Shown here: positions 1-34,045 of the stretch, piece after piece
How positions within the stretch are numbered: position 1 is the first letter of the stretch
How the letters are laid out: every line of letters starts with the position of its first letter
DNA from: Methanomicrobia archaeon LH_S13
GTDB lineage: Archaea; Halobacteriota; Syntropharchaeia; Alkanophagales; Methanospirareceae
Assembly: GCA_023659785.1 (NCBI GenBank)
Contig: JAGXOR010000003.1
Location: 1-34,045 of the forward strand
Reading direction: 5' to 3'
Length of the DNA stretch: 34,045 nt
Translations under genes and position numbers: made by a program
Notes under the pieces: generated by a model
The model's input: the letters and a program-made list of their open reading frames with translations, nothing else
What the model was told of the DNA's origin: nothing
Databases searched by the model: none

Positions 1-170
1 AGGAGCATAAGAGGGCGTTTGAAGACTACAACAAGGCAATAGAACTCAATCCGAAAGATGCTGAGGCTTACTACAATAGAGGAGTTGCGTATCATAAACT
101 AGAGGAGCATAAGAGGGCGATTGAAGACTACAACAAGGCGATAGAACTCAATCCGAATCTTGCTGAGGCT
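1..170 (+). repeat. 102-bp near-identical tandem DNA repeat encoding TPR units
   Basis: aggagcataagagggcg.ttgaagactacaacaaggc.atagaactcaatccgaa occurs at 1 and at 103 (period 102 nt = 34 aa). Confidence 0.9.
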
Positions 171-1265
171 TATGCAAATCTTGGACTTACACAGCTTCAA
201 ACAAATGAAGAATTAGACAAAGCAATTGAAGATTTTAAACACGCAAGCGACCTTTTTGAAGGAAGAGATAAGGAAAGGATGCTTGGATTTATAGAATGGG
301 CAAAGGCAAGGAAAGAGATGAACGTGAAGGATTGGGAAGATTTTAGAAAACTGATGAACGAAGCGAGAGAAAAATTTGAAAAAATCAACGATTCTTTGTC
401 TCTTTCAATTAATGCTCTTATAAAATTCTCTTATCTGGATGAAGAACTGGATAACGCTTTGAACATCACCGAGCCAATAGAAGCATTAGAAGAGATAGAA
501 ACGGTATTAAGAAATCCTCCTGAAGTTGAAGGATTGATTGACCCGGAGAGAAGAATATTTGGTGCTAGGGTTACTTCTTTTGCAATCTTACGTGATTTTA
601 TTAGCTCTATGAGGAGCATTGATGAGAACACAGACCCAGGAGTGGTTAAAGCCAAACTTACTGAATTGTTTGAAGAGTCAGGGAAAGTAGTAAGAGCGTT
701 TGACTCAGTTAATTTCACCACGGGGGAGATGGCAATTGTGAATATTCAAAAGATTATAAGCTCAGTTAAAGAAGGAAAAGGGATGGAAGAAATAAAATGG
801 GCTGCGAACAAAAACCAAAAGGCTTTGGATATACTTAAAAAATATTGGTCAAGACTCAGCTTTGCTATAGAAGTGATGAATGGCAAATCAAGTCGCGCAA
901 CTGAGGATATTACATTGAGAAGAGAAGTGCGGGTTGGATTTGCTGAAACAATAGGAGAAATTCATAAGGCAAAGGAGGAGATTTTAGAGAAAATCTACAA
1001 GACAGAAAATATTCTGATACAAAGGAATAAAATAAATACAAGAATTAGAATAGAAATTCCACCATTCTCTTCTCCTACAAAAATTATTGTTGACATACCT
1101 ATCGGAAAACTAAAGGAGAAGCAAATAGAAGAAAAAGTAGAAGAGATAGCTTCTAAATTTAAATATCTGGGGTATAAGGTGAAGGAGGAGTTTTTGGAGG
1201 CAATTAAGCGTATTCCGGAAATAGATAAGGAGCTTCTGAATAGGTTGAAGAAGAAAAAAGCCTAA
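1..1265 (+). CDS. Tetratricopeptide-repeat protein (5' end outside window)
   Basis: The frame of ORF 279..1265 is open back to position 3 and reads EHKRAFEDYNKAIELNPKDAEAYYNRGVAYHKLEEHKRAIEDYNKAIELNPNLAEAYANLG, classic 34-aa TPR units. The C-terminal helical region is unrecognised. Confidence 0.85.
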   Translation, partial: EHKRAFEDYNKAIELNPKDAEAYYNRGVAYHKLEEHKRAIEDYNKAIELNPNLAEAYANLGLTQLQTNEELDKAIEDFKHASDLFEGRDKERMLGFIEWAKARKEMNVKDWEDFRKLMNEAREKFEKINDSLSLSINALIKFSYLDEELDNALNITEPIEALEEIETVLRNPPEVEGLIDPERRIFGARVTSFAILRDFISSMRSIDENTDPGVVKAKLTELFEESGKVVRAFDSVNFTTGEMAIVNIQKIISSVKEGKGMEEIKWAANKNQKALDILKKYWSRLSFAIEVMNGKSSRATEDITLRREVRVGFAETIGEIHKAKEEILEKIYKTENILIQRNKINTRIRIEIPPFSSPTKIIVDIPIGKLKEKQIEEKVEEIASKFKYLGYKVKEEFLEAIKRIPEIDKELLNRLKKKKA

Positions 1266-1309
1266 AGAGGATTTTGATTTACTCCCCTTTCCGTTCCATC
1301 CATTATATA

Positions 1310-1330
1310 CGTTTGGGATATATCCCGACG
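1310..1330. promoter_or_regulatory. Palindrome, possible operator upstream of antitoxin-like gene
   Basis: Perfect palindrome GGGATATATCCC at 1315-1326, imperfectly extendable, just downstream of TTATATA (~1303) and upstream of ORF 1375. Confidence 0.35.
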
Positions 1331-1374
1331 TTCTCGGCGTTTTTTCAAAATTCTCTAAAGTAAACATAAAAGAG

Positions 1375-1545
1375 ATGAAAGAAGTAAACTGGCAGGAGGT
1401 AATAAGAACTATGGTAGAAGAACTGATCAAAGATAAGAATAAGGAAAGATTACTTGCTGAGGCAAAGGAGATAAGGAAAGAGATGAAGGTAGATGTGAGT
1501 GCTGCTGAACTAAAACTAATACGGGCAGATAGAGATACCAGATAG
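1375..1545 (+). pseudogene. VapB-type antitoxin, probably N-terminally truncated
   Basis: Manual translation MKEVNWQEVIRTMVEELIKDKNKERLLAEAKEIRKEMKVDVSAAELKLIRADRDTR. VNW..IR and a terminal AAE.IR.DRD motif are typical of archaeal VapB, and a PIN-domain start follows directly. Confidence 0.65.
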
Positions 1546-1546
1546 A

Positions 1547-1606
1547 GTGATTCTTGATTCAAGTGTTATTGCTGCGATATTTTTTAAAGAAAATCACAAT
1601 ATATAA
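1547..1606 (+). pseudogene. VapC PIN-domain toxin N-terminal remnant
   Basis: GTG 1 nt after the antitoxin stop gives MILDSSVIAAIFFKENHNI*. This is the PIN first-strand motif (ILDSSV) followed by an early stop. Confidence 0.65.
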
Positions 1607-1644
1607 GACTATGTCAAATGAAGACACCGAGAAATATGCCTCTC

Positions 1645-1842
1645 TTATCCTATCGCTACCACAGCCCACTCAAAAACCGCCTCCACCTCCCTCGTCCTCT
1701 CAATCGCCTTCGCCACCCTCATATAATGCTCAATCTCCTCCAGTGACAATTTCCGCTTCTCTTTCTTTCCGTAATCCGGGCACGCCTCGTTTGGACAAAA
1801 GAATTCGTCTAAAATCGTACCGCCGCGTAGAACTGGATGCAA
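1645..1842 (-). pseudogene. Chimeric remnant: Zn-ribbon of archaeal IS1-like transposase joined to probable type ISP R-M C-terminal tip
   Basis: FFCPNEACPDYGKK followed by RKLSLEEIEHYMRVAKAIERT; both assigned from remembered motifs only. Confidence 0.35.
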
Positions 1843-1851
1843 ATAAATGTT

Positions 1852-2505
1852 TTACAAATAGACTTCTTTTACGAATTCATAATTCCTTTTGACATTACTT
1901 TTCCCTTCTATTATCGCACCATGCCCGGGCAACAAAAGCTCGGTATCCAGTATTGACACCTTCTTAATAGAGCTTTTCAGCTCTTCTTTGTTTCCAAAAG
2001 GCAAATCAGTCCTTCCTACGCTTTTCTCAAACACCAAATCTCCGCATATCAATATCTTTTTAGCCAAAGTGTAAAAACAAACGCTTCCTGGAGAATGCCC
2101 TGGTGTATGTATTATCTTCAACCCTGTATTTCCTATATTCAACTTATCCTCAAGCACCAAATCCGCATCGAATTTCTTTTCCATGCCGATACCAATGAAC
2201 TTCGAAGCTTCCTCAGCCATAATATCAAGATATCTTAGTTGTGATGGATGTAGTGCAACTTTTGCACCAGAAAGTTCCTTAAGTGCTACTGTTGCGTCAC
2301 AATGGTCAGGATGAAGATGTGTAATCATTATCAAATCAACTTCTTTCGTGTCTATTCCGTCCTCTCGCATTTCTTCGAGTTTCCGCTCAAGATAATTTTC
2401 TGATCCCGGATCTATGAGCACGGTGATTTTATCTTTTATCACGTAAGTGTTTGCATCAAGAAATCCCCTCTCCTCGTACCAATACACGTCATCTTGAATT
2501 CTCAT
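1852..2505 (-). CDS. MBL-fold metallo-hydrolase (glyoxalase II-like)
   Basis: THLHPDH, HTPGHSPGS, GD and LLPGHG motifs. Confidence 0.9.
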   Translation of the reverse strand: MRIQDDVYWYEERGFLDANTYVIKDKITVLIDPGSENYLERKLEEMREDGIDTKEVDLIMITHLHPDHCDATVALKELSGAKVALHPSQLRYLDIMAEEASKFIGIGMEKKFDADLVLEDKLNIGNTGLKIIHTPGHSPGSVCFYTLAKKILICGDLVFEKSVGRTDLPFGNKEELKSSIKKVSILDTELLLPGHGAIIEGKSNVKRNYEFVKEVYL

Positions 2506-2515
2506 GTAGTGTTGT

Positions 2516-2545
2516 GTAATTTAATTTAATCTAATCTAATCTAAG
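2516..2545 (+). repeat. Intergenic pentamer tandem repeat
   Basis: gtaat ttaat ttaat ctaat ctaat ctaag between coaBC and the MBL gene. Confidence 0.7.
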
Positions 2546-2548
2546 GGG

Positions 2549-3808
2549 TTATAAAGAAAGTTTTGCCAATTCATCCACTATCTCCTCTGCAATCACTTTT
2601 TTCGCACCTTTTACATGCTTTACTCCCTCTGCTCCTCCTCTTATTATATACACCTCGTTTTCTTTGGTCCCTATGCCCCCCTTACCAACATCATTTACAA
2701 CTACCATCTCAATGTTATGATTCTCCATCTTTTCCCTCGCCGCGCTTATCAGTTCCTCTTTAGAGACGTCCGTTTCTGCTTTAAATCCTACAATAACAAG
2801 TTCAGGGAATTCATCCCTCACTTCTTCTATCAGTTTCCCGGTGGGAACGAGATGCAAGTAGAACTCTTCGCCCGATGAAATCTTCGCTTCGGACGAGTCG
2901 GCAGTGAAATCCGAGATAGCGGCAGAAGAAATAAGCACGTCATATCCTTCCTCTTCCTCTTTCTCTTTACCTTCACGAAATTCAGTAACGCATGCATCAA
3001 TCATCTCACGTGCAGTCTCCACCCTGACTTCCTTTATTCCATCTAAATTCAACGGCGTTTTGCTGTGCACAAGCGTAACCTCAGCACCTTGTTTATACGC
3101 TTCCTTAACGAGTTCAATCCCCGTGCGACCCGAACTTCGATTTGTTAATATCCGTATAGGGTCTATCGGCTCGATGGTAGGTCCCCCTGTAATAAGGATA
3201 CGCTTTCCTGCAAGCTTTTTTAGCGACAGCACACGCTCAACCGCGAGAATTATGTCTTCAGTCGAGGCGATTTTCGCAAGTCCTTCCTCAAATTTAGGTC
3301 CTATTACGGTTACGCCGAGTTTTCGCAGCTTGTCGTGGTTCGCGATTAGAATCGGGTTTTTATACATGGTCTCGTGCATAGCAGGCACGACTATAATGGG
3401 TATTCCAGAGCCGAAGGCAGTGGTTGCAAATGCCGTTACGGGTGTATCCGAAACACCACCCGCTATCTTGTTCAGCGTGTTTGCCGTACAGGGTGCGATG
3501 ATAAACAGGTCTGCTGAACCTTCCATCCCCAAAAACACCACATGCTCTATATTCCCCATTAATTTCGTTATCACCTCATGCCCCGTGGCATAATGAAGCG
3601 TATAAGGATGAATTATTTCCATTGCCGCTTCACTCATCACCCCATACACATCTGCACCATGTCTTATCAATTCATGTGCGAGTTCAACGGTTCTTACCGC
3701 GGCGATAGAGCCAGTAACACCTAATACAATGCTCTTTCCTGATAAAGCGTGGCTTTTTGTGCCCTTTATTCTCAAGGTTGGGTGTGACCCTCTTTCTCCC
3801 TCCGCCAT
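2549..3808 (-). CDS. coaBC: Bifunctional phosphopantothenoylcysteine decarboxylase / phosphopantothenate-cysteine ligase
   Basis: LGVTGSIAA, IAPCTANTL, PAMHETM, ITGGPTIEPIDPIRILTNRSSGRTG, VGFKAE. Start moved to ATG 3808 because the longer ORF runs through tRNA-Ala. Confidence 0.93.
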   Translation of the reverse strand: MAEGERGSHPTLRIKGTKSHALSGKSIVLGVTGSIAAVRTVELAHELIRHGADVYGVMSEAAMEIIHPYTLHYATGHEVITKLMGNIEHVVFLGMEGSADLFIIAPCTANTLNKIAGGVSDTPVTAFATTAFGSGIPIIVVPAMHETMYKNPILIANHDKLRKLGVTVIGPKFEEGLAKIASTEDIILAVERVLSLKKLAGKRILITGGPTIEPIDPIRILTNRSSGRTGIELVKEAYKQGAEVTLVHSKTPLNLDGIKEVRVETAREMIDACVTEFREGKEKEEEEGYDVLISSAAISDFTADSSEAKISSGEEFYLHLVPTGKLIEEVRDEFPELVIVGFKAETDVSKEELISAAREKMENHNIEMVVVNDVGKGGIGTKENEVYIIRGGAEGVKHVKGAKKVIAEEIVDELAKLSL

Positions 3809-3810
3809 AA

Positions 3811-3883
3811 TGGACCGGTCGGGATTTGAACCCGAGGCCTCCCGCACGCCAAGCGAGTGATCTTCCAACTGATCTACCGGCCC
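3811..3883 (-). tRNA. tRNA-Ala(GGC), CCA not encoded
   Basis: GGGCCGGTAGATCAGTTGGAAGATCACTCGCTTGGCGTGCGGGAGGCCTCGGGTTCAAATCCCGACCGGTCCA folds as a cloverleaf with anticodon GGC and the G3:U70 alanine identity pair. Confidence 0.96.
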
Positions 3884-4344
3884 TATATGATATTCCCCGA
3901 TGCATCTTCTATTATCCTTTCACAATAAAAGCACCTGAATAGAGGAGGGTTCTCGCTCACCGTAATGAACTTAGAGATAACCGACTCCTTTTCCGCATTG
4001 GATATGCAATTAGGATTCGCACATCTTATAATCCCCTCTATTGACTTTGGAAGGTAAACCTTATGCTTTGCCACTACTTCAGAATCCCCTATTATGTTTA
4101 TCTTTGCGTTTGGTGCAATCAACGCGATTTTATCAACCTCCTCGGGCTTTAATTCCCTGTCTTCCACTTTTACTATGTCCTTTCTGCCCATCTTCTTGCT
4201 TCGCACATTCATCGCAACGCTTAGAACCGCGTTAGTCCTTGCATTTATCCCTAATATTTTCAGCACATTCAGCGCCTGTCCCCCTGGAATATGGTCAATA
4301 ACAGTTCCGTTTTTGATTGGCACTACTTTTAATTCTTTTTTCAT
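3883..4344 (-). CDS. pyrI: Aspartate carbamoyltransferase regulatory chain
   Basis: IKNGTVIDHI, KDIVKVE, Zn ligands CANPNCIS and CFYCE. Confidence 0.96.
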   Translation of the reverse strand: MKKELKVVPIKNGTVIDHIPGGQALNVLKILGINARTNAVLSVAMNVRSKKMGRKDIVKVEDRELKPEEVDKIALIAPNAKINIIGDSEVVAKHKVYLPKSIEGIIRCANPNCISNAEKESVISKFITVSENPPLFRCFYCERIIEDASGNII

Positions 4345-4349
4345 CTTAG

Positions 4350-4423
4350 TGGGGCCGCCGAGATTTGAACTCGGGACAACTCGGTCTTCAGCCGAGCGCT
4401 CTCCCAGCCTGAGCTACGGCCCC
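4350..4423 (-). tRNA. tRNA-Phe(GAA), CCA not encoded
   Basis: GGGGCCGTAGCTCAGGCTGGGAGAGCGCTCGGCTGAAGACCGAGTTGTCCCGAGTTCAAATCTCGGCGGCCCCA folds as a cloverleaf with anticodon GAA. Confidence 0.96.
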
Positions 4424-4444
4424 TCTTCTACACATACCCTATTT

Positions 4445-4488
4445 CTTTTTCAATTATAAATATACTCCTAATTTTATATTTCTATATA
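4445..4488. promoter_or_regulatory. Divergent AT-rich promoter region (tRNA-Phe unit / tldD)
   Basis: Minus-strand TTTATAAT lies about 30 nt upstream of the tRNA-Phe 5' end; the same block reads TTATAAA on plus about 30 nt upstream of the tldD ATG. Confidence 0.55.
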
Positions 4489-5904
4489 ATGGAAGAAGAG
4501 CTAAAAAAAGCGATGGATTCTGTAGTATCGAAAAATGCAGGAGTGAGATATGTCGATATTCGCATGGAAAAGGGTTACGCAACTGCTATCGAACTAAGAG
4601 ATGACACCCTTAGAGAGATGAGCTATGGTATAGACGAAGGCATGGGTGTAAGGGTACTATATAAAAATTCGTGGGGTTTTTCTTCCTCTAATGATATCAC
4701 AAAGCCTCGAATAAAAGATACTTTTGAAGACGCTTTGGACACCGGTAGAGCGCTGTCGCTATCGAAATCGAATAAGGATGCGGAAGCGGTAAAAATTGCA
4801 GACGCTGTACCGATAAACGACTATTTTAAACTAAAGCCGAAAATAAACCCTGATGATGTCGGCATTGAAGAGAAGAAGCACATGGTTAAAGAAGCGTATA
4901 AAGCGGCAAAGAAACACTCTCCATACATAAAAACTATCTCTACCTTATATCTGGATGGTTACGAGGAGCAGATATATGCAAATTACGATGGAAGCTACAT
5001 TGTAATGGAAATGCCGGCAGTTTTTATGCGTGTAAGGGTAGTAGCGAGAAAGGGGGATGTTTTGCAAGAAGGCACAGAGGGTATCGGAGCAGTGGCAGGT
5101 TTTGAAGTCATAGAAGAAGAAAATCCTGAGGTCGTGGGTATAAAGGCTGCGGATAAAGCTGTCAGGCTGCTTGACGCTGAGCTGCCCCCTGCGGGTGAGC
5201 TGCCTGTAATAATGGACCCGAAGCTTACAGGAGTTTTTATGCACGAAGCGCTCGGACATGCGGCAGAAGCTGACCACGTATTATACGGAGAATCAATACT
5301 AAAGGGGAAAATAGGAGAAGCAATAGCCTACGAAGGTTTGACTGTTGCTGACGATCCGACCATCGAGAACTCGCATGGGTATTATAGATACGATGATGAA
5401 GGAGCGAGGTCAAAAAGAACAGAGATGATAAAAGACGGCATCTTAGTTTCTTATTTGCATACACGGGAAACCGCAGGCAGGTTAGAAGCGATGCCAACTG
5501 CGAATGCGCGTGCCGCGGATTATTCTGAAGTTCCTTTGGTCAGGATGAGCAACACGGTAATTGAGGAAGGGGACTGGAATTTTGAAGATATGCGAGAAGA
5601 TATACGGTTTGGGATATACGCTAAAGGTATGCGAGGAGGGCAGGTGGATACAGTAAGGGGGGAATTTCAGTTCAGTGCAGAGGAAGCGTTTCTGATAGAA
5701 AAGGGTGCTCTTACAAAAAGGTTGAAAAACGTTTCTCTTTCCGGTAGAACTCTTGATGTATTGAAGAACATAGATGCCGTGGGGAATGATAAAAAGCGAG
5801 GTTCAATAGGGTTTTGCGGTAAAGACGGTCAGGAGGTACCTGTTTCTGAATACGCTCCGCATGTCCGCGTGAAGAAGATATTAGTTGGCGGGGCTTCCTC
5901 ATAG
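4489..5904 (+). CDS. tldD: TldD/PmbA family metalloprotease (TldD type)
   Basis: HEALGHAAEAD zinc motif, YDDEG, RMSNT, GFCGKDGQEVPVS. Confidence 0.92.
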   Translation: MEEELKKAMDSVVSKNAGVRYVDIRMEKGYATAIELRDDTLREMSYGIDEGMGVRVLYKNSWGFSSSNDITKPRIKDTFEDALDTGRALSLSKSNKDAEAVKIADAVPINDYFKLKPKINPDDVGIEEKKHMVKEAYKAAKKHSPYIKTISTLYLDGYEEQIYANYDGSYIVMEMPAVFMRVRVVARKGDVLQEGTEGIGAVAGFEVIEEENPEVVGIKAADKAVRLLDAELPPAGELPVIMDPKLTGVFMHEALGHAAEADHVLYGESILKGKIGEAIAYEGLTVADDPTIENSHGYYRYDDEGARSKRTEMIKDGILVSYLHTRETAGRLEAMPTANARAADYSEVPLVRMSNTVIEEGDWNFEDMREDIRFGIYAKGMRGGQVDTVRGEFQFSAEEAFLIEKGALTKRLKNVSLSGRTLDVLKNIDAVGNDKKRGSIGFCGKDGQEVPVSEYAPHVRVKKILVGGASS

Positions 5905-6170
5905 AGGGAGAAATAATGGCTAAATATCATCAATTGTTGCATCCATTTATCTAGCGTATCCAGTGAGATGGGTGATTCGATTCTAAAGAATCGCTTTAAT
6001 AGGCAATAAGAAAAGGAAGGTAAGTTATGTCACTCTACTCTTAAATTCTTAAGTTAAAACCAGAAATGAATTTTGACCGGGGTTTTTGGGATTGAAACAA
6101 TTGATGTTTATCTCCTATTTATATTTGATAACGTTTTGATGTAGTTTATAAAGCGGTGGATGAAGGTATC

Positions 6171-7466
6171 CTAACGCCATAGAATCACCTCTGCTGCTTT
6201 CCTCACTTCTTCCCTATATTTTTCAGGTGTGTAAACGCCTACTTTATAATTTTCTCGGAATGCTCGACTGAGCATTGACACGAGCGAAGAAACTTCCCGT
6301 AATCTCTTGATTTCTCGTGCGCTCTGTCCGCGGCCACGCAAGCCCTGTAAGGACTTACTGACTACTACTTTCGCTGCACTTTCTTTTAACTCCGCTTCTT
6401 TTTCTCCTTGAAAATCCAATAATACATATTTCTCATCTACGCCAGCTCGTTTGCTTATTTCCTCTTCTACCTCCCTTCTTCGCTTTTCTTCACTCAATTG
6501 CGCTACTACACCCTCGCTTAGTCCATTTATGCCTGTATATACCGCGCGTTTGAATAATCGCCTCTCGTTTATCCGCTCCCTTATCTCTTCAGGATAGCCC
6601 TTTGCATTTCTCAGCGAATTATTTACTGCGGAATCATCCATTTCTCTTAATTCCAATGCGTAGTCCTCAGACTCAGACTCAGATTCAGATTCAGACTTCG
6701 ATTCGATGAAATCCTCAAGCGCTTTCAAAAGCATCAATTGTGCTATCCTGTTGGTGTGATGATTATAAACCGTAGGATGCATGAGGAATCGCGAAAAAAG
6801 CAAATATTCCGCAGGTAATATCCCCTTTTCTGTTATAACAAGGCTTCCCTTGAAGAAATCCAATCCTTGAATAAGTCTCATATTGTCAACAACGCCGTAT
6901 GCCACGCCTGTATAATACGAATCGCGAACTAAATAATCCATCTTATCCACGTCTATTTCACCATTTAAAATCCGTGAAAAATCTCGTTCATCACTATTAC
7001 TACCTTCTACCTTTTCCCCTTTTATATAACTTATTATCTTTCGCTTGTCCAAGCAATGTTCTTCCAGAACCTCTGCAATACGGGTTGCCGATGATTCAGC
7101 TTCTGCATTTTGCACGAAAATTCTATCTTCAATATCTTCATGGCTTTTCCCTGTGAGCTTTTTTATCAGTGGCTCTGTCACATGCGAATAAGGACCGTGG
7201 CCAATATCGTGTATCAAAGAAGCGACAAGAAGTTCCTTCTCTTCTTCTTTCTCTACTTCCAGCATGTCAAGTAAAACGTTCGTTAAATGGTAAACTCCGA
7301 GCGAATGCTCAAATCTCGTATGGTTTGCACCAGGATAAACTAAATAAGAGAAGCCAAGCTGTCTTATTCTTCTTAATCTCTGCATTTCCACGGTATCTAT
7401 TATCGCGATTGCAAGGTCATCTATTTCTATGTATCCGTGTATGGGGTCTCTTATTGCCTTTCGCAT
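6171..7466 (-). CDS. HD-domain phosphohydrolase (dNTP triphosphohydrolase-like)
   Basis: IRDPIHG, QRLRRIRQLG, HTRFEHSLG, HDIGHGPYSH, DVDKMDYLVRD. Start taken at MRKAIRD (7466). Confidence 0.9.
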   Translation of the reverse strand: MRKAIRDPIHGYIEIDDLAIAIIDTVEMQRLRRIRQLGFSYLVYPGANHTRFEHSLGVYHLTNVLLDMLEVEKEEEKELLVASLIHDIGHGPYSHVTEPLIKKLTGKSHEDIEDRIFVQNAEAESSATRIAEVLEEHCLDKRKIISYIKGEKVEGSNSDERDFSRILNGEIDVDKMDYLVRDSYYTGVAYGVVDNMRLIQGLDFFKGSLVITEKGILPAEYLLFSRFLMHPTVYNHHTNRIAQLMLLKALEDFIESKSESESESESEDYALELREMDDSAVNNSLRNAKGYPEEIRERINERRLFKRAVYTGINGLSEGVVAQLSEEKRRREVEEEISKRAGVDEKYVLLDFQGEKEAELKESAAKVVVSKSLQGLRGRGQSAREIKRLREVSSLVSMLSRAFRENYKVGVYTPEKYREEVRKAAEVILWR

Positions 7467-7700
7467 CAAACTTTTCTTAAAAAGAAAAGGTTTATCAAAA
7501 GAAAAAGTGTTACGTAACCACAATATCCCCAGCCTCTCGCTCATACATGTCCCTTATGTATGCCATCGTGCCTATAATGACCCGGCTTATCGTGTAGATA
7601 AAAGCGGCTCATCTTCTTTGATCCCTGCGACCCTATAGTACTTTAACGCATCTTCCATGTATCTCTCCGCCGATCCATAGCTCTCAGAAAAAGTATCGTA

Positions 7701-8144
7701 TTGAACTACTCCTCGCTATCGCAAGGGGCTTCCTACTTCAACGATAGAATTTAGGATTCTCTATCTGTCGCCCATCGCTATCAGTAAGGAAGGACTTTAT
7801 GCCCATATCCAGACCAACTCCGATCTTGGATATGCGCAACTTATCAAGCCTATTACCTGTCTTTATAACTTTGAACTCCGATTGATTCAGGATGAAGCTA
7901 TTGAACTGCCCGTATTTCTTATAGCGCAGCTTACCGACTTTTCTCCATCTCTTCTTCAACCCTTCCTTCTCTTCTTTCATCTTCGGCAGCATCGCCTGTA
8001 AATTATACCGGGAAGGAATCTTCTCGCTGTCATTCCAAATAGCTAAGAAGGAGTTGTAGAGCAACCTGCAGGCATATCTCTAACACCGATAACAACTTCT
8101 TTTCGTCTTCTTTCTTCGGATACAGCCGAAACTTATATGTTCAC
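7701..8144 (-). mobile_element. tnpB: IS200/IS605-family tnpB relic, internally deleted, right end intact
   Basis: N-terminal TYKFRLYP, frameshifted LYNSFL...KVGKLRYKK, RuvC-I VGLDMGIKSFLTDSDG..IENPKF. It then jumps to a right-end hairpin GAAGCCCCTTGCGATAGCGAGGAGTAGTTCAA ending at 7701. Confidence 0.85.
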
Positions 8145-8193
8145 TATATAAATACTTTTATTGGTGGTGTGGTAGAAAAGATTTATCTGCTCT

Positions 8194-8280
8194 CTAATAC
8201 GAGTTTTGAGCAGTAATAGCTGTGATTACTGACGTGTCATAAACACCCAGCGCGGAAAACGTTTTTATATCTGCCTGTAT
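8194..8280 (-). pseudogene. thiD: Fragment of HMP/HMP-P kinase
   Basis: Manual translation IQADIKTFSALGVYDTSVITAITAQNSY* matches the ThiD N-terminal signature GIQADxKTFxAxGVxGxSxITAxTAQN. Confidence 0.8.
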
Positions 8281-8334
8281 TAAGGCAAGCCTTAGAAGAG
8301 CATTTCGATATTCCTTGCCATATCCAAGCATAGA

Positions 8335-8450
8335 TCAATTCGTTGTAGACAGAGATGCAACGAAGGGGAGCACTGATACCCCCGGAGCGGCAATGGTGTG
8401 GATGCCACTAACCGCAGAACCCCCTATTCTTTAGCTTGGGGAGTATGTCA
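8335..8450 (+). mobile_element. Right-end relic of a second IS200/IS605 element
   Basis: FVVDRDA (TnpB DRDxNA-like) followed by GAACCCCCTATTCTTTAGCTTGGGGAGTATGTCA, which has the CCCC..TTTAG..GGGGAG..TCA layout of such right ends. Left boundary uncertain. Confidence 0.55.
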
Positions 8451-8970
8451 GTCTTATCACACTGTGCTTCTCGCGCATCTCCTTTGTTATAAAACCTATC
8501 CCGCATCTATTCCCAACTATCTCTATTGCTATTAGTTTATCAGGGTTCTTAAGGTTCACTTTTGGTTTCCTCCCGAGTATCTTCTCTACCAGGTCGTAAA
8601 AATATCCGCCAACTTCTCTTTCTACCTCCTGACTGGAGATATCTTCTTTCATTCCTCTTCTCTCAACCCAGAATCCGAAAGTATCCTCCGGCTCGATTTC
8701 GTCTATGTAACGCTCTATTCTCCTTTTTAGCATCTCTATCAGGTTCTCTGGGGATACAAAGAAAGCATCATCAATGGGTATTACCCTGTTTAAATGAAGA
8801 TATTTCTCGTTCTCTGCATCCTCTAAGAATTCCACTATATCTTCCACGCTTCCTATCAATACATCTCTAAAACCAGAACGCTCAAACTCGCCGTCCTCTT
8901 CCAATTCCTCCAATAACTCCCCCTCTATATTCTTATCTCCTATTACCAACACGTTCCAATTCTCCAACAT
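8431..8970 (-). CDS. THUMP domain RNA-binding protein
   Basis: TFGFWVERRG, SQEVEREVG, KVNLKNPDKLIAIEI. Confidence 0.85.
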   Translation of the reverse strand: MLENWNVLVIGDKNIEGELLEELEEDGEFERSGFRDVLIGSVEDIVEFLEDAENEKYLHLNRVIPIDDAFFVSPENLIEMLKRRIERYIDEIEPEDTFGFWVERRGMKEDISSQEVEREVGGYFYDLVEKILGRKPKVNLKNPDKLIAIEIVGNRCGIGFITKEMREKHSVIRLTYSPS

Positions 8971-9020
8971 TTTTACCTCACTCCTTATTCCTTATTGAGC
9001 ATATACAGACGCTTCATTCA

Positions 9021-10085
9021 CTACAATAACTCATACAGCGTATCTCTCCTTCTCGGCGTTCTCTCTGCATCCTTTATCAATCTCTCGAAGTCCTCTGGGT
9101 TCATATACTCACCAGCCAGGGAACCTGATAACCTTGAGATGCTCTCTTCCATCAGCGTCCCACCTAAATCGTTCACGCCAAAATGAAGCATCTCCCGCAC
9201 ATCCGTCACTCCCAACTTTACCCATGATGCCTGCACGTTCACACAATAAGGATGAAGAATAACTCTTGATAGCGCATGCACGGTTGCATTTTCCGAAAAA
9301 GAAAATTCTCTGTCCACCATTCGCCCCAATTCGTTGTTCTTTCGCATGAATTTCAGCGGCACGAACTCCGTAAATCCTCCCGTCTCCTTTTGTATCTCCC
9401 TTATTTTAAATATATGGTCTATCCTGTCCTCTAAGGATTCAATATGCCCATACATGATTGTAGCAGTTGATGGAATGCCCAACCGATGCGCAGTCTTTAT
9501 TATCTCCGCCCATTTATCCGTTTTTATCTTCTTAGGGCATATTACTTCTCTTATAGAATCATCGAGTATTTCTGCCGCCGTTCCCGGAATAGAACCCAGT
9601 CCTGCATTTTTTAATTCTTTCAGCACTTCTTCTTCGCTCATCCCGGAATTTCTTGCCACATGGTATATCTCCATCGGCGAAAAGGCATGTAGATGCACAT
9701 CAAAATTCGACTTTATGCTTTCAATAATTCCACAATAGTCTGCTATGGCGAGGTCAGGGTGCAGTCCACCTTGAATGCATATCTCCGTTGCCTCGTTATT
9801 CACCGCTTCTTCAATCTTACTCAAAACCGCATCCATACTCAACAAATACCCGCGTTCCTTCTCTTCTCGGAACGCACAAAACTTGCAGTTGCCTACACAA
9901 ACATTCGTGAAGTTTATGTTCCTGTTCACTACGTAAGTGACAACATCTCCTTTCTTCTTCTTACGCAGTTCATCCGCGAGGTGGAACAAATAAGAGGGGT
10001 TACTCGCTAAAAATATCGCATCTTCTCTTTCAATCTCACCCTTTCTTATCTTCTCGTATAACTCGTCAAATTCGTTTCTCATCAT
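9021..10085 (-). CDS. cofH: FO synthase subunit 2 (radical SAM, F420 biosynthesis)
   Basis: VTYVVNRNINFTNVCVGNCKFCAF, QGGLHP, PGTAAEIL, QASWVKLG, NDLGGTLMEESIS. Start taken at MMRNEF. Confidence 0.9.
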   Translation of the reverse strand: MMRNEFDELYEKIRKGEIEREDAIFLASNPSYLFHLADELRKKKKGDVVTYVVNRNINFTNVCVGNCKFCAFREEKERGYLLSMDAVLSKIEEAVNNEATEICIQGGLHPDLAIADYCGIIESIKSNFDVHLHAFSPMEIYHVARNSGMSEEEVLKELKNAGLGSIPGTAAEILDDSIREVICPKKIKTDKWAEIIKTAHRLGIPSTATIMYGHIESLEDRIDHIFKIREIQKETGGFTEFVPLKFMRKNNELGRMVDREFSFSENATVHALSRVILHPYCVNVQASWVKLGVTDVREMLHFGVNDLGGTLMEESISRLSGSLAGEYMNPEDFERLIKDAERTPRRRDTLYELL

Positions 10086-10225
10086 ACACTGGCAATGAGA
10101 CAGCGTCCTTCGTGAGGGGTAGGAATTACCCTCTTCACATCCCATATTATTTTTCGTGCTCCCTCTAATAACCACAGCTTATTACTATTTTCGCATTTTT
10201 CTTCCTACGCAGTTTGTGGTATCAG

Positions 10226-10260
10226 CTAACATCTAACATCTAACCTCTAATCCCTAATCT
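10226..10260 (+). repeat. Heptamer tandem repeat
   Basis: ctaacat ctaacat ctaacct ctaatcc ctaatct, overlapping the marker-2 stop codon. Confidence 0.7.
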
Positions 10261-11273
10261 CTGTGCTTTATCCCTGTTATTATCTCCTTATTAAGGTCAA
10301 ATACCGTTGCTGTCTCCGCTCCATTTGTTATCCTCAACTTCTTGCTGTTGTCTATCTCACCAATGATAGAAGCATCTATCCCTTCATCTCCGAATATTTC
10401 GATACATTCCGCTCCTTTCTCATCGTTCTCGACAGTGAGCACAAATCCTGTCCCGGGATACATCTTCAGCCAATGCTCAAAACCGATTGGCATTTTTTCC
10501 ACCTTCGGTCTCGGTATCTTCTCCAGCTCCACAATTGCTCCTACACCAGACGATTCAAGTAACATTCCAAGCGTGCCCAAAGTGCCGGGATTGCTTATGT
10601 CCTTCCCCGCAGTTGCTAACTTCTTCTCCCCTATCTCTACTATTGTATCCAACTGCCTTTTTATCTCGCCAGGTGACCTTTTTGTCGTGTTGTCCCAGGC
10701 TAAATTGTAGCTTGGGTATATTCTACCATCGAGGTCAATCCCTGCTAATACCTTGTCACCCGGTTTCGCACCGCTTGAAAATATGACACTATCCCTCTTT
10801 ACCTTCCCGATTATTCCAACATCCAGTGCATCATAAGCAGTGTCAGGATGTAAATGTCCGCCTACCATCGGCACACCGAATCTTTTCACGCCTTCCCCTA
10901 TTCCTCTTCCCAGTTCTGCACATATATCCTTCTTCTGTGTTGACATCAGATTCACCATAGCCAGGGGTGTGCCCCCCATTGCGGCTATGTCATTCACATT
11001 TACAAGCACGGAGCAATATCCCGCCCACCAGGGGTCGGCACTCAACAACTTACCCCAAATACCGTCCACAGCAAGCAAAATGAAATTATCACCGTCAATT
11101 TTAAGCACTGCAGCATCCTCTCCGAACCCCTCTATCGTTCTACTTCCTACTCGGTCTGAATCACCAAGCCTTTTTACAAGGTCACTTATTGCTCTTTTTC
11201 GCTTCACTCCCTCAAAGTTTCTCAGACCTTCTACCAATGATTCCAGCCCTTCCCCTTCTTTTGCGCTCTCCAT
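10254..11273 (-). CDS. Methanogenesis marker protein 2 (AIR synthase/SelD-like)
   Basis: LRNFEGVKRK, FGEDAAV, DPWWAGYCSVLVNVNDIAAMGG, VGGHLHPD, KDISNPG. Confidence 0.88.
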   Translation of the reverse strand: MESAKEGEGLESLVEGLRNFEGVKRKRAISDLVKRLGDSDRVGSRTIEGFGEDAAVLKIDGDNFILLAVDGIWGKLLSADPWWAGYCSVLVNVNDIAAMGGTPLAMVNLMSTQKKDICAELGRGIGEGVKRFGVPMVGGHLHPDTAYDALDVGIIGKVKRDSVIFSSGAKPGDKVLAGIDLDGRIYPSYNLAWDNTTKRSPGEIKRQLDTIVEIGEKKLATAGKDISNPGTLGTLGMLLESSGVGAIVELEKIPRPKVEKMPIGFEHWLKMYPGTGFVLTVENDEKGAECIEIFGDEGIDASIIGEIDNSKKLRITNGAETATVFDLNKEIITGIKHRD

Positions 11274-11283
11274 TTTTATCCTC

Positions 11284-12138
11284 TCATCTAATCTCTTCTA
11301 TTATTCCCTTTACTTCCTCTATATCTTTTATCCTGAAATCCGCAACCTCAAAAATCCTCCTCTGTCTGTCTGCTTCTTCTTGCAGCGACAACACCGTGAT
11401 ATCCGCCTCCCGCATCGCAAGATAATCATTCCTGTCGTCCCCCACCATTATCACCTTATGCTCTTCCTTCAACTTCTTTACCAAATCCCTCTTATCCTCT
11501 GGTTTCATCATTCCAAAAATATTGTCCGCTGGTATGTCAGGTAAATATGTCTCCATTTCCTCTCCTTCTATCCTATCCCCGGATGCGACAAAAACCAGGA
11601 TGCCCATCTCACGTAATTCTTTTAGCAGTTTTAGCGTTCCAGGGAAAAAACGTATACCCCCAGCAATCACGTATTTTATCACTCCTCCTGCCACATCCAT
11701 AATCAAACCCACCCCTACCACTGGAAGGATATCGCACCTCCTTAAAAGTGACATCGTTTCATACACGTCCTTCAATTTAACGTTTTTATCCTTCCAAATT
11801 GCTTCCATTACTTCATTGTCACTAATCCCTTTTTTCTTATAAACCACCTTATTTTCTATTCTTTTCTTGCGCATCAACTCAGATAGAATTTCGTAAGGTT
11901 CTTCTTTCTCCAGCGTTTCTTCATATCTTGTCTTTAAAATTGTCATCGCACCCCTTTCAAGCCTGTCCGTACAGGTCGTTCCTGCAACTCTGCTCCGTTT
12001 TGTCACGCCTCTTTCCATATTTTTTATAATCCTGAAAGGTGCGTATAAAACGCCGGCACCGTCAAAAACAACCGCTACCTCAGACATTCTAATTCTCTCT
12101 CCCATTCCCATCCTATAACTCCTACTTTTCTCAGCCAT
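11284..12138 (-). CDS. HAD-superfamily hydrolase (soluble P-type ATPase-like)
   Basis: VVFDGAG, ASGDR, PEDK, MVGDDRNDYLAMREAD motifs. Confidence 0.8.
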   Translation of the reverse strand: MAEKSRSYRMGMGERIRMSEVAVVFDGAGVLYAPFRIIKNMERGVTKRSRVAGTTCTDRLERGAMTILKTRYEETLEKEEPYEILSELMRKKRIENKVVYKKKGISDNEVMEAIWKDKNVKLKDVYETMSLLRRCDILPVVGVGLIMDVAGGVIKYVIAGGIRFFPGTLKLLKELREMGILVFVASGDRIEGEEMETYLPDIPADNIFGMMKPEDKRDLVKKLKEEHKVIMVGDDRNDYLAMREADITVLSLQEEADRQRRIFEVADFRIKDIEEVKGIIEEIR

Positions 12139-12238
12139 AAAACCTTTCTTTAAAAAAGAAAGATAACTTTACCAAAGAAACAACTATTTTTTGATAAAAC
12201 TTTCTTCTAAAAAGTTTTAATAGAAAGGTGATAATAAA

Positions 12239-14344
12239 ATGATGCAGGACCTGATAACAGAGAGGTGGGAGGACTTTCTGAAGCGGTATTGTTGGAACGG
12301 GCTTATAGATATGTCAAATTCTTATCCGGAAAAGCGTAGTTTGTTTGTCAAATTCTCTGATATGGACATATATGACCCGAATCTTGCAGATATGCTTTTA
12401 GAAGACCCTGATGTGGCAATTGCTTCTGCAACACATGCTTTAAGGGAGATGGATATTCCCACGGGTGTTACACTTGATGAAGCTAATCTTCGTATAATTA
12501 AGCTTCCGAGAAAGGTGAAGATACGGGATATCCGAAGCAACGACATAGGTAAGCTGGTGAGTATAGAGGGGCTGATAACAAAGGCGACCGAGGTGAGACC
12601 GAGAGTAGTGGAAGCGGTATTTGAATGCCCTTTTTGCGGGCATATCTTTTCGCTAGAGCAGAGTGGAAGGCAATTCAAAGAGCCGAGGGAGTGCGAGCGC
12701 GAGAGTGGTGGCTGTGGTAGAAAGATACAGCATTTTAAGTTATTGGTGGATAAGTGCAAATTCGCAAATGCGCAAAAGATAAAGTTACAGGAGTCGCCTG
12801 AGGAATTAAGAGGCGGAGAATTACCACAAGCGATAGATGTCAATCTGGAAGACGACATTTCAGGTGAGGTCTCTCCCGGCGACCGGGTAATTGTTACCGG
12901 TATTATCAGGTCATATCAGAGGACGACACAATTTGGGAAGACGCCTTTCTTCGATATATACTTAGATGGCAATTCGTTGGAAATAAAGGAGGAGGAGTTT
13001 GAAGAGATAGAGATAACAGAGGAGGATGAGCGAGAAATAATGGAACTCAAGGATCAGCCGGACGTGTATGAGAAGCTTATAAAAAGCATCGCTCCCTCTA
13101 TCTATGGCTATGAAGAGATAAAAGAAGCGATGATTCTCCAATTGTTCGCAGGCATTCCAAAAGAGTTGCCGGACGAGACGCGAGTGAGAGGCGACATACA
13201 CTTGCTTCTCGTTGGAGATCCGGGAGTCGCAAAGAGTCAACTACTCACCTACTTAGTGAAGTTAGCACCTCGTGGTTTATACACAGGAGGTAAGAGCAGC
13301 ACTTCTGCGGGGCTTACTGCTGCCGCTGTTAAAGACGAGTTTGGGGAAGGGCGCTGGACTTTAGAAGCTGGTGCATTAGTGCTTGCGGACAAAGGAATAG
13401 CAGCGGTGGATGAGATAGACAAGATGGAGAAAAAGGACCGTGAGGCGCTACATGAGGCGATGGAACAGCAAACGGTGAGTATAGCGAAGGCTGGGGTAAT
13501 GGCAAGGTTAAACTCAAGGTGTGCCTTGTTAGCAGCTGCGAATCCCAAATACGGGCGTTTTGATAAATACACGCCGATTGCGGAGCAGATAAATATGCCT
13601 CCTACACTGATGTCAAGATTCGATCTTATTTTTACCATGATGGACCGACCGAATGAAGAGAGGGACACGAAGACTGCAGAACATATATTAGAGACGCATT
13701 ACGCTGGTGAACTTCTTGCAAGGTCTGAGAACATAGGTAAAGTGGACAAGGGGGAAAAAGAGCATTTCGGGGAGGCGATGCAAATAATGGAGCCGGAAGT
13801 AGCAGGGGGATTATTTAGAAAATACGTTGCATGGAGCAAAAGAAATGTATTTCCTGTGATGACTGAAGAAGCGAAAAACAAGTTCATGGATTTTTATATC
13901 GGGCTTCGCAGACAAGGGTATGAGGATGAAGATGCGCCAGTTCCTGTGACAGCACGGCAGTTAGAAGCGTTGATCAGGCTGGGCGAGGCGAGGGCTCGGA
14001 CCAGGCTGAGTGATAAAATAACGGCTGAAGATGCTGAACGTGTAATTAACGTGGTTACATACTGCTTGAAACGTGTTTTTGTTGACCCCGAAACCGGTAA
14101 GCTGGATACCGATTGGATAACCGTTGGCACGACTAAAACACGGAGGGACCGAGCAAGGTCCGTAAGGGAGATAATAAAGGAGTTGGAGAAGGAATACGGC
14201 GATGAAGTTCCGATAGAAGAGGTGCTTGACCTTGCGGAGGAGGAGGGGATGGAAAGAGAAAAGGCTGAGGAGATAATAGAGGTGATGAAGCGGGATGGGA
14301 TATTGTTTGCACCGGGAAGTGGCGTGATTAAGTTCGTGAGGTAA
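12239..14344 (+). CDS. mcm: Replicative helicase MCM
   Basis: Zn finger CPFC..C....C, Walker A GDPGVAKS, VDEIDKM, SRFD, TARQLE; no intein. Confidence 0.97.
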   Translation: MMQDLITERWEDFLKRYCWNGLIDMSNSYPEKRSLFVKFSDMDIYDPNLADMLLEDPDVAIASATHALREMDIPTGVTLDEANLRIIKLPRKVKIRDIRSNDIGKLVSIEGLITKATEVRPRVVEAVFECPFCGHIFSLEQSGRQFKEPRECERESGGCGRKIQHFKLLVDKCKFANAQKIKLQESPEELRGGELPQAIDVNLEDDISGEVSPGDRVIVTGIIRSYQRTTQFGKTPFFDIYLDGNSLEIKEEEFEEIEITEEDEREIMELKDQPDVYEKLIKSIAPSIYGYEEIKEAMILQLFAGIPKELPDETRVRGDIHLLLVGDPGVAKSQLLTYLVKLAPRGLYTGGKSSTSAGLTAAAVKDEFGEGRWTLEAGALVLADKGIAAVDEIDKMEKKDREALHEAMEQQTVSIAKAGVMARLNSRCALLAAANPKYGRFDKYTPIAEQINMPPTLMSRFDLIFTMMDRPNEERDTKTAEHILETHYAGELLARSENIGKVDKGEKEHFGEAMQIMEPEVAGGLFRKYVAWSKRNVFPVMTEEAKNKFMDFYIGLRRQGYEDEDAPVPVTARQLEALIRLGEARARTRLSDKITAEDAERVINVVTYCLKRVFVDPETGKLDTDWITVGTTKTRRDRARSVREIIKELEKEYGDEVPIEEVLDLAEEEGMEREKAEEIIEVMKRDGILFAPGSGVIKFVR

Positions 14345-14463
14345 GTTATAAAACCACGAGATTTTACGAGATTTACACAGAAGAGAGAAAATGAAAATAG
14401 GCATATTAGGGCCCGCAGCAGAGTTGTGGCTCTTCCAAGTTCTTTAAGAATATCTTCTACGAA

Positions 14464-15249
14464 ATGGAAGTTAAAAAAATCCTTATGGAGCGAGGCGTAA
14501 GAGCTGCGAGAAGTCATGGTCAGTATTTTTTGAGTGATGACCGTGTGGCAGCGAGAATGGTGGAATATGCAGGTGTAGAGAGCGGTGATGTGGTGCTGGA
14601 AATAGGTGCAGGACTGGGAAGCGTCACCGAGAAATTGGTAAGCAAAGCGAAGAAAGTTTATGCTGTGGAAAAGGACAAAGAACTCTGTGAGATATTAAGG
14701 GAGCAATATGGGAATAAAGAAAGCAAAATAGAGGTGATAGAAAGCGACATTATGAAAATAGAACTACCGGAATTTGATAAAGTCATTGCGAGCATACCCT
14801 TTTCTTTGTCATCGCCAATCACTTATAAATTGCTGCTTCATAATGCTGGCTTCGGGCTTGCTGTGCTGTTATATCAGAAAGAGTTTGCGCAGAAATTGGT
14901 TGCAAAACCCAAGTCGAATTTGTATGGGCGTTTATCAGTTATCGTGCAGGCACTTGTAGACGTTGAAATTGTTGAGTTCGTTCATCGAGATGCTTTTTAT
15001 CCATCGCCAAATATTAAAGCAGCGGTAGTGAGGTTGAAGGAGAAGGAGAAGGAGAAAGAGAAAAGAATAGTAGAGGAGAAAAAGGAGTTTTTTGAGTTCG
15101 TTACTACGGCGTTCGGGCACAGGAGAAAGAAGATGAGGAATATATTTAAAACAAAACTTCCGGAAAGCTCGGCACTTGAGGAATTGGATAGGAGACCGGA
15201 GGAGTTGAGCCCCGAGAAATTTGTAAAAGTGAAACAATACGATTACTAA
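14464..15249 (+). CDS. rsmA: 16S rRNA adenine dimethyltransferase
   Basis: GQYFL, LEIGAGLG, IASIPF, QKEFA, YGRLSV, FGHRRKKMRN. Confidence 0.93.
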   Translation: MEVKKILMERGVRAARSHGQYFLSDDRVAARMVEYAGVESGDVVLEIGAGLGSVTEKLVSKAKKVYAVEKDKELCEILREQYGNKESKIEVIESDIMKIELPEFDKVIASIPFSLSSPITYKLLLHNAGFGLAVLLYQKEFAQKLVAKPKSNLYGRLSVIVQALVDVEIVEFVHRDAFYPSPNIKAAVVRLKEKEKEKEKRIVEEKKEFFEFVTTAFGHRRKKMRNIFKTKLPESSALEELDRRPEELSPEKFVKVKQYDY

Positions 15250-15284
15250 AATTATGCAATTACTGACAAGAAGTGCAGAATAAT

Positions 15285-16082
15285 ATGGCAAAAGAAAAGG
15301 AGAAAATTCTGATAGTGCTTACGCCTTCGGAATCAAAACGGGTGATTGCAAAGGGTGTGAAGAACTTAGAAGAAGTGCAGCGAGCGTTGAAACAGGGCAC
15401 TATCATAATAGGGCTGGGTACTACAAATGCTTATGTAGCCGATGAGATTTTGAGTGAGTTGTCTGGAGCGAATACGATAGATAAGCAGAGATACGCTGCT
15501 GGTGTCATAACGGACAAGGGCACTTGCGTTGTCACGAAAGAAGAGAGGGTAAGGGAAGTAATAATAAAAAATGGCGTGGTAAGCAGCGACGAGAGCATAG
15601 CAGACGCGATAGAGGAGTTATCTGTGGAAGACGTGTTCATAAAAGGTGCAAATGCGTTGGATGCAACCGGAAATGCAGGCATACTCCTGGCACATACCGC
15701 CGGTGGCACGATAGGTTCAGCGATTGGAACCGTGAGGGCAAGAGGCGTGAATTTTATCATTCCCGTGGGTATTGAGAAAATGATACCTTATTCCATTACA
15801 GAGGCTGCGAAACGAGTAGGGAAGGAGAGATTCTACAAATCGGTGGGTATGCCAGTAGGGTTGATGCCCGTGCATGGAAAGATAATTACCGAGATAGAGG
15901 CACTGAGAATATTAGGAGCTGAGGATGCCTTCCCCATAAGTGCAGGCGGTGTGGCTCGAGGAGAGGGTTCTGTTGTTATATGCGCTGAAGGTAGTACGGA
16001 GAAGATGGACGAATTGATGACACTTATATCGCAAATAAAAGGAGAAGTGCAGGTAAAAGTGATGAGTGTAGAGTGCGGGTAA
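15285..16082 (+). CDS. Conserved hypothetical protein (possible NagB/RpiA/CoA-transferase-like fold)
   Basis: Long ORF with host-like codon usage; LTPSESKRVIAKG, GTTNAYVA, FIKGANALD, GGTIG. Fold assignment is tentative. Confidence 0.7.
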   Translation: MAKEKEKILIVLTPSESKRVIAKGVKNLEEVQRALKQGTIIIGLGTTNAYVADEILSELSGANTIDKQRYAAGVITDKGTCVVTKEERVREVIIKNGVVSSDESIADAIEELSVEDVFIKGANALDATGNAGILLAHTAGGTIGSAIGTVRARGVNFIIPVGIEKMIPYSITEAAKRVGKERFYKSVGMPVGLMPVHGKIITEIEALRILGAEDAFPISAGGVARGEGSVVICAEGSTEKMDELMTLISQIKGEVQVKVMSVECG

Positions 16083-16201
16083 TCGGTAAGGGAGCCAAGA
16101 TTCATGATGCAGGATACAGAATACAAGTTTAGGGATTCCTCTTGTTTTACTTGCATCTCCAATTATAAAACTTTTTATATATAGAAGGTGAAGAATAAAA
16201 C

Positions 16202-16852
16202 ATGGCGGAAAGAAGAAGAAGACCCTCAATATTTGATTTGATGGAGAAGTATATGGAGCGGATGTTTGAAGATGCGAGAGGAGTGCGAGTACCATTCGAG
16301 GAGGAGTTCTCAAGAAGGCTGAGAAGAGAGCCGGAGGATAGAGAGGAGTGGTTAAGAGACCCGTTTGAGGATATAACGAGGAGATTAGAAGAGGAATTGC
16401 CAGAAGAGTACAAGGATTTTGTAACGGAAGAGGAGACGGCGGAGGGAAAAGGAAGGAGACACGGTCCTTTCATTTACGGGTTCTCCTATACAAAGGAGCC
16501 GGAAAAGGAGCCGGAGATAAAAGAGTTCGGAAATATAAAACCTTCGTACAGAAGAATAGAGCCTGCTCCAGGAGGCGAACGTGAGCCTTTGATAGATGTG
16601 ATGGAGCAGAAGGATTCGTACGAAGTCGTAGCGGAATTGCCAGGTGTCGAGAAGCGCGATATAAAATTGCATACAACCGAAGACTCACTGGAAATAAGAA
16701 CGGGAAACGAGAAAAAGTACTTCAAGGAAATACCCTTTGACATGCCTGTAAAGTCCGAAACTGCAAAGGCGACTTATAAAAACGGCGTGCTCAGCGTAAA
16801 GATAGCAAAGAAAGAAGACGAGAAGAAGAAGACTACTATAACATTGGATTGA
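16202..16852 (+). CDS. Small heat-shock protein Hsp20
   Basis: GPFIYGFS, EFGN, REPLIDV, AELPGVEK, ATYKNGVL; TTTTTATATATA box at ~16172 and GGTGA RBS upstream. Confidence 0.93.
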   Translation: MAERRRRPSIFDLMEKYMERMFEDARGVRVPFEEEFSRRLRREPEDREEWLRDPFEDITRRLEEELPEEYKDFVTEEETAEGKGRRHGPFIYGFSYTKEPEKEPEIKEFGNIKPSYRRIEPAPGGEREPLIDVMEQKDSYEVVAELPGVEKRDIKLHTTEDSLEIRTGNEKKYFKEIPFDMPVKSETAKATYKNGVLSVKIAKKEDEKKKTTITLD

Positions 16853-16862
16853 GCGAAAGGAA

Positions 16863-17181
16863 GGATTCGCAAATAAGTGGATTTAAGTCCACCTAAGTGG
16901 TCATTACCCAGAGCTTCTCAGTGCCACCTTTTCCCGCAGCTTCTCTCTTACTTCGCTCACCACGAGTTCGGCGACATCTGATGCATTTCGTTCATCGACC
17001 TCTATTTTCATCGGTCTCTTTATTTGTTTATTTACTTCTGTTACTATATAAAGGTCAATGATAATCAATCAGGATTTGGGAATGGACGTGCACACAGCAT
17101 CGGCATTAGTATTGGGGTTGCGGTATTTGCATACACCTAAAACCCCCATAAAACTATGAAAAAGGTAGCTGCTACGATAGG
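16863..17181 (+). mobile_element. ~315-bp non-autonomous element, copy 1 (IS607-like)
   Basis: Highly similar to 20895-21209; GG at both ends (right end placed by alignment to copy 2); three TAAG motifs at 10-bp spacing near the left end; TnpB-related tail LGMDVHTASALVLGLR. Confidence 0.7.
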
Positions 17182-17222
17182 CGACACGCTTCAAGGCTTC
17201 CAGCATTTTGAGAGGGAAGGTA

Positions 17223-17987
17223 ATGAAAGACATTACAAAAAATAAAATGACATGGAAAGACGAGAAAGAGGAACTCGGAAAAGAGATAACTTGTTTGTTA
17301 TACGAAAAAGGGCTGATAAAAACATGGTATCGTGATAATCCCGGTGGTTGGACGCTCGTTTCTGGCTTATGGAGTCCCTTCTACATCCAATTGAGACCTC
17401 TCTCTTCTTATCATGAACTGCTCAGAAAAGTGGGCTATGCTCTTGGAAAAATAATCAAAGAGGAATGCAAAGATGTAAATAAAGTGGTGGGTGTCGCAAT
17501 GACGGGAACACCTATCGCCAGTGCAATAGCAATACTGGTGGGCATACCATCGCTCTGGACGAGAAAAGTAGATGTCAGGTCTTCGGACGAATTCGAGAAG
17601 TACATTCAGAGTTATGGTGAGCATACGCTGGTAGAGGGCGAGTTTGAAACGGGCGACCGGATAGCGGTTATTGACGACCTGGCGACTAAATTCGATTCCA
17701 AACTCGTTGCAATTGAGCAAATGAACTACGAAGCGAAGAAGAGAGGTTTAAAAGTTGAATGTAAGGATGTGGTTGTTTTACTCGACCGTGAGCAGGGAGC
17801 GGCTGAAGTTGCCGCTCAGCATGGCATTTCGTTTTATTCTCTCATCCCCTTTAAGTCGAAAGGGATAGAATGGCTGAAAAGCAAAGTATCAAAAATCGAA
17901 TATGAAGTCATCAGCGGATATTTACAGGATGAGACGAAATATCAGGATGCTGAGGTTCAGAAGGAGTTATATGAGATTGTTTTTTGA
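17223..17987 (+). CDS. Orotate phosphoribosyltransferase-like protein (divergent type I PRTase)
   Basis: TLVSGLWSPFYIQLR, YGEHTLVEG, IAVIDDLAT, VVLLDREQG. Confidence 0.75.
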   Translation: MKDITKNKMTWKDEKEELGKEITCLLYEKGLIKTWYRDNPGGWTLVSGLWSPFYIQLRPLSSYHELLRKVGYALGKIIKEECKDVNKVVGVAMTGTPIASAIAILVGIPSLWTRKVDVRSSDEFEKYIQSYGEHTLVEGEFETGDRIAVIDDLATKFDSKLVAIEQMNYEAKKRGLKVECKDVVVLLDREQGAAEVAAQHGISFYSLIPFKSKGIEWLKSKVSKIEYEVISGYLQDETKYQDAEVQKELYEIVF

Positions 17988-18059
17988 GGTAATTATTTTT
18001 ATCCAATAATTATTTGATTTATTATTGCGAAATTTATGATGTTAGACTAAATAAAGAGA

Positions 18060-19052
18060 ATGAAAATCATCCCTGAAGAGATTAAGGACATTGAAAGGCT
18101 ACAGAAATATGAACGAATATTTCATGGACTTTTAAAAAACGAAATTTTTTCTAAACATGATATATGGGATTGCGGTGAGAGCAAAAGATTAATCGGGAGG
18201 ATAATAAATATACTTCTTGACGAAGGTTCGATTGTTAAACAGGCAAAAGAGACTTTTCAATGGGAACCCTCTTCTATAGAATTGTATAAGAAAGAATGGA
18301 TTGCTTCTGTGCGTCCCTCACATCAATTAAAGAGATTGAGGAAGGAAGAACGACCGAGAGAGAAACTTCTCATTTATGGGTCTTCCAAACTAACCACGCC
18401 TGAACTTTTAGCCATCTTCCTGCGTTCAGGGATTCAAGGTAAAAGTGCAATAATAATCGCAAATGACCTTCTCACGCAGTTTGGAGGTGTGAAAGGGATA
18501 TTTGAAGCAGATAAAAAGAAGCTTATGGAAATAGAAGGGTTAGGTGAGGCAAAAGTTGCACAAATAAAGGCGATTCATGCACTGGCTGAGGAATACTTGA
18601 AGGAGACGATGAAATCGGTTAGTAAAGTGAGAAACTCGAAAGAGGTGTTTGATTACCTGTATCTAACAATGCGAGATTTAAAAACAGAAAAATTCAAGGT
18701 TATTTATTTGAACAGTGCAGGTCAGATTATTGGTGATGAGAACCTTTTTGAGGGGACATTAAACGCGAGTTCGGTGTATCCAAGAGAGATAGTGAAAAGT
18801 GCGGTCAGTAAGAACGCCGCTTCGCTTATATTTGTTCATAATCATCCTTCGGGAGACCCTACACCTTCGGAAAGCGACAAGGCGATAACAGAAGATTTGG
18901 TCTATGCGTGTAACACCATGCAAATTAAAGTCTTAGACCATATTATTATAGGTGAGAATAGATATTTCAGTTTTACAGACGAGGGGTTAATTGAGGAGTA
19001 TAATTTAAATTTTTGTAGTATAAAAGAAAGTAGAAGAGGAGCAAATAGATGA
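18060..19052 (+). CDS. radC: RadC family JAB-domain protein with extra N-terminal domain
   Basis: [18 protein letters not shown], Hh[35 protein letters not shown]. Confidence 0.92.
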
Positions 19053-19053
19053 G

Positions 19054-20413
19054 ATGAATAAACTAAGTGATGAGGAGATAGAATATATGAGTAAATGTTT
19101 AACAGAGGGTAAGCCGCTTCCAGATAGTTACAGGTATATCATTCCTTTTGAGACAAAAAAGGAATATGAACTTACTTATGAAGGCAAGGAGCGGGAGGAA
19201 GAAATACTCGCAGATACAATGGCGGTTCCTTTGCAACCCGTGAAAACCTTTGGTGATGGAAATGGTGGCTGGACGAACAAGCTGATTTTTGGCGATAACC
19301 ATCAGGTTCTTAAAGCCTTAATGGATGATCCTGAGGTTTACGATAAAAATGCAGGAAAAGGAAAGGTGAGGCTGATTTATATTGATCCTCCTTTTGCTAC
19401 AAAACAGGAATTCAGAGGCACTCAGGATCAAAAGGCTTATCAGGATAAGATAATAGGAGCGCAGTTCCTGGAATTTCTGAGAAAAAGGCTTGTCTTTTTG
19501 AGAGAGCTCTTGGCTGATGATGGGAGTATCTACGTGCATTTGGACTGGAGAAAAGCTCATTATTTTAAGACTTTAATGGATGAGATTTTTGGAGAGCATA
19601 ATTTAGTTAATGAAATAATATGGAATTATAAAGGAACGACTAACAGCCAGAATATGTATGCAAGGAAACACGAAACCATTTATTTTTATACAAAAAATTG
19701 GGGCAAGCATATTTTTAATCCCGATGGTGTAAGAATTGGATATGATGATTTATCTGCATACAAAAAGGACAAGGGCGGTAAGTGGTATAAACAGTGGACA
19801 AAGGAACGGAGACATTACCCAGCTCAAGAATTTATGAATGGCGAATGGGTACTATTAGGTAAATATAGATACGATGTGTGGGATGATGTTCCATCAATGG
19901 CTACAGCTCATGGCTCTGAGTATTTAGGTTTTCCAAATCAGAAGAAAGAAAGACTATTAGAAATTATCATCAAAGCTTCCTCCAATCCTGGTGATATTGT
20001 TCTTGACGCCTTTGCTGGTTCTGGGACAATAGGAGCAGTGGCAGAAAAACTTGGTAGAAGATGGATTATGATTGATTGTGGTAAACTTGCCATTTATACT
20101 ATGCAAAAAAGATTGCTAAATCTTAAGGAAAAGATTGGCAATAAAGGAAAGGCATTAAAGCCAAAACCTTTTACTCTTTATAACGCTGGTCTGTATAATT
20201 ATAAAATGGTTAAAGATTTGCCCAGGGATAAATATAGGGAATTTGTGCTTAAACTCTTTCAGTGCAGGGATGAAAAACATAGAATTGCTGGTGTAGAACT
20301 GGACGGTTATCTTTGTGCGGGGGCAGATGATGATTATTTATATTGATATTTTCGGGAATGAGAAGAGAGAGATGAAGAGATTAGAGAACTTTAAGGAAAG
20401 GGGGCAAAATTAA
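19054..20413 (+). pseudogene. Type III R-M-like adenine methyltransferase (Mod), internal deletion and frameshift near 3' end
   Basis: [21 protein letters not shown] motifs. The ORF stops at 20346, but a Mod-like C-terminus [21 protein letters not shown] continues in another frame to ~20413. Confidence 0.8.
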
Positions 20414-21375
20414 TGGAGACAAGATTAAAAACCTCTTGTCTATACACCAGATGAGTGGAAATGTGCAGAGGAGATTAATAGTGCCTTTATCCGGTTAGTT
20501 TTATCAAAAGGAATTGTTTTATCAGACGCAAAGAGTAGAAGAAAAGACCATTTATGAGCGAGCAGTTACGGAGGATCGGCGGGAGAAGAGCACTCTTATA
20601 GAGTTTGATGTGTACACTGCTGAAGAGATTGCTCAAATTGTTCATAATAGGTACAAAAGTTGGGATATGGAAGAAAGCACAAATTATGCTCAAGAACACC
20701 CTCTTGATAAAATCTTACCCATTATTAGAAATTCTTTGGAACAGAGGGGAAATTTAATTAATGAAAAGGGCAGACAGAGGATATTGCAAGCATTTGGGGT
20801 AATAAAAAGGAAGAGAAGCAAAAGTTTGCGGTATAAAGTAGAAGTCGAGAACATTTTTAAAATTAACACATCAGATATTAAAAGAAGTAGTTTAGGGTTC
20901 ACAAATAAGCGGTCTTAAGTCCACCTAAGTGATCATTACCCGGCTTCTCGGTGCCACCTTTCCCCGCAGCTTCTCTCTTACTTTGCTCACCACGAGTTCG
21001 CCGACATCCGATGCATTGCGTTCATCGACCTCTATTTTCATCGGTCTCATTATTTGTTTATTTACTTCTGTTACTATATAAAGGTTAATGATAATCAATC
21101 ACGATTTGGGAATGGACGTGCACACAGCATCGGCATTAGTATTGGGGTTGCGGTATTTGCATACACTTAAAACCACATAAGAGCATGAAAACTGGAACTG
21201 TTGAAAAGGCATTGGTGCCTTGAGAAGGGATGGTAGTATTTTCTATGACAATTACTCCGTGAGTAACAGTGATGAAGAAGATAGAAAGCTGTTAAAAGAA
21301 CTGTTGGATGACGAAACTCTTCCAAGATATGCATTACAGAGGATCGAAATGAATCGGAACTTGAAGCAAATTTAG
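20413..21375 (+). pseudogene. Type III R-M-like restriction subunit (Res) remnant, heavily deleted and interrupted by an insertion
   Basis: ATG overlaps the Mod-tail stop. The middle fragment ends ..NTSDIKRSSLG at 20896 and resumes in frame after the element as IGALRRDGSIFYDNYS..LLKELLDDETLPR. Res identity comes from position and recalled similarity; no helicase motifs remain. Confidence 0.6.
20895..21209 (+). mobile_element. ~311-bp non-autonomous element, copy 2 (IS607-like)
   Basis: Direct-orientation copy of 16863-17181. Removing 20897-21209 leaves one GG and restores an open frame TTA GGC ATT GGT GCC TTG AGA AGG. Confidence 0.78.
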
Positions 21376-21393
21376 AAGAATAGACAACAAAAA

Positions 21394-22749
21394 ATGAACA
21401 TAAGAGCAAGAAAAATATACGAGGCGCTGTTTGCACTTGAAGACCTGCGAGGAATATTCAGGCATGCCTTACCCACGGGACTCGACAAAAACGAAGAAGA
21501 ACAACTCTTAACTGGCATAGCCCGTGTAGAAGCCATCATAAAAGAATTAAAAGAGGGCAAGGGCAGCCCAATCAAATACGTAGAGGATAAGATTGAACTA
21601 AGAACAATAGAAGAAGAATTCATAAACATTAATGCCATTCAACCCGGTGGGAGATTAACGCCAGAAGCGCGAAAAGCACTTATTGCATACGGCGATGGAT
21701 ATTCCGTCTGCGATAAATGTCTGGAGGGCAGGCTTGATAAGATCAGAAAACCGCCTGTGGACGAATTCCATGCAGAACTCGCCGAATTTGTAGGTATGGA
21801 CGAAGTAAGGGTTGTGCCGGGTGCGAGGAGAGGTTTCCAGGCTGTTACTTCCTCTCTGCTTGAGAAAGGCGACATCGTGTTAGTTTCGGATTTGGCGCAT
21901 TATACCGAGTACTTAGCAGTAGAGAATGTAGGTGGCAAAATTAAAGAAGTTCCTTCTGGCGAGAAGAACATAATTACCGGTGATGCCGTAGCAGAAAAGA
22001 TAGAAAGTGTGAAGGAAGAGACGGGAAAACTACCTAAACTTATCATCATTGAGCATTTTGATTACGGCTTCGGGAACGAGCATGACGTGTATGGCGTGGG
22101 AAAGGTTGCAAAGGGATATGACATCCCTTTTCTTTACAATGGCGCTTATTCCGTGGGGATACTGCCCGTGAACGGTAAGGACATAGGAGCTGACTTCGTT
22201 GTGGGCTCAGGGCATAAGAGTATGGCGGCAGTCGCACCCTCAGGCATCCTTGCCACTACTGAAGATTGGGCACCAAAAGTATTCAGAGGCAGTCATATAG
22301 TTGGAGATACCACAGGTAGGAGATTCGAGAATAAAGAGCCGGAGATGCTGGGCTGCACCCTGATGGGTGGGACATTGCTATCCATGATGGCTTCTTTTCC
22401 ATACATAAAAGAGCGAGTGAAGAGATGGGATGAGGAAGTAAAGAAATCAAATTATTTCATCCAAGAGTTCTTGCGAATAGAAGGGAATAAAATATCGAGT
22501 GAATATCCTCGTAAACATACGCTTTCAAAAGTTGATACTCGCGATAGTTTCGACAGAATTGCGAAGAGGCATAAGCGACGAGGCTTTTTTCTCAGCGATG
22601 AATTGAAGCGAAGAGGAATTATAGGTGAATTCGCAGGCTCGACAAGGGTATGGGAACTTAATACTTATGGGTTGTGCTGGGGCAGGATAAAGTACCTGAG
22701 CGAGGCGTTCAAAGAAATAGCGGGGAAATATGAGTTGCCTATACGATAG
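21394..22749 (+). CDS. pscS: Sep-tRNA:Cys-tRNA synthase (SepCysS) with N-terminal extension
   Basis: FININAIQPGGRLT, GDGYSVCDKC, GARRG, PLP lysine SGHKS, LGCT. Confidence 0.93.
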   Translation: MNIRARKIYEALFALEDLRGIFRHALPTGLDKNEEEQLLTGIARVEAIIKELKEGKGSPIKYVEDKIELRTIEEEFININAIQPGGRLTPEARKALIAYGDGYSVCDKCLEGRLDKIRKPPVDEFHAELAEFVGMDEVRVVPGARRGFQAVTSSLLEKGDIVLVSDLAHYTEYLAVENVGGKIKEVPSGEKNIITGDAVAEKIESVKEETGKLPKLIIIEHFDYGFGNEHDVYGVGKVAKGYDIPFLYNGAYSVGILPVNGKDIGADFVVGSGHKSMAAVAPSGILATTEDWAPKVFRGSHIVGDTTGRRFENKEPEMLGCTLMGGTLLSMMASFPYIKERVKRWDEEVKKSNYFIQEFLRIEGNKISSEYPRKHTLSKVDTRDSFDRIAKRHKRRGFFLSDELKRRGIIGEFAGSTRVWELNTYGLCWGRIKYLSEAFKEIAGKYELPIR

Positions 22750-22797
22750 CCCGTATCTGCTCAAAATTTTGTGTTTTGAAATCCTAATCCTAAACAC

Positions 22798-24369
22798 CTA
22801 TTTCTCTTTCACATAAATCATATCCCCTTCTTTTAGCTTACTGAGAAAAGACAAAGTTGAAGGTGTAAAAGAAGAAAAAGAAAGGACGAGGTTTACGCCA
22901 TCGAAAGTCTCGCCGGTGGGTCCGTATTTCTTGCTGTCGTCCAATCTGATTCCCATTATCCCTCGGTTTAAGCGGGACATGTTTGTAATCCCAAGGACTC
23001 CCTTTTTAACCTTTTCTTTTGGCAAGTTCTCGGGAACAAGTGTCCCCGCTTCATCTGCGCTTCCATGAAATAGTACCATCTTCCCAGGAATACTGAAATG
23101 GACCTTTAAAAGTCCTATTGGTCTGTTAATCAACCCTGTAAGCTTTCTGAAATACCATACGGTCTTAGGCGCCTCATCATAAAATAACTCTATTATAAAC
23201 ACTCCTTCCTTCTTAACACCAATTGTTTTTACTTCCCCCACCTCCATGATATCCATCGTCAACGCTGGTCCCTGATCTACAACCACTGCATTATCATCCT
23301 TGTTTCCTTCCCTTAGCGATCCGATATCCTCACGCTCTAAATACTCCTCCGCTTCGCGCTGCGTTTTTCCTACCACTGTCATCCACTTCGGCTCTGTCGA
23401 GGTATAAATAACATCTCCAAATTGTGCGTAATCAATCAATTCTCCACCCTGTATTATCTCACCAAATACGTTATGAGAAGGATGAGGCAGCCTGCTTTCC
23501 TTATACGCATAAATTTTCCCTTTCTCTGTCCCTGTGTTCCTCGCCGTCAGGTAATATTTTGATCGGTAGCTGATGTTCTCAACAGGCAAATTAAGCCTTT
23601 TTAAAGCTTCTGAAGCCATATAAGTATGTGAAAGGTCATCTATGTGAAAAACACCATCTCTTGTAAGAGACAAGAAATGCTCGCATGACATTGGTGCTTC
23701 TCGAAAGAGTTTTACATTTGCAAAGGTGCATATCTCCTGCCCTTCCTCTATCTCCGTATTCAAGTCAGTAGTGACAAATCCCGCTCTCTCCGCTTTTGTT
23801 ACAATAGGGCTTATCCCCTCTATTCTGTCACCCTCGCGCAAATCCGAAATAATATCCCTGCCCCTCGTTAATTTCCCTATTATAGCATCCCTATCAGTCC
23901 CATAAACAGCTTCGTGGTCTCGCTTGCTTATCATAAGATATGTCATGCCCGGATCAAAACCGCCAAAGCCGAAGAAAACATCCCATTTCTTGTATTTATG
24001 CTCGCTTTTTTCTACCTTTAGATTCGTCGCTATCGGTCCAATAGCAGTTATATCCTCACTCTTCCATCCTATCCTACCGCTACCATTGCGGAATTCCTTA
24101 TAAGTCTTATAGAATAAAGACCGTGCATCAGTTTCAGTTTCAATTTCAGTTTCAGCCCCAGCTTCAGCCTCCTTTTCTCTGACAATTTTTATCCTTGCCT
24201 CTCCCCCTTCTGTTTTCACAGCAAATACATTTTTTAATTCCTTGCTTTCCTTCTCTGAGGCAACAGCCACTATACAGCCTTGCTTGTATGCACCATTCAG
24301 CTCTTCGATAATATCTCCTAATCTTTTGCTTTTTACTTCCCGTGTTTCACCATTGAACTTGAGTTTCAT
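22798..24369 (-). CDS. Methanogenesis marker protein 3 (cyclophilin-like, UPF0288)
   Basis: APMSCEHFL, TARNTG..KGKIYAYKESR..HPSHNVFG, APKTVWYFRKLTGL, GITNMSR..RG.MGIRL, YGPTGE. Confidence 0.88.
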   Translation of the reverse strand: MKLKFNGETREVKSKRLGDIIEELNGAYKQGCIVAVASEKESKELKNVFAVKTEGGEARIKIVREKEAEAGAETEIETETDARSLFYKTYKEFRNGSGRIGWKSEDITAIGPIATNLKVEKSEHKYKKWDVFFGFGGFDPGMTYLMISKRDHEAVYGTDRDAIIGKLTRGRDIISDLREGDRIEGISPIVTKAERAGFVTTDLNTEIEEGQEICTFANVKLFREAPMSCEHFLSLTRDGVFHIDDLSHTYMASEALKRLNLPVENISYRSKYYLTARNTGTEKGKIYAYKESRLPHPSHNVFGEIIQGGELIDYAQFGDVIYTSTEPKWMTVVGKTQREAEEYLEREDIGSLREGNKDDNAVVVDQGPALTMDIMEVGEVKTIGVKKEGVFIIELFYDEAPKTVWYFRKLTGLINRPIGLLKVHFSIPGKMVLFHGSADEAGTLVPENLPKEKVKKGVLGITNMSRLNRGIMGIRLDDSKKYGPTGETFDGVNLVLSFSSFTPSTLSFLSKLKEGDMIYVKEK

Positions 24370-24561
24370 AACATGATTTTGGTGCGGGTTATTTTTAAAG
24401 TTTTCCTTTTTTTTACCTTTTTTAATCTCTGGAACTATAAGTATGCAACATGAGAGTTAGAGCGAAAAGGGAAAGGGGAAGGGGAATGCCGAAGAAACAT
24501 AAAGTGAAGAGCGAATTTGAGCAGCAAGCGAGAGGGATAATAAAAGAGGAACTGAAAAAAC

Positions 24562-25797
24562 TCAAGGTTGCACGGACATAATTTTTCGGGCTTGCTCGGG
24601 ATATTGTGCAATGAATTTCATCTCGCCCTCCGTCACGGGCTTCTGCGTGTGAACGTTCGCATACCTCACGAGTTCTAATATCTCACGGGCTTCTGCGGCA
24701 TCTCGAAATTTTAGCTTATATTTACCTGCTACATTCTTGAACCCTTTTATTCCCGAATATTCTCCCGTTGTTATAAGCCTGCCCGTCTCAATCTGCTCGA
24801 TATGCCCTCTGCCGACTTCGGTGTAGTCATACAGTTCATAATTTCTGCTGTCCTTCAACGTGCCGTCAACGTGTATTCCTGATTCATGTGCGAAGGCATT
24901 ATTGCCCACCGCAGCCTGGTTTAGTGGGATAGGCACTCTGAATGCGAGAGAAGCGTAGTTGCATATCTTCCATACGCGGTTTAAATCAATATCCTGCAAA
25001 TGGTATTTGTTTTCAAATCCGCTGGACTTCTTTACTGCAAGTATTGTCGAAGCGAGGTCTGCGTTGCCGGCTCGTTCTCCTATTCCGTTGACTGTTGTAT
25101 TGATATACGCACCTACTCCCGTATCTATCGCTGCTTTTGCCCCTGCAACTGAATTGGCAACCGCCATGCCCAAATCATTATGGCAGTGCAGTTCGATTGA
25201 CATACCCACTGACTCACCGAGCATTTTTATTCGCTCATATATTGTGAAAGGGTCGTCATATCCCAGTGTGTCGCAGTATCTTATCCGGTCCGCACCGTGT
25301 TGTTTGGCTGCTTCGGCGAATTCAATCAGTTTTTCGATTTTCGCCCTCGAAGCGTCTTCTGCATTTACTCCAATACCCGCTGCACCGCGTTCCCTGGCTG
25401 TGTCAACGGCTTCGCACATCATATCTATTATCCCCTCCCAACGCAATTTGTCCCTGAATTTGCCTTTTATCATTTGCTTGGATATTGGTATGCTCAAATT
25501 AACGTCCTTCAGCTTCGGCACCAGTCGGAAAGCTTCTTCGACATCACCCTTTATTGCTCTCAACCACCCGCTGAGTCGTATGCGCTTCATTGCCCCTATC
25601 TCTGCCAACTCCAGATTTGCATTCAAATAGTTCGTCTCGTGCCTCGTGACTGGAAATCCAAACTCGCTCAGGGAAACCCCCATCTCATCTAAGTAAAGGT
25701 TCAGCATGGTCTTCTCTAACTTCGCTAATCCTAATTTTGACGTCTGCACTCCGTCCCTATTCGTGACGTCAATTATGTATATCGTGTTCTTCACCAT
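24562..25797 (-). CDS. Homocitrate synthase / LeuA-family DRE-TIM acyltransferase
   Basis: DVTNRDGVQT, NAEDASR, CDTLG, HCHNDLGMAVAN, NGIGERAGNA, AFAHESGIH; exact substrate uncertain. Confidence 0.85.
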   Translation of the reverse strand: MVKNTIYIIDVTNRDGVQTSKLGLAKLEKTMLNLYLDEMGVSLSEFGFPVTRHETNYLNANLELAEIGAMKRIRLSGWLRAIKGDVEEAFRLVPKLKDVNLSIPISKQMIKGKFRDKLRWEGIIDMMCEAVDTARERGAAGIGVNAEDASRAKIEKLIEFAEAAKQHGADRIRYCDTLGYDDPFTIYERIKMLGESVGMSIELHCHNDLGMAVANSVAGAKAAIDTGVGAYINTTVNGIGERAGNADLASTILAVKKSSGFENKYHLQDIDLNRVWKICNYASLAFRVPIPLNQAAVGNNAFAHESGIHVDGTLKDSRNYELYDYTEVGRGHIEQIETGRLITTGEYSGIKGFKNVAGKYKLKFRDAAEAREILELVRYANVHTQKPVTEGEMKFIAQYPEQARKIMSVQP

Positions 25798-25846
25798 TTC
25801 TAATATTGCCCCTCTTTTTCTTATTTCTACTAATAATACTTAACTT

Positions 25847-26579
25847 TCATATGTCTTTCTCTTTCTCCATCTCCTTCTGCTGCATCCTCCTGAAAATGGT
25901 AGGACAACAGATACTTGTTATTATCGCAAGTACAATGATAGCCGATTCATTTAAACCATTCTGAAAGACGCTCTGGATAATGCCAGATTGCAAGCTTACC
26001 CACGTAATATATTATAAAAAACAGAACGAATAAGAACGCAAATAAAAACATCTCCCACGTGAATCCCTTTTTAAAATGTAGTGTGTACACCGTAATGAGC
26101 AACACGGTAGCAAAATCTGCAATGAATGCCGATATGAGTATTGTCTGTCCAAAATCGCTTTTTAATAGCCCCAGTTCCCTTATCGTCGGCATGGTCAATC
26201 CCACCGCGGAGGTTGAGAGCAAGAGTGCAAGATATAACCCAAAGCCCAGTTTAGTCGTCAGGAATATCGAAATGCCGAGTGTGATGATAAAGATAAGAGT
26301 TCCGAGGAGAAACAGTTTCGCACCCTGAACCTCAATCTTAGAAAAATCTATCTCCAGACCCACTAAAAACATCAGAAATATAAGCCCAAATCTTGCAAGA
26401 AAGTCTATAACTATCTGCCCCTCTGCTTCGAGTGAGAATCCCAAAATCCCAAGAAGGATTCCGCAAATGATCTCCCCAACCACTGCCAGGACGCCTATTC
26501 TACCAGAAATAATCGGAATGATGAATGCGAAGACCGCTATCGCTAATAAGAGGATATAGGGGCTTATGGTTATTATCAT
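25847..26579 (-). pseudogene. CPA2/Kef-type cation:proton antiporter, internally deleted
   Basis: N-terminal half (VVGEIICG, FLMFLVGLEID, ADF) stops at 25947. The last helix SAIIVLAIITSICCPTIFRRMQ..* follows immediately in another frame. Confidence 0.75.
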
Positions 26580-26584
26580 AACAG

Positions 26585-27741
26585 CTACACAACCGTTAGA
26601 ACAGAACAGGGAGCGCCGCTTACTATTCTACTTATCAGGTCTGAGCTTATAACACCTCTTCCTCGCCAGGGAATCACTGTGAGCTCGTACTTCCCTCTTC
26701 TCACTTCTTTTACCGCTTCTATCCCCGGGTTACCCTCTATCCAATCTTCAATAATCCGTATGTTTCCTTTTTCCCCCATCTTCTTTATCCAGTCAATCAA
26801 CTCCCTTGGAACAGCCTCCAGAATGAGTAAATGCAGGTCTGCACCGCATGAATGCGCTATCTGAACTGCATGTCTTCCAACACTCGCAGACACACCAGAT
26901 GAATCCAGAAGTGCAAGAACGTGTTCGTAATACCTGAATGTTCGAGCAACAAGAATCGGACAGCAAGCGCATTTTATTAGCTTCAAATAAATAATCTATC
27001 CATAATGCCGAGCTCTTCGTGGTCTATTATTACACAATCAGGGTGATAGAAGTGCTCCTTTACACGGTCGATTATTATACAGCCGGGATAATGCAGGAGC
27101 TTTTTTATAATGTCCATCCGTTTCTCCTCTTCCAATACTATATTCTTTATATTCTTAAGCGGTACGCCTATCTCCATTGCTCTGGATTCCATCTCTTGCC
27201 TGTCTATCTCCTCAGATGATACAGCAGTGACCTCTGCACCTGCTACGGAAGCAACGAACAAAGCTTCCTTGAACGCTTCATCTATTGTATTTTTACTGAG
27301 GATTGGAACGAGGATTTTTTCAAATGGCTTGCGTATCTCTGCACTCGCATCAAAGCCAGAACGCATCGTATCACCGATGAGATCTGCAACTATCTTTGTA
27401 GGAGACATGATGGATTCAATACCCAGCTTCTGAAACCTCTCCCGGTCTTCTGGGTCTTCTACCCGAGCAATTATCTTAGGAACACCATATTTCTTCGCAA
27501 TAGCTGCAGCACGATAATTGACATCGTCATTGCTCGTGAGCGATATAAAAACCTCGGCATCATCCAAACCCACTCGCCTTAACAAGTCTTCATCGCTTCC
27601 ATCACCTATGATTACCTCCACACCCGCTAATTCCGAAAGCTTTTCACGTTTTTCCTTGTTTATCTCAATAGTCACAGATTCCGGCAACTGGGCGGCTACT
27701 TCTCTCCCTGCTCTTCCACCGCCAACAATAATTTTTTTCAT
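26585..27741 (-). pseudogene. TrkA-N (RCK) plus universal-stress-protein domain fusion, frameshifted into two ORFs
   Basis: IIVGGGRAG, IGDGSD, IIARVED, then USP-like KILVP. The second ORF has only a TTG start and begins with a USP C-terminal motif (CPILVAR) and ends APCSVLTV, implying one broken gene. Confidence 0.7.
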
Positions 27742-27859
27742 TTCTTCTACTTGACCGGATTAATTAGAATTTAAGCTGTCCTTTAACTTTTTTCTAAATT
27801 GTGCTTTCATTGCAAAGATTTATTTATCAAGTGTGAAAGGAATAAAAAAGGGAAGAAGA

Positions 27860-30430
27860 ATGAAGAAAGAGGGTTTTCTACTGGACATTGATTACATAAC
27901 GGAAAAAGACGAAGATAAGAAAGAAAAGCCAGTGATAAGACTATGGTGCAAGAGCAAAGAGGGAGAGGATTTTAGGGTGTTAGACAAAAATTTCGAGCCT
28001 TATTTTTACGCTTTTCCGTATTCTTACTCCCCTCATTTTTATGTATGGGATACAGAGAGAGCGGAGGAGGAGCTGGAAGAAAAGAAGAAATTAGTAGAAA
28101 AAATTTGTGTGGATAGAGCAGATGAGGAAATAAGAGTTAAACGAGTGGAATTTTGCCAGAAGAAATTACTTGGTGTTGATCGAAGCGTGTTGAAAATTTT
28201 CGCTACGCATCCGCGACATGTTCCACTACTGCGAGAAGCAGTCAGAAAAGCGGGTCTTACCGTCTTGGAAGCAGATATCCTGTTTGCAATTAGATACTTG
28301 ATAGACAAACAACTCAAACCTTTCGGCGGTGTAAAAGCGGAAGGAGAAGAAGTAGAGTTTGGTCATGCGAATACGGGAGGAAAAGAGGCTATTTTTGCTT
28401 CAAAAGTATCATACAAAAAGATGAATGGGGGAAGCTTACCGCAGCTAAGAATCCTTGCTTTTGACTCTGAAATGGCTACGCGGAGTGGGCATGGGATGCC
28501 ATCCCCAAAAAGGGACCCTATCATAATTATTTCTGTTGCATACTCCGAAAGGGGAGGGAACAAAGTCAAGACAAAGCTATTTGTGACGGAAGAAGGAGAA
28601 GGAGCGGAAGACGGGGATAAAAAAGTAATAACAGAATTTGTGAATTTTGTAAATCAAATGCAGCCGGATGTTATCGTGGGCTATAATTCTGACGCTTTTG
28701 ATTGGCAATACCTGAAGGAAAGAGCGAGATTGCATGGGATTCGTTTAACCGTGGGTGCTGATAGCAGCACGGTGCGGTATGAAAAGGAGAGGCGGGGCGC
28801 GTTGCCTGCGGTAAACATCACGGGACGGCTGAACGTTGACCTTTTTAAGCTTGCAAAGCGCGACTTAAGCAGCGTGAAGGTGAAGAAATTAGAAAATGTA
28901 GCAGAATACCTTGGCGTGCTGAATAAAAGCGGGAGAGTAAATTTAACGCCAAGGGAGATTACTGACTACTGGGTTGACGCTTCCCCTTCTTCTTTTGCAC
29001 GACAGCAGTTATACAAGTACGCAAAGGCGGATGCGGTCAGCGCGCTGGGAATCGCGGAGAAGATGCTGCCAATGCAAATTGAGCTTTCTAAGATGATAGG
29101 CTATCCACTGGATGAGTTAGCAAAGATGGGGCGAGGAAGGCAAGTGGAAGCATTTTTAACAGCAGAAGCATTTAAAAAAGGCGAACTGGTTCCACCGAAA
29201 CGCGGAGGTGAAAAGACATTCGAAGGCGGTTTCGTGCTTCCGCCGGAAAAGGGATTGCATGAAGATGTCATCTCTCTCGACTTCTCTTCTATGTACCCTA
29301 CCATCATGATCTCCTTCAACATCTCTCCTGATACTTTTGTAGAACCGGGAAGTGCAGAACATGAATCTGATTTATATGTCGCACCAGAGGTAGGGCACGC
29401 GTTCAGAAAAGCTCCGGATGGATTCTTTAAAAGAATAATGAGCGATTTGATTGTGAGAAGAAAAGCGATAAAGGCGGAAATGAAGAAATATGACAAAAAT
29501 TCGGCTCAATATCGGTTGTTGGACATACAGCAGCAGAGTATCAAAATCCTCACGAACAGCTTTTATGGATATACCGGGTGGAACGCGGCGAAATTTTACA
29601 AGCGAGAATGCGCTGAAGCAACAACGGCATGGGGGCGACATTTTATAAAGCGAGCGGTAGAAGTGGCGGAGGAACTTGGATTTGAGGTTATCTACGGAGA
29701 TACTGATAGTATATTCGCGAAACTTCCGCCTGAACTTGAGTTGGAAGGGGATAGGAGAACAGGGATATTGAAAAAGGCGTGGGAAGTTTCGGACCGTATT
29801 TCAGAAGAGCTCCCTCTTGAACTCGAGATACAGGATTTCCACAAGTCTATTTTCTTTACGGGAAAGAAGAAGAGGTATGCCGCGCTCACAGATAAAGGAG
29901 AAATTGTAGCTCGCGGCTTGGAAGTGCGCAGAGGGGACTGGTGCGAGCTGGCGAAGGAAGTACAGACGAAAGTGATAGAGGTGATATTAAAGGAAAAAGC
30001 CCCTGCTGTTGCTATAAAATATGTTAAAACAGTCATACAGGACATAAAAGAAGGCAAAACATCCGTTGACAAGCTTACAATTTACAAGACGCTAACCAGA
30101 AAGATAAGTAGCTATGAGACGAAGCAAGCGCACGTTATAGCAGCAGAAAGGGCTTTGGCTTCTCATATAGCCTATGAAGTGGGTTCAAAAGTGCCTTATG
30201 TGATAATAAAAGGCGCGGGGAAGACAAGTGACCGTGCTTTCCCCTTGGCTATTATAGAGAGAAGCGAAGGGAACGAAATAACCGCAGAGGGGATAGCATA
30301 CCAAATTGACAGCTCTTATTACGTCCAACATCAGGTGATACCCGTTGCGCACAGAGTGTTGCAACATTTTGGCTATGGGCTATCCTCTTTTGATGATATG
30401 AGGCAGAAGACATTAGGTCATTGGTTTTGA
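27860..30430 (+). CDS. polB: Family B DNA polymerase (PolB3 type)
   Basis: Exo motifs AFDSE and GYNSDAFD; SLDFSSMYPTIM, KILTNSFYGY, YGDTDS, KKRYA, RGLE.RRGDW; C-terminal PIP box QKTLGHWF. Confidence 0.97.
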   Translation: MKKEGFLLDIDYITEKDEDKKEKPVIRLWCKSKEGEDFRVLDKNFEPYFYAFPYSYSPHFYVWDTERAEEELEEKKKLVEKICVDRADEEIRVKRVEFCQKKLLGVDRSVLKIFATHPRHVPLLREAVRKAGLTVLEADILFAIRYLIDKQLKPFGGVKAEGEEVEFGHANTGGKEAIFASKVSYKKMNGGSLPQLRILAFDSEMATRSGHGMPSPKRDPIIIISVAYSERGGNKVKTKLFVTEEGEGAEDGDKKVITEFVNFVNQMQPDVIVGYNSDAFDWQYLKERARLHGIRLTVGADSSTVRYEKERRGALPAVNITGRLNVDLFKLAKRDLSSVKVKKLENVAEYLGVLNKSGRVNLTPREITDYWVDASPSSFARQQLYKYAKADAVSALGIAEKMLPMQIELSKMIGYPLDELAKMGRGRQVEAFLTAEAFKKGELVPPKRGGEKTFEGGFVLPPEKGLHEDVISLDFSSMYPTIMISFNISPDTFVEPGSAEHESDLYVAPEVGHAFRKAPDGFFKRIMSDLIVRRKAIKAEMKKYDKNSAQYRLLDIQQQSIKILTNSFYGYTGWNAAKFYKRECAEATTAWGRHFIKRAVEVAEELGFEVIYGDTDSIFAKLPPELELEGDRRTGILKKAWEVSDRISEELPLELEIQDFHKSIFFTGKKKRYAALTDKGEIVARGLEVRRGDWCELAKEVQTKVIEVILKEKAPAVAIKYVKTVIQDIKEGKTSVDKLTIYKTLTRKISSYETKQAHVIAAERALASHIAYEVGSKVPYVIIKGAGKTSDRAFPLAIIERSEGNEITAEGIAYQIDSSYYVQHQVIPVAHRVLQHFGYGLSSFDDMRQKTLGHWF

Positions 30431-30500
30431 TGGTGTTCCAGTGGTCAAATAACCGAAAAGCTTATATACCCCCCTTCATTATGTAATCATGGTGATGAAA

Positions 30501-30707
30501 ATGGCTGAACTACCCATAGCACCTGTAACCAGGTTGATGAGAAACGCCGGGGCAGAGAGAGTAAGCGAAGATGCAAGTAAGGCATTAGTTGAGGTAATAG
30601 AAGAATACGGCGAAAAAGTAGCAATGAATGCCGTAAGCCTCGCTGAGCATGCCGGAAGGAAGACAGTGAAAAAAGAAGACATCACGGAAGCAATACGGAA
30701 GCAATAA
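30501..30707 (+). CDS. Archaeal histone (HMf family)
   Basis: MAELPIAPVTRLMRNAGAERVSEDA...HAGRKTVKKEDI; TTATATA box at ~30462 and GGTGA RBS. Confidence 0.95.
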   Translation: MAELPIAPVTRLMRNAGAERVSEDASKALVEVIEEYGEKVAMNAVSLAEHAGRKTVKKEDITEAIRKQ

Positions 30708-30754
30708 AAAAAGTTGAATAGTGGGGAAATATAAAATTTACCCCCTTTTTTTTT
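30706..30754. terminator. Probable bidirectional terminator between histone and nadM
   Basis: A-run, GGGG...CCCC stem, then a 10-T run between convergent genes. Confidence 0.55.
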
Positions 30755-30792
30755 CGACTGTAAAACAGGGGAAGCAGGTAGCTAAATCTTAT

Positions 30793-31308
<516 letters not shown>

Positions 31309-31311
31309 TCA

Positions 31312-31617
31312 TCACTCCTTTATAATTACCACTCTCAGCAAATATACGACAACAGCGATAACGCATGCCACGAAACCTGCTTGCACCAAAGAGCGGTATT
31401 CGTACTCGAATAGCGTGGAAGCGGCATCCATGGCGTAGAAATAGAATTGAAAGATAGCCACGGCAAGTAAGATCATGAGAATTATGAAAACACCGAGCCG
31501 GAAATACCTGAAAATATCATCTGATGCGAATCTCTCTTTTTTCTCCTTTACACCCTCATACTCTTCTCTCTCCTCTTTTTTTCTTTTTTCGTTCTCTTTC
31601 TCCATTCCCTTTCTCAC
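31312..31617 (-). CDS. Small two-helix membrane protein
   Basis: Charged N-terminus and two hydrophobic segments; overlaps the stop of the upstream PGF-CTERM gene. Confidence 0.65.
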   Translation of the reverse strand: MRKGMEKENEKRKKEEREEYEGVKEKKERFASDDIFRYFRLGVFIILMILLAVAIFQFYFYAMDAASTLFEYEYRSLVQAGFVACVIAVVVYLLRVVIIKE

Positions 31618-31983
31618 ACCTTCCCTCTTCTTTTCTTTAGCAGTAAAATAAATGCGACAAAGAGCGCAAAGGCTGCGTATAAAGTTTCAAAGCCCGGTGC
31701 CTCCCGTGCTGCCGGTGCTGGGGTAGGATAAGGTGCAGGCTTAGGGACTGAGGCGCTTGGACGAATAAAATCAGTAATTTCTACCTTTGGTGAAATCTCC
31801 ACCGTCTTCTCTTTCGCTTCTTTTACTACTGTTCTGTTCACAAAAGGACTTAATAGAACCATCCCACTACTTTCTTTTATTATCCTTTCTGATTGCCAGG
31901 TTTGCTACTAACGCAATAAGTACTAAGAATGCCAAAACTACCGCAGCAGTTGCAATTGTCAGTTGTTTCCCCTGCAAGTCCAT
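31614..31983 (-). pseudogene. PGF-CTERM (archaeosortase-sorted) surface protein, internally deleted
   Basis: Signal/anchor peptide MDLQGKQLTIATAAVVLAFLVLIALVA from 31983, a stop, then in another frame a Pro-rich linker and APGFETLYAAFALFVAFILLLKKRR. Confidence 0.65.
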
Positions 31984-32070
31984 AACCTCTTTTTATTTTT
32001 ACTTCTTTATATATATTTAAATATTCGTATATTACTATTGTTAATAGGGCATATTAGGGGTGAGAAAAAA

Positions 32071-32592
32071 ATGGCTGATCTAAAAGGGAAGAAGATTTTA
32101 ATGGTTGTAGCGCCGGGAAATTTCCGTGATGAGGAACTGAAGGAACCAATGGGTGTTTTTACTCGGTCGGGAGCAGAGGTAACAATCGCTTCAAAGGGGG
32201 TTACTCGAGCCACAGGAATGTTTGGTGCGGAAATAAAAGTGGATAAAAATTTAGAAGAGGTTAGTGCCGAGGAGTATGATGCGGTGATTTTTGTTGGAGG
32301 TTCTGGAGCAGATGTGTACTTCGATGATTCAAGAGCCCATGAGTTAGCCGCCAATGCGCTTAAAGGGGGAAAAATTGTATCAGCGATTTGCATAGCTCCT
32401 TCAACGTTAGCAAACGCGGGATTGCTAAAAGGGAAAAAGGCGACTTCTTTCAGCTCGGAAAAGAAAAATTTGAAAAGAAAAGGTGCCGATTATACGGGAG
32501 CTGCAGTTGAGCGAGATGGACGAATAATCACGGGAAGGGGACCAGAAGCAGCCGAAGAATTTGGCAATGTGGTGGCATCAGCTTTGGAATAA
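32071..32592 (+). CDS. DJ-1/PfpI family protein
   Basis: FRDEE, YDAVIFVGGSG, nucleophile elbow AICIAP, DGRIITG.GP. Confidence 0.9.
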   Translation: MADLKGKKILMVVAPGNFRDEELKEPMGVFTRSGAEVTIASKGVTRATGMFGAEIKVDKNLEEVSAEEYDAVIFVGGSGADVYFDDSRAHELAANALKGGKIVSAICIAPSTLANAGLLKGKKATSFSSEKKNLKRKGADYTGAAVERDGRIITGRGPEAAEEFGNVVASALE

Positions 32593-32607
32593 GAGGGCTG
32601 GTAGAAT

Positions 32608-33153
32608 ATGGCTGTCGTTGTATTTTTGGCTACGGGATTTGAAGAGATAGAAGCCATGAGTATTGTGGACACACTCAGAAGGGCGGAGATAGAGGTTGTG
32701 ATTGCAAGTCTTCAAACGGGCGCTATCGCAGGCGGACATGGGGTTAAGGTGGTTCCGGATAGACAAATAGAAGGGATTAATATCGAGGATTTTGATGCGG
32801 TCGTTTTGCCCGGTGGGTCTCCCGGGTACGTGAATCTGGGTAACGACAAGCGCGTTTTAGATGCGGTAAAAAAAGCATTTGAACTCGGTAAAGTCGTTGC
32901 AGCTATTTGCGGTGCGCCTTCTGTGTTGGCAAAAACGGGGATTTTAGAAGGCAAGAAAGTGACGATTTATCCTGGATTGGAAACCGAACTGAGGGGAGCG
33001 AAATCCGTAAATGAGCGAGTTGTGGTTGATGGTAAGATAGTCACCAGCCAAGGTCCCGGAACTGCGCTCGAATTCAGCGTTAAACTGGTTGAGGTATTAG
33101 CCGGAGAGAAAGGGGCGCAAGAACTTAAAGATGAACTCGTAGCGAATTTGTAG
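32608..33153 (+). CDS. DJ-1/YajL (ThiJ) family protein
   Basis: GFEEIEA..VDTLRRA, LPGG.PG, AAICGAP, TSQGPGTA. Confidence 0.9.
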   Translation: MAVVVFLATGFEEIEAMSIVDTLRRAEIEVVIASLQTGAIAGGHGVKVVPDRQIEGINIEDFDAVVLPGGSPGYVNLGNDKRVLDAVKKAFELGKVVAAICGAPSVLAKTGILEGKKVTIYPGLETELRGAKSVNERVVVDGKIVTSQGPGTALEFSVKLVEVLAGEKGAQELKDELVANL

Positions 33154-33225
33154 ATGTAGTAAAAGTAAATGAGGAAGAATGAAAATAAGGTGAAGTAAGA
33201 CAAAAAAATAAAAAAGGGAGGATAA

Positions 33226-33870
33226 TTAATATCCTCCAAATCCTGGTCCTGTCGGTAGTGGGAATGGTTGTCCGGGAAACGGTCCTAGCATCGAAGGTAC
33301 AAATGCGGTAAATAGTGCTACGAAAAGTATTACTGGTATAATTATTGCTAGAATTACCGCAAGAATTGCCCTGCCTGTTGATAGCTCTTGAAGCTCTCTT
33401 ATGCCAATGACTTGCACGATGACTGCCCATGGCATGAATGCCAATAAAAGATTCGGTGTTGCACCATACATTATTGCTTTTATTGTCTGTGCTACTCCTT
33501 TTCTACCTCCAACGAGGAATACCCAGATGTGTGTCCAGAGACCACCAATAAAGGCGCTGATTATTCCTCCAATAAGCACCGAAACAAAGAAGAGCACAAA
33601 AAGAAGTATCGCCACCAAAGGGCCAATCGCTCCTATGAAAGGTAGCATGCGCGCTGATATTCCTGGTATTTGCGGTATAAGCGGCATAATGACCGACAAC
33701 AACGTTCCAATATATATGGAAATGAAAGTTCCGAAAATCGCTGCAAAAATCGCCAGAATGACAACTAAATATGTAATGGAATCGCCGAGTGTGTCTCCCT
33801 TGGAGGCGTCGAAGGTAGCTGAGGGCCTGAACAAGAACCCCTGTATTCTTTCTTCTATACTTAACACCAT
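33226..33870 (-). CDS. YIP1 family membrane protein
   Basis: FLFRPSATF, HIWVFLVGGRKG..QT.KA.MYGATP, GIRELQELSTGRA; multiple TM segments. Confidence 0.8.
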   Translation of the reverse strand: MVLSIEERIQGFLFRPSATFDASKGDTLGDSITYLVVILAIFAAIFGTFISIYIGTLLSVIMPLIPQIPGISARMLPFIGAIGPLVAILLFVLFFVSVLIGGIISAFIGGLWTHIWVFLVGGRKGVAQTIKAIMYGATPNLLLAFMPWAVIVQVIGIRELQELSTGRAILAVILAIIIPVILFVALFTAFVPSMLGPFPGQPFPLPTGPGFGGY

Positions 33871-34045
33871 TTTGTTTCACCTAAATAACCAAATATAAAT
33901 CGCGCCTTATAAAGTTTTCGGTTGTATTCGCCTTTTGGACAGAAATAGCTAGCTAATCCCTTATCTTCATAAAAACTTCCGGAAGGCGATTCATGCGTGT
34001 TCGGTTAAGTAACCCATCGCTCCATCAGCCTCTCCCGCTTAACAT

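Follow-up and report, generated by a model that had tools for sequence, protein, structure and literature searches.

The question raised by this locus is how two protein genes can be expressed when each of them begins only a few nucleotides behind a tRNA gene. The window, a stretch of 34,045 nt, belongs to a metagenome-assembled genome (MAG) of ANME-1 (Methanophagales) that comprises 1.54 Mb in 264 contigs. The archaea of this group, which have not been cultured, are drivers of anaerobic methane oxidation, and to our knowledge almost nothing is known about their gene expression. On the minus strand, tRNA-Phe(GAA) (4423-4350) is followed after 5 nt (CTAAG, 4349-4345) by pyrI (4344-3883), encoding the 153-aa regulatory chain of aspartate carbamoyltransferase, then by tRNA-Ala(GGC) (3883-3811) and, after 2 nt (TT, 3810-3809), by coaBC (3808-2549), encoding a 419-aa phosphopantothenoylcysteine decarboxylase/synthetase (Dfp). 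The original prediction of four co-oriented genes with these two spacers proved right to the base according to ARAGORN, Rfam and the sequence, in which the discriminators are read as A4350 and A3811 and the start codons as the ATGs at 4344 (pyrI) and 3808 (coaBC). One feature had escaped it, namely that the G of the pyrI stop codon TAG (3885-3883) is also G1 of tRNA-Ala, so that the two genes overlap by 1 nt. As had been claimed, the spacers of 5 and 2 nt leave no room for a promoter or a Shine-Dalgarno site; the same goes for the -1 junction, and a terminator would not fit at any of the three. Downstream, a gene of the metallo-beta-lactamase fold (2505-1852, minus strand; ORF and Pfam) starts 43 nt past coaBC and may either extend the unit by one cistron or be transcribed from a separate promoter. 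The spacer between the two contains an A/T-rich pentamer repeat (2530-2517).

Identity of the genes and candidate transcription signals

Both tRNAs are called as cloverleaves by ARAGORN, as Phe(GAA) and Ala(GGC), the program appending C4349 to tRNA-Phe, and they score 65.5 and 61.1 bits, respectively, against Rfam RF00005, which has a gathering score of 29. Neither gene encodes CCA, and the acceptor stem of tRNA-Ala (GGGCCGG/CCGGTCC) provides the identity pair G3:U70. The MAG is 85.6% complete and has 42 tRNAs, among which each of the two anticodons is single; no second tRNA-Phe of any kind was found. Integration relics or pseudogenes are ruled out by the high scores, the single copies and the conservation. 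Pfam assigns PF01948 (1.7e-33) and PF02748 (1.7e-15) to PyrI, whose four zinc-domain cysteines (C108, C113, C138 and C141) show no variation across 21 sequences, and Flavoprotein PF02441 (1.1e-28) and DFP PF04127 (1.4e-50) to CoaBC. The ATG at 4344 is the earliest start codon in the pyrI frame. The original prediction had allowed for true starts further downstream; for coaBC, the N-terminus MAE(R)ERGPHPTLRIK is kept in 26 related loci despite differing upstream spacers, with synonymous changes among them, and this fixes the start at ATG 3808.

The candidate promoter of the array is a TATA-like element, TATATTTATAATT (4464-4452, minus strand), which was identified in a scan for A/T runs and is centred 35 nt upstream of the tRNA-Phe +1. 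A AATATTTATAA motif is present at equal distance upstream of tRNA-Phe in relatives. Its near-palindromic sequence means that the element may be used in the other direction as well, by the divergent TldD/PmbA-family gene (4489-5904, plus strand; ORF and Pfam), located 65 nt from tRNA-Phe. The same divergent TldD/tRNA-Phe pair is found in G007, a distant ANME-1 genus. Between 4500 and 2480 on the minus strand, no A/T run of at least 7 nt falls within tRNA-Phe or tRNA-Ala, and from 4423 to the coaBC stop the only T run of at least 5 nt lies inside coaBC (3535-3531). The claim that the only clear TATA box stands upstream of tRNA-Phe therefore holds for TATATTTATAATT and for the tRNAs themselves, with the caveat of a weaker run inside pyrI, TTTTATT (3930-3924), which falls on the Phe-Tyr part of its Cys-Phe-Tyr-Cys codons, is centred 44 nt upstream of the tRNA-Ala +1 and represents the only candidate internal TATA box for tRNA-Ala.

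This run, or the T-loop of the tRNAs, could drive tRNA-Ala and coaBC and/or pyrI independently of the upstream element, in which case the array would not be one transcript, a possibility that we regard as rather improbable. The position of TTTTATT is within the TATA-to-tRNA range judged by eye for other tRNAs of the MAG, it is intact in 7 of the 11 relatives with a pyrI/tRNA-Ala gap of 0 or -1, and relatives with longer gaps have TATA-like heptamers before tRNA-Ala. However, 4 of these 11 loci have a disrupted version (TTCTAT or GTCTAT), and the run is the same in two loci of one genus with gaps of 41 nt (L008) and 0 nt (L009), so that it follows the Cys-Phe-Tyr-Cys codons rather than the need for a promoter. 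Codon choice at the 3' end of pyrI displays no consistent TATA conservation among zero-gap loci, a weak test that neither proves nor excludes a promoter. Even if it were used, TTTTATT would still yield a co-transcript of tRNA-Ala and coaBC. The sole A/T-rich stretch within the tRNAs is the universal T-loop TTCAAAT, at -25 to -19 from the pyrI AUG and -22 to -16 from the coaBC AUG. Archaeal TATA boxes are usually centred near -26/-27, and the T-loop is 4-8 nt too close to act as the TATA box of a transcript that retains the AUG.

Contigs of relatives from RNA libraries bridge tRNA-Phe and pyrI (X2 record 14 and X3 record 23; Logan), but these contigs may stem from DNA and reveal neither transcript ends nor single molecules. 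One X3 contig of a relative, which may also derive from DNA, runs on from tRNA-Ala for 83 letters into a coaBC N-terminus, and the X1 and X4 contigs are probably DNA. In one relative, the RNA-library contig extends at least about 255 letters past the tRNA-Phe 5' end and beyond the putative promoter, which may reflect carried-over DNA or transcription from elsewhere.

Conservation in ANME-1 and related families

Comparing 42 distinct ANME-1 pyrI loci shows that the tRNA-Phe/pyrI and tRNA-Ala/coaBC units are conserved across ANME-1, with variable spacer lengths. A tRNA-Phe lies upstream of pyrI in 29 of the 42 loci, with a spacer of at most 12 nt in 13 of them, and a tRNA-Ala lies downstream in 27. 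The coaBC start is 1-38 nt past tRNA-Ala in 26 loci, and the distance is exactly 2 nt in 18 of these. The junctions were also searched as exact patterns in the order, for which 68 genomes were available. The tRNA-Ala 3' end followed by 2 nt and ATG was present in 24 of them and the 5-nt tRNA-Phe/pyrI junction in 8, with no match to the reversed control pattern in either case. The arrangement exceeds chance. The G shared by the pyrI TAG and tRNA-Ala G1 recurs in 5 of the 42 loci, including the present one. The usual pyrB-pyrI context is absent: pyrB is upstream of pyrI in 0 of 23 ANME-1-like loci versus 52 of 57 loci of other lineages, and in this MAG it is on another contig (C110), followed by glyA.

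Spacer length and the presence of signals vary together among relatives. Where tRNA-Phe and pyrI are at least 100 nt apart, AAANTTAAAT occurs 48-70 nt before the ATG in 9 of 13 loci, often together with purine-rich stretches at the ATG. Shine-Dalgarno-like motifs are found in 0 of 17 spacers of at most 12 nt versus 9 of 20 spacers of 13-40 nt, a proportion not clearly above chance for tetramers at the latter length, while spacers of at most 12 nt simply cannot hold one. In the closest relative, the tRNA-Ala/coaBC spacer measures 15 nt and contains GAGGT. Many relatives also have pyrI/tRNA-Ala spacers with their own promoter-like motifs, so that the four genes represent two separable modules, each a tRNA followed by a gene, that are fused in one clade only. 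The fully compact form is indeed confined to a single clade (12 of 44 tree rows), and a four-gene transcript is thus not a trait of the family.

The pattern extends beyond this locus. Among the 42 tRNAs of the MAG, 7 have an ATG-initiated ORF of at least 150 aa starting at most 12 nt downstream, as opposed to 1.1 expected from random positions, 2.7% of which have such an ORF (binomial 1.2e-4), and 7 have an ORF ending at most 25 nt upstream. With 7 of 42 tRNAs concerned, tRNA punctuation would not be a genome-wide device. A T run of at least 4 nt in the next 30 nt is seen for 0 of the 9 tRNAs that adjoin an ORF (junctions of at most 20 nt) versus 14 of the 33 others. Six of eight tRNA/gene pairs recur as orthologues in the distant genus G007, and for several of the adjoining ORFs the NCBIfam profile starts at residue 1-6. 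Two related families share the pattern, and in one of them tRNA-Phe precedes pheS at 2 nt and tRNA-Cys precedes cysS at 3 nt. Other partners include moaA, proS, uppS, RaSEA and more. Such unrelated housekeeping genes following tRNAs in the same layout argue against the original proposal of a link between tRNA processing and pyrimidine and CoA synthesis in particular.

Four candidate junctions were discounted as doubtful. The profile of trpF behind tRNA-Phe in G039 starts at residue 13, where a second Met is located, and that of RecJ behind tRNA-Phe in G028 at residue 51; the ATG following tRNA-Val in G028 overlaps the discriminator in GC-rich DNA, and in G029 the ORF of locus L225 reads through a tRNA cluster.

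The recurrence of these pairs also bears on whether the adjacency might simply reflect genome compaction and have no consequence for expression, or be an assembly artifact in a chimeric contig. The MAG is small and fragmented into 264 contigs, and spacer length is evolutionarily labile, as illustrated by the gaps of L008 and L009, which would fit this explanation. Yet 24 and 8 genomes, each assembled independently, show the respective junctions, the same tRNA/gene partners are kept between distant genera, and tRNA/ORF junctions involve 17-19 of 162 tRNAs in the class versus 1, itself doubtful, of 90 tRNAs sampled in three outgroup genomes. We therefore consider it very unlikely; even if the layout arose through compaction, pyrI and coaBC would still need to be expressed without a promoter of their own.

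Predicted processing of the array

From the geometry, the conserved genome-wide pattern and the RNase P RNA and RNase Z encoded in the MAG, co-transcription followed by tRNA processing emerges as the best reading. The array probably constitutes one transcription unit that would be cut into tRNAs and nearly leaderless mRNAs. Driven by the TATA element some 35 nt upstream of tRNA-Phe, transcription would proceed through tRNA-Phe, pyrI, tRNA-Ala and coaBC. RNase P would cut at G4423 and G3883 and RNase Z after A4350 and after A3811, releasing two tRNAs, to which CCA would then be added, a pyrI mRNA beginning with 5'-P-CUAAG-AUG and ending at the stop codon, and a coaBC mRNA beginning with 5'-P-UU-AUG. 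The cut at G3883 would, however, deprive the pyrI mRNA of the last base of its stop codon, so that it would end in UA, as in all 5 loci with the shared G. The spacings, their conservation and the encoded enzymes thus favor the original idea of a single transcript cut into tRNAs and leaderless mRNAs, whereas the fusion of all four genes in one clade only restricts it.

The machinery is encoded in the MAG, with the RNase P RNA (195.5 bits) at 5195-5470 and RNase Z (366 bits) at 4216-5109 of contig C253, and genes for the exosome subunits Rrp41 and Rrp42 are also present. The expected cut after the discriminator agrees with enzymology: archaeal RNase Z from two methanogens cuts just past the discriminator of CCA-less pre-tRNAs (PMC7479834). 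According to the same study, the two methanogen enzymes accept trailers of up to 150 nt, with activity already lower at 150 nt, and the trailers here would measure 460-1260 nt. Should RNase Z act only once the 5' end has been matured (PMC7479834), the RNase P cut at G3883 would be obligatory before the coaBC mRNA could be released.

Both mRNA leaders would be too short for a Shine-Dalgarno site, which points to leaderless-type translation. A Shine-Dalgarno-like motif precedes about 37% of the well-defined starts in this MAG, and no strong TATA peak was seen about 30 nt upstream of its ATGs, so that this organism is not known to rely on leaderless translation to any large extent. Translation of the two mRNAs would become possible only after cleavage, because a folded tRNA 3-6 nt before the AUG would fill the mRNA channel of the ribosome.

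Alternatively, the genes could be co-transcribed and translated without any enabling cleavage, by internal initiation on the uncut precursor or with the tRNA kept as a protective 5' structure. Archaea translate internal cistrons without Shine-Dalgarno sites, the intact TAG that pyrI needs exists only before the RNase P cut at G3883, and the 15-38-nt spacers of relatives, some of them with Shine-Dalgarno-like motifs, could support initiation without cleavage. On the other hand, the small subunit covers the mRNA for about 12-15 nt ahead of the start codon, and at spacers of 2-5 nt the acceptor stem lies 3-6 nt before the AUG, inside this footprint. Moreover, both tRNAs are single-copy in the MAG, so that their functional release is required, and this release cuts the junction. 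Translation from the uncut precursor thus appears unlikely.

Precedents and meaning for ANME-1 gene expression

The closest parallel to the predicted co-transcription and processing is the tRNA punctuation of mitochondria, reportedly described by Ojala, Montoya and Attardi in 1981. In both cases, protein genes directly adjoin tRNA genes of the same strand, spaced by 0-5 nt, and here, too, RNase P and RNase Z cuts are predicted to set the mRNA ends, to generate leaderless mRNAs and to trim one stop codon to UA, the last by RNase P. The present case differs in that the archaeon is free-living, has an RNase P based on RNA, and involves only about 1 in 6 tRNAs, with many promoters per genome. In E. 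coli, the thrU-tyrU-glyT-thrT-tufB operon likewise combines tRNA genes and a housekeeping protein gene under a shared promoter, and its precursor is cut by tRNA-processing nucleases. This bacterial operon differs, however, by a sizeable spacer with a Shine-Dalgarno site, by the absence of a leaderless product and by having no ORF that ends at a tRNA 5' end.

Among archaea, T. kodakarensis has a tRNA-Lys within the 159-nt 5'-UTR of the protein gene TK0306, apparently co-transcribed with it, which implies release by tRNA processing enzymes (PMC4247193). In contrast to that long UTR, spacers here measure 0-12 nt and the message would be leaderless; TK0306 is a single case in the main text of that report, whose supplementary tables may list more, versus several family-conserved pairs per genome here. 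The release of a neighboring non-tRNA RNA with exact ends has precedents as well: in Haloferax, RNA between tRNA-like elements is released in vivo by RNase P and tRNase Z (PMC4946936), and tRNA-snoRNA dicistrons are cited for N. equitans and plants (PMC4247193). The cargo described there is a crRNA, a C/D box sRNA or 5S rRNA, not an mRNA that depends on the cut. A full-text search of the main texts of openly accessible articles retrieved no published description of ORFs that abut tRNAs in ANME-1, nor of archaeal leaderless mRNAs generated by processing.

Taken together, the comparisons suggest a habit of ANME-1 and related families in which a sizeable minority of tRNA genes would each form the 5' module to a conserved housekeeping gene, the latter borrowing the tRNA promoter and obtaining its 5' end from tRNA 3' processing. 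In a broader and more tentative interpretation, which we put forward as a possibility, ANME-1 and its sister families would practice a partial, free-living version of mitochondrial-type punctuation: among their tRNA genes, some 10-17% would be 5' modules dedicated to this role, whose excision by RNase P and RNase Z would make the translatable, leaderless 5' ends of conserved housekeeping mRNAs, including those of cognate synthetases in one family, and the UA half-stop of pyrI in the compact clade would need 3' tailing or non-stop rescue.

If tRNA excision sets the mRNA 5' ends of a conserved group of housekeeping genes, tRNAs must be counted as operon members in the prediction of ANME-1 promoters and operons, and the protein levels of these genes would rise and fall with the strength of the tRNA promoters and the activity of RNase P and RNase Z. 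The lineage would also provide a natural, free-living parallel to organellar punctuation, down to a stop codon cut by RNase P, and a natural precedent for the tRNA-flanked processing cassettes of synthetic biology. Should the partial punctuation hold across these families, the expression of these housekeeping genes would be tied to the transcription of tRNAs and to the capacity of RNase P and RNase Z.

Genes and junctions of the array

The original prediction of tRNA-Phe > pyrI > tRNA-Ala > coaBC with spacers of 5 and 2 nt is borne out by ARAGORN, Rfam, Pfam and the sequence itself. On the minus strand, tRNA-Phe(GAA) spans 4423-4349 with ARAGORN and 4423-4350, ending at the discriminator, with Rfam (65.5 bits); tRNA-Ala(GGC) spans 3883-3811 with ARAGORN and matches the Rfam tRNA model with 61.1 bits, the gathering score being 29. 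In the printed sequence both acceptor stems have seven pairs and tRNA-Ala has G3:U70, and no CCA is encoded in either gene. Discriminator A4350 is followed by CTAAG and the pyrI ATG (4344), the earliest start codon of that frame, and discriminator A3811 by TT and the coaBC ATG (3808). Both PyrI domains are found in the pyrI product, and the Flavoprotein and DFP domains in that of coaBC. The G of the pyrI stop TAG (3885-3883) doubles as G1 of tRNA-Ala, a detail absent from the original prediction. Across 26 related loci with upstream spacers of varying length and sequence, the N-terminal peptide MAE(R)ERGPHPTLRIK is retained from codon 3808 onward, with synonymous substitutions; on this comparison, ATG 3808 is the true coaBC start.

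Promoter-like signals and two modules

Positions 4500 to 2480 of the minus strand were scanned for A/T runs of at least 7 nt. The TATA element TATATTTATAATT (4464-4452, minus), centred 35 nt upstream of the tRNA-Phe +1, is a putative promoter, and no such run lies inside tRNA-Phe or tRNA-Ala. The claim that the only clear TATA box stands upstream of tRNA-Phe holds to this extent, but is qualified by a weak run, TTTTATT (3930-3924, minus), within pyrI and centred 44 nt upstream of the tRNA-Ala +1, a candidate internal TATA that could drive tRNA-Ala separately. This run arises from the Phe-Tyr codons of the pyrI zinc motif CFYC; because it is disrupted in 4 of the 11 relatives whose gap is 0 or -1 and identical in loci L008 (gap 41) and L009 (gap 0), it appears, by this weak test, to track the protein motif rather than a need for a promoter. 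The sole A/T-rich stretch within each tRNA is the universal T-loop, at -25 to -19 relative to the pyrI AUG and -22 to -16 relative to the coaBC AUG; as archaeal promoters have their TATA centred near -26/-27, it is too near the AUG to serve a transcript that keeps the AUG. Only one T run of at least 5 occurs from the tRNA-Phe start to the coaBC stop, and it lies within coaBC.

Among relatives, 9 of the 13 tRNA-Phe>pyrI spacers that reach 100 nt or more carry a BRE/TATA-like AAANTTAAAT 48-70 nt upstream of the ATG, and several long ones end in a purine-rich, Shine-Dalgarno-like stretch. TATA-like heptamers are present in most long pyrI>tRNA-Ala gaps, and the nearest relative has a 15-nt tRNA-Ala>coaBC spacer with GAGGT. 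This co-variation of signals with spacer length indicates that the array consists of two separable modules, tRNA-Phe>pyrI and tRNA-Ala>coaBC, which are fused in the window's clade and driven by separate putative promoters in some species.

Several further elements were observed in these intergenic regions and elsewhere. The 65-nt TldD/tRNA-Phe gap (4424-4488) holds a single near-palindromic TATA element (4464-4452) that would suit both directions, giving a tRNA leader of ~8 nt and a near-leaderless mRNA of the divergent TldD/PmbA gene; the divergent pair is retained in G007, a genome of a distant ANME-1 genus. Downstream of the coaBC stop, tandem pentamers, (TTAGA)x3 then (TTAAA)x2, lie within 2517-2546 and end 11 nt upstream of the ATG of the gene that follows (metallo-beta-lactamase fold); they may act as a promoter or simply be prone to slippage. 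Allowing up to 1 mismatch, a dispersed 14-mer, CTTTACCAAAGAAA, has 22 copies in the window's MAG versus 1 in shuffles, one of them at 12167-12180 (plus) and several ~45-60 nt upstream of tRNA genes. It also occurs between pyrI and tRNA-Ala in L008, L018, L041 and L046; in L008 the two genes are parted by a 41-nt insert that holds the 14-mer together with a TATA-like run and a small hairpin, whereas they abut in the congeneric L009. The 14-mer may be a binding site for some factor or a portable mini-element that bears a promoter. A short ORF at 7738-8064 (minus) resembles, by eye, a fragment of IS200/IS605-type TnpB/OrfB.

Conservation within ANME-1 and beyond

The window's MAG comprises 1.54 Mb in 264 contigs and is 85.6% complete. 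In a first sample of 24 same-family pyrI loci from a genome search, the window's own included, tRNA-Ala then coaBC follow pyrI in 17, and 16 of these also have tRNA-Phe upstream, L011 ending at a contig edge. The exceptions are L025 with tRNA-Phe only, L021 with tRNA-Pro after pyrI, and five loci with neither. Adding the named records to this sample gave 47 ANME-1 pyrI loci, 42 of them distinct after five duplicates were merged: tRNA-Phe lies upstream of pyrI in 29 (spacer at most 12 nt in 13 of the 29; two loci lack an upstream flank) and tRNA-Ala downstream in 27. In 26 of these 27, an ORF that has the coaBC N-terminus begins 1-38 nt after tRNA-Ala, the ATG rule giving no downstream start in L040; 18 of the 26 spacers measure 2 nt, the others 6, 10, 10, 15, 22, 22, 26 and 38 nt. 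A 1-nt overlap between the pyrI stop and the tRNA is seen in 5/42 loci, and direct abutment in 6/42. In one ANME-1 clade (L052, L055, L021), tRNA-Pro(TGG) replaces tRNA-Ala after pyrI; the gap measures 0 nt in two of these loci and 24 nt in the third.

A search of the order's 68 genomes for the exact junction patterns found the tRNA-Ala 3' end followed by 2 nt and ATG in 24 genomes from 8 of 15 genera (8/23 among genomes at least 90% complete), and the 5-nt tRNA-Phe>pyrI junction in 8 genomes from 6 of 15 genera; reversed control patterns for both gave no match in the 68 genomes. Synteny and spacer lengths in related genomes, proposed as a check on the array, thus show that both tRNA>gene units recur. 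Fully compact forms lie within one clade of the PyrI tree (12/44 rows, support 94/89), which has only 152 columns and a midpoint root.

The context of pyrI differs from that of other lineages, where pyrB lies upstream on the same strand in 52/57 loci, versus 0/23 named ANME-1-like loci; at L065, pyrB is 1.3 kb from pyrI. In the window's MAG, pyrB is unlinked from pyrI, on contig C110 (C110:1-861), with glyA within ~10 nt downstream. This comparison of gene order indicates that the classical pyrBI operon has been split in ANME-1 and that a tRNA gene has replaced pyrB as the cistron ahead of pyrI. Elsewhere in the class, in a different family, tRNA-Leu(CAG) directly adjoins the pyrI stop.

Such junctions are enriched across the window's MAG. 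Among its 42 tRNA genes (union of two ARAGORN modes), seven have a same-strand ATG ORF of at least 150 aa within 12 nt downstream, versus 1.1 expected from random positions (2.7%; binomial 1.2e-4), and seven an ORF end (at least 100 codons) within 25 nt upstream (2.7% at random positions). The partners within 12 nt are RaSEA, moaA, a TIGR00375-family gene, uppS, an FAD oxidoreductase, pyrI and coaBC, with proS at 20 nt. A T run of at least 4 in the next 30 nt follows 0/9 such tRNAs versus 14/33 others, a partly trivial difference, those 30 nt being mostly coding. In G007, 6/8 pairs recur, with orthologues adjoining the same tRNA, and tRNA-Phe, divergent from TldD, precedes a YchF-like GTPase in place of pyrI.

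When ORF starts within 12 nt were counted for the 30 best-scoring tRNAs per genome, G007 gave 4/30, G026 of the same order 2/30 (aRF1 at 0 nt, pyrE at 1 nt), and, in the same class, G029 gave 4/30 with one tRNA-cluster artefact left out (pheS at 2 nt, cysS at 3 nt, GGGPS at 7 nt, apgM at 11 nt) and G028 2/30, both doubtful. The outgroups of the same phylum gave 1/30 (G039, doubtful), 0/30 (G038) and 0/30 (G040). Fisher tests yield p ~0.001-0.003; because the genomes are related and the outgroups only three, this is an indication, not proof, that the junctions are lineage-specific. The cognate pairs of G029, from another family of the class, are tRNA-Phe(GAA) 2 nt from pheS (L219) and tRNA-Cys(GCA) 3 nt from cysS (L230), whose NCBIfam profiles begin at residues 5 and 1, respectively. 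At L191 of G026, tRNA-Gly(CCC) has no spacer on either side: the TAG of an upstream ORF abuts its 5' end, and the aRF1 ATG follows its 3' end at 0 nt.

Proposed processing and translation

It is fairly probable that the whole array is co-transcribed and processed by cutting at the tRNA ends. Genes for RNase P RNA (195.5 bits) and RNase Z (366 bits) are present in the MAG. Cuts by RNase P are predicted at 4423 and 3883, and cuts by RNase Z just 3' of 4350 and 3811; they would release a pyrI mRNA of the form 5'-P-CUAAG-AUG...UA-3' and a coaBC mRNA beginning 5'-P-UU-AUG. As described in PMC7479834, two methanogen RNase Z enzymes cut CCA-less precursors immediately 3' of the discriminator, accept trailers as long as 150 nt, though with reduced activity, and are inhibited when the precursor is extended by 5-10 nt at its 5' end; RNase P should therefore act first, and if RNase Z does need a matured 5' end, the RNase P cut would have to precede release of the coaBC mRNA. 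In Haloferax, RNase P and RNase Z free an RNA flanked by tRNA-like elements (PMC4946936). On contig C253 of the MAG, the RNase Z gene (4216-5109, plus) and the RNase P RNA gene (5195-5470, minus) are convergent and ~85 nt apart, so that both tRNA end-processing activities are encoded side by side.

Assembled contigs from cold-seep RNA libraries holding relatives were also inspected. Two from runs with a metatranscriptomic label, X2 record 14 (148 letters) and X3 record 23 (620 letters), span tRNA-Phe/pyrI of relatives with 12-nt spacers, and the X3 contig extends at least 255 letters upstream of tRNA-Phe, though both are contigs and could derive from DNA. One X3 contig continues for 83 letters beyond tRNA-Ala into the coaBC N-terminus of an L048-type relative, as a contig rather than a demonstrated single molecule.

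Spacers of at most 12 nt are too short for a ribosome-binding site, and a Shine-Dalgarno-like motif was found in 0/17 of them, in agreement with the predicted lack of room. Folded tRNA 3-6 nt upstream of the AUG should, given small-subunit footprint sizes, block the small subunit. For both reasons translation most likely requires prior cleavage and would then begin in the leaderless manner. Shine-Dalgarno-like motifs precede ~37% of 623 well-defined starts in the MAG, compared with 13% for a control window; starts that lack such a motif are therefore common there.

The RNase P cut would remove the G of the pyrI stop in 5/42 loci, the window's included. Possible outcomes are that pyrI is translated before the cut, that A-rich tailing restores a full stop codon at the UA end, or that ribosomes are rescued at the non-stop mRNA end. 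Exosomes can tail RNA, and the exosome genes Rrp41/Rrp42 are present in the MAG.

Co-transcription of tRNA and mRNA with excision is in principle already known. Mitochondrial tRNA punctuation, a tRNA/mRNA excision system, and the E. coli tufB operon, with co-transcribed tRNA and mRNA, are among the nearest known systems, as are the Haloferax tRNA-like elements and the T. kodakarensis tRNA-Lys within the TK0306 5'-UTR (PMC4247193). In the searched main texts of openly accessible papers, we found no account of a flush abutment that would yield leaderless mRNAs, which appears to be new, as do the sharing of an ORF stop with a tRNA 5' end, the family-wide conservation of specific tRNA>gene pairs, and their recurrence in related families, cognate tRNA>synthetase pairs included.

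Follow-up and report, generated by a model that had tools for sequence, protein, structure and literature searches.

The DNA analysed here, called the window throughout, is a stretch of 34 045 nt from Methanomicrobia archaeon LH_S13 (GenBank assembly GCA_023659785.1, contig JAGXOR010000003.1, positions 1 to 34 045 of the forward strand). The source organism is a methane-oxidising archaeon of the ANME-1 group (Methanophagales), represented by a MAG of 264 contigs (85.55% complete) in which 37 tRNAs were found. On the minus strand, tRNA-Phe, pyrI, tRNA-Ala and coaBC follow one another in this order at distances of 5, -1 and 2 nt (Table 1).

Table 1. Features of the tRNA-Phe/pyrI/tRNA-Ala/coaBC locus, in order of transcription
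Feature	Coordinates	Strand	Basis
TATA-like TTTATAA, candidate promoter of the whole unit	4454..4460	-	Position only; centre about 34 nt upstream of tRNA-Phe G1
tRNA-Phe(GAA)	4350..4423	-	Rfam tRNA, 65.5 bits; ARAGORN agrees but adds one base
Spacer CTAAG, 5 nt, tRNA-Phe A73 to pyrI ATG	4345..4349	-	Read in sequence
pyrI, aspartate carbamoyltransferase regulatory chain, 153 aa + TAG	3883..4344	-	ORF list and Pfam
Shared base, third base of TAG = tRNA-Ala G1	3883..3883	-	Sequence, ORF list, ARAGORN, Infernal
tRNA-Ala(GGC), no encoded CCA	3811..3883	-	ARAGORN and Rfam tRNA
Spacer TT, 2 nt, tRNA-Ala A73 to coaBC ATG	3809..3810	-	Read in sequence
coaBC, phosphopantothenoylcysteine synthetase/decarboxylase, 419 aa, ATG 3808	2549..3808	-	Pfam

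The pyrI product matched PF01948 (1.7e-33) and PF02748 (1.7e-15). It has both the allosteric domain and the C-terminal four-Cys zinc domain of PyrI, with Cys-x4-Cys and Cys-x2-Cys in the translation. The coaBC product matched DFP (1.4e-50) and Flavoprotein (1.1e-28), and its start codon was fixed at the ATG at 3808 because the N-terminus directly after this ATG is conserved family-wide. The spacer before pyrI contains no Shine-Dalgarno sequence. The gaps of 5 nt from tRNA-Phe to pyrI and 2 nt from tRNA-Ala to coaBC are too short to house a promoter. tRNA-Phe(GAA) is the sole Phe gene and tRNA-Ala(GGC) the sole Ala gene with a GGC anticodon among the 37 tRNAs of the MAG, so both must be made from the pyrI locus. 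In this MAG, pyrI and pyrB do not form the classical pyrBI operon: pyrB is on another contig, with a 423-aa ORF and no tRNA after it. Weak, sub-threshold Rfam matches to mascRNA-menRNA, mir-1822 and sR3 were rejected as chance or simple tRNA likeness.

The preliminary description of this DNA had claimed that the pyrI stop codon shares its last base with tRNA-Ala, and this claim was confirmed. Direct reading of the sequence and the ORF list both run pyrI on the minus strand from the ATG at 4344 to a TAG at 3885-3883. The ends given for tRNA-Ala by ARAGORN and by the Rfam tRNA model in Infernal (61.1 bits, full model 1-71, gathering score 29) were identical, so that this gene is valid by independent programs. 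The Rfam alignment gave an acceptor stem GGGCCGG/CCGGTCC with G3:U70 and A73, and the Ala identity features are present. As the ends from both programs and the acceptor stem agree, the third base of the pyrI TAG is G1 of tRNA-Ala. Because tRNA-Ala begins with GGG, only TAG can overlap it, and by one base. The geometric consequence drawn earlier also holds: a cut by RNase P 5' of G1 must leave a pyrI RNA that ends in ...UA. The effects suggested there, an off-switch or decay trigger on the one hand and completion of UAA by added A on the other, are possible outcomes of such a cut.

A sequencing error had been named as a reason for which the overlap might be discarded. Three contig sets and 6 further distinct loci, all carrying the same junction, speak against it. 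Two of the contig sets do not differ from each other and possibly represent the source assembly; the third (X4, a strain variant) has 7 listed differences in 3500-4700, none of them at 3883-3885. As the sets stem from a single study, they are not wholly independent. An assembly error is an unlikely cause of the overlap. At 3883/3884, the contigs of run X1, which is labelled RNA-Seq but is probably DNA, indicate that further ANME-1 strains, differing in their junctions here, occur in one and the same sample. One X1 strain has a long promoter-bearing spacer, and another appears to read TGA abutting G1 (loose contig ends).

Junctions in related loci

Loci were pooled from 30 loci in 40 relatives and 80 related loci, and duplicates were removed. 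L006-L029 and L036-L090 were kept, giving 59 distinct family loci, with assignment to ANME-1 by identity ranking. L033 and L035, which belong to a sister family within the same order, were counted as outgroups. A tRNA-Ala follows pyrI in 41 distinct ANME-1 loci. Conservation of the overlap had been proposed as a check, and in these loci it recurs beyond a single genome: the gap from the pyrI stop codon to G1 is -1 in 7 loci, 0 in 7, 4 in 2, 9 in 1, 15 in 1 and 37-760 in 23. The -1 overlap was seen in GTDB genus codes g1, g3 and g14, among others, and the tRNA ends were confirmed with Infernal in 12 chosen loci, including the -1 loci L012, L014, L011 and L066. The gap between A73 of tRNA-Phe and the pyrI ATG (42 loci) is 5 nt in 8 loci and at most 12 nt in 19. 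The gap between A73 of tRNA-Ala and the coaBC ATG (41 loci) is 2 nt in 25 (including the window's own locus, read by eye, as the pattern missed its N-terminus), 6-10 nt in 6, 15-38 nt in 9 and 208 nt in 1. By our own reading of the junction table, 8 distinct loci (L006, L012, L013, L014, L015, L016, L045 and L050) are tight at every one of the three junctions (at most 12, at most 0 and 2 nt). In L023, L024, L054, L061, L079 and L081, the tRNA-Ala/coaBC spacer of 18-38 nt is made of TCCA/TCCC-type repeats ending in A-runs, and these six spacers contain no Shine-Dalgarno-like purine block.

Other tRNAs can occupy the same place. In another ANME-1 lineage, tRNA-Pro(TGG) follows pyrI, with a gap of 0 in L072 and L077 and of 24 in one locus. 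In another family of the class, tRNA-Leu(CAG) follows pyrI with gaps of 0, 1 and 1 (L030-L032). No same-strand tRNA was found after pyrI in the 28 other non-family loci (L033-L035 and L091-L115, several with short flanks). No tRNA lies upstream of coaBC in 9 outgroup genomes, and a tenth genome gave no coaBC match. The nearest outgroup coaBC has a ribosome-binding site of the GGTGTGAGGA type in place of the upstream tRNA.

The overlap seems to have been reached by two routes. In the main -1 type (the window, g3, g14 and L045), 2 extra bases near the end of pyrI, as compared with gap-0 relatives, shift the last codons (...GNIC/GNII), and one substitution creates the TAG. In L066, the C-terminus is that of the gap-0 and gap-4 relatives and the junction reads TAG-GG against their TAA-GGG; L066 is a single MAG contig, in which a 1-base assembly error is possible. 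The clade of L066 contains gaps of 143, 61, 15, 9, 4, 0 and -1, and its short remnants retain the 3' end (last bases) of the longer spacers. A tree was built from PyrI without its last 7 codons and from CoaBC (57 rows, 40 scored). On this tree, the tight (at most 0) and spaced states change at least 6 times, and three-state coding needs 8 changes; the root is unknown, basal branches are short, several supports are below 90, and recombination between lineages would inflate the count. The pattern of junctions points to spacer erosion rather than to a purpose-built device, because gaps of 15, 9, 4, 0 and -1 occur in one clade, two routes lead to -1 and a gap of 0 is as common as -1.

pyrI is under purifying selection: over 66 pairs from 12 tight loci, dN/dS has its median at 0.105 and reaches at most 0.185. 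Together with its Pfam domains, this identifies it as a functional same-strand upstream coding sequence whose stop codon lies partly inside a mature tRNA. dS between the window and the other loci of the main -1 type is 0.47-0.70; with pyrI so constrained, the overlap has persisted through considerable divergence.

Proposed transcription and processing of the unit

In spaced loci of four clades, the same element of about 38 nt starts right after the pyrI stop codon. Its 14-nt core has 22 copies in the genome at no more than 1 mismatch, while about 0.02 exact copies are expected. Copies lie about 20-45 nt upstream of a start codon, where the start codon fell within the sequence shown, and further copies lie just upstream of tRNA-His and tRNA-Ser(GCT). 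The element includes a TTTAAAAAA stretch, spaced so as to fit a TATA box, and is conserved in other ANME-1 genera as the pyrI/tRNA-Ala spacer. Its appearance suggests either a promoter cassette of consensus type or a small repeat that is mobile. One copy of this intergenic element is found in the window at about 12142-12180 (+), and the genome has it in 21 other places. If this dispersed repeat is mobile, some spacers could be insertions instead of being ancestral. The 3' ends of the spacers are alike across clades and unlike other copies of the repeat (homology judged by eye), which argues that the spacer is ancestral and that the tight junctions are deletions. In other spaced loci, T-runs directly follow the pyrI stop codon; they fit the oligo-T terminators of archaea.

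The element is most plausibly the driver of tRNA-Ala and coaBC in the spaced relatives. It is absent between pyrI and tRNA-Ala in the tight loci, where tRNA-Ala and coaBC should consequently depend on transcription through pyrI. This comparison supports co-transcription of pyrI with tRNA-Ala. In the window there is likewise no room for a promoter or a terminator and no promoter-like repeat at the junction; TATA-like strings are present inside the 3' end of pyrI and are considered below.

We infer co-transcription, the sites of cleavage and the fate of the cut RNA from the arrangement of the genes. tRNA-Phe, pyrI, tRNA-Ala(GGC) and coaBC would form one co-transcribed unit, driven by the tRNA-Phe promoter. 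Its internal spacers would have been eroded to the physical limit, with the TAG/G1 overlap as the last possible step. Cleavage by RNase Z after A73 of each tRNA would give pyrI a leader of 5 nt and coaBC one of 2 nt, so that both messages would be effectively leaderless and carry 5'-monophosphate ends. The scheme assumes that archaeal ribosomes start translation on an RNA whose leader is 5 nt long and whose 5' end is a monophosphate. Cleavage by RNase P 5' of G1 of tRNA-Ala would produce the processed pyrI RNA ending in ...UA, and an intact UAG would exist solely on uncut RNA, for instance for ribosomes trailing the polymerase. Factors of the Pelota/ABCE1 type would rescue ribosomes that run to the cut end, and the exosome would clear the RNA. 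The net outcome would be low-yield expression of a regulatory-subunit gene lodged between the two tRNAs of a strongly transcribed operon.

Several of the factors called for are encoded in the genome. An archaeal RNase P RNA scored 195.5 bits, RNase Z 366 bits and Pelota 333 bits, and two RNase PH-domain genes of exosome type (Rrp41/Rrp42-like) lie side by side. Their presence makes rescue and decay, or addition of A, both mechanistically available to a UA-ended RNA. The RNase Z gene (4216-5109, +) and the RNase P RNA gene (5195-5470, -) are convergent and 85 nt apart on contig G000:C253 (4216-5470). On balance, and with restrained confidence, the locus is read as an eroded co-transcribed tRNA-mRNA unit in which the overlap would be a tolerated by-product and not a dedicated switch.

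Tight packing around tRNAs extends to other genes of this MAG. A same-strand ORF starts no more than 10 nt after 7-8 of the 37 tRNAs, and an ORF stops no more than 8 nt before 3 of the 37. Among the ORFs placed after a tRNA are a Rossmann-type oxidoreductase (10 nt past tRNA-Lys(CTT)), a PHP-like protein (7 nt past tRNA-Met) and a MoaA-like protein (7 nt past tRNA-Gln(CTG)), with names and starts judged from recognised N-terminal motifs. A tRNA followed within 1-20 nt by an ORF start, with no visible Shine-Dalgarno sequence, was noted on contigs C248, C127, C111, C99, C203, C29 and C185 of the genome (G000). The tRNAs include Lys(CTT), Met, Gln(CTG), Thr(TGT), Ser(GCT), Lys(TTT) (followed by an rpoH-like ORF) and Thr(CGT) (followed by a ProRS-like ORF). 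On contig C190, a 167-aa ORF stops 1 nt before tRNA-Val(CAC), and on contig C129 a 158-aa ORF stops 8 nt before tRNA-Pro(GGG). The packing suggests that tRNA-led messages are common in this genome. The pyrI case is the most extreme example of what appears to be a broader tendency for tRNAs to lie within operons. Most genes of this MAG have no tRNA neighbour, and tRNA punctuation is thus not the main mode of processing across the genome.

A broader scheme, chromosomal tRNA punctuation in ANME-1, can be entertained tentatively and is possible without being probable. RNase Z would make the near-leaderless 5' ends of pyrI, coaBC and several other tRNA-led genes, and RNase P the 3' end of pyrI. The excised stop-less RNA would be translated, and termination through addition of A by the exosome, or rescue of the Pelota type, would yield full-length PyrI.

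Alternative explanations

Neutral compaction is a rather unlikely alternative. tRNA-Ala and coaBC would then be made mainly from a cryptic promoter in the 3' coding region of pyrI, read-through would be minor and the overlap inconsequential for pyrI expression. Two TATA-like strings of the window would suit such a promoter, TTTTATTG at -47..-40 and ATAATAGA at -32..-25 from G1, the latter centred about 28 nt before G1; promoter distances of tRNAs in this genome vary widely. Both strings are somewhat commoner in tight loci. TTTTATTG occurs in 9/16 tight loci, 2/5 loci with a gap of 1-30, 5/22 spaced loci and 6/14 loci with no tRNA; the corresponding counts for ATAATAGA are 10/16, 2/5, 6/22 and 5/14, and its mild excess in tight loci is confounded by kinship. 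Four of the 16 tight loci (L010, L011, L016 and L050) nevertheless have neither string, as judged by eye. Conserved residues, Phe-Tyr-Cys and Ile-Ile-Glu, dictate the two strings, which are also found in loci with no tRNA. The earlier proposal of TTTTATTG as an internal promoter stands in so far as the string is present at 3930-3923, but it is unspecific, being the coding sequence of the Phe-Tyr-Cys of the zinc motif. The codons used at the last 22 positions of pyrI showed no clear sign of an internal promoter, and TATA-like distances upstream of all 37 tRNAs were too variable to predict a start site. The coding origin of the two strings and their counts weaken the case for a cryptic promoter. 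Even with such a promoter, the cut pyrI RNA would still arise, because nothing between pyrI and the tRNA stops read-through from upstream.

Completion of the stop codon as in mitochondria is improbable as the main route. The exosome would add a non-templated A to the UA end, giving UAA, and the excised RNA would be the main translated form. The enzymes may be at hand in the two RNase PH-domain genes. TAG is the one stop codon able to overlap G1, and adding A to TA gives TAA, the stop codon of all 7 gap-0 tRNA-Ala loci. According to the accessible parts of two reports, A-rich tails are made by archaea that have exosome genes and not by those that lack them (PMC1635327; PMC4227792), but the tails are described in the first of these as heteropolymeric and linked to decay (PMC1635327). 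Gaps of 0 and -1 moreover interchange freely, for which no special mechanism is needed.

A little more improbable still is a purpose-built switch, in which maturation of tRNA-Ala would shut off or time the synthesis of PyrI and so couple pyrimidine regulation to tRNA processing. The recurrence of a tRNA directly after pyrI in three settings (tRNA-Ala, tRNA-Pro(TGG) and tRNA-Leu(CAG)), and in none of the 28 remaining non-family loci (some with short flanks), speaks for it. Rearrangement breakpoints at tRNA genes could also account for this recurrence, however. The ANME-1 junction spans -1 to 760 nt, with 23/41 loci widely spaced, and other genes of the genome show equally tight tRNA packing. 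An artefact, be it of assembly or of the 5' end assigned to the tRNA, is scarcely credible in spite of the fragmented and incomplete MAG (264 contigs, 85.55%), given that two predictors agree on the ends of tRNA-Ala, that strain variant X4 keeps the junction and that the 6 further loci, counting L066, come from different MAG isolates (CSMAG_1265, 1244-F3-H4-B6, CR_Bin_179, BS750m-G82, Hel0.bin107 and binchicken_co395_157).

Significance and known systems

If the transcript is processed as its anatomy implies, archaeal tRNA-processing enzymes would define both ends of a coding message, and a stop-less mRNA would be made routinely, as a natural archaeal case. To our knowledge, archaea have no tmRNA, and their handling of stop-less RNAs in vivo has been little studied. 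The series of junctions within the family (-1, 0, 4, 9, 15 and 37-760 nt) offers a test of the length of spacer that a stop codon needs beside a tRNA, and also of RNase Z products as leaderless mRNAs and of exosome tailing as stop completion. The arrangement also matters for annotation, since overlapping genes of this kind may be truncated or discarded by gene callers. If the overlap is tolerated compaction and nothing more, it is a modest curiosity.

The preliminary description knew of no such arrangement in archaea. Literature searches, with subscription journals outside their coverage, likewise found no archaeal description; within the same coverage, no published gene was found that is bounded by tRNAs on two sides (5 and -1 nt), with the next gene 2 nt on, across an archaeal family. 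One further paper, PMC3848588, turned out to have no bearing on the question. The idea that an overlap between a coding sequence and a tRNA yields non-stop mRNA is already in print for bacteria (PMC4131195). In the accessible text of that paper, Hudson, Lau & Williams (2014) proposed bacterial same-strand overlaps of coding sequences and t(m)RNA genes as sources of non-stop mRNA (PMC4131195). They counted 250 cases with the coding sequence upstream among 115 660 t(m)RNA genes, with an overlap table covering 2031 bacterial genome projects (PMC4131195). The cases go back to few evolutionary events kept in related genomes, such as the 44/44 cases of the FtsW family at tRNA-Ile(CAT) in Helicobacter, and the ribosomes concerned are rescued in bacteria by tmRNA, with no archaeal tmRNA found by these authors (PMC4131195). 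As there, a Pfam-positive coding sequence runs into a valid same-strand tRNA whose maturation should remove the stop codon. Unlike those cases, listed in a table without archaea (PMC4131195), the pyrI locus is archaeal, has a tRNA also 5' of pyrI and has coaBC 2 nt past tRNA-Ala.

In Thermococcus kodakarensis, tRNA-Lys lies within the 159-nt 5' UTR of TK0306, a single case mentioned in passing in the accessible part of the report (PMC4247193). An archaeal tRNA is thus apparently co-transcribed with a downstream protein gene, as is proposed here; TK0306 differs in its long leader, with no abutment and no overlap of a stop codon. The secG-leuU operon of E. coli reportedly includes a spacer and keeps its stop codon intact, unlike the pyrI/tRNA-Ala junction with its spacer of -1 nt. 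According to the accessible part of the source, the secG-leuU co-transcript is separated by RNase P (PMC2241853). The likeness lies in a coding message and a downstream tRNA on one transcript, putative in the case of pyrI, with RNase P as the separating enzyme.

In animal mitochondria, tRNAs punctuate the transcript, and messages that end in U or UA are completed to UAA by polyadenylation. pyrI resembles such messages in being bounded directly by tRNAs on both sides (5 and -1 nt, with 2 nt to coaBC); cleavage by RNase P and RNase Z would leave it almost no UTRs and an incomplete stop codon. It differs from them in lying on the chromosome of a free-living archaeon, with ordinary promoters elsewhere and only some genes affected. 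Many ANME-1 relatives retain spacers that have a promoter-like element of their own, and completion by A is a proposal in ANME-1.

Follow-up and report, generated by a model that had tools for sequence, protein, structure and literature searches.

The window, a stretch of 34,045 nucleotides of contig JAGXOR010000003.1 from Methanomicrobia archaeon LH_S13, carries two copies of a mini-element that contains, from left to right, a structured RNA gene on the minus strand, a TATA box, a fused coding remnant and a terminal motif ending in GG (Table 1). The copies share 232 nt at 96% identity and are therefore a repeat far beyond chance; a block of 64 nt (GATTTGGG...CATACAC) is the same in both, with identity dropping on both sides of it. 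Copy 2 sits in an ORF of 187 codons, downstream of a DNA methylase gene (19054-20343), and this ORF also spans the joint of the empty site described below. The first-pass annotation, made from the letters without database searches, had already pointed to TATATAAA and its equivalent in copy 2, to the identical block, to the in-frame peptide DLGMDVHTASALVLGLRYL (17073-17129) and to the right ends at GG (17180-17181 in copy 1, 21208-21209 in copy 2), and all of these observations hold.

Table 1. Coordinates of the two mini-elements and of the features assigned to them (positions in the window).
Feature	Position	Strand	Remarks
Mini-element copy 1 (317 nt)	16865..17181	+	aligns to copy 2 and to L067/L074 and L154-L161 (full-length elements)
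Mini-element copy 2 (312 nt), consensus type	20898..21209	+	
GG core dinucleotide, left junction of copy 1 (CC on the RNA strand)	16863..16864		A at 16862, giving AGG at both junctions
TATA box, copy 1	17045..17052	-	TATATAAA on the plus strand, TTTATATA on the minus strand
TATA box, copy 2	21075..21082	-	
Fusion remnant, copy 1, 33-codon ORF	17058..17159	+	MIINQDLGMDVHTASALVLGLRYLHTPKTPIKL; RHH start codon, 'IIN' and last 29 nuclease codons, with RuvC-III motif DVHTASA
Fusion remnant, copy 2	21088..21180	+	MIINHDLGMDVHTASALVLGLRYLHTLKTT (MIINHDLGMDV...HTLKTT)
Right terminal motif, copy 1 (recombination end)	17154..17181	+	CTATGAAAA..A(A/G)C(T/A)G(C/T)T..(A/C)GG
Right terminal motif, copy 2	21182..21209	+	..CATGAAAACTGGAACTGTTGAAAAGG
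Right flank, copy 1, read here as TAM-side flank (first-pass annotation: guide)	17182..17201	+	begins with C, giving G-CC on the RNA strand
Predicted guide template, copy 1	16843..16862	-	20 nt of left flank directly past the CC core; predicted
Predicted guide template, copy 2	20876..20895	-	predicted; junction set by the empty-site contigs in X1 and X2
Structured RNA gene, copy 1, candidate guide (omega-like) RNA	16866..17021	-	4 helices; 3' end at the left boundary
Structured RNA gene, copy 2	20898..21051	-	

Deletion derivatives of a nuclease-coding element

Both copies are non-autonomous, MITE/PATE-like derivatives of an element of about 1.4 kb from which the interior has been deleted. Read in the direction of its nuclease gene, this parent consists of the left end, a structured RNA gene of about 155 nt on the opposite strand, an A/T-rich promoter region, a small RHH or MazE/AbrB gene, the gene for a nuclease of 335-340 aa and a right terminal motif of about 30 nt. 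The deletion is bounded by two near-identical 11-mers, GAATAATAAAT at the RHH start (in the C108 variant; GATAATAAAC in the full-length copy) and GAATAATCAAT within the nuclease gene, and it left the final 29 nuclease codons fused to the start codon of the RHH gene. With the joint placed at these 11-mers, the segment 17045-17200, which the first-pass annotation had taken for a self-contained guide RNA cassette, is made up of the TATA box, a coding remnant and the right (TAM-side) recombination end. The derivatives contain no transposase gene, retain both parental ends, occur in many copies and show insertion polymorphism, the hallmarks of MITEs and PATEs. As described for PATEs (Dyall-Smith et al. 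2011, PMC3119063) and for protein-less IS200/IS605 elements, they arose by deletion, with their ends fused and no protein gene left, and far outnumber their parents; those systems, by these descriptions, depend on Y1 (HUH) transposases and subterminal DNA hairpins, whereas the ends found here are of the serine-recombinase type and the mini-element retains a putative TATA promoter of its own for the RNA.

The peptide left in the mini-elements corresponds, as the first-pass annotation had suggested, to RuvC-III at the C-terminus of a TnpB-like nuclease; full-length relatives end in ...NPAYSS-x-NARIINQDLGMDVHTASALVLGLRYLHT. Members of this nuclease family (335-340 aa) have the RuvC-I Asp, the RuvC-II Glu and the RuvC-III motif in the order usual for the TnpB/Cas12 superfamily: across 54 aligned homologues D191 (FDLNSDR), E255 (FVFExL) and H321, the last within the DxHTASA of RuvC-III, are invariant, and D319 is present in at least 90%, the closest full-length copy (P0001) having Ala at this position. 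Only about 12 residues without Cys pairs separate NPAYTS from LGLDxHTASA, so that the C4 zinc finger is missing. Three NCBIfam models align collinearly, each under its cut-off (TIGR01765, 8e-9 and 35.3 bits against 47.25; NF040570, 7e-5 and 22.2 bits against 100; TIGR01766, 1e-4 and 22.7 bits against 32). The search of the nuclease against Pfam models gave no match, and PF27229 is annotated on 75 of 75 homologues. A profile search of the PDB retrieved Cas12X (3e-8) and chains of Cas12j/Cas12f (0.008-0.03), and hhalign of the family profile with one classical TnpB of the same genome was collinear at a probability of only 1.7%.

Directly 5' of the nuclease gene lies a small RHH or AbrB/MazE gene. 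The ORFs at this position fall into clusters of 21, 21 and 17, with matches to PF04014 MazE_antitoxin (3e-11, one example) and RHH_6 (4e-6 and 0.006). By sequence, the parent nuclease belongs to the archaeal 'RHH/MazE-TnpB' clade (RIIIr-4) of Altae-Tran 2023 (PMC10691335), which is described there as distributed over eury- and crenarchaeal lineages, preceded directly by an RHH or MazE/AbrB gene, devoid of the C4 zinc finger, conserved in the RuvC-III His and predicted to be an active nuclease, all of which applies here. In this clade the His replaces the catalytic Asp of RuvC-III, a place that H321 may take here.

A full-length nuclease gene, such as the first-pass annotation had asked for, exists in relatives and in X3, a data set that holds the window, where a nuclease-coding contig runs on into the element, with a loose end at 17056. 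The assembled genome (85.6% complete) contains the nuclease only as its 22-29 C-terminal codons, and a search of it found no RHH gene.

Mobility and IS607-like ends

Throughout the 264-contig genome, 18 left and 20+1 right junctions were found, with differing flanks; most of them lie at contig ends, with 55-nt matches at 100% identity. The mini-element accounts for many contig breaks in the assembly, and its insertion has interrupted at least one gene. Every left junction has GG before the element (18/18), with T at -4 in 13 and R at -3 in 17 of the 18 flanks, while the right end reads (A/C)GG and is followed by a flank whose first letter is C in 18 of 20 cases (CA in 12 of the 20). At L155 the left junction reads TGG and the right one AGG, so that GG alone is common to both.

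Insertion is shown for copy 2. In one contig each from X1 and X2, two runs of one study, position 20893 is joined straight to 21207; this joint omits 313 nt with three shared letters (AGG) and is therefore the empty site for copy 2, which is missing from these related contigs. Word depth in X3 and X4 is about 1000-1660 over copy 2 and about 10 in its flanks, a summed depth rather than a copy number.

The first-pass assignment to the IS607 type fits these ends. The target and the two junctions have GG in common without any longer duplication of the target, and autonomous family members in the same genomes, the classical IS607 tnpA-tnpB elements, have ends similar to both ends of the mini-element. 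The right end in reverse, CCTTTTCAACAGTT, resembles classical IS607 left ends (CCCTTGCAACAGTT, CCTTTGTAACTGTTAC) and corresponds to their tnpA-proximal (TAM-side) end. The serine-recombinase TnpA itself is absent from the element; the genome has two IS607-type serine transposase genes at contig ends (about 195-200 aa, with a Resolvase domain and N-terminal extensions), and in one relative a serine transposase is followed by a zinc-finger TnpB. In the IS607 family as described for the Clostridium IStron (Zedaveinyte et al., 10.1101/2023.11.20.567912), a GG core dinucleotide is likewise common to junctions and target without further duplication, the guide RNA scaffold ends at this core, the guide comes from the adjoining flank, and the TAM lies on the other flank, 1-2 bases off the transposon's own end; for the element in the window, guide and TAM are predictions. 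It differs from that family in carrying no tnpA, in a nuclease from another TnpB branch, and in a nuclease operon that is inverted relative to the RNA, so that RNA and nuclease gene do not overlap.

Two candidate structures at the right end were set aside. The hairpin GTAAC-T-GTTAC, with variants GTAGC/GCTAC and GCAAC/GTTGC, looks compensatory among close copies; a regular expression for the right end motif retrieved 40 distinct termini among 145 family loci, and in these the first half stays GAAAC while the second varies freely, for which reason it is read as a protein-binding motif. A possible long-range helix between AACAG (KTGN codons) and the right-end CTGTT comprises five pairs, none changed on both sides, and lies outside the mini-element. 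As a separate observation, the right end holds an outward ATG (MKTGTVEK) that opens a frame of at least 60 codons at 3 of 18 distinct junctions (C37, 933 aa; C75, 86 aa; L157, 63 aa), a count without a fair control; in G079 it is in frame with an ORF that we take to be gyrA-like.

A conserved structured RNA predicted on the minus strand

On comparative sequence grounds, the left half of the mini-element encodes, on its minus strand, a conserved structured RNA that would leave the element via the left end. The model built for it (R2) matches copy 1 with 204.6 bits (16866-17042, the spacer between TATA box and start included) and copy 2 with 204.3 bits (20898-21072). In the R2 alignment the TATA box stands about 24-26 nt upstream of the conserved RNA start, in agreement with the usual TATA-to-start distance; of 44 sequences, 32 have a TATA-like box 5' of the RNA by a pattern too loose to be given weight. 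The box at 17045-17052 may serve the plus strand as well.

Folded singly, the minus strand of 16866-17021 reaches -41.1 kcal/mol, and the z-scores of such single-sequence folds are mixed (-2.68 for this segment, then -0.61 and -1.14). In the comparison across homologues, a MAFFT alignment of nine sequences folds at -34.0 kcal/mol on the minus strand with 31 pairs, six of them with compensatory changes, against -10.7 kcal/mol for the plus-strand control, and 98.2% of its cells are paired as opposed to 35-46% when the partners are slid. None of 500 shuffles matches the observed values for cells paired, cells changed on both sides or the covariation score; for two further measures, pairs changed on both sides and further pair types, 16 and 330 of the 500 do. 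Across the 44 R2 matches, 95.0% of cells are paired (38-44% when slid), 28 of the 31 pairs show changes on both sides and no shuffle out of 500 matches on any of five measures; alignment A8 was fitted to the structure of the RNA model, which biases its counts toward that structure, and a prediction by RNAalifold alone on the 44-sequence alignment has 29 pairs, 26 of them compensatory.

At E<=0.01 the model finds 48 of 160 family loci, the matches lying on the strand opposite the nuclease and 146-187 nt upstream of its gene (31 of the 48 checked). The 112 unmatched loci include members from Sulfolobales and Thermococcus, and some have no upstream sequence. Classical IS607 and TnpB loci were not matched in any of 18 sources, and an Rfam cmscan of 16000-22000 on both strands (E<=1) returned three weak, unrelated matches, none of them over 16866-17042 or 20898-21072.

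The end of the RNA model falls 1-3 nt from the boundary that is defined by the 18 left junctions and the empty site. Sequence conservation stops after GAAC/GAAT plus CC at these junctions, as it does at IS607 right ends. The last 45 nt or so, AGGTGG.CTTA...ACC.CTTA.....GAAC followed by CC and the flank, align with the tnpB-3'/right ends of classical IS607 elements, for which five copies in this genome and one in G021 were used; the similarity again ends after CC, and the likeness is limited to this 3' part. The RNA accordingly shows two features of an omega RNA, a conserved structured scaffold and a scaffold 3' end at the transposon boundary; it neither lies on the nuclease strand nor overlaps the 3' end of the nuclease gene. 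To our knowledge, TnpB systems are not known to encode the guide RNA and the nuclease on opposite strands. None of the listed runs is recorded as RNA, and two that are labelled RNA-Seq, flagged as probably DNA, come from relatives that lack both copies and so carry no information on expression.

A candidate guide RNA and other readings

The minus-strand RNA is probably a guide for the nuclease, and hence a candidate omega-like RNA; that it binds the nuclease and takes the flank as its guide we infer solely from its position, its structure and its likeness to IS607 right ends. On balance, the best explanation of the locus is that each mini-element is a deletion derivative with a minus-strand guide RNA cassette that would be used by the RHH-TnpB nuclease and moved as an IS607-like element. 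According to this explanation, an IS607-type serine transposase provided in trans would move the element, the TATA box TTTATATA would drive the structured RNA, and the transcript would read through the left end, thereby acquiring about 20 nt of flank as its guide. A full-length RHH-TnpB nuclease made elsewhere would then load this RNA and cleave the empty site, distinguished by a predicted TAM of approximately (T)GCC on the RNA strand as compared with ACCC at the occupied site. By analogy with IS605 and IS607 TnpB, cutting of the empty site would promote retention or homing of the mini-element. With the RNA on the left half of the minus strand, the first-pass idea of a self-contained guide cassette is probably right but misplaced as to strand and end, since it had been located in the right half of the plus strand. 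Protein-less derivatives supplying guides have a precedent in the IS200/IS605 family, where they are said to 'often encode omega RNAs' for TnpB made elsewhere (Meers et al. 2023, PMC10055086).

The alternative that fares best, which we nevertheless regard as unlikely, sees a plain MITE whose ends are kept for the transposase, the minus-strand RNA having some other role and no guide from the flank. Such an RNA might regulate the RHH-nuclease operon in cis or as an antisense RNA, act as an RNA antitoxin or assist transposition as a cofactor. MITEs and PATEs always retain both ends, by the description in PMC3119063, the RNA is divergent from the operon like many regulators, and the clade has been interpreted as a toxin-antitoxin pair (PMC10691335). 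Furthermore, RHH 'Arc' proteins are described as repressors of IS605-family promoters (Moon et al. 2026, 10.64898/2026.09.24.754181), in systems that, as here, have an RHH gene at the head of the TnpB operon within the transposon and beside an intergenic promoter; the mini-element differs from these in having lost the RHH gene and retained the promoter region. Against it stand the retention of the RNA in nuclease-less copies, which have no operon to regulate, and a 3' hairpin and terminus exactly at the boundary, matching the guide RNA end of classical IS607 TnpB elements; moreover, in the copies read, no run of four or more T precedes this boundary.

Considerably less probable is the arrangement that the first-pass annotation had proposed, in which a plus-strand RNA starting after TATATAAA and running through the final 87 nt of the nuclease gene and the right end would be the omega RNA, with the right flanks (CGACACGC.. 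and CATTGGTG..) as guides. This is the classical TnpB layout, with a scaffold that overlaps the 3' end of the gene on the same strand, and the left-flank motif is TAM-like, resembling the TGGG TAM reported for one IS607 TnpB (10.1101/2023.11.20.567912). Synonymous variation is slightly lower in the last 30 codons (0.349) than before the last 45 (0.428), this interval ranking 2 of 317, and a mini-copy in another genus keeps the right-end DNA in spite of two frame-breaking gaps. The conservation of the right end is nonetheless accounted for by the recombinase site, and the end matches the tnpA-proximal, non-RNA end of classical IS607. Plus-strand folds do not rise above shuffles (z +1.22, +1.46, +0.21 and -0.04), and no conserved structure emerged across copies: RNAalifold gave -3.6 kcal/mol with 10 pairs and one compensatory change on 14 sequences, -13.8 kcal/mol on 293 nt, and no conserved pair on 84 homologues. 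The stem-loop of the first-pass annotation, GGGGTT...AACCCC in copy 1, is confined to that copy (copy 2 has AACCAC), is not conserved in relatives and does not appear in the RNAalifold prediction. In addition, several copies end on the right in the very motif of the left-flank target (TTAGG in L154 and L156, TAGG in copy 1 and L058), so that a TAM there could not separate self from the empty site. With the structured RNA leaving via the left end on the other strand, the right flanks are more likely to be TAM-side flanks than guides.

It is highly improbable that the functional product is a protein, be it the 33-residue peptide (RHH start plus nuclease C-terminus) or a small minus-strand ORF (MKIEVDERNA...): both ORFs are open in both copies of the window and lie near A/T-rich promoter boxes, but two 1-nt gaps disrupt the fusion frame in L054, a mini-copy of G018 whose DNA is retained, the minus-strand ORF meets a stop after six codons in G003 and a frame change in G079, the G-U pairs and compensatory changes of the RNA region fit an RNA rather than a protein, and no match to a Pfam family was obtained.

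Returning to the candidate guide RNA on the minus strand, its position sets the element apart from the published picture of the clade. PMC10691335 regards RHH/MazE-TnpB as exapted or non-mobile, suggests that it forms a toxin-antitoxin pair and assigns a possible guide RNA to a long untranslated region on the 3' side, whereas here the structured RNA lies upstream and on the opposite strand; the main text of that paper does not contain the words antisense, ncRNA or opposite strand, and in the part of the literature that was searched nothing relevant was found on a divergent or antisense guide RNA for this clade. The label non-mobile is not borne out by the IS607-like ends, the empty site, the dozens of junctions and the mini-derivatives, evidence that bears on the description of the clade and not on homology. 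More tentatively, RIIIr-4 RHH/MazE-TnpB may be an RNA-guided system whose divergent omega RNA exits via the other end, a live IS607-type element, mobilized in trans by serine transposases, whose nuclease-less cassettes would form a dispersed guide repertoire that protects each copy from loss. In LH_S13 the proposed repertoire would consist of dozens of cassettes that lack the nuclease, carry a promoter of their own and offer guides derived from their flanks to a nuclease made elsewhere.

Nucleases of the RHH/MazE-TnpB type are very small, about 335 aa long, have no zinc finger and stem for the most part from metagenome genomes of hydrothermal sites and hot springs. If the proposed function is true, they could be tried directly as compact editors, with the scaffold and the scaffold-guide boundary defined and a TAM predicted. 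It would also mean that, inside one transposon, the guide RNA can become separated from the TnpB nuclease gene and face the other way, a state intermediate between an omega RNA that overlaps its gene and CRISPR systems, where the RNA genes stand apart. For the archaeal RHH/MazE-TnpB clade itself, a concrete and testable guide RNA would be gained and at least one lineage would be mobile, so that the printed view of the clade as a non-mobile toxin-antitoxin pair would need revision.

The mini-element and its parent

A repeat search of the window pairs copy 1 and copy 2 over 232 nt at 96% identity, chance being excluded as its source. Most of what the first-pass annotation described in them is present: the box TATATAAA occurs in both copies, the 64-nt block is the same in both without a difference, the peptide DLGMDVHTASALVLGLRYL lies in frame at 17073-17129 within a 33-codon ORF starting at 17058, and the similarity between the copies ends at the right-hand GG (17181 and 21209). 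The GGGGTT...AACCCC stem occurs in copy 1 only, being absent from copy 2 and from relatives. Throughout the assembly that holds the window (G000; 264 contigs, 85.6% complete), 18 left junctions and 20 right ones besides that of copy 1 were found; the right ends gave 26 pattern matches, of which six without the element's upstream sequence (C27, C110, C111, C187, C209, C258) were removed. Most junctions sit at contig ends, where the match is exactly 55 nt at 100%, and therefore the element breaks the assembly; contig depth, being summed, gives no copy number for it.

Three further genera within the family have DNA with 75-78% identity to the right half, and in two of them (G021 and G003) this DNA forms the 3' end of an open reading frame. 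An intact TnpB had been envisaged behind the peptide; a protein search of 68 genomes of the order found a full-length copy in G079, outside G000. The window copies go directly from the start codon of the ribbon-helix-helix (RHH) gene to the large gene's last 29 codons, all DNA between them being absent. The two sides of the deletion are nearly alike: the RHH start has GAATAATAAAT in C108, a variant of G000, and GATAATAAAC in the full-length element, and the nuclease gene has GAATAATCAAT. Deletion between short repeats therefore accounts for the joint and for the fused ORF M-IIN-QDLG..., and the mini-element descends by deletion from the full-length element. The G000 assembly has no such nuclease gene, just 22-29 C-terminal codons; in X3, a data set holding the window, a contig passes from nuclease-coding sequence into the element at 17056, its coding part being identical to the family locus L155 over the 30 letters shown.

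Features of the mini-element, the full-length copy and the serine transposase genes
Feature	Location	Strand	Remark
Mini-element, copy 1	window 16865-17181		
Mini-element, copy 2	window 20898-21209		
TATA box, copy 1	window 17045-17052		TATATAAA
TATA box, copy 2	window 21075-21082		TATATAAA
TATA box on the minus strand	window 17052-17045	minus	TTTATATA
Conserved (G/A)AUGA motifs of the RNA	window 17012-17007, 16997-16992, 16906-16900	minus	
Full-length copy, part 1	G079		left end (parts in nuclease direction)
Full-length copy, part 2	G079		~190-nt stretch with small opposite-strand ORF
Full-length copy, part 3	G079		A/T-rich region with TATATAAA
Full-length copy, part 4	G079		ribbon-helix-helix gene, 52 aa
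Full-length copy, part 5	G079		P0001, 339-aa protein
Full-length copy, part 6	G079		~30 nt further, terminal AAAGG
IS607-type serine transposase gene 1	G000 C232:1-582	minus	cut by contig end
IS607-type serine transposase gene 2	G000 C188:~12010-12552	plus	different from gene 1; cut by contig end

Several variants were also seen. A second kind of mini-element (C197:1-125 and C242:20456-20810 in G000; L054 in the relative G018) has the same module of RHH start, nuclease 3' end and right end, but its left part is another one, matching a classical zinc-finger IS607 tnpB at the 3' end and right end of the latter; in C197 and C242 a right-end motif, GAACTGTTACAAAGG, runs straight into a partial right end of 70 nt, suggestive of a nested insertion. 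Shorter variants (C200:1-113 and C108:1-83; loci L003 and L005) end in ..TATATAAAGGTTAAAGAGAAAATGG at the RHH start codon, followed by unrelated sequence; they look like cassettes of RNA and promoter only, with AAAATGG as substitute right end, and C200 has element parts at its two ends. In run X4, one contig links 17138 to 18174 across opposite strands; this is an inversion or rearrangement, and one of its breakpoints falls within copy 1. An outward-facing ATG (MKTGTVEK / MKKVAATIG) lies in the right end (window 17156-17181 and 21184-21209; C37:56; locus L067 at 1487, minus strand), in frame in C37 with a 933-codon ORF with a signal-peptide-like start and in G079 with an ORF that we take, from its sequence, to be gyrA-like. 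Elsewhere, window 1-172 holds a 102-nt tandem repeat (70 nt, 93% identity) within the first ORF, which looks like a repeat-protein gene.

The nuclease matches the RHH/MazE-TnpB group

P0001, the nuclease of the G079 copy, has no match in local Pfam and three collinear matches to NCBIfam TnpB models, each below its cut-off. Its 75 homologues, from MAGs as well as isolates, span many archaeal lineages, and a few are named TnpB or transposase at source. Across an alignment of 54 homologues, D191, E255 and H321 do not vary, at least 90% have D319, and the segment from NPAYTS to LGLDxHTASA has about 12 residues and no cysteine pairs, so that the family is without a zinc finger. Against PDB sequences the family profile matches Cas12X (3e-8) and also Cas12j and Cas12f chains, and an RHH or MazE/AbrB gene lies directly upstream of the nuclease gene. 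The RHH/MazE-TnpB group on the RIIIr-4 branch of Altae-Tran et al. is described, in the accessible part of that paper, as archaeal, zinc-finger-less and with the RuvC-III Asp changed to His (PMC10691335); the nuclease considered here is likewise archaeal, without a zinc finger and preceded by an RHH or MazE/AbrB gene. It matches this group of the TnpB-type family, so the likeness of the peptide to the TnpB RuvC motif, put forward in the first-pass annotation, holds. The same paper, as far as its accessible text goes, places the group among non-mobile clades, proposes a toxin-antitoxin pair and suggests that the 3' region might encode a guide RNA, whereas here the element is mobile and its RNA is divergent from the nuclease operon. 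The RHH gene could also be read otherwise than as an antitoxin: for IS605, an RHH protein is reported, in the portion available, as repressor of transposon promoters (10.64898/2026.09.24.754181).

A conserved structured RNA on the minus strand

The left half of the element folds much better on the minus strand than on the plus strand. Copy 1 reaches -41.1 kcal/mol (z -2.68) against -22.8 kcal/mol (z +0.20) for the plus-strand control, with minus-strand z of -0.61 in copy 2 and -1.14 in G079. For nine sequences RNAalifold gives -34.0 kcal/mol with 31 pairs, six of them compensatory, against -10.7 kcal/mol for the plus-strand control; paired cells amount to 98.2%, against 35-46% with partners slid (95.0% against 38-44% in 44 sequences). 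In the nine-sequence MAFFT alignment many G-U pairs are invariant and the terminal loop differs in length; none of 500 shuffles matched the observed cells paired, cells changed on both sides or covariation score, 16 matched in pairs changed on both sides and 330 in further pair types. R2, the covariance model of this RNA, matches 48 of 160 nuclease family loci at E<=0.01, among them records titled Baldrarchaeota, Desulfurococcales, Thermoprotei and Methanomethylicales, and finds nothing at that threshold in the other 112. All 48 matches are on the strand opposite the nuclease; positions were checked by hand for 31, which precede the nuclease match by 146-187 nt on its upstream side. Removal of duplicate and cut-off matches leaves 44 sequences; their alignment, which was fitted to R2 and so leans towards its structure (a bias of which the nine-sequence MAFFT result is free), has changes on both sides in 28 of 31 pairs and a covariation score of 0.632 versus 0.221 in shuffles, with 0/500 shuffles matching any of five measures, and RNAalifold run independently on it yields 29 pairs, 26 compensatory.

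The structure is thus conserved and its position defined: the conserved part begins about 24-26 nt downstream of the minus-strand TATA box, near 17021, which is the usual distance for archaeal promoters, and the model comes to within 1-3 nt of the left boundary. A small minus-strand ORF in this stretch is not conserved, meeting a stop after six codons in G003 and a frame change in G079, and Rfam gave no match to a structured RNA in either copy's RNA region. The three (G/A)AUGA motifs and CUGAG/CCGAG in the long stem may resemble the consensus of box C/D or kink-turn elements in archaeal L7Ae-binding RNAs. A plain MITE could carry such an RNA in another role, which we consider unlikely.

The guide RNA of the first-pass annotation would instead run on the plus strand, from the TATA box through the right end. 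This stretch folds like its shuffles (z +1.22 in copy 1, +1.46 in copy 2; +0.21 and -0.04 in two full-length relatives); RNAalifold gives -3.6 kcal/mol and 10 pairs, one compensatory, for 14 close homologues, -13.8 kcal/mol for 293 nt of 10 full-length copies, and no pairs for 84 homologous 3' regions collected with a sequence-only model. Conservation there concerns the coding motif and, at the terminus, a motif of ~28 nt, CTAYGAAAA.TGAAAC(T/A)G(T/C)T...(A/C)GG, kept both where coding and where non-coding. Synonymous variation is slightly low in the last 30 codons (0.349, rank 2 among 317 windows, versus 0.428 in the portion ahead of the gene's last 45 codons), which fits any overlapping DNA or RNA signal. 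In L154 and L156 (TTAGG), as in copy 1 and L058 (TAGG), the right end equals the left-flank target motif, so that a TAM read at the right end could not spare the occupied site. As a guide RNA the plus-strand stretch is distinctly improbable, and little credence is given to the peptide as product of the mini-element.

Mobility, IS607-type ends and proposed working

The element has inserted, as is evident from an insertion polymorphism at copy 2: in one contig each of X1 and X2, data sets of one study, 20893 is joined to 21207, with AGG common, which makes it the empty site of copy 2. With the insertion absent, an open frame of 187 codons runs through the joint (window 20514-20918 with 21207-21374); upstream of it are genes for a DNA methylase (19054-20343) and a RadC-like protein (18060-19049). 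Since the split ORF has no Pfam match, its label as a restriction gene is unproven, and a restriction enzyme is a guess. All 18 left flanks end in GG, preceded by R in 17 and with T at -4 in 13; of 20 right flanks, 18 start with C (12 of the 20 with CA), and the element's right end is (A/C)GG. Junctions are alike in full-length copies of metagenome contigs, and L155 has TGG as left and AGG as right triplet, so the shared core is GG only. The mini-element resembles in this the studied IS607-family element with a serine transposase, for which the accessible text reports that the GG core is shared, that duplication goes no further and that the target is T(G/A)GG-like (10.1101/2023.11.20.567912).

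Besides the two transposase genes of the table, G000 has a third serine transposase fragment (C245:724-903); in G018 a transposase 82% identical is followed by a zinc-finger TnpB, a classical IS607. Many classical TnpB genes of several types, whole or broken, occur in G000 (C58, C262, C193, C248, C22, C81, C252, C194, C8, C210), most ending in ..AGTTCAC and one, in C248, lying directly upstream of a tRNA-like sequence; window 7720-7824 (minus) has a weak OrfB_IS605 match (E 0.0027, one internal TGA), possibly a decayed TnpB fragment. The mini-element's right end, reversed (CCTTTTCAACAGTT..), resembles the tnpA-proximal ends of classical IS607 copies, which read CCCTTGCAACAGTT.. in two G000 copies and CCTTTGTAACTGTTAC.. 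in G018, the latter adjoining a mini-copy with end ..GTAACTGTTACAAAGG. The last ~45 nt of the minus-strand RNA (AGGTGG.CTTA...ACC.CTTA.....GAAC, CC, flank) align 3' of classical IS607-type tnpB genes at five places in G000 and one in G021, the similarity ending after CC. Judged by sequence, both ends are alike to IS607 ends, so in the classical frame the left end would be the guide-RNA end and the right end the TAM-side end; compared with classical IS607, the nuclease operon faces the other way with respect to the RNA.

We lean, at slightly better than even likelihood, towards a working in which a serine transposase supplied in trans would move the mini-element, the minus-strand TATA box would drive the structured RNA, this would read about 20 nt into the left flank as guide (copy 1 from 16862 downwards, copy 2 from 20895 downwards), and a full-length nuclease would use it to cut the empty site. 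On the RNA strand the predicted TAM would place the flank after (T)GCC at the empty site, versus ACCC at the occupied one, a difference of the same one- or two-base kind as that between TGGG and TCGG by which, in the available text, the studied IS607 separates self and non-self (10.1101/2023.11.20.567912).

Protein-less derivatives of tnpB transposons, PATEs (PMC3119063), often encode omega RNAs for TnpB made elsewhere (PMC10055086), as the accessible parts of these papers state; the mini-element is similarly protein-less, with a candidate RNA for a nuclease made elsewhere, and the concept is therefore not new. Literature searches yielded no account of three points, on which the supplement of PMC10691335 may bear and which appear to be new: mobility of the RHH/MazE-TnpB clade, as seen here; its IS607-type ends together with mini-derivatives in high copy; and its conserved RNA, whose gene is divergent from the nuclease operon.

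Follow-up and report, generated by a model that had tools for sequence, protein, structure and literature searches.

A miniature, protein-less archaeal element with IS607-type ends, derived from an inverted RHH-TnpB unit

The window that we analyzed, a stretch of 34,045 nucleotides of archaeal DNA, contains a short repeat in two copies, one of which interrupts a reading frame. The question that this locus raises is what kind of element the repeat is, how it comes to be inserted so precisely, and from what longer element it descends. We conclude, with a probability of roughly 0.8, that the repeat is a non-autonomous element of the IS607 family that is mobilized in trans at a GG core.

The first-pass annotation had described a repeat of ~311-315 bp at 16863-17181 and 20895-21209, with no transposase and no terminal inverted repeat. 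Both copies were confirmed. A repeat search of the window aligned 16913-17144 with 20943-21174 (232 nt at 96% identity) and 16862-16909 with 20894-20941 (48 nt at 88%), and BLAST against the genome's own assembly aligned copy 1 with copy 2 at 92% over element positions 1-297. The final ~20 nt of copy 1 are unlike those of copy 2, yet they too are terminated by GG, at 17181, as in a variant found in the relative G003. No transposase frame lies within the 315 bp. The lack of terminal inverted repeats was borne out as well, and the repeat search found no inverted-repeat pairs of at least 40 nt in the window; however, a weak subterminal inverted similarity does exist between the two ends of the element. 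The element is 313 bp of DNA flanked by a GG that is common to element and target, and its copies and boundaries in the window are as follows.

Copy 2 of the miniature element: 20895..21209, plus strand; 315 bp with both GG, net insertion 313 bp, within a Res-like gene remnant.
Copy 1: 16863..17181, plus strand; 319 bp, intergenic, 11 nt past the stop of an Hsp20-like gene; its right tip is that of the G003 variant.
Left GG: 20895..20896, plus strand; where the IS607 model places the crossover; all 18 left junctions have it, and the empty site has a single GG.
Right GG: 21208..21209, plus strand; the following target base is C at 18 of 20 junctions.

To count copies, we used the element with 100-nt flanks as a BLAST query against its own genome, a metagenome assembly of 1.54 Mb in 264 contigs that is 85.6% complete. 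This yielded 39 matches, 35 of them at a contig end (16 stubs of the left end, 17 of the right end and 2 internal ones); the four matches away from contig ends are the two complete copies in the window and two internal matches to a related right end. Because 35 matches reach contig ends, the element makes up 35 of the 528 contig ends of the assembly (~7%). Most copies are visible solely as stubs of 50-55 nt at contig ends. The genome holds at least 17 copies of the element. In every copy, the limits of similarity lie no more than 4 nt (0-4) from the coordinates that had been given for the repeat.

We compiled junction lists for 18 left ends (17 of the main type and copy 1), all of which start with GG(G/A)TT, and for 20 right ends (16 of the main type and 4 of the related type), of which 19 end in GG and one in GA. 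BLAST and these lists together establish many copies with fixed GG boundaries, as the annotation had anticipated. Within this family of copies, the tips start with GGGTTCAC... and end with ...TTGAAAAGG, while the sequences flanking different copies are mutually unrelated. Related copies with the same ends were found in four other genomes. In three public sequencing runs (X15-X17), the summed word depth of the element is 20-150 times that of its flanks, a ratio that does not enter our copy counts.

The consequences of a single insertion can be followed at copy 2, which lies between the two halves of an interrupted gene:

Res-like gene remnant, upstream half: 20514..20894, plus strand; aligns to an 839-aa open frame on contig C66 of the relative G076.
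Res-like gene remnant, downstream half: 21210..21375, plus strand; in frame after removal of 313 nt.

It had been proposed that excising copy 2 and leaving one GG would rejoin the reading frame. The G076 frame, which carries helicase motifs, matches the window up to ...KRSSLG (20894), and the alignment restarts at 21208 (G-IGALRRDGSIFYD; G|IGALRR) with query residues 633-638 overlapping. This Res homologue is therefore colinear across the junction, in agreement with the proposal. An empty-site allele with one GG was also found, in two public runs from two studies. Contigs of X17 (2811 nt, with a shorter side of 143 nt) and X1 (336 nt, with a shorter side of 93 nt) connect 20893 directly with 21207 and omit 313 nt; three letters (AGG) are ambiguous and fit either side. 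Because these contigs skip 313 nt and the AGG is shared, the sequence of the empty site is ...TTT-AGG-CAT..., in which GG occurs once, and the net insertion is 313 bp. Since both the empty-site contigs and the Res homologue are colinear across the junction, there is no duplication beyond the GG. Filled and empty versions of the site are both present in independent runs. The X17 contig additionally contains ~1965 nt that are absent from the window at 20521/20522 and departs from the window a second time at 21349/21350; as this contig reveals, the Res-like gene of the window is a remnant.

Target bases were counted at 17 left and 20 right junctions, in a genome whose composition is A 0.29, C 0.21, G 0.21 and T 0.29.

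Target position -4: G at 10 of 17 junctions.
Target position -3: T at 10 of 17.
Target position -2: T at 13 of 17.
Target position -1: A at 9 of 17, G at 7 of 17, C at 1 of 17.
Target position +1: C at 18 of 20.
Target position +2: A at 12 of 20.
Target position +3: T at 11 of 20.

The GG alone is invariant among these target features; the last three bases of the left flank differ from copy to copy (TTA, TTG, GTG, GAA and others).

We then considered which longer elements have the same ends. Two IS607-type transposase genes are present in the genome, on contigs C188 and C232. The serine transposase of C188 was rejected as the source of the ends, its upstream end being unrelated to the miniature element. 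On C232, 194 aa of TnpA are encoded before the contig breaks off, and they share 82% identity with a 199-aa homologue from contig C68 of the relative G018. Both proteins match MerR/HTH_17 at residues 4-51 and Resolvase at residues 60-187, and the G018 tnpA is overlapped by a zinc-ribbon tnpB. A second canonical copy in the own genome lies on C245. The canonical copies are scattered over several contigs of this metagenome assembly, and with the C232 tnpA cut by the contig end and the C245 tnpA internally deleted, an intact co-resident transposase gene is only presumed.

Comparison of C232 with C245 places the tnpA-proximal boundary of the canonical element at G|CC-CTTGCAACAGTT... The opposite end can be read from contig C387 of the relative G021, where ...GTGGACTTAAATATACTTAAGTCTACTTAGAGTAGAACCC comes after a homologous tnpB and borders on unrelated DNA. 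The same tnpB-distal end, with flanks that diverge after GAACCC, recurs in the own genome on C219, C111, C89, C27 and (twice) C242, and also in G018. Read on the other strand, the canonical element starts with GGGTTC... and ends with ...AACTGTTGCAAGGG followed by C, as does the miniature element. We compared ends in register and ungapped from the tips over 45 nt, using 10000 shuffles as a control, and thereby recognized two homologous regions in copy 2:

Left terminal 45 nt: 20895..20939, plus strand; reverse-complement homologue of the canonical tnpB-distal end, with 22-26 of 45 identities to five such ends, scores that 0-8 of 10000 shuffles reached.
Right terminal 45 nt: 21165..21209, plus strand; reverse-complement homologue of the canonical tnpA-proximal end, including its former TATA region.

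The right 45 nt agree with the tnpA-proximal ends of C232 and C245 at 27 of 45 positions and with that of G018:C68 at 31 of 45, and in each case none of the 10000 shuffles scored as high. An element with a serine tnpA, a tnpB and both ends of the miniature element, which the first-pass annotation had suggested looking for, thus occurs in the own genome and in relatives.

A further feature noted for the left end was a TAAG motif at exact 10-bp phasing. In copy 2, TAAG does occupy element positions 12-15, 22-25 and 32-35 (20906-20909, 20916-20919 and 20926-20929), in a 10-bp phase, but the string that had been quoted is that of copy 1, and the end in question corresponds to the right, tnpB-distal end of the canonical element. 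The tnpB-distal end of G021:C387 has TAAG in all three of these places, and the ends on C219 and C111 have it at positions 12-15 and 32-35. In G018, a miniature form and the canonical element have a common lineage-specific tip, GTTACAAAGG, with agreement at 17 of the last 20 nt.

It is important to consider that identity between the ends of the main 315-bp family and the canonical ends of the own genome is no higher than 50-70%. A second miniature family (the C242 type) is much closer to them. In addition, the relative G030, which holds the full-length parent described below and is 87% complete, gave no resolvase match. Given the diverged ends and this result for G030, it may be that the 315-bp family has another, unassembled enzyme as its cognate transposase.

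A search of 60 relatives with the element gave matches in 4, and one of these reveals the parent. On contig C70 of G030, 1054 nt separate a left half of the element (positions 1-200, 79% identical) from a right half (positions 197-315, 76% identical). Together these halves delimit a longer element of 1386 bp, which starts with GG and ends with GG followed by C. Its genes are a 52-codon RHH-like frame and a frame for a 339-aa relative of TnpB, which we call P0001; the 1386 bp contain no frame for a serine-recombinase TnpA. The match of the 52-aa frame to RHH_6 is weak (E 0.0056, below the cut-off of this model). Both copies in the window retain the last ~30 codons of P0001, at 72-73% identity (E 5e-7 and 5e-8). 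Because this tail is kept and the halves are split in G030, the miniature element is an internal-deletion derivative of a parent of ~1.39 kb. Two features of copy 2 go back to this parent:

3' remnant of a P0001-like gene: 21088..21180, plus strand; 30 codons, MIINHDLGMDVHTASALVLGLRYLHTLKTT, 72% identical to residues 309-337 (E 5e-7) and 76% identical to G030 at the DNA level.
Archaeal TATA-box-like motif, TATATAAA: 21075..21082, can be read on either strand; retained from the parent, and conserved in G030 and copy 1.

Judging from its sequence, the TATA-box-like motif may have promoter activity. The earlier idea that the repeat is a miniature IS607 derivative is supported, except that its immediate parent is a 1386-bp element lacking tnpA and not a tnpA-tnpB element.

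Other miniature forms, with different deletion junctions, are found on G030:C191 and G018:C210. In runs X15 and X16, which have near-identical flanks, loose ends at 21088 and 21090 read into the RHH frame and emerge from the TnpB-like tail, and the full-length parent is therefore present in very close strains. Within the own assembly, a search with P0001 as query did not find a full-length gene. We also considered a 38-codon minus-strand frame and a 30-codon plus-strand frame of the element as genes, and rejected both, as they are not conserved between copies: copy 1 and G030 carry indels of non-triplet length in these small frames. The 38-codon frame has no Pfam match.

The parent and the canonical element differ in the orientation of their genes. 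On the strand that has the GG...GG ends, the canonical tnpA and tnpB are antisense, whereas the parent has its RHH and TnpB-like genes in sense orientation. Because the orientation of the ends is the same in both, the cargo of the parent is inverted.

Identifying P0001 required structural comparison as well as sequence searches. It has no match in our local Pfam library, which excludes its precomputed family PF27229. Its matches to the NCBIfam TnpB models TIGR01765 (8e-9) and NF040570 (7e-5) are both below their cut-offs, and BLASTP against the canonical TnpB gave an E-value of 0.15. A large protein search retrieved 75 relatives, for which every named source is an archaeon or an archaeal metagenome bin. 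Some of these relatives are named TnpB or transposase, and sources also use the term 'IS200/IS605 accessory protein'. In an alignment of 19 sequences, D191, E255 and H321 are invariant within RuvC-like motifs, and the Cys cluster between RuvC-II and RuvC-III is absent. The top Foldseek matches of an AlphaFold2 model of P0001 (mean pLDDT 80.8) are Cas12f, ISFba1 TnpB and ISDra2 TnpB, with E-values from 2e-9 to 8e-6. The model and the alignment indicate that P0001 is a protein of the TnpB/Cas12f fold with the RuvC motif set, in which the Asp of RuvC-III is replaced by His.

We examined the surroundings of 58 P0001-family loci, using one genome per species. Using as tblastn queries two serine transposases and a single Y1 transposase, all encoded by the own genome, we found no serine or Y1 tnpA within 2.5 kb of any of these loci (E<=0.01). 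Likewise, among 70 directly upstream frames, chosen from 250 frames of at least 90 aa near P0001-family genes, there were no Pfam matches to Resolvase or Y1_Tnp.

The relationship between canonical and RHH-TnpB elements is replicated in Sulfolobales. Three Sulfolobales genomes with RHH-TnpB elements have 7, 14 and 37 resolvase matches. Seven IS607-type copies in G090 and G091 align with locus L156 at 87-92% identity, five of them over ~1.94 kb and two truncated by locus ends. When the tips of canonical and RHH-TnpB elements from the same genomes are compared, the GGGG end has 33-34 identities over 45 nt and the ...ACGG end has 38-40, values that 0 of 10000 shuffles reached. The canonical genes likewise lie on the strand opposite to the RHH-TnpB genes. 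The RHH-TnpB elements are present in 2-3 copies per genome at 75-87% identity, and their boundaries are GG and GG|C.

Trans-mobilization at GG by an IS607-type serine transposase is the best explanation of these observations, because the published properties of IS607 elements match them. In the available text of PMC6188088, IS607 elements are described as having a GG target, no inverted ends and no duplication, with short direct-repeat motifs near their ends that are helically phased in IS1535. The available part of a second study (bioRxiv 10.1101/2023.11.20.567912) describes GG as strictly required, notes a G-rich adjacent motif, and reports the excision in trans of a mini element without tnpA and tnpB. 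In the mechanism that we propose, a serine transposase with an N-terminal MerR-type HTH and a resolvase domain would be supplied by the canonical tnpA-tnpB element of the same genome. It would bind the phased TAAG/CTTA motifs near the ends of the miniature element and bring both ends together. Strand exchange at GG would then release a circle with one GG and reseal the donor. Finally, the GG of the circle would recombine with the GG of a new target, preferably GTTR-GG-CAT, and the outcome would be a simple insertion with neither inverted ends nor target duplication. It is from sequence that we infer mobilization by a serine transposase, as well as the choice of transposase, the circle intermediate and any present activity.

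The element might also have retained traces of an RNA function, which we investigated by comparing related copies. The relevant region is the following:

Left part, predicted structured RNA up to the element tip: 20895..21050, minus strand; possible guide-RNA scaffold remnant; the 38-codon frame at 21041-20925 is not conserved.

On the minus strand, this part lies downstream of the TATA-like box and is a homologue of the 3' end of the canonical tnpB. Folding five related copies together gave 38 pairs, 3 of them compensatory, with pairing in 95.8% of cells; 22 of 500 shuffles scored as high, and slid controls were 34-45% paired. For a single copy, the z-score of this part was -1.32. In the canonical ends, 11-14 nt separate the tip from a hairpin, for which 8 sequences provide 3 compensatory pairs. 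These predictions are suggestive only, but they are compatible with a remnant of a guide-RNA scaffold on the minus strand. The right 125 nt have a conserved sequence, CTATGAAAA..G.AACTGTTAC....GG, and no conserved fold was found on the plus strand for the last 125 nt in 11 sequences. There was no fold signal for the whole element either (plus strand, z = +1.16; minus strand, z = -0.56). When both strands of 16700-21400 were searched against Rfam, the element matched no family; the only matches were two sub-threshold chance ones elsewhere.

Combining these elements of RNA with the two types of TnpB leads to a bolder proposal, which we consider doubtful: the 313-bp element could be a protein-less hitch-hiker that recruits three trans-acting proteins, namely the serine transposase and two TnpBs. 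Under this proposal, the internal TATA box would drive two outward-facing guide-RNA genes. A minus-strand transcript through the GGGTTC tip would arm the canonical TnpB, and a plus-strand transcript through the ...AAAAGG tip would arm the RHH-associated, zinc-finger-less TnpB. The target halves GTTR-GG and GG-CAT would then be the adjacent motifs of the two nucleases. If the proposal were true, the RHH-TnpB pair would be a retention module of an IS607-type transposon.

Explanations that compete with mobilization by a serine transposase must also be weighed. The one that survives best, although we consider it improbable, is that the element has spread mainly by nuclease-driven homing or gene conversion, i.e., by TnpB-type cutting at empty sites with subsequent copying, or by an unknown recombinase. 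Consistent with this, the element has kept the 3' regions beside both tips, which are the usual site of TnpB guide RNAs, there is the weak covariation for a structured minus-strand RNA, and the identity of the cognate transposase is uncertain. However, homing copies a sequence only into the same site of a sister chromosome and cannot yield at least 17 unrelated sites, and the combination of a GG-only junction rule with phased motifs suits a serine transposase.

We give still less credence to a non-autonomous element of the IS200/IS605 type, in which a Y1 (HUH) TnpA would move a PATE-like derivative of a tnpB-only element by single-strand peel-and-paste. The nature of the parent might seem to favor this view, given that it has a TnpB relative and that such proteins have been called 'IS200/IS605 accessory protein', but tblastn found neither Y1 nor serine tnpA within 2.5 kb of the parent-family loci (0/58), and Y1_Tnp is absent from the upstream frames (0/70). 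The own genome does encode Y1 transposases; however, both ends of the element are homologous to those of an element with a serine transposase. Inverted ends and duplication are both absent, as they would be with a Y1 enzyme, but there is no fixed 4-5-nt target word 5' of the left end, where GG alone is invariant. The small hairpin 11-14 nt from one tip would fit as well, although it is weaker in the most abundant type of copy. Finally, that the repeat is immobile, being an assembly artefact or an ordinary duplicated segment, can practically be dismissed, since despite a fragmented metagenome assembly in which most copies are 50-55-nt stubs at contig ends, these stubs end exactly at GG, two complete copies lie at unrelated sites inside one 34-kb contig, filled and empty sites both occur in independent runs, and related copies with the same ends exist in four other genomes.

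Among known systems, the element most closely resembles the IS607 family (IS607, IS1535, ISC1926 and CboIStron). It shares with this family the lack of terminal inverted repeats and of target duplication, GG at both junctions, short direct motifs near the ends with a ~10-bp phase, a weak subterminal inverted similarity, and homology of both ends with the ends of a tnpA(serine)-tnpB element, here one of its own genome. IS607 elements are known as tnpA-tnpB units. By contrast, the miniature element has 313 bp, lacks tnpA and lacks a complete tnpB, and its interior, unlike that of canonical IS607, comes from an inverted cargo of RHH and zinc-finger-less TnpB genes. On the strand with the GG...GG ends, the canonical archaeal genes are antisense, whereas, according to the available text on a Clostridium element, the guide RNA scaffold of the latter ends with GG on the tnpB sense strand. 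The additional preference of the miniature element for C after GG is absent from the IS607 descriptions in the available parts of the cited literature. The nearest experimental parallel is mini-CboIStron, for which the available part of bioRxiv 10.1101/2023.11.20.567912 reports that IS607 ends suffice for excision in trans by TnpA-S, with a strict GG core. That element is a laboratory construct in E. coli, whereas the one described here is a natural archaeal family with at least 17 copies, known from sequence.

Like classical MITEs, the element is small, has many copies and arose from a longer element by internal deletion. Unlike them, it has neither terminal inverted repeats nor a target-site duplication, and it is thus not a MITE in the strict sense. 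PATEs and SMN1 are also short and protein-less, lack inverted ends and duplication, and depend on a transposase in trans. The miniature element is similar to them in size, in its protein-less state, and in the lack of inverted ends and duplication. However, PATEs are associated with Y1 transposases and fixed target words, whereas in the miniature element GG alone is fixed and the ends are of the serine-transposase type. SMN1 (320 bp, from Sulfolobus islandicus) is cited in the available text of PMC3718332 as mobilized by ISC1733. In a search of literature outside subscription journals, we found no description of a natural, high-copy miniature IS607 derivative. What we describe here is a natural, high-copy, protein-less element of IS607 type whose immediate parent is an RHH-TnpB unit inverted between IS607 ends. 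Because it breaks ~7% of contig ends and disrupts genes precisely, such an element matters for the assembly and annotation of archaeal genomes of this kind.

The last comparison concerns P0001. In the available text of Altae-Tran et al. 2023 (PMC10691335), RHH/MazE-TnpB proteins constitute clade RIIIr-4, which is archaeal, with euryarchaeal and crenarchaeal members. This clade is described as having no C4 zinc finger, an Asp-to-His change in RuvC-III and a position downstream of an RHH/AbrB gene; it is listed among nonmobile tnpB genes, and a toxin-antitoxin pair is proposed. P0001 resembles clade RIIIr-4 in being archaeal, in having an RHH-like gene upstream, in lacking the C4 zinc finger, in H321 and in its TnpB/Cas12f fold, an assignment that we judged from the available text of the paper and not from its sequence lists. 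Unlike what the 'nonmobile' listing implies, the pair described here lies between IS607-type ends and has 2-3 diverged copies per Sulfolobales genome, and, unlike published RIIIr-4, it has spawned a high-copy miniature derivative. Because the RHH and zinc-finger-less TnpB pair sits between IS607-type ends in two archaeal lineages, its role is directly testable, and whether it is a retention module or a toxin becomes a question for experiment.

Taken over all its junctions in its own genome, the 315-bp miniature element has the target consensus GTTR-GG-CAT. The base after the GG is nearly universally C (18 of 20 own-genome junctions). It is also C in 3 of 3 copies of the canonical element, i.e., the IS607-type element with a serine tnpA and tnpB, and likewise in the relatives examined, Sulfolobales among them.

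The restriction-modification locus that the miniature element interrupts in the window is decayed, and comprises the following:

19054-21375 (whole locus): methylase frame of 430 aa, then a Res-like remnant

Relative to a contig from public sequencing run X17, the Res-like remnant is missing ~1965 nt at 20521/20522, and a second departure occurs at 21349/21350; the 313-bp insertion is present in addition to both. The methylase frame also contains, on the minus strand at 19913-19976, a sub-threshold Rfam match resembling a C/D-box snoRNA (27.5 bits; gathering score 45), which is probably due to chance. Elsewhere in the window, positions 1-172 hold two 70-nt direct repeats that are 93% identical and 102 nt apart, placed at the contig start and within a coding repeat.

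A second miniature family occurs in the same genome at C242:20438-20850, at C197:55-125 and at the contig ends of C185 and C55, as well as in contig C210 of the relative G018. The ends of this family (C242 type) are far closer to the canonical IS607-type ends than are those of the 315-bp family. In C242, directly downstream of the element comes a 70-nt copy of the right end, and therefore the tip ...GAACTGTTACAAAGG is present twice, 70 nt apart.

Shortened copies of larger elements were also found in this genome. Two of them, at C108:1-~110 and C200:1-~124, are truncated copies of the parent, the 1386-bp element of the relative G030. Both retain the left part as far as the start of the RHH frame and stop at an internal GG, beyond which the DNA is unrelated; it is as if this GG had been used in place of the normal end. 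In C200, the copy stands where a CDC48-like gene that contains an intein would have its last codons. The canonical element is also represented by a shortened copy:

C245:~730-960, minus strand: canonical IS607-type copy with an internal deletion

Here, most of tnpA is gone (about residues 59-180), and the element end and the start of tnpB are retained.

In the Sulfolobales loci L097, L102, L103 and L106 (about 2092-2457), the element carries an open frame of 101-122 codons ahead of its TnpB-like gene; these frames had no Pfam match. At this position, the G030 element instead has an RHH-like frame of 52 codons.
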